Source: Saccostrea echinata (Eukaryota). From it: a stretch of 64,000 nucleotides of DNA. Shown here in pieces: positions 1 through 64,000 of this stretch. The stretch spans positions 16,368,001-16,432,000 of the forward strand of contig NW_026889754.1 in NCBI RefSeq assembly GCF_033153115.1, read 5' to 3'. The notes below the pieces were generated by a model, which was given only the letters and a program-made list of their open reading frames with translations, was not told where the DNA came from and did not search any database. Position numbers and translations under genes: made by a program. Positions within the stretch are counted from its first letter, which is position 1. Each line of letters starts with the position of its first letter.

Positions 1-13664: not shown

Positions 13665-14630
13665 ACAGTTATTGACTGCGTATGACGGCAATATATGATT
13701 TGTTGAACCTGAAGGTGAAAATGTTGCCCAAGGCCGCAGGCCAAGGGCAACATTTTCACATTCAGGTCCAACAAATCATATGTTTCCCAAATCCCAGTCT
13801 ATAACTGTTTTGGTATACCATTCACTTAAGATAAAACACTAAAATTGAAACCTTTAAGCAGATTTACTCATATGATTAAAAATTTCTTTATAAGTAATAT
13901 TCTGGCTATTTTAATAAAAATGACAACAATAAAAGAATGAAAAAACCCCAGTAAATTATTATATTATACTTTCATGTAAATTAGTTGAATCTGCTTCGTC
14001 GAGAAACATTTGTTAAAAAACAATATTACCCGTTGAATAATGAAGTCACGCCCTCCAGAGTAGCAACAATCAACATTGCTTGACGACGGGTGATTTTCCA
14101 AAAAAAATATTGACTGCGCAGAGTTTATGCGCGCAACGTTTGATTTAATATATATTTGTATAAAACATTCAGTATAATATATTAAATATATATAAAAAAA
14201 TGTGTTATTTTATAAATATTGTATGTAGTTGAGTGTAACATTGGAAATGTTCACCCCTCGAAAACGCCTCGGTTGACAATGGTTTTCTTGGGGTGAAAAT
14301 TATCAATGTTACACTCAACTACATGCAATATTTATATAATAGCAAATTTTTTTTTCACAAAACATTATTTTTCCCTTGACGCCTTCTTTTAAATAGTATG
14401 GTACGCGGTAACTCTTGAAACTTCGGTTCTTTCCGTGTCGCCAATATTGAACGACGACTAGTTACTTGTGACGTAGCAGTGACGTTGCTGTCTAACAATT
14501 CTTATGTTGGACTGACAGACCGACAACAATGAGATTGCTAAAAAACCCATAAAAAAAAAAAACATTTACTTTCTTTGACTTTTTTATTTGTAATAAATAT
14601 GTAGAAAGATATTTATAAGGGTATAACAAT
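13665..14630. mobile_element. Hairpin-type (Crypton-like) non-autonomous element with a second palindrome nested at 14210-14338
   Basis: Long imperfect hairpin centred on CCCAAGGCCGCAGGCCAAGGG (13670-13806); related hairpin at 50996-51136. Confidence 0.5.
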
Positions 14631-16123
14631 ACGTTATGGACAGTGCTCTCACTATCATTCAACTAAATAGGCTATCTTATATTGACGGTCTACAGTGAAA
14701 TTGTCTTTAGCTATTGCCAGTAGCTGTTTGTCCGTATGTTTTTTCCTACCCGGGGACTCCATAAAAGTTTTCGCTTAGAAAACTACAATTTCACTTGTAT
14801 GCTAAAGATCTAGTTATATTTGTATATCTTTTTCTTCTGTCGTCTTTTAAAGTCTCTTAGGGCGTCATTACTACAGCTAAATAAAACTGAACTGTCCTCT
14901 AGTGTTTTATAACGTCATCAAACGTCGCCATTTTTCGTGTGTTTTGTTTACACTTTCCCATTCCTAATGCTTGAGAAAGTGCCCAAAACTAAGGAAATGC
15001 CTTTAAATTTTCCAAAAGACGACATAAAAGATAGTGGATTACAAATAGGATAATTTTTACCCCAACCTTATCTATTCAACATTTTTATTCCGAAATAATA
15101 CTTATGTATTCTTTTATGATTCCCTGGTTTTTTAATCGTGCGTCGTAGGACCCTACCCTGTGCACATTCAAACATAATAAAATCTTTATTTTTGTATATA
15201 TTTTATCAAAAAATTAAGATGTACTTAAATATGATAAATAAACATTTGCTGAAATTTCAGCTTAGTACGCCCATTATCGTTCTATATAAATGCTTTGTCC
15301 ACGATTTTCCGGACAACCTACGTATATATAGCCTTAACTTTTAACATTTTTGATGAAATAGTTTGGACTCAAAATGAAAAGATTTTTTAGTGGTCTTAAG
15401 GAGATTATATGATCAAATTAGTATGACGCACAAGCGCTTTACTCTGAATGGCTGAAACAAAAATCTCAACAACTTTCTTATTTTCAGACAAAATGTTTAG
15501 AAATGTAAAATAGAGGTTAGTATAAAAAAATATTCTACAGTGTTATATACACGAAAATTCTTGAAACACACGCTTCAGATGTGTTGCAATTTGATTGGCT
15601 GAAACTTTTAATTACCCTTCCCCCCTAGTTTTTGACAAGGCAGGAGAAAGTTTAGGCATGATTGACCTCTACATTAAGCTACTATTTAAATGTAACGCAA
15701 AGATATATATGCAAGTCTATTGAAATCTGATTGGCTAATACATTTTAGGATATACATGTATCTCTTTTACTATTCAGTAAATACTTTGGAATTTAAGACA
15801 AGGTTTTCCATAAAGTTCGTGTTAAAAGCGAATGGACATAGCTATATTTATTGCATACCAAAATCTTACCTATATAAATCCAAGTCATATTAGTTTGGTT
15901 TGGATATTTGAACTTAATATATTTTTAAAAATCGCGGTCTTCAAAGATCGCAGATAGTGTACACAGAGAGTGAAAGAGCATATGTAACTATTTTACTATG
16001 ATCCGTAATTTTTCAAAATCTTTTATTGTTTTCTTTTTCCTAAAAAATGAATTTCTACATTTATTTCTTTTGTTCATTATAGTAATTTTTTTAAATTTTG
16101 ATTTGTATGCGTATTTTTTGTAA

Positions 16124-16306
16124 TCGGAAGGTCGTAAGTTCGAATCTCGGCCGCGACTGACCTAAGTCGATAAAAAATAGGTAGCAACTGTTCCTTTGCC
16201 ATGCGCCCGGCACTTTGAAGTGAATTGGCGGGTCCTTCGGATGAGACCTTAAAAACCGAGGTCCTGTGTCAGACAGGCGTTTGTAAGATAAATAACCCTC
16301 ACTGCT
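16124..16306 (+). mobile_element. Partial SINE copy
   Basis: Box B GTTCGAATC through the core. Confidence 0.75.
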
Positions 16307-17607
16307 GTATTATGTATCTACATTTTAGCTCTAAATTTACATGAAAATAGGGGGATGTCAGGTCCATAGTTAAATTACCCTTATTGTCCTACCTTCTAGA
16401 AAACAAAACATCCCCAAAAAAGTTAGGCAGAGAAGGTTGAATCCACTCATCTTTCACTTCTAAGCCAAATCACTTCAACACAATTTCAATTTCAGTTCAA
16501 CATTGCCCAGCTTTCGTGAAAGCTTCATGACTGTAAACGTTATTCTATGAACCGCTGAACTTCCTTCTGCTCTGCTCTTATCTTACATATACATATGTTT
16601 ACGAGGAAGAAAGTAAATTCTGCCAATTTTTTTTTTAACTAACAAGGATGTGATATAGTTTGTGGAGAAATATTACGTCTTAATATCACATTTTGTTTCT
16701 CCCTCTGTTACCTGCTGAGAGATCTTTTCATGAGTTGTCCCTTTTATCTCTATGAATGAATTGATCCTCCAATTCCGTACAAGAAGAAATAAATGCATTT
16801 ATTCTTGCTAACCTGATCATCAGTCGCTACAAAACCCCACAAATTTTCGAACATTTAAAGCTTGCTAATAACGATTATATTAACTTTTGATATATATATT
16901 TTTTCACTGATAAAATGGCAAGCGACTTTTTCACTACTTTTCACTACTTCAAATAAAAGAAGTCTTTTATAGTATTTTTTGCATTATTGTTATGATGGAT
17001 ATATTAATACAAATTTTCATATGTTGTCAAAATTTTAATAAGGTTGCATTTCCGAATCTGTGAGCGTCCTTTAGTCACATGGCATTAAGAATCAGTGCTG
17101 TTCCTGACTTATTGATTTTTTTTTTTACAAATTAAGCAAATGACTAATAATCCGTTAGAATAAATTAGACATAAACCTTATCGCCTTTTTTTTAGATATA
17201 GAAAATGTCATTGAAGAAAAATCGAATTCCGAAAAACATTTAAGAATGTTACTCTCATCCAAAAAAAAAGCCAAGGCTGTCAATGATCGGAAAATTATCC
17301 ATTAAAGGAAAGACTTGGGTCGAAATACACATTTGTTAATTTTTTGTTAAATCTTTCACAAAAAGACTCAGCTTTATTATAATCTTTCACATTTCATTAC
17401 TAGTTGCCCAGAGTGAAAGTAAGATGTGAAGGAAGCATGTAAAGTCTTTTTATTTTTATTCAAAAGTAAAATGCATGTTACTCATGTATGTTACTCATTA
17501 TCATTATCTATTTTTTTAGATATATATTTTTTTGATATCTTATTTTTCTTGTTTTTCTGAAAATTATTAAGTAGTCTTGTGAAATTAGCATCTTACTGCC
17601 ATCACTT

Positions 17608-18522
17608 CGCAGGTAGGTTAAGGCTTCCCGTAGAATATCACAGTGCACTCTGTGCCTTCACTTCTCTGAACCACCAAAATATGACGTCATAATGGAAAAT
17701 GACGTCAAGTCGCTGCCAACTTGAGGTGTTATGACGGGGAGAGTGTCATGAACTTTACAACTTTACACTTTATTTCAAACTGCACGTAAAATGCGAGATA
17801 CCTATTGCAAAATTCACGGGTTGTTAAAGGTTTTTTAAGTCTTTGATGTCCGAATATTTTATAAATACACCGCTTACCTACCCTTGATTGATATTCAGCA
17901 TGTTCAAAATGCTTATGAAAAATATACTTTTGAAATGTTCTGTGTTTTATACCCATGGTTGGAGGTAGAATTTATTTTGTGTGTATAAAAGAGTCCGGCG
18001 CAGGTGATTAATAAGGATTAATCTGAGAATTTTTGTGGAAATCTGTAAGAAGAGGTTGTTCTCTAACCGAATCTTGCTTGGGAAAAATGTGTGTTGGCTT
18101 TGTTTTAATACAGATTACGATATTGTCTGGAAATACCCTCAAATTTGTAGGTAAGTTAAATTTCTCACGAAATATTTTGTACCCAAGTAATACTATGACT
18201 TTTCCCAAGCACATTTCGGGTACACAAGGATACGATGAGTTCATTTATATACCAAAATGTTATTAATTATGTGTTAATCAGCTGCGCCGAAGCGATTTAT
18301 ATGAAACACTTCAAAAAATTATAAATGACCGTCACGTGATCAACAAAATAATGTGATAACATACATGTAACAAATATGTTAATATATAGACGAGGAAACC
18401 CTCTATATTAATTGGAAGTACTAAAGTTCAATACTTATAAATTAAAACCAAAACCGACCTCGCAATGCAATATTATGTTTTGAGCGCATTTTAAAGCTTC
18501 GGGAAGCATTAACATTGCTGCG
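17608..18522. mobile_element. Non-autonomous 915-bp element with CGCAG-type TIRs related to the 18.4-kb transposon
   Basis: Left CGCAGGTAGGTTAAGGCTTCCCG, right CGGGAAGCATTAACATTGCTGCG; TT on both flanks (2-bp TSD). Confidence 0.8.
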
Positions 18523-18991
18523 TTCTTTTTTCTTTCTTTTTTTTTTTTTTACATTTTGTACATAGGATCGAAGAATTTTCATCTTTTCATGTTAACCTCG
18601 ATTCTAGCAGCTCTTTCAAAGTACCATAGAATGCAAGCTTTCAATTTGGAGTGACGTTTTTATGTTTACGAATAACATGTATGGGCCGTAGTGATGAACT
18701 TTTGCATTTTGTCGTAAAGCACGACGGAGGAAAGTCTGATCGGTGTTTTAAAACACTGCCCGTCTTTATTATGAAAAAAAATAATGAAAACAAATCAGTG
18801 TACCTGATTCTTAAACTTACATTCCTTATGAATCACACATGATATTCATGGGATATGCTTTTAAACTCTCATTTCATATATTTGTTTAAATGAATTTTCG
18901 TTGCGTTTCATTTTCACTCGGCGAATGTTTGATTAACATTGACGTTATGTGTTAGCTTTTTAACCCCTATGACATACTTCGTTATTTATAC

Positions 18992-20385
18992 CACGAAATA
19001 TGTGGAGATAAGGAACAGTATTCGAGCTCAAAAGTCCATTAAATATTACAAAACAGGAGCAAAGCAAACATTGACCTCTAAGAAATCAGAGGTGAGATAA
19101 TGTGTAATGGAGGAGTGAGCATCTCCTGCCGACCGGTCACACCCACCGTGCGCTCCTTGTCATGATCGGGAAATAACGGAAAAATCCGTCGACAATTCAG
19201 TGTGTAAAGAATGGCCTTACAATTAGTATGAAAAAAGTCAGTCAGCATTTGACTTAACGATAGATTGTATTTGCTGACAAGGTCATTGTATCGACCATAA
19301 AATTTACGAAATGATGACTTTAAACAAGACTGCTGATATTCCTGTTTCATCAACTTGTTTGTCAATAACTTACCTCGTTTTAGAAATTGTTCATACGTAA
19401 AGCATGCTCTGGTGTATCGAATCAACTGAGAGATATAAACCCCGTATGCAGGTGATGAAGGTATATTGCTGCATAAGTAAGGCAAGTAGACGATTGAAAA
19501 GTTAAAGTCATCACGTTTATCATAAAGCTTGGTTGTTAGATTACTATTAACGTCTTTTTCTTATAAAATATATAAATATGAAACAGATGTGTTAGACACT
19601 GTGGTATCTTTTATCTCAAGATCACCGGGATATATCATGTCGACATAAGAATGAAAAAAAAAAACATTGTTAATTGACAATACGTTGTCGATTTATCTAA
19701 ATGTCGAGTTGAAGGCCACAGCAAGTATTTTCTTCTTTTCACGTAAAAGAATTTGAACAAATTCTGCTTCATTAGAATACAAAAAAAGTCTGCTAGTAAC
19801 GGGGCGCAATTGGTACCCATGGAAATTCTTATAGATTGTTGGAAGACCTGGTCTCCAAAAACAACATAGTTATTGTCAATCAGAAACTCAAGCATCTTTA
19901 ATGTCAACTTCAGAGTACTTGTGTGTACAAACAGATTGTTTTCTTACAAAGTTATTTTGCAAATGACCAATAACAAGATAAGTAAATTTACGAGTTCCAT
20001 TTTTATTGAAAAAGCAGCTGTCAGAAAGTCTGGACTTTAATTTATCGTGGGAAGAGTTGTATATTAAGTTGAAAAGTTTTTATGTTGTTGATTTTGGTAA
20101 AATTTTGTAATTTCAAATGTTCCCAAAGTTCCTTGGAATTTTTTAATGCCCACAGCTGATTTACACCACTTCTCGAATATATTGTTGCACAGAACTCTTG
20201 AAGTTTCTCTTTCACTACTGTTAATATCTTAGTAAGGAGTGAAGAAAGAGGCTTAGTAGAACATTTACTGGAACCCGTTATGTATCTTTGTTTGCACAAA
20301 TTTGAAGTTTCGGAATCCAATATAGATATGGTAATTCAAATTCATTTTGGTTTTTGGGAATATTAAATATATTCAAAAAATGAAA
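18992..20385 (-). mobile_element. Decayed Penelope-like retroelement RT and 3' end
   Basis: RYITGSSKCSTKPLS, ISMGTNCAPLLAD, YDKRDDFNF, SNIPSSPAYGVYISQLIRY; frameshifted. Confidence 0.8.
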
Positions 20386-23319
20386 CCTTTATCAATAACC
20401 TTTTCGTTACTCAGACATCTCTATCACTCACCACTGCCTACAACTTATACCTCCTATTATTAACCCGCGCTCTCTAAGTTACACTAAATTTATTAATAAA
20501 CGAAATCTCTCAGCTTTTCTTCTCTACCTTTAAATCCTTTTACAATCTAGATTCTAGGAAGTCACCAAAATTCTCTAAATACACAGTATCTCTTTACTCA
20601 GTTCTTAATCTTTACAATCATGCATTTCCAACTTGGTTGGAAACCTTCAGCTTTAGAAAACTTTTTATTTGAATGAGACAAAATACAATTTTACAATTTA
20701 TTATAATGGTTAACTCTCAAATAAACAAACAACAATTCTAAACTCTGTCTCAGTCTGTCTCTAGTCTAGTCATCTGCAACTTCTCCCCAATGCTTATGTT
20801 GGAAAAGTAAAACTCCAAAGTTTAAATTGCTAACTCTCAAACTTTCTTCCAGACCTCCTGGATGAAAGTAAAAACCAAAAACTAAACTTAATCCCATGAA
20901 CTTAATTTTCTAATCAATTTCCAACACTAGTAAAATTCCAGTAAATTTCTAAGTCTTAAATCTGTAATTAAACAACAGCAGAAATTTAGAAATAAACTAG
21001 CTTCCTCAGCTGAATGTATAAATTACCTAAATCCTAGGAAAACAACTCAAATGATTGCAATAAATTCTCAAAGTTTACACCTGTTTGCTAAAAATTCAAC
21101 AAAGAGCAAATTCCAAAGTCCAATTCCTCCGTGAAAAGTCACTAAAATTGACCAAAACTTCCTATAAAATTCCACAAATATTCCGAAAGTTCCTAAAATG
21201 TGCTCGAAATATCCCTGACTCTTCTTAAAATATAATTAAAAAGTCATTCTTAGGTCTAAATTCAAAACGCCCTACTAATGCTAAGTTCTAAATCCTTACC
21301 CCTAAAAACGCAGCTTCTCTTAACAAAAGATCCTAGCAGAAGAGGAAAAATTCCTTGAATCTCTCTTTTTCATACAAAAACATGACGTAAAAGTTGGAAA
21401 ATGTTGAAAACGTCGGAAAATAATGGAGAATCTACCGCGACATCTCCTGTAAGCGGCGAAGTTTATAGAAAAATCGAATAACTACATACAAGACAACTAT
21501 TCTGAATCAAAGTAATCCATTTAATACAACAAATAACACGATTAACTCTAAAAATCATCAAACTATCGTAACATTTGCGATCGGGCTCGAACTCCCGCAA
21601 TTACGACGACAAAATTTGTAAACAATTCCTGCTAGTTTTACAACGAGACAATTACCACCGAAAATCAACTAAAAACACGTTAAACTATAAGAAAGCATGA
21701 TTTCATCTATAAAGCTACGGTTTATCAGCTAAAGAAGACCAGTTAAAAGTCCCTGACATAATAAGTAAGCAAAAAATTCCACAACTCTACTACAGCTATG
21801 AGCAGCTGATTTTTACGTAACTCAAAACATGTGCACAAACTGTATCAACACATACAAATCACTTAAACTTGTCAATAATCACCTATCAATTACACGAGAA
21901 GCATAAATTATACATATTCCTGCAATGTCAAGTAAATATCCATATATACTAGTTCATCTCAACTTTCCTACAAACGTCAACAATAATCAGGTTCAATAAC
22001 TCTGTACAAAACAATCTGTCAAATCACTGGATTGTTACAATATCATGTCTTAGTTTGATAACTTTCAGATAAAGCGGCAATGTATAAAATTGAATGCCAG
22101 GACTGATTACTTTTATTTGTAATTATAGGAACCAAATGGAGAACAAATAATGCATATTTAGACATGACAGCGGCAAATCGTAAGTTTGTTTATAAAGGTT
22201 GTAACATTTTGATTCCCTTAAAGACAACCAACTTTATTCTACAGTATTAATAAGTCATACATCGAAATAATGGTAAAGAAAACGTGGTAGAGGCAGATTG
22301 TGTGTGTGTGTAAAAATTACTTTAATTATCATCTAACTTTGAAACTATATATTTATTTCAGCTCAAAATTTTACAACACAGATTTTCAGGAAAATATCGA
22401 ATATGTGGTGTCTGAACCTTGCATTTACATCAGCTTGTCTAAGCGAACTTTTCATATTTCCAAACTCCCATATAATGTAAACTTGAAAAAAACTACAAGA
22501 TGACACTGCAAACTTTTCAGGTCATCTGCCTTATTATTCTTCCATATTTCCCAGTTTATATGCTACTTTTCACGATAAATAGACATATGGGCAATAATCA
22601 TATGGTCCATGTATGATACGTTTATTTTTTAACATTTTTACATGAAATACGTCTTCTTTTTTAAAAATGGAGTATGGAAAATTTGCGATGCATATATAAA
22701 ACTACCTATCTTCTAGTGTGTGTAGATAGTAGTTATATTTTGGCAAACCTGTTTATCAAAATACGAAAATTTATACTGTTATAGCTATACGTGTGCATCG
22801 TCGGCAAACTCGTCGAGGTATCGTCCTATATAATTTATATGCGCAGATCATTTGATTGCTTGCTGCATAGAGTTGCAATGGTAAATCAATGAATCCTAGT
22901 TTACGTCACGTATGTATGTTCGACAATGATAAAAACTTCCCCGGAATTAACACACCGATTGCACGAATCCACTCATTGGTGCATTTCGCAGTTTAGGAAT
23001 GGTACTACTATATCATTTCTGACTGGTATTTGATGCCAGTTACCTGTACGACTTGTCTTTTATCGCTTTAAAACAAAATTCGTACGTTTTAACAGGTGTC
23101 AAATTTTAGCATAAACAGCAAACTAGGATGCGTATTTGTAATGTTTTAATGGACTTCTGAGCTTGATTACTATTTGCTGTCTAAATATTTCATTGACATA
23201 TAATTTCTTCCTTACAGGATTTAAGACGTATATTGCAATATAAATTTTCAAGATTTATTTAGCTTTCGTTTTTCAATACAAAGTACCCTAAAACTGGAGC
23301 AACTTGATTCTATAGACAG

Positions 23320-23322
<3 letters not shown>

Positions 23323-23398
<76 letters not shown>
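23323..23398. repeat. (TA)n microsatellite
   Basis: Perfect dinucleotide run. Confidence 0.95.
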
Positions 23399-23401
<3 letters not shown>

Positions 23402-23573
23402 AAAAAAAACCTATGACTGTACAATAAGGTTCATTCAAATAGTACTTCTTAGAAAAAAAGGTGAAGTGGTTAACTTTTCTTGATCAATAACAGAAGTTCT
23501 TTTCTAAACAAACTAATCGACAATCTTCTCATTGGAGTTCACTAGAGGACCAATCCAAAGACTGATCAGGTGT

Positions 23574-23744
23574 TTACTTGGCGTCATCCTGCGTTTTCTG
23601 TATAGGTGGCGCTTTTTTGGAGAAATCCACGAACACGTACTCTGTTCTCTTTTCTTCTCCGTGTATGACTGGTCTCCCCTTTATGTCTGAGTCGAAGTTC
23701 TTGTTTGTAAATTCCACCTCGATATATACTAAACCATCCTGATT
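23574..23744 (-). CDS. IgSF receptor last coding exon with LVYIEV (ITIM-like) and TEYVFV (ITSM-like)
   Basis: cag|NQDGLVYIEVEF...RTEYVFVDFSKKAP...DDAK*. Confidence 0.85.
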   Translation of the reverse strand, partial: NQDGLVYIEVEFTNKNFDSDIKGRPVIHGEEKRTEYVFVDFSKKAPPIQKTQDDAK

Positions 23745-26700
23745 CTGCGAATCAGTAAAAAATATTCCAAAAATATTTTTGTCAAAAAATTCAAAAAAAA
23801 TTCTAAGAAAAGAAAAAAAATACGAAACATATGTTTTGTAGAGACAGTAGATTTGGTTATCGTCACTATACATACTAAATTTTATCTCCGACGAAGGAGA
23901 ATTTGATTCTAAAAATTATTTATTTTTAGAACGCACACTCTATACGTTTTTGATATTATGGCTTACTATGGACTCACTAGATCATAAATATTTTATAGTA
24001 TATATATTTATAGCACAAAATAGCAACAGTGATCTTGTTCTATAAACATATTAGACATTTTTTAATTATGGTAAAAATAGATCCGGATAAGAAGGGGGTC
24101 TATTTGACTCGATGATTCTCTCCCCTATGTCGCTAAATTTTTCGTTTTCATAAATTCACATGTTCATGAGCATATATATAGAATAGGCGTGAAATCCCTC
24201 TTCTTTTATGACGCTTATCACAAAGTAGGATTTTTAAATTTATTTGTCCTACTAAAAAATCGAAAATATTGTTATCATTTGAAATATCTATATGTAACAG
24301 TAAACACACTTTTAGTTTTGCTTGATTGATAGTTTTTTTTGAAATTATATTTCCACTATATGAATTCCATTCCCGAAAAAAATCTACAAACCGCCATTTC
24401 CCGATCACGTCATATTGGATAAATGCTTGATGGATTGTTTTTAGCATCATAACAGATGTAATAATCATACAACGGACTAGGTATAATAATCTAATAATCA
24501 TATCACTGACAAGCTATAAACATCATAACACTGACTTGATAAAATAATCATACATTTACCACTGACTAGATATAAACATCATACTACGGACAAGCTAAAT
24601 ATCATACCACTGTACGCGAATCGCTGTTCATGATAGATGCTTCTGCTTCTTCTTTCTTTCCTTGCAATTTCTTCTCTTCAGTGCAAAATTTTATAAAAAT
24701 TATGGAAACCGAAATGAAATATGATGATTGCAATTTTGGAGAGAGAGAGAGAGAGAGAACCATTTTTATCCTTGACGTCACTCTTCATAACTTCAGTCTG
24801 TTGTTTATTCTTCATCTGGAGACTCTTGTCAACTGCAGCGTATAAAACATCCGGCTGAGTGTTGTCTGGTTCTGGAGCTTGAAGAATTAAATTATGTGAA
24901 AAGTGAACTGACTAATGAACTGTATAAAATTACAGTTGTTGTAATCATGTCCTCATGACATTCGTTGTTCATAATGCTATATATCAAATTCTCATACACA
25001 CCCTACTGTGAACCAACAATATTCGCGATACTTTCAAAAAGCTTGCCTGACTCAAAAAATAAATATCTATGGAACGTATAAGCAAGGGAAGTGCTAAATG
25101 TTTCTGTCATTAAGGAGCGACATAGTTACGCTACTTGATTACACAAGATGTACAACTGACTTTCTCAAATGTCATAACCAAATTTTATAGCTAGATTAAA
25201 GGACATGTCATAACCAAATATTAAAGATTAACGAATATCTAAGACATGCCACTGTCTGTTAGTCATTTATTAGTTAGCCCGCGGGCTGACTAGTTACGTT
25301 GAGATGAAAATGCAATGAAAATGGGTAGACTGGAATTCTGGGGGAAAAATAGCTAAACGAGTCGTTCTAAAGAAATTAATATCACTCTTTAAGCATAACG
25401 CGATTCTTCTTGCACACTCTCTGGTCAGTGATAGATTGATGAGACGGCCTCATTCTCGACGAGTAAATTGTGAACAGTTTTAACAAGGAAAGTTGTCTTG
25501 AAGTGTTTGAGACAAAAATGCTTCAATTCTGCTCTAGGACGCAAAGTAAATGGCCGGGTCACTTTATAGCTAGAGGAAAACAATATACTGATAATCCCCC
25601 TGGACAAAACTCACTTGCAATGATGGTCTTAAAATATTTATTGTGAATGAGTTTGAAATACATCTTTGTGTACATTTTTTAAAATCGTTTACAATTTTAC
25701 TTTTCAATCGATTTCAGGACCTTTCTCCTTTCTTCTATATTAATAACGTGTTTTTAATAAAATGAAAACCAGTAGAGATGACGGTGATGTCTACGTCATT
25801 TGCCGATTCTTTACTTAGAATCTTACGGGAGTAAAGCTCAATCCTCTAAGGGTACTGGCCTATACTCTTGTCGCTATATTACAAAGAAACCCATGTTCTT
25901 CACAAAGCATGGAATGATATGCCAATGGCTGACTTTCTAAGTTTTATAAAAAGCTAACCTTGTAAAGTACATTATTTTGTTACATTGAAAGAAAAGAGGG
26001 AAACAGACTGAATCAAGAAGGGATGTCCATTTGCCAGGTGGAGAGAGTTTGTTTATGATTGGACTAGTCAACTTACGGGATACAAAATACAATGTAGTAA
26101 GAATAATTAGCAAATCAATTGCTTAAGTGTCTTCTGTCCGTATATAATATGTAATGCAAAAAAAATGTGATAAAATTCGCAGTTAATAAAAATTCTGAAG
26201 CTTGAGAATCAGGTTAAAGAACAAACGTTATTTCTTTCCATAGAAGTGATCACAACCATTCAATAGAACAATCCAAGCAAAAGGTGCGACGATAATTTAC
26301 GTGTGACATTTGGCGCGAAATGATTGTGTCACCCCTTTCGTAGAAGACAAATGGACTGAAGGAAGTAAACACATCATTATATGATTCTCTCTTCTGCAAA
26401 CCGTATTTGTTAAAATGGAGGTAACAAATTACGATATAAATCAGCTTGCACAAAATCTAGTTCACTTACTATGATCGCTTCGTTTCGTACAATGGAAAAA
26501 TTGATCCTTCTACTGTCTGACTCTCGTCGCGTCAGGCAATTAGGTGAATAATTGGCTCGCGACGAAAAATATTCGCGAATGAAAAAAAGGTCGCGAAACT
26601 CGCGAATAAAAGTTGGTTTACAGTATAACATGCCGCTGTCCTAAAGATTTTTTTATTGACTTATGGAAATCCACAGGGCACTAATCACAGATTGCTTTAT

Positions 26701-29700
26701 TAATCAGCAACAATTACCAAATAATATTTGAATCAGGGTTGGGGCCAATTACTTTGAAATTTAATTAAATACTTTCAAATACATTGCAAAATTTGTTAAT
26801 TACTTGCAATTACAATTACATTGATATTTACAAATGTAATTAATTGCTCTCAATTACTTTGAAGAATGTAATTAGATACATTTCAATTACTTTTTGTTTC
26901 CTTTTCAAAAATCTTGAAGAACAAATGCATGTACATTTAAAGTAGGGGAATATTTAAAATAAACAATGTCAGGTGTCTGTCATGTTTGTGTGTTTCATCA
27001 ACATAAGACCTAGTCTTACATGTACATTTATCAATTAATTGACTGCCTTTATGAAATTTGATTAAAAGCAAGTTTCCAAGAGTTTATGAATCAACCATAA
27101 AATACTCTCAAATTATTTCAGCTAAAGGTAGGCTAGCTAAACACCTAAAATTGCAGATGTTGACAAATAATATTTGTTTTAACTCTTTCAGAAACCAAAT
27201 GAATACATTTATAAAGATCTGTTTAAATGTTTAAATAGTGATTCAAAATATATTTCTTTTCTGAAGTACATGTATATAAATAGTAGAACATTCTTAATAG
27301 TATTTAGTAAATCACCTCTAATGGTCATAACTTTGAATTTAAACAAAGCATGGTATAAAATTTTGAAGGGTTGTTTTCATAGCAATTTACAGCTGGGAGT
27401 TGAAGGGCAACCAGGCAGGTCTTAATGAGACATTGAATTATTTTCTATTCTTTTTTGATAATCAAGCAGCAAAAAATTTAAATGTTACTCTTACTAACAT
27501 TCCTATACCAATTAGAGGTAGAAATTTTTTTTTTGATAAACATTTAACTAGTATTAATTCTTTATGTGTTATAATTATTAAACAAAGTAATATTTTTATA
27601 AACCAGCCAATATTTCAAACTCATTTATTGAGATAAAAAAGAGTTAAAGATTTTGAAAAACGGAAGGTCTTCTTTGAATAAGTTAAAATAACTGTAAAAT
27701 GTGACTGCGTTGGAAATATATTCCAATTAAATACACATAATATGTACTATTTAAATTAAAGAAACTGAAATGTAATTGAAAAGTAATTGAAATAACAGGG
27801 TATTTTTTCAGTGTAATTAATTATATTCAATTACAAGTAATTGAAAAAATGGTCAATTACAAATTACTTTGAAAAAAATGATTAATTTCACTCAATTACA
27901 ATTACTTTTATCAATTACCCCATCCCTGATTTGATTTGAATGCATGGCTTTGCGGAAATGGTGGTCTAGGTATGCATGAATTTAAAAGGAATGAGATGTT
28001 AAAACAAATTTTAGATGACAAGAACCCTATAACTAAATTCTCGTTATTAATCGTGTCTACGTTTTTTGATGTTAATTACCGATGAGCCCAATAATTTATT
28101 AATATCACACCTTTGTTATGTCATATTTACTTTATACCAGCATGCTTACATCCATTTTTCCTTTCTCCGCTTTTTCCATTCTGTTGGACTGACTTTTTCT
28201 TTAGGAAATAAACCGTAATCACTACAGCCAGAATCACAATACAAACAGCCACAGAAGATCCAATCACAAGGGACACTGATGTATCATTGGACGAAGAGAA
28301 TGATGTTGGCAAGGCTGAAAATAAATTTAAACCTTCAGGATCAAGAAAAAGAAAAAAAAGACTATTCAATTTATTAATTTAAACACATCAGAGGAGATGA
28401 TAGAAATCAAATTTCTAATTGCTACAAAAATATATACAAATCATACATTTTCATGAAATATGGAGATAACGAACAGTATTTAAGCTTAAAGTCCATTAAA
28501 TACAATACAGATCGGGAGCAGAGCAAACACGGACCACCAAAAGCATCAGAGGTGAGATCAGGTGCCATGAAGGAGTGAGCTTCCCCTGCCGACCCGTCAC
28601 AACCGTCGTGTGCTCCTTTTTATGATCGGCAGATAACAGAAAAATCTGTCGACAATTCAGTGTGTAAATTTATCATTGGGAATAAAATCTTTTTTTAAAC
28701 TAGACGTTCTAAGAGTGATCTCACAACAACATCCCCACTGACACATATTCGGGCCAATGACGTCTTTGTCAACTTTGAGATTCTTTGTTTCTACAATCCA
28801 ATGTTTCTCCACTTTAAAAAGTTTTTCAAAGGTATTAACATTTTCTGTCAGTGACCTTGAGCTTGCCAAAACGATCTTTGGTCAAGATCTTTAAACACTC
28901 TTAAATCATGAAAAATCTTTGTGTAAAATATTGGATTCCAAACTTTATTTGTAAGAATGAAATACCGTGCAGATAACACCGAACTTACCCAGCTTACAAC
29001 CTTCGTTAAAGGTCAAACAGTTTTCTTGTGTTGGAATATATTTTTGTTTATACAAGCTTCCAATATTTCGCCCTTACAGGATATGACCATAACAGGAATT
29101 AGCATATTTGTCAGTGACCTTCCACTTTAACAAATGACCTTGGATCAAGATCATGCCATACCCTCCGATCATAAGACATATTTCTGTGACGTTAGAACTT
29201 CCAAAGTTTTCAATGCACAAAGATATGGACCAATCAAATATTTTAAACTTTTGCTGAAATTGAGATGAAACCTACCAAAATGACCCTGAGTAGGTCAAAA
29301 TATAGCTCGAAGTGATACGTAATCGTTTTCTTTCCAAGATACTCCAATCGGTCACGGTAGTCTAGTGAAACGGCGTTCGCTTTGCAACCGGGAGGTCATG
29401 GTTCGATGATCCTTCGCCGCGCTGCATCAAGACCTTAGACTTCAACATATATAGGTAGTGACTGTTCCTTCGCCAAGCATCAGAGGTGGGATCAGGTGCC
29501 ATGGAGGAGTTAGCCTCATTAGAAGTGAAAGTCACGGTTCTTTTGGACTAGAACTTGAACACTAAGGTCCCGTGCCATAATAGGCTTTGACGACAAAGAA
29601 CCATCAGTGTTCAATGGTCCGAAGTGCCGAGTATAGGTCTAAATTTGAAGCCGCATATGAAGCCTGCATTTCACCGGCATATGGTGACCTCTCTATAAAG

Positions 29701-32700
29701 TGAAGAAATTTTGAATATGACGTAAAACAGTACACAATCCTCTGTCAATCCATGATCCTCCAATAGCAATGACAGGGATTATATGTATATTTTTTGTCAT
29801 TGCACTGAAATACAGGAAGAAACTGCACCTTTCAGTCAACGGAAAGGTAACTAAAAGATTTCTGAAAGATGACTGAATGGTAGAGCTCTGCTTTCAGCAA
29901 TCTTTCAGCCACCTTTCATTTAACTGAAGGAAAGACAATGATCCTGTAAAATTTTAACATGAAATATATGGAGATAACGAACAGTATTCAAGCTCAAAAG
30001 TCCTTTCAAGCAATACAAATGAGGAGCAGAGCAAACATGGACTCTAAAACATCAGAGGTGGGATCAAATGCACTAGAGGAGTAAGCATCTCCTGCCGACC
30101 GGTCACTCCTATGGTGTGTTCCTTGTCATGATCGGGAAATAACGGAAAATCCGTCGACAATTTAAGGTTTAAATAATGACAGACAGGAGTACAAGCAAAC
30201 AGTCGGAAAGACAGACAGGTATTTCCCGCTTATACAGCTTTCGCTTGTGCTTTTCACAAAGCATCTCAAATTGGTTTTAAATTATCATTTAGAATGAAAG
30301 GGCTTGTATAAATAAATACAATAATTTTTTTTAAATAAAGTATTCGTTTATAGTTTAAAAAACCCATATCTATAATGCTTATTACAACTATGACAGGTTT
30401 GCTCAAATTTTAGGGAGGTTATTACCTCGTATTTTGGCCTTTAATATACTGGGGCTTGAAGAACAGTTGATTCTATTACAACTCTCCAGCTGGTACCAGT
30501 ATTCTTGTCCTGGGGTCAATGATCCTAGGTCATAATATCCCATGTTACTCTCACCAGGATCTGTAAGATTTGTAATTTTCGTCCATTTTGATCCTTGTTT
30601 GTGTGATAATATAAAGAACTGTTCTATTCCTCCTTTAAAATTCGATATCCAGGTAAGATTGATATATCCACCATCATAAGAATTCCATGTAAAGTTCAAC
30701 GGTGGCTGAGGTGTATCTTCAAAATTATAGCGAAGAAAAACATGACAGCACTTGCAATGATCGAGTAAAATCCTAATTCTAATAAATATATTTTATCGAT
30801 ACGTAGAAAAGAATACAATCTTGAAAATTACTATTCTAGTACTCCATTGAATAAGTTCTAGATAGTTGTCAGATATTCAAAAACAAATAAATACATAGCA
30901 GACTTTGGCCTTTAGTCTTACGAAAAATAAGATACAATAAAATGCAGATTAATAAAAACATCACATCCATTTAAAAGACCAAATATGCCTCTGTGACGAA
31001 AATAAAGCTATCAATATTACCTTCAACGTTAATTACAATAATGAGAACTGTTTTTTCATTGTGCATCAGTGAGTAGTTTCCGAAGGATATGCGGTCAGCA
31101 ACAGGAAAGGAGCTGTTGATCCAGTATTTGTACGGAACATTTTCTCTATTTGAAACATTAGTCTTAATTGACGAAGAATAAGGTCCGGACCAAGCTATCC
31201 CTGCTTGGGAGACTAGTGGGTTTGCGAGCACTGGTACTTTCACAATAACCTTCTCACCAGGACCACTTACTGAACCATAATTAAGTTTGAACGACATGGA
31301 GCTGTCAAGCTGAAGATCACCTGTATAATCAAAATAAGAAGTAATTACGTTTAAGTATAATCTTTCCTACAAAGGATAAAGTTAAAGAAAGGAATCTTTT
31401 GTGCTTTTATTCTAGCCACAGGGTGAAGAAATTGAATACTTTATGCATAAATTTGTTTGAATATTTATTTGATAAAAAAAAATCGGCATTTAGTATACAG
31501 TTTGTTATACTGCTGTTCTTGAATAAAAAAAAATAAAATCTACATTTTCTGCATAGTTTTTAAATAAATCTTTTTATCCCCTTTGAAAGAAGGTGAATAT
31601 AAGGAACAGTGATAAATCTACAAAAATTCAAATCTGTAGACAGGGCATAAAATACTGACCCCTGGAATCTCCAAAGGTGGGATCAGGCGCACAGGAGGAG
31701 TAAGCATCCCCTGTCGACTGGCCACACCCGTTGTGAGCCCTGTATACTGATCTAGAAGACTGAACGTGACGTAGTTAAACTTAGTATAAAATAAAGGCCT
31801 AACAATTGGTCTGAAACAAATCAGCCACAATACGACCCAAGATATTCTCTCTCTTACCCCTAATAGCCCCCTATTGTGGTTCATAACCCTATATGGACCA
31901 TGATTAAAATAATAGTACAGTGAAATCAACGTTCTTTCTTACTCAGGTGGTATTTGAAAAGAATGTTATATGAATTAAACCTATTCTTATCATTCATTTA
32001 TTACCTCTATTTGGAAATTGTCACAGTACTTCATTTAAAAAAATGATAAGTTTTTATTTATTTTTTTTTTTTTTTTAGAATTTACATGCATTATTCTTAC
32101 CCAGGGTATTTTTGTAATCTTCCCAATGTGTAAATTATAAAACATAAAAATGGAACCTTCCAAATATTTTCTTTGTCCTGGCATAGTTTTCACTTAAAAT
32201 AGATTTTTCTTACTTTCGATTGACATGTATCATAATTGTAAACAAATTATTTACATAATGTTCCAGCTTTAATATAAATATTGTAAAAAAAAAAAAAACT
32301 ATACATTTAGCAGAGTATTTTATATCACAGTGTACCTAATTAAATCTCTAAGTAGATTTAATAAATTTACTGGTAAAAAATTAAATGATATTGATGTTGG
32401 TTTTGAACTAGACATTCTTTTAAGAGGAAATGTCAATATTCCTATCAAACAAACTGTAAATATTTTAAGTATCATGTTATGTAGTATATTTGATGATAAA
32501 AGATATTACATGTAACGTTAACAGTAAATAACCGATCGTTGCGTCCAAACTCTTGAGAATGACCCTCGCAACTGTAAGTTCCCGTGTCAGAACATTGAGC
32601 CCCTTCTATTTCAGTGTAGTTCAACCAACTTTGGAAGGCTGTCTTTAAAATACTGTTACCACCAACTTTTCTAAGTGTGACATTTGGGGTAGGATTTCCT

Positions 32701-33773
32701 GCTACAAAACACGACAGTCGTAGAGGATTCCTTTCTTTCATGTCTATTGCTTCTTGCATCATACCATTTATATATATCTTTGGATCTGATAAATCTGTAA
32801 AAAAAGATTATAGTTATAAAATGTGGATATATAATACAAATATACAATGCGCAAATGTAAAATCCAAATATTATTTTCTTTATCTGTCTTAGTATAAAAA
32901 TAATTGAAAAGAAAAATCATGAAAAGTGTTTAAAATTAACTATTGATTATAACTCTATATTTCTATTTTAATCCGTAAAAGTTTACAATACCTTTCTACA
33001 CATCTACCACATATATTTTTAATGTTCTCTACTTTTTTTTTTAATGTTTTCTATCCAAGTAATAAAAAAAATAACAAAAAGCCACTAGCCGAGTGTGTAT
33101 ATCCACTGACCTAACATTTATTCTATAACCGATTCTAGATCTGAAATAAGTACCTGCATCAATAAAATACGCCAAACATTTGAATCAAAATAAAATCTGT
33201 TTATAATAATATATCCCTAATAAAAAATGATTGAAATTTATTTTTCAGCTTTCATTAGGTTGTAATAACATTACCAAGCTTCGGGATCAGCGTATAAATT
33301 GATTAGCACAGTACGATCCAACACCTGTTTCAGTGTAATGTTTAAATATATGCTGATTGACTTGTTTGTGGTGTACATCTTTCTTTTAAGATGAGAGATA
33401 GGGATGGTTTCAGTGTAATGTTAAACATTTGCTGATTTGACTTGTTTGTTATGTATATACCTTTCAATAAAGATTAGGATGGAAGTATTTAAAATAGTCA
33501 GTGTGTTTTAATGTTTAAATCGAACGCTAAAATAAAATTTTCGTAGCAGGCAAATAAACTCGTTCGAAGTAACAGGATGCAGTCTCTTCCTCCCTTAAAG
33601 AGTGCAATTATTAATGCATTCATAATGTTTTTTTCCAGGTTTAATTCAATATGAAAAGCCGATTAAATAAATAATTTAATTAATTAATCAATTAAGCAAT
33701 CAAATAATAATGAACAGAATAAAATACATTGGTCTATACATATAAAAATGATGACATAAAATAAAATAAAACA

Positions 33774-33855
<82 letters not shown>

Positions 33856-36800
33856 CATATCCAAAGGTCGAAGATAATAAAAATATTTCATGGCCGATAG
33901 CCCTAAAAAGAAGGAAAAAAAATGTATACTTCATTTGATATTTCTCGATATAGTCAATTAAAGGACATGTATCTAATTAAATTCAGGGACATGTATCTAA
34001 TTTAAAGACATTGTCCTATCTATATCTATTTGTGAAGGAATACATGACATGCTACTTCACGCAAAAGTTTTGTCAAGATTCATTTCCCTTAAGCTAAGTT
34101 ATCACAAAGGTAAAAAAAAAAAGAATTAACAATTAAAAATATTCTGCAACCTATATGCTTTTAACTACATCAGAGAAGAAATTAGTAGTTCAAAATGTAG
34201 TTGTTAATTGTCAGTTGGCCATGAAGAGTGAGATTGATTGTACGTTGTTTTAAATCCGTTCGAGAATTTTTCTCTCATATAGAGACGTCACCATCTAGCA
34301 GTGAGGGTTCTTTATCGTGCCAACGCCTACCGTGACACGGGATCTCGGTTTCTAATGTCTCATCCGAAGGACCTGCAACTTTCACTTCAAAGTGCTGAGC
34401 GCTAGGCAAAGGATTAGTTGCTACCATTTTTTTTATCGACTTAAGTCAATCGCGGCCGAGATTCGAACACACGACTTCTCGATCACGGAGCGAACACTCT
34501 ATCGACTGAGCTACCGTGACAGCATGATCTGTGAGAAAGTTTAAATAAACTGTTTGTAATACTAAATCCATTTCTTGACTGTGTTTTAAGCAAATATCTG
34601 GAAAGTCAAAGATAACGCAGCTAGGTTAAGGACGTCCATGTGTAAACAAAGGAAAATCAGCAGCATATAAACGGTATAATTTTTAAACGACATTTCAAGG
34701 CAATAAAAAATTACTTAAATAGGATCTATATATGGTTCAATTACAACAGTGCTCCGGATCATTTTTCAACAAGGACATTACTGACGTCAGCTGTTTATCA
34801 CGTGACATATCAAAAATAGACAAAACATACCTTCCTTCTTTCAACACAAAAGTTCAAGGATATACGACATGTGTTGAGAATAATGTCTACTACTAATTAA
34901 AAGTCCTAGAATTCCTTAACCTGAAAAGTGCTGGGAGCAAGTATAGCATCCTCGAGAACACAGTCTATTTTAACTTCAAAAACCTTCGACCGATACATAA
35001 TCATGGTATTTACCATTTACTTGCAAGAAAAAATGCTGTTGTAAGACATGCACAAGTTGCTCCCAGCACTTTTCTTGTAAAGAAATACATACCCTCAACA
35101 TATTTATAAAGCATAAGTCCATACATATAAGGTATATCGTTGAACTTTTACGTTTTAGCAGATTCGGATTGCTGTTTATGCAAATGAGCTCATATAAAAC
35201 GCACTGATGATCGAGATCAAGGGCAGATAATTCCACTATTTTGAAGTTAACAAAGCGCGCAAAATTCGACTTTAGAAAGAAAGAACACGTTTCCAAGATG
35301 TATTCATAATATCTTTGGAATAAAAAAAAGTTTAAACTCTTTTTAATGATTTATATTCTTGTTTTCAGGTTGAAAACCAGGACTGAAACTGCAGATTTGG
35401 CTAAACTCTATTATTTCAAGCACTGCTATGAAGGGGCCTTAGTGGGCGTTTCCAGGCTTTATTACCAAAGACCATCGATTTTTTTCTCATGTATTTCAAT
35501 GAATAAACGAAATAAAGTTAAATTGTTGTCTTTGTTATCCCCAAAGGCTTTAATATGGCACGATTCATGGAAGTGCTGGTAAAATTAAACCTTGGATCCA
35601 CCACTCATATTGCATAAAAGAATCATACGTGTACATAAAACTCAAGCTGCAAGTCACATCCCGTACCAAACATTCTAACAAATGCTCATGAGCAGCTCAT
35701 GAGACTCACATGAGAACCTAGTAAGAAATGTATGCAAATTAGGTAGAATTGGATTTTGCTCATGTGCAGATTGTTAGTCTCTGTTAGGGAGGAAAATACG
35801 AACCAAAATGCACATGTGCAAAATTATGCTCACTTGGATGCTCATGAGCAAAAGTCTATTCAATTTGCTCACGTATGAACAGCCTTATATTAAAGATATA
35901 GCATTGGTAGTAATTTTTCTAAGTTCAATTTTCTCACGTGAGCATGAGGTTAGGAAATTGGACATAGTCAAAATTCAGTATTACAGGTAGAACCAAAACC
36001 AAAGAATGACAAGTTTCATTTCCTCATGTGAGCATTTCAAATGCTCACGTGAGGAAATACAATACTTTGTCACTCCAAGCTTTTACAAGCCTTCATTAGA
36101 ATTGCCCATGTGTTAACTGTTAATGCTTCCTGATGATAGCATCACAAATAATTGGGGGCCAGGCAGGAATTTCTTAATTTCTTGAGCTTCTAATCTTCAT
36201 CCCATCATTTTGCAAATGCTTTCCTCTACCTAAACAACCTGCTGTGTCCCCCACAGTTGCTTAAAACTAGGGCAGTATCCAATGAGGGGAGCCAGTCAGG
36301 ATTTGTGCGCACTTTCAGACTAGTTCAAAATTTCAATCCAAAATGTTTGTGAGGGACATGAAAGTATATACCGGTAGATTAATTTATACAGTAAAGAAGT
36401 GAAATATGCTTTGGGAAATACATGTCATCACCATATTGAACTGGATGTCAACATTTTAAAAGCTACAAATGTATCTAATGTCCATGAGATGAGGAAATAT
36501 TTAAGATCAATTACGAATGACCATGATGCAGCCACAATGAAAAAGAACTGTGATATATATATAGGAAAATTTCAAAGATTTGCTGGTATTAAAAGAATGC
36601 TGAGAAAAGGGTAAGTGCATAGGCTTTAATATAATCCCCCTCTCACGTGTGTTAATTATTAATTAATACTTAATTTAGATAGAAATGCAGTATGTTATCA
36701 GTAATTACAGTTTAATAAATGAACATGAATTTACATCATTATTTAATGTAATTAATGTTTATATAGTTCTGAATATAGGATCAAACATATTAAAATCCTT

Positions 36801-39800
36801 AATGTATTTCAAATTCTCTATAGATTCTTTTAAGAACTATAACTATGGTAATTAAGTTAGATTAGGTCAAAGTGTACATAACAGCTCAGTGCAGTAATCT
36901 ATAATTTATCTATGATAAGATAGTTGCTTAATATTGATGCATATGATTTTTTATTGATTGGCCTTTCATGACCAATTGAACCATGAAAAATATAATATTT
37001 ACTATTAATTCAAATTTTTTGCAGATAAAAGTTGCTGATTGAGGGATCTGCAGATTAACCCCGGCCCCTTACATATAGATGGAGTTCTGAAGTTGACACT
37101 CATTTAAAGGAAATGCAAGGAAAAGGGACTTGATGAAATGATTATGATCAATTCTTATGACTGCTGGAATATTTATTTCACACCCAAGTATGATTGCCAC
37201 GCATTCAGGAATTGGAAAAAAATCTACATAGCCTGACATATCAGAGACAACTTTAATCCATCTAGTGCAGTCCAAAACTGTTGACTGGACATTTACATTG
37301 GATGTTCTAGTGTAAATCTACTGGAAATCTAACTTTTTGATAATTTATGTACAATGTGTATTGTACATAATTATACATGTATAATTACGATTAATACAGA
37401 GAAATGTGTTTAATGTAGTATATACTAGTTGTTCATTTAATTTTAATTTTTATTTAAGTTTGAAAAATGAAGTTCACTGAACATTTACGCATGTATTTAC
37501 ATGTTGCTCAAGAATATTTAAAATGTTCAATATTATTGACGAATCATATTTTAAATATACATTTATATATTATATTTGTAATCTAAATTTTATTCTATTG
37601 TTGTTTGTTCAAGTGAGCAATTGTTGCACATGAGTCTAATGAGCCTCATGAGACTAATGAGCCTCATGTGAGCAATATTTTAGGTGAGCAAAATGATTCC
37701 TCACATGAGCAAAAAATGCTCATGTGCAGAAATTTTGCTCACGTGAGCATTTCACCTAATTTGCATGTTAAATTGCACATGAGACTCACATGAGCAACTC
37801 ACGTGAGGAAATCTGGTTAGTCCTCATGTGAGCTGCTCATGAGCAAATTGTGAGAATGGTTTGGTATGGGATATATTCAAGAAATTTTATGAATAATCAA
37901 AGATAAATGACAAAGATATGAACCAGGAATTTTTTTATTCAATTAAGCATAATTTTGTAAATATACAAAAATTAACAAAAAATCAATGAAGTTAATCTCT
38001 ATACAAAATGCTTGTACAGGCTATGACAATAAAAGTCACTGAAATTGCAAGAAAATGAAGAAAAGTGATCAAAATTCAGATCATATCTTTTTTTTCAATC
38101 AATATTTTTGCTGAAAAACAACACTTGGAAGATGAGAGGGAAAAAAAAGTAAATTATTATCATAATAAAAAAATGTTTCGGTAGTGTTTTTAACCCCCCC
38201 AAAAAGAACAACTCGATAAATGAATGCTTCCAACTTTTGGAAAATGTTCAAAAATCAAAATAATTTTAAAATATTTTTTTGGAGATTAATTTAAGAACAA
38301 TCATGGCAGATGTGCAATATCCTGAAGCTGACCTTGAAATAGTTAAATTCAAAAACATTGAAAAAATGTAAGTAAGAAGATCAAGAAAGAAATTTTCTAA
38401 CATTTGGGGTATTTGACAATACAGAGAGAATCATCATGAATTTCTGTAACTTTGCGAAAGTTATAATTGGTCGTTGTACAAAAGATCCAGAATGCATTCA
38501 ATGGTGGTCATCAAAGGAAAATGATAATAGTGCTATTGTAAATGTTAAGTCTTCAAACAAGTCAGCAACATTTAGATATAGCTTTTATAATAGTGTTATG
38601 AACAAATATTCCAAGATGCACTTGCCTTATGATAAATTTGTACGCCAGTTACCACGCGTACAAAACTACTTAACACAACCAAAATACTGGAAAAACAGTA
38701 ACAAAAGTGGACAGAAAAAAGACTTCCTTGTGCAGTTTTCTTTGCAACAATGGGATTCCCTCTCACACAAAGAAAAACTTCGTCATACAATATATGACTG
38801 TTCTCCATGTGAAAATACAAAACTGATAAATTATTCAGTACTTCACAAGTCCGCCACAGAATCAACTGAAAACATCGTGCAAATGTCTAATGAACTTGCA
38901 AATGAAATTGAAAATAAAAACAGTACAGGGGTCAACAAAATATTGAATGTCTTAGAACCAATCTTTGAAAAAAAGTTTCAAACAAACTTGAAATCAGTTG
39001 TTTCTGATAGGTACAACTTAACAGAAAAACTGCCTAGTGAGCAGAAACGCAAACAAAAAATCAAGCAAACACAAGAAAACACAAACAAAATAAACCAAAT
39101 CATAACCAACAATGAAAGTGAGGTTCAAAATTTTCTTGCATCAGGGAAGTCTTACAGTCAAGTTGATAGGGATAGATTGTCCACATTTTTTGAAGCCACA
39201 AATTCAGCAAGGGAGAGAACTGTCCGTGTGTCAAAAAAAATTAAAGAAGGCTTACAAAAGGCAAAAAAACATGTGGGAAACATGGACAACTACACGTTCG
39301 ACAGAGATGGCTTTTTAAAATATATGCAGAATCTTCCATCAGGATCACGGGTTATCTGGCGCTACCTAGCGTTTAAATTTCATGTAAAAAACAAAAAAGG
39401 TCTTGTTCCAAAAAATGCTGGCCAAGTTTTACAAACATTTGCTTGTCAAAATGGTGTAAACACAGATAAATTTAATCAATATCAGCGTGTAAGTGGTAGA
39501 GACTTTGTTCAAAGGGTAAGAAGATCACGACAGAAAATTTACAAATTTATTTCTATTCCAACACCAAAACCAGCCAGAAAATTAAGAGAAGTAGTACACC
39601 AAAAACTAGAAAACAAAGACCTCTACATTGGAGAACAGATTGCCCCAAAAGCTTTCAAATCAAACAAAATCGATACATCAGGTACCCTCGCCACTGTTGA
39701 TTACACTGTATATGGGAGAATGATTCCCCTAAAAAAGATCATAGAACAGATGGCAGAAATTCACAGGGAATACCAAAGAGAAACAGACACTGATGAAAGC

Positions 39801-42800
39801 AAAACAAGGCACCTGAAGATCTGGCATGATCACTCTGATATTCTTAACCACAGCTATATCACCATCATGGTAAGCACACTTTACGACTCTGCCTCCTTCA
39901 TCACAGATGAAGAATACAAGAGGAAGTACCCAGAGCGTCCACCAGCTGATGTTCAAGCAATGGTAGAAAAGCCATTTCTCTACGTACTTGGGCAGTCTTC
40001 TAGCAGTGATGTTGACCAGCTTTCCTACATGCCAGCAAGGGTTGATGACCTCTCGAGTCTTCGGAACCAGGATGGTGACGTCCGGTACATTTTAAGATAC
40101 TTCAGTGGAGACGGCCCCGCCAGACAGTTTGAAGCTGGTCACCAGAGGGGAGGAAATTTCAGTTGTTTATGTGGCATTTGTTCAAAGGACCACATGAATC
40201 TAGAGTGTGCGTTCAATAGTAAAGCTCCAACACTTCAGGAAAGAGTGGAGATTCTTAGAAAAGGAGTGTTATGGAAACAGTTTTCCTTAACGAGACCATC
40301 ACCATTTGCCAATTTAAAAAAAATAGAAATTGTAAGAGAACTCAATGCTAGAGGGTGTGATACAGTAAACAAGAGCAAGGGTGAACTGCAGGAAGAGCTG
40401 GTAAGAACACTCAGAGGGATTCAGAGACCACCAGCCTTCTTCACAACAAGTCAAGATGTGTCAGACCTACTCCAAACTTACGAAGTACCACCAGCTGAAC
40501 CCCTTCATGACATTACGAATATCGTGCAGAACCTAATTACAGAGCTTCCCCACCATATTGATGATGCTGACACAAAGAAAGATTATGAACAGTTTTCAGT
40601 TACCACCATCGGAGACAAAAATCAGCTGAAAGGATCTGATGCCCGTCTTTTTGCAGTGAAGTTGGCAATGTTTTCACACTCAAAGTTCTCAGAGAATAAA
40701 ATTAGTAAGGATATTTATGAACTGTGCACCTGTTCAGTAGAGATAATATCCATCTGCTATAGTCCATATCAACAAAGAACAACCAAGAAAATTCTAAGAT
40801 TGTATAATCTCTGCTTCAAATTCAGCATTCTTTCAAGGACAGTTATCAGCATACCAAAGAAGATGACTACCAGAAAATTCTATGGCTCACATTTCCACAG
40901 CCTAACAGTTCACACCCCAGAAACTTTCAGATTAATTTGTCTGCGCTCCCTGATTCCAGAACAAGAGGAAAGATCATTTGGGGATCTACGAAACATCTCT
41001 CTCAACACAGCTAACAGACAATGTGGTAAAATCATAGACAATGCAGTTCTCAGGTACAATGCACAACAGCTGAATGAAAACAAAAAAGATTATGTTAAAC
41101 ATCAAGACTCGATCATCAGTCACCAAGCCAAACGTCTTCCAAAGACAGGGAACACCTTATTTGATATGGATTTCCTACAAAAAAGACCAACCTTATTTCA
41201 AACCCACTGCCAAAGGATCTCTGATTTCCTGAGTTGTGGTGAGAGCACTTGGTGGTCTATCTGCAGTGATGGCATAATGTTTCATGATGGTCCAGACGAG
41301 CAAGACTTTCAAAGTTATCCACCTCTTAGTCACTTCCGTTCCATGACAGGAAAAGATCAAGAAAGAGTATTAGAGGGGGAATGGCAGAAGTGCATTCAGC
41401 AATATGAAGACTCTGCTCTCAGACTGCCACTCTGCAAGATTAGAATTTTTCAAGAGGGAAAACTTTGCAGAATTGTGAAAAATGATGGTATGTCAAAAGA
41501 TTGTTATCAAAATTATCATCATAAATACTAAATTCAAATTTTCAAAATTTCCTTAAAATGTTAAAAATATTAACATGACCAAAAATCATTAACTAAAGTT
41601 TTGTCCTTTTCTCCAAAATTTATCAGCTGTTCTTAAAAATGACACATAAATGAATACACATTTAGCAAATCCTCCTTTCTTCAGATTTCATTAGAGCGGT
41701 GGAAGAGTACAATAGATTATCTGTCATGAAGGCATCACATACACCCCAGCAGTTGATAGGTTCTACAGCAAACAAGGCCAGCAACACAGGTATTCCTACA
41801 ATTAATATGCATACTTTATTATTCATTAACTTGTATTTTGTACTTTTACGTGTGGATATATCATAAGTATAATATTATGTATCAATTATGTCATCATGAG
41901 AGCTCCAAAATTGTGAAAAGGTGTCAGATTTAAGTGATACCTACAATTTTATTCTTGACAATTGTAATTTTGTTTTATTCTGTCACATTATGTGTGACAT
42001 ATACATTTATCTAGACTAGGATAACTTTGTGGTCACAATATGACTTACAAATTAAAGCATTAGCAACTAGAACTGTCACTGATAGGACTAATTACCCCCC
42101 CCCCCCAGGCAACTCATTTGAGGACATCCTTTAAACAAGAGACCCATGGGCCACAACACTCACCTGAGTAACTCTGGCCATGCTGTTCTTCACTATATTT
42201 CCCCTTTTGTAAAACCTAATGTGGCCCTAAACTACTTCCAGGGTTCAGGATTTGAACAATTTAGTATCTACACCACCCAAGGATGCTTCCACATAATTTC
42301 AGCTTTTCTGGCCCGTGGTTCTTGAGAAGAAGCTTTTTAATGACCTCACCCTACTTTTGTCTTTTCTTGATTATCTCCCCTTGGAATGGGGCTTGACCCT
42401 TCATTTTAACAATTTAAACTCCTCTTTACCCAAGGATGCTGTGAAATAAGTTTGTTAAGATCTGTTCATGTGTACCCTTGAGATAAACATCACTGATATG
42501 TATATAGACATAGGTAGATGGTCAGACAGACAGACTTTCTGATTCCACTTATGCCCCGAGACATTACTTGTCAGGTTATTATCATTATATTTTGAAATCT
42601 TATCTGTTTAAGGATCTAAAAAGTCACAAAGTACCAGATTGACACATGATGATGGTAATGATGGTGGTGATGGTCATGGTGATGATGGTGATGGTAATGC
42701 TGGTGGTGATAGTGATGATGGTGATGATGGTGTTGGGGATGATGGTCATGGTCATGGTGTCGGTGATGGTCATGCTGGTGGTGATGGTCATGATGGTATT

Positions 42801-45800
42801 GGTGATGATGGTGTTGGTGATGATGGTGTTGGTCATGGTGTTTGTGATGTTGGTGATGGTCATAGTGTTAGTGATGGTGTTGGTTATGGTCATGGTGGAG
42901 ATGATGGTGTTGGTCACGGTGTTGGTGATGGTCATGGTAGTGATGATGGAGATGGCATTGGACAAGAGACAGGTATTTCTACAAATAAGCAAATTTACAA
43001 TCAGAACCAGAGCATAGACACAAGTATCAAGATATACATGTATTTCATTTATCATCTTATTTATATATGAGTAATTTTTCAAAATAGTCTCCCTAAATGA
43101 AGTACAAAAGAAAGGCTTAGGAAAATCTGAAGGCTCCCACAGGTCTCAAGATGAAAATGGAAATGTACAAACCAGAGGTATTAAATTAAAAACATTTGAA
43201 AATTCAACAAAAGACCAATAGGACACAGAGCCTACCTGAGTCACTTTGGCCTTTTGCTTTTCATCAACAGATTTTTTTTCTAAATATACATGTGCAAAAT
43301 TTAGAACATGCAAAATTTAGAACATATAATCTTAATAATCTTAATTATCTCCCCTTGAAAGAGGATGTGGCTTTTTCTTGGGTAATTTTGAATTTTGAAA
43401 TTGGCCCTATGGTTCTGGAGAAGAAGCTGAAAATTTCAAAAGCTTACAATGACAATGCCGACAATAGACAACAGACAAATATTGATCCTATAAGCTAACT
43501 TAAACCTTCTGCTCAGATGAGCGAAAAAAATAAAACAAAAATTAACTTGAATATCTCTTTCACTTTCTTGAGAATGATTATCAGGTGTTTCAATTAATAT
43601 CTCCTATAAATTAACATATCAATTAAATAGTTAAATACCAGTACAGATAGGTTCCTTGTCAGATTATCATCATATATCTTACAAGGCCATTCTTAAAAAA
43701 TTGTTTGTTTGCCCTCTCCCAACCGACTGACTAAAGACGACTTGACTTAGAACTATTTTTTACCTCTAGGAAACGATATATATTTTTTTTATTCCTGGAT
43801 TTGTTCATCCTGTCCATATGTATGTTTAAGTCTTCTAGGGGAAAAAAATTTTCTCACCTACTTACTGACCCAATTTCTTACCCTGAGTTGGGAGAGGGCA
43901 AACAGACATTATTTTAAAGATTGCCTAATCTTATGTAATGCAGAATCTGTAAAGTCACAGATTACCCAAATGACAAATTATGACGGTGATGATGGGCATG
44001 GTGATGATGGTGGTGATGATGGACTTGGTGATGATGATGGTGACGATAATGGTGGTCAAAGGCATGGTGATGATGGTGGTGATGATGATGATGGCATTGG
44101 ACAAGAGAAAGGTATTTCTACAAATATGCAAATTTACAATCAGAACCTAAACATAGACTAGATTACCAAAATATATTTCATGTATTGTCTGATAAGAATA
44201 TTTATCGATGAGTGTTATTTTAAAACTTTCTCCCAGATGAAGTACACAAGAAAGGCTTGAGATAATTTAAAGGATTCAACATGTATTTTACCTTGATGAT
44301 AAGATTATTATGTTTTAAACAAAACTGTATTTATAAAATGTTCTATACATTGACACTTTCAATGGATAAACACCAGTGATGATATGTCTATAGATAGATG
44401 GTCAGACAGACACGCATACTTTGCGATTCCAGTTTAGCTTTCAGATTTTTATTGTCAGGTTATCATCATTATATTTTATAATCAAATCTATTGCAGAAAA
44501 GTCACAGATTACCCGAATGACAAGTGATTGTGATGATGAACATGGTAATGATGGTGGTGATGATGGGCATGTAGATGGACTTGGTTATGGAAGTCATGGT
44601 CATGGTGGTAATGGTGTTGGTGGTGATGGTAGTGATGGTGTTGGTGGTGATGGTGTTGGTGGTCATGGTGGTGATGGTGTTGGTGGTCATGGTGGTGATG
44701 GTGTTGGTGGTCATGGTGGTGATGGTGCTGGTCATGAGGGTGATGATGATGTTGGTGTTGGTCATGATGTCGGTGATGGTCATGATGTTGGTGTTGGTCA
44801 TGATGTCGGTGATGGTCATGATGTTGGTGATGGTCATGGTGGTGATGATGGTGATGGCATTGGACAAGAGACAGGTATTTCTACAAATATGCAAATTTAC
44901 AATCAGAACCAGAGCATAGACACAAGTATCAAGATATATTTCATTTATCCTCTGATAAGAATAGTTATCAATGAGTGTTATTCTTAAACTTTCTTTCAGA
45001 TGAGGTACACAAGAAAAGCCTGGGAAAGTTTAAAGGCTTGTACAGGTCACAAGATGAAGAAGACAGTGAACAACCCTTAGGTATTTGTAGAAAAAAAATA
45101 ATTCAGAAGTCTTCAGGCATGTTACAACTTATAGGTATAGTAACTCTCCATTATAAAGAAATCACTTATAAGAGAAGCACTTGATAATAGGAAAACACAT
45201 ATATGAATCTTGGCAAAGAATAACACTATGTTCTTTATAAAAAAATATATATATATAAAGAATCTCTGTTTAAGGGAAGCAAAATTTGAAGATTCTGTGC
45301 TTCCTCATAACCAAGGTTAACTGTATATGTACTTTCCTACCAAAAATTTTTATCAATTGTTTAAAAAGACATTCAATTAATGAGTTTCTATTAATTTTAC
45401 CAAGATGAGATAGGCAAAGAAGGCATTTGGAAATCAAAGGGTATCCCTATATCACATAACGATTACTTTGAACAAGACAAAGGTACTTCTTACACTGAAA
45501 ATTGTAATCTTAATGGTACCAAGACTTTGCTTTTTCCTCTTTGCTAAAAACATACAATTTTCTTTTCTAGAGTTTTTTTTTTATTCTTCAGTTTATCTGG
45601 ATAAAGAACACAAAGATGTTGAGAAGTCAGGGGGTTTCCATAAGTCACATGAAGGTGAAAAAGTCACAGGTAAGTCTAAAAATCAAAATAAATGGCAAAA
45701 TTTAAGGAGTAACATTAATATCAGTACCAGCAAAGCTAACAAGGCTCCTATGCTTACAGAAACCCTTTTTTACTATATTTTATCTTTAAATTTTACCTAG

Positions 45801-48800
45801 TAAACAATGTTGACTCAAAAGGAATAGGAAATTCGGCGGGTTCCCTAATGTCACAGTCAAACAATGGTGGTGGACAAGATACAGGTAAAGCTAAAAGCAC
45901 ACAATAAACAAATAAAAGAATGATTAAAGTAAACAACAGGAAAATCATCTTGACATTACTCATACAATTTAACTTTATACTCATGTCTTAATGCAAACAA
46001 GATTTTCAAAACTGTTCAAAGAAAGTGCTCTTTAATACATATCAAGTTAAAATAAAAATATTTTAAGACAATTAATGCACATGATCCTTGGGTTTGTTAT
46101 CTGTTACTAGTTATTGGAAAAAATAACAATTTAAAGGTTTTGTTGGTGACCGTCTACAGAGATATATTGAGTTGATCAATATGATATCTTACACAGCAAG
46201 GTGAGGCAGAGCCATCTCTAAGATTGATAAACCCAATACCAGTGATTTTTTTTGGGTCAAAATGCCACCGATATTCGTCTGTTTCCCCTCACAAAAATTA
46301 GCTATTTTTTCCCAATTATTAGTATATTTTTCCCAATTTCAAACTTACGAAAATTATGTTTTAATTTTGAACAAAAGTTGCTAAATTTGCTGACACTAGA
46401 GTAAATACGTTTTTATACTTCAAATCCATGCATATTAATGAATGTGTAAAACAATGTAGATATCCATACAAGCAGATAAGTAGCTTATAATATTCTCAAT
46501 GAATTGGTCAATAGTTCCCAGATACAAGTGATATTGCATGTTGACATAATGATTTTGGTTTGACCGCCATTATTACACAGAGGGTCAGGCTAATAACAGG
46601 AAATTGACAACACATAGGGTTTCACTAAAATCAGGAAAAAACAAACAGTAGACTGTTTACTTGATTATCCATATAAGACAGTTTACTAGATTATGAGTCT
46701 AAATGCTGTTTTTGTTGTTTTTTTTAATGAAATTAGATAAAGCAATTCCAAGAAAATAGAAGCTACAAGATGTGACTAATATAAGCCATGTTCACATTCA
46801 ATAGAATATTGATGTTAATATTTTTAAATTATTATTATTTGAATTTAAATCAAATTCAAAGTTAAAATCAAACAAAATCTGTTGTTGTTACTTAGTTTGA
46901 TTACTTTATGTATTTTTTAGCATTCTAATTTACTATAAATGATTTTTCCCAATTTAAAGAAAATGTCGCTAATTTTTTCCCAATTCAAAAGGAGGGGGTG
47001 GTGGTTTAAAAAACAAAAAAAAATCACTGAATACATGAAATGTGGGTAGTCACTAACAAAACCTTATAAGTATTAATGTTGCTTGTATAAATCTTATCAA
47101 AATCATATAATGGGTCAATGAAGAAATAAGAGGCACCATAGCAACTGACTATCAAAAGAAATAATAATAAAAAAAAAAATATTTAAAAAACAATTTATGT
47201 AAATTGTAAACTGTTGAAGTTCTTAATATATTTTCTCTGATTTATTCCAGTGTTTTTATCTTCCTTAACAAAAAACAGAATAACTAGTACCTGATGCCAT
47301 TCTGTTTTCTCTCTATGTTAGACTTGCCTTTTCCAAAGGAATGTTTCTGAAAATATGTCTTAACAATAAATAAAAGGCATATATTAGCTACTGATAGTTG
47401 GCATGTTCACTCTTTAATTACAATTTTATGATTTTTAGCAAAAATCATTACAACACTATGATACTAATTTTTAGTTCTGGAATTTGCAGGTGTAAAATTA
47501 CCTTCAGGGGTTTGTGTTGAAAAAGGGCAGCCATTGCAGAACAAGCGATTACGAGAATTAGCATCAGTTGTGAGCTGTAATGCAGGTAAATATAAATAAA
47601 TCTAAAAACATAATAAATAGCACTGTGTATACATGTGCATATTTGTTATTCTTAGATTGAAGACAAAAAATGCACTTTTTCATCTGTTTTTGCAATGGTA
47701 CATGTATTAAAGATTTATGTTTCAAATGTCTTTCAGTCTTTAAGACTTTATTTTGTATGTTTGTTGTTTTACATCCCTCTCAAGAATTTTTCACTCATAT
47801 GGAGACATCTCCACTTCCTGGTGGAGGGCTGCAAATTTATACCTATACTTGACACTCAGGGCCTTTGAGCAGTGAGGGATCTTTTTCGTGCCAACACTTA
47901 TTTCGTTTATACAGTCTCATCCAAAGGACTGGTCTCCACATCCCGCGGTGGATTCAAACCCATGATGTAAGGATCAGGTCCTTACTCCACAACTCTCGAG
48001 CAGATGCTCTAACCACTGTGCCACGTAGGCAACCTTTACGACTTTGAAAAAATTTTTTGGACAAGTAAAAATTTTGTTGGAACAAGAAAATTTCAGTTAT
48101 TTGTCGGAATGGCCAAGTAAGAGGAGAAAGCCTGAATATAATTATGCAACCCTGAACATAGAATTATCACAGACATTGTGAGAATGGTTTATAATGTTTT
48201 TGATATTCTCCAGATTGTTCCAATGAGAAAAAACCATGTAGGCGTAGGCTTTTTACAGAGGGACCAGGTATCTACTATACTTTTGTGATCTTGTTGAATA
48301 ATGAAGTTTTTGAATTTTTAATTTAAATCAAGTGTACTGTTGATAGACAGTAAATGCTCACAGGATATTTTGTTTACCTTAGATACAGAATCTACCGTCT
48401 ACATGGTGAAAGCCCTCCTGCCTAGCAATGACCCAGTATTGGCCGAATTCATCAAGTACAGAAGACTCCTGAAAAATGATAAATCATTTAAACAATCATA
48501 CGAGCGTGCATTAGCAAAACTACAGACTTCCATCAGCAAAAAACACAGGGAGTTGCTGGAAAGTAAAGAGCAGGAAAAATCTGTCCCTCTGATTAAAATG
48601 GCAGAGAAACTGTTACTTCGTTGGAACATTTATTTTTAGATGGTTAAGTCTTATGATCAATTTTCAAAGAATTTACGTGGATCTCTAAAAATGCCTTACT
48701 TATTAAGCACGATACTGTTTTTCCTAATAATTTATTACATAAGAAGTTTTTAAATGTAACACTGCATGGGTATACTTTATCTGTTTGTCCATTATGTATT

Positions 48801-50052
48801 GTCATGAAATACTGTCCATAATTAACTTTCACCTGGATCATAAAAAGATGATATATGCTATGGATAAACATATTGATAAAGTTCATGTAAACATGAATGA
48901 AATTCTAGTGTGATTATTTACATGGATTACATTACTTCTAAATATACCTTGTAACTTTAATATATGCACGAGCAATAGAAAGGTTTTGTTCAATCATTCA
49001 AAAATTTCTCACAATTTTCTGTATGACCTGTTTATTGTATACAAATGAATACATGAATGGAGGTTTGGGGGGTTGGAGTGGGACGGTGGCTGGTGTTTAA
49101 ATTTTCTGACCGTTAATTTTGGTTTACAAGGAGGTGGTTGGTTATCTGATATACACTTAGGATACTGTTGTGTGTTTTTGTGGGATTGAAATGTTTGCTG
49201 TAGGCTAGTAAATAACAATCATTTATATTCATTATTTTTGACTAAAAATATATTTCCAGGGCGATGCAGACTAAACATGCTAAAAATATGAATATTTGAA
49301 AATTTAAATAAAAAATTAATTTGTGTTTTAATGTATGTAAATATAGGGTCTCAGCAAAATGTTTGTAAACAAACATGAACTAAATGTTTTCATTTTAACA
49401 CATGATGTAAATAGGCCATGTCATTTACTTGTACAGCTGTACAGTGGTTGTAAACAAATGTGCATTACTATTCAGATTAAACCTTGTCATATGCATGATG
49501 CCAATTAAGGGATTTAGAGTTCTTTGATCAATTCAAAACCTAAGAAGATACAGGAATTTTAAGTAAACAACAAAGTCAACTTTCAGCATTGAATTATTAA
49601 CAAAAAATTGTAGCATGCATTTTATAATTTGATATTTCTAGTGTCTTAAATTTTTTTATTCTTTGATCTGCTTTTTTTTTTCTTTTTTTTTTTTTTATAA
49701 TATGCTGTGTTGCTTATTAGACTATGCTTCGGTTTAAAGTAACAATGATGAAAATGAACAAAATCAGTGCAGCAAATAAAATGTGCCAAATAATGTTTGT
49801 TAGGACCAACCTTGACCCAAAATCACTAACTCTCCCATGGAGAAATTAAAGGGAAAAATTCTAATCGTAGGGAAACTTCCTAGAATCTGCACTGTGCATT
49901 GATCATTAAACTTAAAATTTTAAATACATAGACATGTCAATGTATATTCATAAACATGTACTTATATATTCCTCTGTATTTTTCAAATGACAATAATACA
50001 TCTGTATCTACATTATGGTGTTATGTTTTTTGTTTGTTTGTTTATCGTTAAA

Positions 50053-50088
<36 letters not shown>

Positions 50089-53000
50089 CCACCACTTGCC
50101 GGTGGAGAGCTGCAAATTTTGACCTATACTCAGCACTCAGGGCCATTGAGCAGTGAGGGATCTTTTTCGTGCCAGCACCTTCTGCAACACGGGACCTCAG
50201 TTCATACAGTCTCATCCGAAGGACCCGTCTCCACATCCCACAGTGAGATTCCTTACTCCGCGACTTATTGTGTTATGAAAAACACTCCTTAATGTCGATT
50301 AAGAGTTCAACTTCATGACTGTGAGTGTTCGCCAGTCAATACCTCCAATTTAATAACAGCAACATGTGTTTGTATTGTGTATTCACGGCATGAACTTTAC
50401 ATTTTGACAAAAGAAAGGTCCAAAACCCTCTTCAACTTTTTTGACATGATATTGATACCTGCCGTGTTCTACTTCTGTCTTGGTGGGCAATTCTAGAGGA
50501 GTTTCTACCAAGTGTTCGATGTAATGATCAACTGCATTGAAAACAGATACTCTGCTGTGATTCATATTTTAACAGCAGTAAAACAAAACAACATTTGAGT
50601 ATATGATTTTTTGTTAACTGGCAAAACACTTGTCCGCAGGCAGGTACTAGTCATCAAATAACTTGCCTGCCAAACGAAATTGGTTGTCCCCGGCATTGGG
50701 GAATGCTATTTGTCTAGCCCTTCACCCAGAACTTTTGTAATTCCTTTGATTTTCAACCCCAATCATAACACACAGTTCATTTTTTTAGGAAAAAAGGAGG
50801 GTTTTTGCAATTGGCAATGGGACATAAATTTGGCCCTACATGGGGCAGTGGAAAATTCCTGTATTCAGCAGATTTAATAAAATTGAATGTATAAATATTA
50901 ATTATTATATTATTATTATATTTGTCAGGATGTAGGTTCATGGATAAGCATGACCTGTAAAATACAAGAACATTGGACCCCCCAAATGCTACGCATTTAT
51001 TGACAGGGTTCAAGGTCAACATGCTTTTTATTTAACCAAGAACCAAACTGTTTGCCTGAGGCCATTAGGCTGAAGGAGAACAGTTTGGTTTGAGGGTTGA
51101 CAAAATGCACTTTGCCCAAGAACTCAGTCAATAAATGTTTTGTTATACCTTTTATTTATTTTGATTCTTTTTGACATACAGTACATGTATGTTCTAGCTT
51201 CCGTGATGTAAACTGATGTTACACTCGGTCAATTCCGTTACTGTTCCAATAAATGCAAATGAGATTTAGCTATCATTCAGCACATTGTGTGACGTAAGCG
51301 TTCCAATATCTAACTCTGCGGTCAAACATCTTTTTTTTCTAATCGCTCAGTAAAACATTGCAATTGATAGACTTTTTAAGCATAGATTGGTATAGAGAAA
51401 CTTTTTTTTAAAAGGTATAACAAGAAGTTATATTTGACATTAATAAAATAATGCAGTACTCTTTGTGAAACATGAAATAAAAATATTGTGTATTAAAGCT
51501 TTAACATGTTTTATAATGTCAATGTGCGACTTCAGTTATAAACAATTGAAATTGATGCTGAAACACACACCAAAAATATATATATCCATATAAAACAGTG
51601 CTTGTTCAAGTTGTTGTTACTTAAAATTTCATTTTTTTTTTTTTTAGAGTTGCACTTGTTCATATTTTTGTGCTCTTGTGCACCATCAGTACAGTGAATC
51701 TCAGACTCCCATGGGGTATTTCATTTAAAGTGCAACAATAAATGCTAATCTTGTGCAGAATCCTACAAAACTAGACTTCCCCACAGGAGTTCGCAATTTT
51801 ATCAATAAAGTAGGGGTGAAACGATACACCTCCTTCACGGTTCGATACGTATTGTATAATTTTGTCTCGGTTCGGTTATTTTCGATACGATACATTTTGA
51901 TAAAAGGAAACAAATTCTATGTTGTTTTATGCTTTCTTTTTCTAAATCTAGTCACATATTTTACGAATTTTATTTGCAAATTGACTAGAAGAAATTGATT
52001 GAAATTATTTGACTGTCAAAAATTATTTTACAACCTATCAGTCATCAAAAATTTACGTTTTCTATACTTATTTATTCTGAGTAACGTGTTATACCTTATG
52101 CCAAACCCGACTGAATAACGATCCCGACCGAAAAATGAACCGAACCGAAAATTAGAGATTTTGCACCGTGTATCAAACCGAGAAAAAATACCGCGGTGCA
52201 TCGATACCGCGGTGAACCGTTTCACTCCTACAATAAAGTCAATAAAAATCACTCGATTGACCAAGCAATGAGCTATGCGTTAGCATAGCGAACAGTTGCA
52301 TTCCTGTTCGCTATGCTAACGCATAGCTCATGACTTGGTCAATCGAGTGAATTGATAAAATTGCGAACTCCTGTGACTTCCCATATGGGGCCCCAGTATT
52401 TAAAACTTTTTCAATGATGATAAACTTGAGTGTTCGGAGTATTATAATAACACGAAATATCACTTCATCTTCTTTTATGCAATAACTAAAATGTACAGTA
52501 TATGCTATCACACTATAAAGAAATCATACAACTTCTTTTTAAAAGAAGAACCCTCAAAAAGAATATGAACCACGTGGTCTGTAACAATATTCCGGCGAAT
52601 TTTCTTAAAATTACGCATTTCATCACGGTATAACAGTCTAAATGAAATTGTAAACTTACAATGAAACTCTGTCCTGCAAATATTCGGCATCTACCATCAT
52701 GTCAGGCAACAATTTTGTTGTAAATTCCATCAAGACACTGGAAGAAACAAGCTTTTCCCACGCACCTGCCAGCCCCAGTCGTGACGAGACGGTGAAAGCG
52801 CCGAGCCGACGTAGATCAGCTCCAAACGACATTATGTAATTTCATAGAAAATACATTTATGGAGCTGATTTAGCGATCAAAACGAAACAAACAAATAACA
52901 TTTATAAGAAACCATACAAAACAAATCTTTAAAGTATAGATAAATAAGTATATAAAAATAAAACACGTATTAAAGTTTTCTCATGAATAATTATAAAAAT

Positions 53001-62254: not shown

Positions 62255-63465
62255 TAGGGAATGGGTAATTGATAAAAGTAATTGTAATTAAGTGTAATAA
62301 ATTACATTTTCAAAGTAATTGGAAGTAATTTGTAATTGACCATTTTTTCAATTACATGTAATTGAATATAATTAATTACAATGAAATAAAATACCCTGTA
62401 ATTTCACTTACGTTTCAATTACATTTCAATTACTTTACAGTTTACATAATACATATTATGTGTATCTAATAGGAAAATATTTCCAACACAGTCACATTTT
62501 ACAGTTTTTTTTAATTTATTCAAAGGAGCCCTTCTGTTTTTCAAAATTTTAAACTCTTTTATATCTCAATAAATGAATTTGATATATTGCCTTGTTTATA
62601 AAAATATTAGTTTGTTTTATAATTATAATGCACATAAAGAATTAATACTATTTTAATGTTTATCAAAAATTGTTCTACCTCTCATTGGTATAAGTATGAA
62701 AACATTTCAATTTATTGTTGCTAGATTATCAAAAAAGAATAGAAAATAATTTAATGTGTCATTAAGACCTGCCTTGTTGCCCTTCAACTCCCAGCTGTAA
62801 ATTGCTATCAAACCAACCCTCCAAAATTTTATACCAATCTTTGATTTAATTCAAAGTTATGACCATTAAAGGTGATTTATTAAATATTATTAAGAATGCT
62901 CTACTATGCATATACATGTACTTCAGAAAAGAAATAAATTATTATTTAATCACTATTTTAACATTTAAACAGACCTTTATATACATGTATGCATTTGGTA
63001 TCTGAAATAGTTATTACATAAAAAAGGTATTATTTGTCAACATTTGCAATTTAAGGTGTTTAGCTTGCCTACCTGTAGCTGAAATAATTTGAGAGTATTT
63101 TATGGTTGATCCTTAAACTCTTGAAAACTTGCTTTTAAACAAATTTCATAAAGGCAGTCAATTAATTGATAAATGTACATGTAGTACTAGGTCTTATGTT
63201 GATGAAATACACAAACATAACAGACACCTGATATTATTTATTTTAAGTATTCCCCTGCCTTAAATTTATATGCATTTGTTCTTCCAGATTTTTGAAAAGG
63301 AAACAAAAGTAATTGAAATGTATTTAATTACATTCTTTAAAGTAATTGAGAGTAATTTATTACATTTGTAAAAACCAATGTAATTGTAATTTCAAGTAAT
63401 TGACAAATTTTTCAATGTATTTGAAAGTAATTAATTACATTTCAAAGTAATTGACCCCAACCCTG
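62255..63465. mobile_element. Same hAT family, copy 2, inverted
   Basis: Colinear reverse complement of 26734-27928; CTGTCAGG is repeated at both flanks (4-bp offset on the right). Confidence 0.8.
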
Positions 63466-64000
63466 ACTGCTGTCAGGTCATACTTTTTTAACACCTTCAT
63501 TGCCCCCTTGATCCAGTTGGTACTACTTTCAGATTTTATAATTAGCTGTCGCCCTGCCATTTGATTAATTACTTTTAAGGGGTCTTTGGCTACATTTAGG
63601 AAAGTAGTAATAATTTTGGTGTCAATATGCGCCTCTTTTTTGTTTTAATCAGCTCCAATCTAAGCTAAGCTACTACGCAGTCGTATCAGGAAGAGTTTGA
63701 AGTAATTTTAATACCTTCCTTTGACATATTTTTAAGTTTTCACTATCCATTTTCTATACATTGAATACCTGTAACTCACCCCATTGTGGAGCCTAGATTT
63801 GACAAATACTGACCATATATTCACTGTATTGGCAAGAAAACCATTTTCTCCATGCGTGCCACTTCTAAATGGGGCATATATAGTTCTTATAATTCATGTT
63901 AACAAGCTAGGGTCAACCCTGATAATAAACTTTAAAATACGTCAATCGGATTTTCATTTTAACATGAAATTCAAATGCAGAAATTTCACACATATTAACA

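Follow-up and report, generated by a model that had tools for sequence, protein, structure and literature searches.

A transposase with RAG1-like motif spacing and predicted fold in Saccostrea echinata, probably from a divergent branch of the CACTA/Mirage/Chapaev and Transib clade

The window analysed here is a stretch of 64,000 nucleotides from the bivalve Saccostrea echinata (GCF_033153115.1, contig NW_026889754.1, positions 16,368,001 to 16,432,000). It contains an open reading frame (ORF) of 1031 amino acids, which is enclosed by a pair of 27-bp terminal inverted repeats (TIRs) and a 2-bp target-site duplication (TSD), as listed in Table 1. A second intact copy of this ORF, with 99% amino acid identity, is located at G000:C33:7795206-7796870, and a C-terminal extension of the transposase is possible, by a proposed splice from about 41.5 kb to an exon at 48340-48639. 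Sequencing runs containing 91-97% of the ORF words were also found, some of them guessed to be RNA.

Table 1. Features of the transposon and its transposase in the window
Feature	Positions	Strand	Evidence and remarks
Left 27-bp TIR, CGCAGCTAGGTTAAGGACGTCCATGTG	34616..34642	+	TSD AA at 34614-34615
Nested, unrelated 2.2-kb element, inserted about 565 bp before the start codon of the transposase	35660..37870	.	Only in the window copy
Transposase ORF, ATG to stop, 1031 aa	38436..41531	+	Uninterrupted; end-to-end homologue coverage
RNase H-like catalytic core, residues 457-566, beta1-beta2-beta3-alpha1-beta4	39804..40133	+	Model secondary structure, integrase alignment, conservation
Cys pair C577/C579, putative ZnC2-type ligands	40164..40172	+	Conservation; hhalign to classical CMC C(2)C
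SAP-like helix-turn-helix segment, residues ~624-661, between Cys pair and H691	40305..40418	+	Pfam SAP, 1zrj
Helical ZnH2-like module, residues 688-884, with E688-P-L-H691, H821, H826, E842, E845	40497..41087	+	Model, conservation, hhalign
Right 27-bp TIR, one G/T difference from left	53038..53064	-	TSD AA at 53065-53066

The single G/T difference between the left and right TIRs recurs in other copies. A search of the genome with the TIR returned 536 matches, against none for a reversed-pattern control, and these ends are common to the element and to hundreds of 1-kb non-autonomous derivatives. A 2-bp TSD was observed in all 24 insertions inspected (20 of 20 MITEs and 4 of 4 large copies), and the termini are CGCAGC...GCTGCG (CGC...GCG) in all copies. 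The four large copies, which lie at different loci, are 98.6-99.7% identical; two of them retain an intact ORF and two carry stops. The three large copies outside the window align to positions 34616-35659 and from 37871 on, without the segment 35660-37870, and this nested insertion has its own imperfect inverted ends. The element measures 16 kb, and the window copy reaches 18.4 kb on account of insertions specific to it. Downstream of the transposase no long ORF was found; for a RAG2-like partner, a gene of RAG-type transposons only, there is a multi-exon candidate. The suggestion that the enzyme may be recently active is supported by the near identity of the large copies and by their two intact ORFs.

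The original prediction had listed a set of acidic, cysteine and histidine residues resembling the catalytic and zinc-binding residues of RAG1, and all of them are present in the uninterrupted frame: D465 within LKIWHDHSDIL (nt 39828-39830), D559 within RYFSGDGPARQ (nt 40110-40112), C577, C579 and C582 within FSCLCGICSK (nt 40164-40181), H691 within EPLHD (nt 40506-40508), H821 and H826 within HFHSLTVH (nt 40896-40898 and 40911-40913) and E845 within PEQEERSF (nt 40968-40970). In an alignment of 55 sequences with a mean column identity of 21%, eight of these residues were conserved at 98-100%, namely D465 (51 of 52), D559, H691, H821 and E845 (55 of 55 each), C577 and H826 (54 of 55 each) and C579 (53 of 54). 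Position 690 is Leu in 44 of the 55 sequences and Met in the other 11. Since conservation is nearly complete despite the low mean identity, the residue pattern is not a product of chance. The exception is C582, which is replaced by H, P, K, R or S in other homologues and is a Cys only among close relatives of this copy; therefore, the conserved Cys pair is C577/C579. Within the bivalve subgroup to which this copy belongs the pair has the form CxC, whereas distant members of the wider family have C(2)C. E842, located one helical turn from E845, is invariant too and could serve as the third carboxylate in place of E845.

The motif spacing of the window protein, D-94-D-18-C-2-C-242-H-5-H-19-E, was compared with that of a RAG1-like protein from the same genome (RAG1L), D-109-D-19-C-3-C-208-H-5-H-20-E, and with that of a classical CACTA/Mirage/Chapaev (CMC) control, D-87-D-19-C-3-C-213-H-4-H-20-E. 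The RAG1-like spacing described originally held against RAG1L, as the second D is followed by the first Cys after 18 versus 19 residues, H-5-H is found in both and the last His precedes the Glu by 19 versus 20 residues. The H-x4-H form is that of RAG1, whereas the CMC control has H-x3-H.

The proposal of an RNase H/ZnC2/ZnH2 fold is supported by an AlphaFold model of the transposase (pLDDT 92.9, pTM 0.85), for which Foldseek and VIA-align put RAG1, ProtoRAG and HzTransib first. The top Foldseek matches were RAG1, BbRAGL and HzTransib, with a best E of 9e-10, and the VIA-align Z scores were 17.7 for RAG1, 14.7 for HzTransib and 14.2 for BbRAGL; the RAG1 alignment covered 432 residues (RAG1 486-1004) at an rmsd of 4.5 Å. 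RAG1-type proteins also came first when 48,161 chains were searched independently of Foldseek. The P element and Hermes gave Z scores of 11 and 7, respectively. In the model, D465 lies in beta-1 and D559 just past beta-4, and H821/H826 and E842/E845 occupy consecutive helices, as in RAG1. Alignment with retroviral integrase cores matched model residue 179 with integrase residue 57, which places model residue 186 (D465) opposite integrase residue 64. D465, D559 and E845 are shown by the model at the canonical positions of the predicted RNase H-like core.

However, the fold predicted for a control, a classical CMC transposase of this oyster genome, matched RAG1 with a Z of 17.9, so that the RAG1-type fold does not discriminate between Transib/RAG1 and CMC. 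The arrangement D-D-C(2)C-LH-H(3-4)H-E is the published signature of the clade that unites CACTA/Mirage/Chapaev with Transib/RAG1 (PMC12730594; PMC4079192). The extension of the RAG1/Transib architecture across the CMC clade had already been stated from motifs (Yuan & Wessler 2011, cited in PMC12730594 and PMC4079192), and a predicted plant CACTA structure is likewise RAG1/Transib-like (bioRxiv 10.1101/2024.04.02.587720). The likeness to RAG1 is thus real in fold and spacing but not special: it is a known trait of the wider CMC and Transib clade, and as a published hallmark that the CMC control matches equally well, it is uninformative on the kinship of this particular gene with RAG1.

Outside the catalytic motifs, four of 23 family members matched Pfam SAP, with E values down to 7e-6, the window protein itself staying below threshold, and the family profile gave a weak match to the SAP domain 1zrj (E 0.011). 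The interval in question, from the Cys pair to H691, exceeds that of RAG1L and of classical CMC by 36-44 residues. The N-terminus has a single conserved H-x4-C-x2-C-x11-H motif. Sequence searches of the PDB with the single protein and with a 23-sequence profile returned nothing beyond the weak SAP match. In the Protein Atlas, the homologue P0019 gave sub-threshold scores of 0.80-0.88 to SAP, Transposase_21, RAG1, DUF1280 and DUF1258 clusters, which serve as leads only.

We consider, with a probability of roughly 0.8, that the ORF encodes a DDE transposase and that the 16-kb DNA transposon around it moves by cut-and-paste and comes from a divergent branch of the CACTA/Mirage/Chapaev and Transib (CMCT) clade. 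When the family was compared by hhalign with 25 classical CMC proteins encoded elsewhere in this genome, E values of 2-5e-4 were obtained at a probability of 33-46%, with all seven motif residues in register, against E values of 0.02-0.05 for a 48-sequence profile of RAG1-like proteins; in these profile comparisons the family appears nearer to classical CMC than to RAG1-like proteins. The similarity to classical CMC is weak, and this, the silence of the Pfam models and the CGC...GCG ends count against the placement. None of the Pfam models of the clade (CACTA, Mirage, Chapaev, RAG1) detects the family, which argues for a divergent branch. With classical CMC, that is CACTA/EnSpm (Pfam Transposase_21) and Mirage (DUF1258), it has in common the DDE triad, C(2)C, [LM]H and H(3-4)H at near-identical spacing, and the RAG1-like predicted fold is found in both the control and the window protein. 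Ends of the CMCT clade are CA...TG (CAC...GTG) in most cases, and the TSD reaches 5 bp in Transib. The short TSD of the window family agrees with the clade and lies inside the CMC range of 2-4 bp (bioRxiv 10.64898/2026.08.26.747230). The differences from classical CMC lie in the lack of Pfam detection, CGC...GCG ends in place of CAC...GTG, the CxC pair of a subgroup, a SAP-like C-to-LH interval that is some 40 residues longer, and a conserved C-terminal WW...FHDGP domain and an N-terminus of the family's own. Precedents for such deep branching within CMCT, likened here by description, are Plavaka A, ESTA and Lanisha, in which these motifs go together with 2-bp TSDs and non-CA ends, those of PlavakaA being TGT...ACA; they are fungal or plant lineages, unlike the window family (PMC12730594).

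A substantial though less than even chance exists that the family is a lineage already named in Repbase or Dfam, such as Mirage, Chapaev/Chapaev3 or animal EnSpm, and that Pfam models based on nematodes and plants are too narrow to recognize it. The family is very large, with 7223 representative clusters at E<=1e-3, and its hosts (oysters, mussels, scallop, amphioxus) have well-mined genomes. The motif set and the 2-bp TSD fit CMC, and the TSD of Mirage is likewise 2 bp. Against such an assignment, PF02992 (CACTA), PF06869 (Mirage; PMC3985635) and PF06918 (Chapaev) matched neither the window protein nor any of 23 members at E<=1. In scans of the genome, PF06869 was found at 25 other loci, which overlap Transposase_21 loci and do not include the transposase family, and PF06918 gave no match. 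The set published for Chapaev, C(2)C with LH and H(4)H, is matched exactly, and animal hosts including amphioxus are found in both groups, yet the window family lacks the CAC...GTG ends and the TWA-type TSDs of 3-4 bp that are hallmarks of Chapaev (PMC4079192). The zinc-finger domain named Chapa, which Chapaev carries at its N-terminus, is likewise not seen, and a Cys-rich N-terminus of this type is not evident. All of these points are still compatible with a Repbase entry.

Far less probable is that the family truly belongs to Transib/RAG1 or is its sister, closer to RAG1 than ordinary CMC and hence informative on how V(D)J recombination arose. RAG1, BbRAGL and HzTransib are indeed its best structural matches, the H-x4-H form is as in RAG1, the overall architecture is common to both in the dimerisation/pre-RNase H, RNase H, ZnC2 and ZnH2 parts, and the acidic and zinc-ligand residues are alike in spacing. 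The CMC control, however, matches RAG1 equally, and H(4)H is reported for Chapaev too (PMC4079192). Identity to RAG1, ProtoRAG and Transib is 9-14%, and hhalign against RAG1-like proteins (single sequence and 48-sequence profile, whole or by sub-region) gave non-significant E values of 0.02-0.24, against 2e-4 for CMC, so that no RAG1 residue equivalences can be derived from sequence. The Pfam RAG1 models (PF12940 and sub-domain models) matched neither the window protein at E<=10 nor 23 members at E<=1; in the genome, PF12940 was found at other loci only, outside the transposase family, with 306 bits for the genuine RAG1-like gene (L021), which is clearly different from the window transposase. 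Furthermore, the TSD is 2 bp and not 5, the terminus CGCAGCT is unlike the heptamer-like CAC(A/G)GTG, and the protein has neither the RING nor the N-terminal zinc domain of RAG1. It is hardly credible that the ORF has been domesticated or has died as a transposase gene outside any mobile element, for although the nested insertion upstream of its ATG could disturb expression, the ORF stands between intact inverted ends with a 2-bp duplication, and highly identical copies at four loci, half of them with stops, point to a decaying mobile family and not to a single conserved host gene.

Returning to the placement in a divergent CMCT branch, it is conceivable, though less likely than not, that the family represents an undescribed CMCT lineage of approximately superfamily rank, comparable to Plavaka, ESTA and Lanisha. 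Besides CGC...GCG ends and a TSD of 2 bp, such a lineage would be defined by the SAP-like insert in its zinc module and by N- and C-terminal domains peculiar to it. It would be widespread in bivalves, amphioxus and possibly cnidarians, and, given the two intact copies of about 99% identity, it may be active now in this bivalve.

As for the chemistry of the transposase, we infer only a scheme. The acidic triad D465/D559/E845 would bind two divalent metal ions, while C577/C579 together with H821/H826 would coordinate a structural zinc and so join the two halves of the insertion domain, as C727/C730/H937/H942 do in RAG1. The enzyme would nick at the CGCAGC terminus, and the freed 3'-OH would attack the opposite strand, leaving the flanking DNA closed by a hairpin in the manner of RAG, Transib and hAT enzymes, after which the excised element would integrate with a 2-bp stagger.

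The RAG1-like spacing and fold of this transposase are real, and they confirm what the literature already states, namely that the whole CMC clade has the RAG1/Transib architecture. They have no special bearing on how V(D)J recombination originated; the genuine RAG1-like gene elsewhere in the genome is more relevant to that question. What is described here is a large animal transposase family outside all Pfam models, of modest practical value; with its defined ends and TSD and its apparently intact recent copies, it could be used to begin the biochemistry of CMC-type enzymes. If the family should prove to be an undescribed and active lineage, it would provide a natural and probably functional protein with which a transposase of the CMC type could be studied for the first time both biochemically and structurally, and would show whether the clade formed by CMC, Transib and RAG inherited nick-hairpin chemistry from its common ancestor.

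The residues on which the original prediction was built are all located in the transposase as it had described them, namely D465 (WHDHS), D559 (SGDGPA), C577/C579/C582 (SCLCGIC), H691 (EPLHD), H821 and H826 (HFHSLTVH) and E845 (EQEER), and the window sequence contains no N. By using an alignment of 55 sequences of the family, with a mean column identity of 21%, the catalytic acids were found to be near-invariant (D465 in 51 of 52 sequences, D559 and E845 in 55 of 55), alongside C577 (54/55), C579 (53/54), H691 (55/55), H821 (55/55) and H826 (54/55). The expectation that homologues keep these residues therefore holds for all of them except C582, which is variable. The cysteine pair takes the form CxC in the bivalve subgroup of the window protein and C-x2-C in distant family members. 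E842 is likewise invariant, and could serve as the third carboxylate in place of E845.

Features of the element and its transposase, in window coordinates
Feature	Position	Strand	Description
Two ends of the element	34616-34642 and 53038-53064		27-bp inverted repeat CGCAGCTAGGTTAAGGAC(G/T)TCCATGTG
Nested 2.2-kb element	35660-37870		Imperfect inverted ends of ~45 bp starting CCC(G/A)TACCAAAC; in window copy only
Transposase ORF	38436-41531	+	Single uninterrupted frame, 1031 aa
N-terminal part of transposase	38436-39272		Residues 1-279; family-conserved start MN(F/Y)CN(F/Y)AKV
Repeated open frames, 3' of transposase ORF	42624-43082 and 44421-44987	both	Gly/Asp/His-rich and Thr/Ile/Met-rich; tandem repeat units
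Small ORF	48340-48639	+	Ends ...AEKLLLRWNIYF
Segment near right end	51812-52230		Missing from all three other large copies

The architecture was assessed with an AlphaFold2 model of residues 280-1031, for which the family alignment was supplied (mean pLDDT 92.9, pTM 0.85). In this model D465 lies on beta1 of a beta1-beta2-beta3-alpha-beta4 unit and D559 immediately past beta-4, while H821 and H826 share one helix and E842 and E845 open the next. A Foldseek search of the PDB returned 47 matches at E≤1e-3, every one of them RAG1, amphioxus BbRAGL or HzTransib (top match 4wwx_B, E 9.3e-10, TM 0.47-0.55 by target length), and Hermes came next at E 0.01. With VIA-align, RAG1 gave a Z of 17.7 and rmsd of 4.5 Å over 432 residues, model residues 84-605 corresponding to RAG1 486-1004; the Z values for HzTransib, BbRAGL, P element and Hermes were 14.7, 14.2, 11.3 and 7.0, respectively. 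A search of 48,161 chains that did not depend on Foldseek again placed RAG1, HzTransib and BbRAGL on top. Retroviral integrase cores align from model residue 179, equivalent to integrase 57, so that D465 (model 186) faces integrase residue 64, the first catalytic Asp position in HIV-1 integrase. The predicted structure thus supports the RNase H/ZnC2/ZnH2 fold that had been proposed.

The likeness is, however, not special to RAG1. Chapaev transposases have been described with ‘C(2)C, LH, and H(4)H’ motifs (PMC4079192), a set that is exactly the residue list of the original prediction, and the predicted structure of the plant CACTA transposase TnpD has already been compared to RAG1 (bioRxiv 10.1101/2024.04.02.587720). 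In the same genome Transposase_21 (CACTA) has 56 matches, and DUF1258, which has been equated with Mirage (PMC3985635), has 25 that overlap with them. As a classical CMC (CACTA/Mirage/Chapaev) control, 25 ORFs from these loci were aligned and one, from locus L046, was folded (pLDDT 77.7 overall, >85 in the core). This control aligned to RAG1 459-1004 with a Z of 17.9 and rmsd of 5.2 Å over 456 residues, on par with the window protein. The spacings are D-94-D-18-C-2-C-242-H-5-H-19-E in the window protein, D-109-D-19-C-3-C-208-H-5-H-20-E in a genuine RAG1-like protein of this genome and D-87-D-19-C-3-C-213-H-4-H-20-E in a classical CMC protein. In profile-profile comparison, the family matched classical CMC with E of 2-5e-4 and a probability of 33-46% over 370-490 columns, while a 48-sequence RAG1-like profile gave E of only 0.02-0.24. 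In the CMC alignment D465, D559, C577/C579, H691, H821/H826 and E845 pair in that order with D, D, C(2)C, MH, H(3)H and FE of the CMC proteins. The window protein is no nearer RAG1 than ordinary CMC relatives, and the weight first placed on the likeness was excessive, since the signature is standard for a known transposase clade.

The window protein is a divergent member of the CMC/‘CMCT’ clade, the latter adding Transib/RAG1; its assignment to the clade is based on its motifs and fold, on a target-site duplication (TSD) of 2 bp and on a profile match in which the motifs are in register. None of PF02992 (CACTA), PF06869 (Mirage), PF06918 (Chapaev) and PF12940 (RAG1/Transib) detects it; judged by these four Pfam models, it has no recognisable membership in the lineages having one. 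The element ends are CGC...GCG, not CA...TG, and deep branches with a 2-bp TSD and ends not starting CA have precedent, e.g., Plavaka A (PMC12730594). The Cys pair is separated from the LH histidine by 112 residues, versus 68 in the RAG1-like and 76 in the classical CMC protein. The extra stretch is SAP-like: Pfam SAP matches 4 of 23 family members, the family profile matches the 1zrj SAP domain at E 0.011, and the match of the window protein alone is sub-threshold.

Residues 1-279, to which no Pfam model matched, carry one H-x4-C-x2-C-x11-H motif (H118, C123, C126, H138) with a predicted coiled region behind it, and may bind DNA as a small zinc finger. The end of the small downstream ORF resembles the C-terminal tails of Mytilus homologues P0020, P0026 and P0030 (...AQKLLDHWGxYYF), a sequence likeness that fits a transposase gene running on by splicing into downstream exons. 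The L046 transposase (L046:1514-4264; contig C12, 20.99 Mb) has a C-terminal BAH-like domain at model residues 751-905, with Z of 10.9 to the DNMT1 BAH domain and 10.4 to ZMET2, and its model points to the fusion of a CACTA/Mirage-type transposase with a chromatin-reader module.

The genuine RAG1-like gene, L021, lies at C5:333805-335655 (+), with an identical copy at C8:9399179-9401029 (-). Its ORF (L021 394-3420) is an open frame of 1008 aa with a RING finger, a full RAG1 core (PF12940, 306 bits) and the motifs CDGMG, VDEK, C-x2-C, H-x4-H and SEGNE. Its nearest kin are RAG1-like proteins of Pinctada, Mercenaria, echinoderms, a hemichordate and amphioxus, and fragments are found at C33:22.79-22.83 Mb as well.

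At ≤3 mismatches, the 923-Mb genome contains 536 occurrences of the terminal inverted repeat, versus 0 for a reversed-pattern control. Most occurrences are pairs ~1.04 kb apart, i.e., MITEs (e.g., C1:9604167-9605208; loci L001-L020), which share with the large element only the termini (first 18-25 bp of the ends) and a short subterminal motif. Their mean identity to one another is 92%, and the pairwise range of 88-99% among 20 sampled indicates that the MITE family is older than the large copies. All 20 sampled MITEs and all four large copies carry a duplication of the two flanking bases, which gives a TSD of 2 bp; any dinucleotide may serve, TA (7/20) and TT (4/20) being most frequent among the sampled MITEs. 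Three further large copies of ~16 kb are 98.6%–99.7% identical to that of the window. The nested 2.2-kb element, absent from all three, contains many internal CTCACGTGAG-type palindromes and ends 565 bp before the start codon of the transposase.

In terms of mechanism, the analysis establishes that the DDE triad is conserved and sits on an RNase H fold, that the RAG1-like insertion domain has conserved Cys2/His2(+His) residues, and that the element has defined ends and a 2-bp TSD. By analogy with RAG1, Transib and hAT, the transposase would employ two-metal catalysis, with structural zinc bridging C577/C579 and H821/H826, and would nick at the element terminus, form a hairpin on the flanking DNA and integrate with a 2-bp stagger. 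Hairpin formation by CMC enzymes is not known from biochemical work.

The transposase ORF is intact in the window copy and at C33:7795206-7796870 (99% identity), and carries disrupting stops in the copies at C5:2.48 Mb and on C27; more distant intact paralogues show 50%–71% identity. With near-identical large copies and two intact ORFs, the family has probably been recently active, as had been proposed from the sequence. The window protein had no match in Pfam, nor by sequence in the PDB. A word search found homologues among unannotated proteins of oysters, mussels, scallop and pearl oyster (40%–76% identity), and an exhaustive profile search retrieved 7223 representative clusters at E≤1e-3, of which 1277 reached E≤1e-30. 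Such large counts, along with two amphioxus proteins among the named members, indicate that the family is large and animal-wide.

Follow-up and report, generated by a model that had tools for sequence, protein, structure and literature searches.

A predicted RAG1/Transib-fold transposase gene in Saccostrea echinata whose conserved end domain is probably spliced on through an acidic linker of likely duplication origin

The closest described relatives of the transposase considered here are RAG1, RAG1L (ProtoRAG) and Transib, the best structural matches of its predicted core: like them it has a D-D-E set, two cysteines that follow the second Asp, and an H(4)H pair ahead of the Glu. Compared with RAG1, similarity in sequence is low, since structural alignments with RAG1/Transib-type matches give just 9-15% identity against the >30% identity to the RAG1 core that serves as a criterion in the accessible part of PMC4411706. 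Compared with RAG1L, the Cx2Cx3GHx4C tail (as described in the available portion of PMC7204232) is absent, and a helical end domain on a long linker is found instead. The protein also differs from all three in a SAP-like insertion. RAG1L is accompanied by a convergent RAG2-like gene; no such partner was recognized here, with broken coding-like pieces on the minus strand at 50.4-52.8 kb giving no Pfam match.

Transib is also placed in the CMCT clade, together with EnSpm/CACTA, Mirage, Chapaev, Plavaka, ESTA and Lanisha (PMC12730594, in the part consulted). The D-D-E residues in an RNase H fold and the H(3-4)H pair of that clade both occur here, whereas its C(2)C feature has as its counterpart a conserved C(1)C pair. 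CMCT termini are 5'-CA..TG-3' with a 2-5 bp target duplication; an inverted-repeat bracket around the gene can be read as CAG..CTG or as TTAA-flanked. Chapaev carries an N-terminal Chapa zinc finger with or without a RING, and here Pfam gives no hit at E 1, while the family consensus contains an HxxxxCxxC..H motif. Kolobok has a TTAA duplication and 5'-RR ends (PMC9587614, section seen). CACTA transposases differ in exon number (PMC4158355, in the part available), and the TLEWI elements in the accessible part of 10.1101/656579 resemble the present gene as bivalve transposases with spliceosomal introns and no clear terminal repeats; they differ in belonging to the DD36E Tc1-like superfamily, whereas the introns of the present gene sit in its tail and increased in number along with the exons that were duplicated. 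The same route, with low complexity, is described for disordered proteins built from tandem-duplicated symmetric exons (in the part consulted of PMC3632108), but those are human host genes and this is a transposase gene.

The window (the whole stretch of DNA that was analysed, 64,000 nucleotides) contains what we read, with a probability of roughly 0.7, as an intact transposase gene of RAG1/Transib fold whose end domain is spliced on via a 529-residue acidic linker that grew by duplication. What the sequence and its analysis show outright is the open frame, the paralogy among exons, an end domain shared across the family, and the placement inside an intron of a host gene. The features are:

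38436..41487, + strand: core coding exon, 1,017 codons; N-terminal region, RNase H-type core, phase-1 donor
41685..41789, + strand: linker exon 1, 105 nt, phase 1-1; no paralogy with the small exons
42613..42972, + strand: linker exon 2, 360 nt, unit 1; Gly/Asp/His/Val microsatellite
43088..43177, + strand: linker exon 3, 90 nt, unit 1; small exon whose acceptor is a weak replacement
43944..44111, + strand: linker exon 4, 168 nt, unit 2; Gly/Asp exon
44237..44284, + strand: dead small exon of unit 2; acceptor retained, in-frame stop, 3' part and donor missing
44497..44874, + strand: linker exon 5, 378 nt, unit 3; Gly/Asp/His/Val exon
45000..45080, + strand: linker exon 6, 81 nt, unit 3; small exon
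45405..45482, + strand: linker exon 7, 78 nt; paralogous to exons 3 and 6, and older
45592..45669, + strand: linker exon 8, 78 nt; older paralogue
45801..45884, + strand: linker exon 9, 84 nt; older paralogue
47475..47585, + strand: linker exon 10, 111 nt; 96 nt with the stronger-looking acceptor at 47490
48214..48267, + strand: linker exon 11, 54 nt; basic C-R-R-R-L-F motif
48383..48639, + strand: last exon; conserved 84-aa four-helix end domain, then stop
34616..34642, + strand: left arm of a 27-bp inverted repeat (26/27 match) that brackets the gene
53038..53064, - strand: right arm of the repeat, pairing with 34616..34642
32795..53475, - strand: intron of the host gene (Ig/FN3), 20.7 kb, phase 1; contains the transposase gene antisense

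Joining the Met at 38436 through the donor at 41487 and the 11 internal exons to 48383-48639 gives a predicted spliced product of 1,631 aa in which the sole stop is terminal. The first-pass annotation had listed 11 internal exons of these lengths with AG/GT ends and a stop-free total of about 1,631 aa, and all of this was recovered: every exon is in phase 1 and divisible by three, and the unspliced core ORF stops at 41531, as the ORF track had indicated. Under a strict splice rule, of the 14 AG/GTA donors on the + strand 11 complete an open, symmetric exon in phase 1 (10 of the proposed exons plus one additional in-frame donor at 45134; exon 5 is rejected by the acceptor rule), compared with two exons in phase 0 and none in phase 2. 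The minus strand yielded 0 exons and the 14 control segments 0-2; in 200 block shuffles phase-1 exons averaged 0.19 (maximum 3). The triplet-repeat exons are also open in a second frame (0-2 stops), almost by construction, so for them openness is weak evidence for coding. The first intron has no poly(A) signal, and an AATAAA lies at 49307, downstream of the last exon. As a lead only, 9 of 10 sequencing runs (their kind was guessed) contain 0.28-0.41 of the query words, where the core alone would give 0.27 and all exons 0.43.

The protein was proposed at first pass to be a DNA transposase, and its D-D-E conservation together with a core predicted to fold like RAG1/Transib supports a DDE transposase type. 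Foldseek finds a resemblance to RAG1 (E 5.7e-9), with ranks 1-46 occupied by RAG1, BbRAGL and HzTransib, and VIA structure comparison places the predicted core nearer to RAG1 (Z 16.3, rmsd 4.3, 394 aligned) than to the P element (Z 10.9) or Hermes (Z 6.3). These scores disfavour the hAT/P/MuDR group to which Kolobok belongs, and the C/DxxH signature of that group is absent, with a Cys pair and H(4)H conserved instead. By sequence, no phmmer or profile match led from the core to RAG1 in the PDB. Pfam gave no family for the core (E 1) and no transposase family among 30 relatives, with SAP in 2 and THAP in 1; a second run matched SAP in 5 of 31. D465, D559, E842 and E845 are invariant in 23 aligned sequences, and E845 is presumably the catalytic glutamate, by analogy with RAG1. 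Upstream of this last Glu is H821-x4-H826, both His being invariant, and the conserved cysteine pair after the second Asp is C577-x-C579; a C579-x2-C582 spacing exists in the protein, but C582 is not conserved. Among 92 relatives with the motif, the spacing is C(2)C in 48, C(1)C in 40 and C(3)C in 4, and C(1)C is conserved in the bivalve clade that includes this protein. The SAP-like insertion lies around residues 624-660. The core would cut and paste DNA using D465, D559 and E845 plus a Cys2/His2 zinc site.

It could be argued that the gene simply stops at 41531 and that the downstream exons are chance or part of something else: there is an in-frame stop after the donor, and of the 86 relatives whose core is complete, 58 have a record that lacks the end domain. 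This is extremely improbable given the last exon and the relatives. A profile from which the window was excluded singles out the last exon (E 5.5e-13) from among 1,079 window ORFs (runner-up, E 0.3), the shuffles come nowhere near 11 phase-1 exons, and linker and end domain share one record in 28 of the 86 (of 24 end-domain relatives whose source was checked, 13 are ENA/Logan contig proteins with no named gene model). Moreover, 31 of these 58 break off at most 20 residues from the end of the core, and the 7 closest relatives read through the donor and terminate in G/S+M/K at its equivalent position, as splice-blind gene calling would produce. The related locus L001 follows the same plan: a phase-1 core donor, phase-1 small exons, a KRKLF exon and a last exon, although the strict rule finds only two phase-1 exons there, against one in phase 0 and two in phase 2. 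The profile match, the 28 relatives and this shared plan uphold the earlier assignment of the last exon to the gene. The check proposed at first pass, whether homologs carry the end domain directly after the core, found no example (0 of 28); their linkers are 19-182 aa long. As judged from sequence, then, core, linker and end domain form a family trait, with the 529-aa linker here an outlier in length. The description of the tail as unusual for a transposase thus holds for its length, but not for the plan, and intron-bearing transposases are already known in bivalves (10.1101/656579, in the part available).

Cysteine is absent from the last exon, whose predicted structure is all-helical. A Foldseek search with the end domain gave nothing at E<=0.001, structure comparison gave generic bundles (best Z 7.4), and a word-index search with the last exon gave no match; a FAM13A/Sld2-like identity was dropped, the Atlas score (0.77) falling below lead level and Pfam not confirming it. 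A counterpart of the C-R-R-R-L-F motif, C/A/I-K-R-K-L-F, is present in L001 and in 7 of 13 bivalve-type tails. This basic RxL motif, together with the helical domain, might serve in nuclear import or partner binding, roles that we assume from analogy. Differences among Mytilus gene models at the KRKLF block were considered as a sign of skipping and set aside, the models being different predicted copies.

Eight of the 11 linker exons resemble copies of one ancestral exon. Exons 3, 6, 7, 8 and 9 are interlinked at z about 5-11, three exon-pair units can be recognized (one with a dead partner), and the duplicated blocks extend into introns, where they are 74-80% identical across 308-743 nt. Growth was likely by tandem copying of one small exon plus triplet-repeat expansion of Gly/Asp microsatellites. 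Tandem duplication of a phase-1 exon behind a conserved phase-1 intron would explain the exon symmetry: a founding intron in phase 1 makes every exon phase 1-1, and the end domain stays in frame only with copies of that kind. Linker exon sequence appears to drift about neutrally. Between exons 3 and 6 (26 codons) there are 12 non-synonymous and 4 synonymous codon changes, and identity is 73% compared with 79-86% for the paired introns. The linker may be a loosely constrained tether that depends on its frame and splice sites but not on its sequence. The tail is of low complexity and probably disordered, in line with the disordered linker originally envisaged.

Several readings would make more, or less, of these exons. 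In one, they form a regulated cassette array in which controlled alternative splicing sets the dose of acidic linker and thereby adjusts the enzyme, with the linker acting, for instance, as a DNA mimic that inhibits its own protein. Every exon is skippable in frame, in-frame alternative acceptors are present (47490 vs 47475 for exon 10, 45571 vs 45592 for exon 8), the three large exons contain 81 Asp/Glu vs 8 Lys/Arg, and vertebrate RAG1 has an acidic C-terminal tail (PMC7204232, in the portion available). However, duplication by itself accounts for symmetry, which is therefore no separate evidence of regulated skipping; the exons drift about neutrally, the linkers of relatives are much shorter and often non-acidic, and the linker exons match nothing in L001 except the basic motif. 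We consider regulation quite unlikely; some skipping is likely tolerated, as a by-product and not a regulatory device. Equally doubtful is a broader proposal, that this is a large unnamed RAG1-related animal lineage in which the skippable acidic exons of the bivalve copy act as a splicing-controlled brake or ruler on transposition. Such a lineage would be marked by the SAP insertion, the basic RxL motif and the tethered helical end domain, and the brake would parallel the acidic tail of vertebrate RAG1. The opposite reading is a decaying tail, in which a subset of exons is used, the microsatellite exons or exon 3 are relics, and a protein shorter than 1,631 aa still ends in the conserved domain. 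The dead exon at 44237-44284, the AAG acceptors of exons 2 and 7, the failure of exon 5 under the strict acceptor rule and the weak acceptor of exon 3, 9 nt upstream of its lost ancestral AG, are consistent with this; the lost acceptor and dead paralogue imply that some of the 11 may be unused. Decay is nonetheless very unlikely, because 11 of 11 donors are intact and all lengths are multiples of three while the flanking introns have diverged by 14-21%.

A different question is whether the gene is still mobile. Many introns, an intact frame, the lack of clear termini and the resemblance to the low-copy, intron-bearing TLEWI elements of bivalves (in the accessible part of 10.1101/656579) would suit a domesticated host gene. 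Yet it lies in an Ig/FN3-gene intron among other repeats, its catalytic residues are intact, the core-family profile matches 6,874 clusters (E 0.001), and in a FastTree topology of 85 rows covering at least 85% of the catalytic stretch several diverged lineages fall inside one genus; domestication is, on balance, unlikely. It bears on mobility only and is compatible with the exon-duplication history.

With the duplication-grown linker as the preferred reading, the locus points to a very large family of transposases with a predicted RAG1 fold outside Pfam coverage, with members named from bivalves and amphioxus, and a conserved end domain that is overlooked wherever gene callers halt at the first intron. 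It also preserves exon birth, expansion and death within a transposase gene. Should inclusion of the acidic exons prove regulated, the restraint that acidic tails place on RAG-type enzymes could be tested directly; otherwise the locus improves annotation and illustrates clearly how a linker grows neutrally. A literature search (for PMC12730594, in Table S1) found no paper that describes the family or a tail of this kind; Repbase or Data S1/S4 of PMC12730594 may already have a name for it.

Among the inverted repeats, none with a target duplication could be assigned to the gene as its termini. CACTGTG at 49890 was rejected as a terminus, having neither a left partner nor a target duplication, and flank fragments matched nothing in loci L001-L008 or the fetched proteins. 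The 27-bp bracket is readable as CAG..CTG with CG flanks and equally as TTAA-flanked GG ends, the latter (TTAA/GG..CC/TTAA) requiring that the empty site be palindromic; the flank of the TTAA-read bracket recurs at a related repeat at 17610.

The core frame of the transposase runs for 1,051 codons stop-to-stop (38376-41531, plus strand). Its Met at 38436 agrees with the start positions of relatives, and it holds a phase-1 donor at 41487. Two sets of exons are predicted beyond it:

Plus strand: 11 predicted linker exons, AG/GT-bounded, of 105, 360, 90, 168, 378, 81, 78, 78, 84, 111 and 54 nt (exons 1-11)
48383-48639, plus strand: last exon, after the 11 linker exons

Spliced in silico, core, linker exons and last exon give 1,631 aa with a single stop, at the end; the exon lengths, AG/GT ends and open frame of the first-pass annotation were thus recovered. 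As a chance control we applied a strict splice rule to AG|GTA donors within 41500-48380, requiring an open phase-1 symmetric exon: 11 of the 14 donors close one (10 exons of that annotation and one extra in-frame donor), exon 5 being missed on its acceptor. Under the same rule the minus strand gave none, 14 other segments 0-2 each, and 200 shuffles a mean of 0.19 and a maximum of 3. The phase-1 pattern is not due to chance; the splicing itself is predicted. A 22-codon upstream ORF (38304-38372), 60 nt 5′ of the core Met and with two overlapping donor-like sites, is a possible 5′ exon or upstream ORF.

The last exon encodes a conserved end domain, predicted as four helices (pLDDT 92.1), for which a structure search gave no informative match. 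A profile built from L001 (a separate genomic locus with a related transposase) and 7 Mytilus proteins, the window left out, picks the last exon among 1,079 window ORFs (E 5.5e-13). Of 184 relatives fetched, 86 have a complete core end; after iteration of the profile, 28 of these 86 hold the end domain in the same record as the core. It had been asked whether in homologs this domain follows the core directly; in these 28 a linker of 19-182 aa intervenes, lengths that are underestimates, since the profile of the core extends beyond it into the tail. With the core end taken from a profile search with the core (6,874 clusters at E 0.001), the linker of one relative, P0127, is ~234 aa; that of the window is 529 aa. 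At L001 the genomic arrangement is alike but the exons are fewer, and comparing these with the window's small exons gave no match. In another relative, P0133, a THAP domain (E 4.7e-12) closes the tail in place of the helical one; this could reflect a fusion or an artefact of the gene model.

Self-alignment reveals three intron-plus-exon units, 74-80% identical:

Exons 2 and 3, plus strand: duplicated unit 1
Exon 4 and a dead partner at 44237-44284, plus strand: duplicated unit 2
Exons 5 and 6, plus strand: duplicated unit 3

The small exon also has older paralogues in exons 7-9, whose best links have z of about 5-6. Outside their repeats, exons 4 and 5 match exons 7 and 9 at the 3′ end, donors included (z 5.1-8.1), and therefore the large repeat-rich exons (2, 4 and 5) probably derive from a small-exon ancestor through triplet expansion. 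One ancestral exon would account for 8 of the 11 linker exons. Exons 3 and 6, with 12 non-synonymous and 4 synonymous codon differences in 26 codons, are less similar to each other than are their paired introns, a divergence such as a neutral tether would show. Gly makes up 25% of the linker and Asp 17%; acidic residues (116 Asp/Glu) outnumber basic ones (42 Lys/Arg). A diverged piece (42198-42485) of a 166-bp satellite array (55436-57026) lies inside the second intron of the tail.

We favor, with a probability of about 0.7, a transposase of the cut-and-paste type whose accessory domain is tethered, the tether having been lengthened by exon duplication under weak constraint. The first-pass annotation took the symmetric cassettes to be freely skippable and to allow isoform-level regulation. 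Regulated skipping is a possible reading but an improbable one. Behind a phase-1 intron, an exon copy leaves the frame of the end domain intact only if it is itself 1-1, so symmetry is to be expected whether or not skipping is regulated. The same route of symmetric-exon duplication is already known from disordered human proteins (PMC3632108). A partly dead tail, such as the dead partner of exon 4 might suggest, is a little less probable still. Termination of the gene at 41531 is very unlikely. In its favor, 58 of the 86 relatives lack the end domain in their record. Against it, 31 of these stop ≤20 residues from the core end, and of 16 inspected, the 7 nearest relatives terminate in G/S+M/K where the window has its donor, the mark left by reading through a phase-1 donor. 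Both of these readings are less likely than a tether grown by duplication.

Pfam and PDB sequence searches gave no family for the core, and a profile search gave only a weak match (E 0.036) to a chain that we take to be SAP-type; of 31 sequences scanned, 5 had a Pfam SAP match. A word-index search found 37 relatives, all named ones bivalves, and four of the 6,874 clusters that were looked up are Branchiostoma. The relatives, together with a flank that matches a Saccostrea record at 77%, point to an oyster-like bivalve as the host. The modelled core (residues 423-1017, pLDDT 90.6) has RAG1, BbRAGL and HzTransib as top structural matches; D465, D559, E842, E845, H821 and H826 are invariant in 23 sequences, and C577 and C579 nearly so. 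Judged on the model, the transposase would work like RAG1/Transib; RAG1L identity was rejected. The D-D-E, Cys-pair and His-pair motif set is the one described for the CMCT clade (PMC12730594), except that the Cys pair of the clade is C(2)C and that of this bivalve branch C(1)C. We place the transposase closest to the CMCT clade and assign it to no named lineage. Searches of the openly accessible literature listed no description of its family.

The transposase gene sits within a 20.7-kb phase-1 intron (53475 to 32795) of a host gene, in antisense orientation to it. The FN3 label of this host gene is our reading of the sequence, with no Pfam match:

59932-30403, minus strand: Ig/FN3-type host gene, Ig matches at 57381-57755 and 32472-32807
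59624-59932, 58018-58383, 53354-53800, 30971-31366 and 30403-30792, minus strand: further exon-like ORFs

A 27-bp inverted repeat containing TTAA (34616-34642 and 53038-53064, 26/27 identical, E 1e-6) brackets the transposase. The repeat allows two readings: CA..TG ends flanked by CG, or Kolobok-type ends of the form TTAA|GG (PMC9587614); for a TTAA insertion, the empty site would be a perfect 24-bp palindrome. At 17610 a different repeat is flanked by nearly identical sequence, and the transposase may therefore sit nested in an older element. Domestication, a separate question that concerns mobility, is doubtful.

Broken coding-like pieces at 52832-50383 (minus strand, directed towards the transposase gene) have no Pfam family, and the first matches Saccostrea echinata LOC133203193 (77% over 58 aa). 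Broken exon-like coding pieces lie 5′ of the transposase on the plus strand (34840-35580, 36378-36612 and 37025-37240); one has a good donor at its end, about 36612, and a plus-strand scan of the first two gave no Pfam match. A nested element (35658-37872) carries inverted ends of 44 bp together with numerous short subterminal repeats. In a small element (51782-52375) the inverted ends are perfect over 25 bp, a palindrome lies inside (52246-52353), and the flanks show what looks like an 8-bp duplication. Two minus-strand ORF fragments (11549-13479) resemble decayed LTR-retrotransposon pol, with no Pfam match at E 0.01. A Kolobok-like repeat, beginning shortly after TTAA, occurs in two copies about 80% identical (9221-9800 and 17634-18449). 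Finally, a 61-bp tandem array (5712-6088) is rich in a palindromic word and presumably of the kind seen at the ends of non-autonomous DNA elements.
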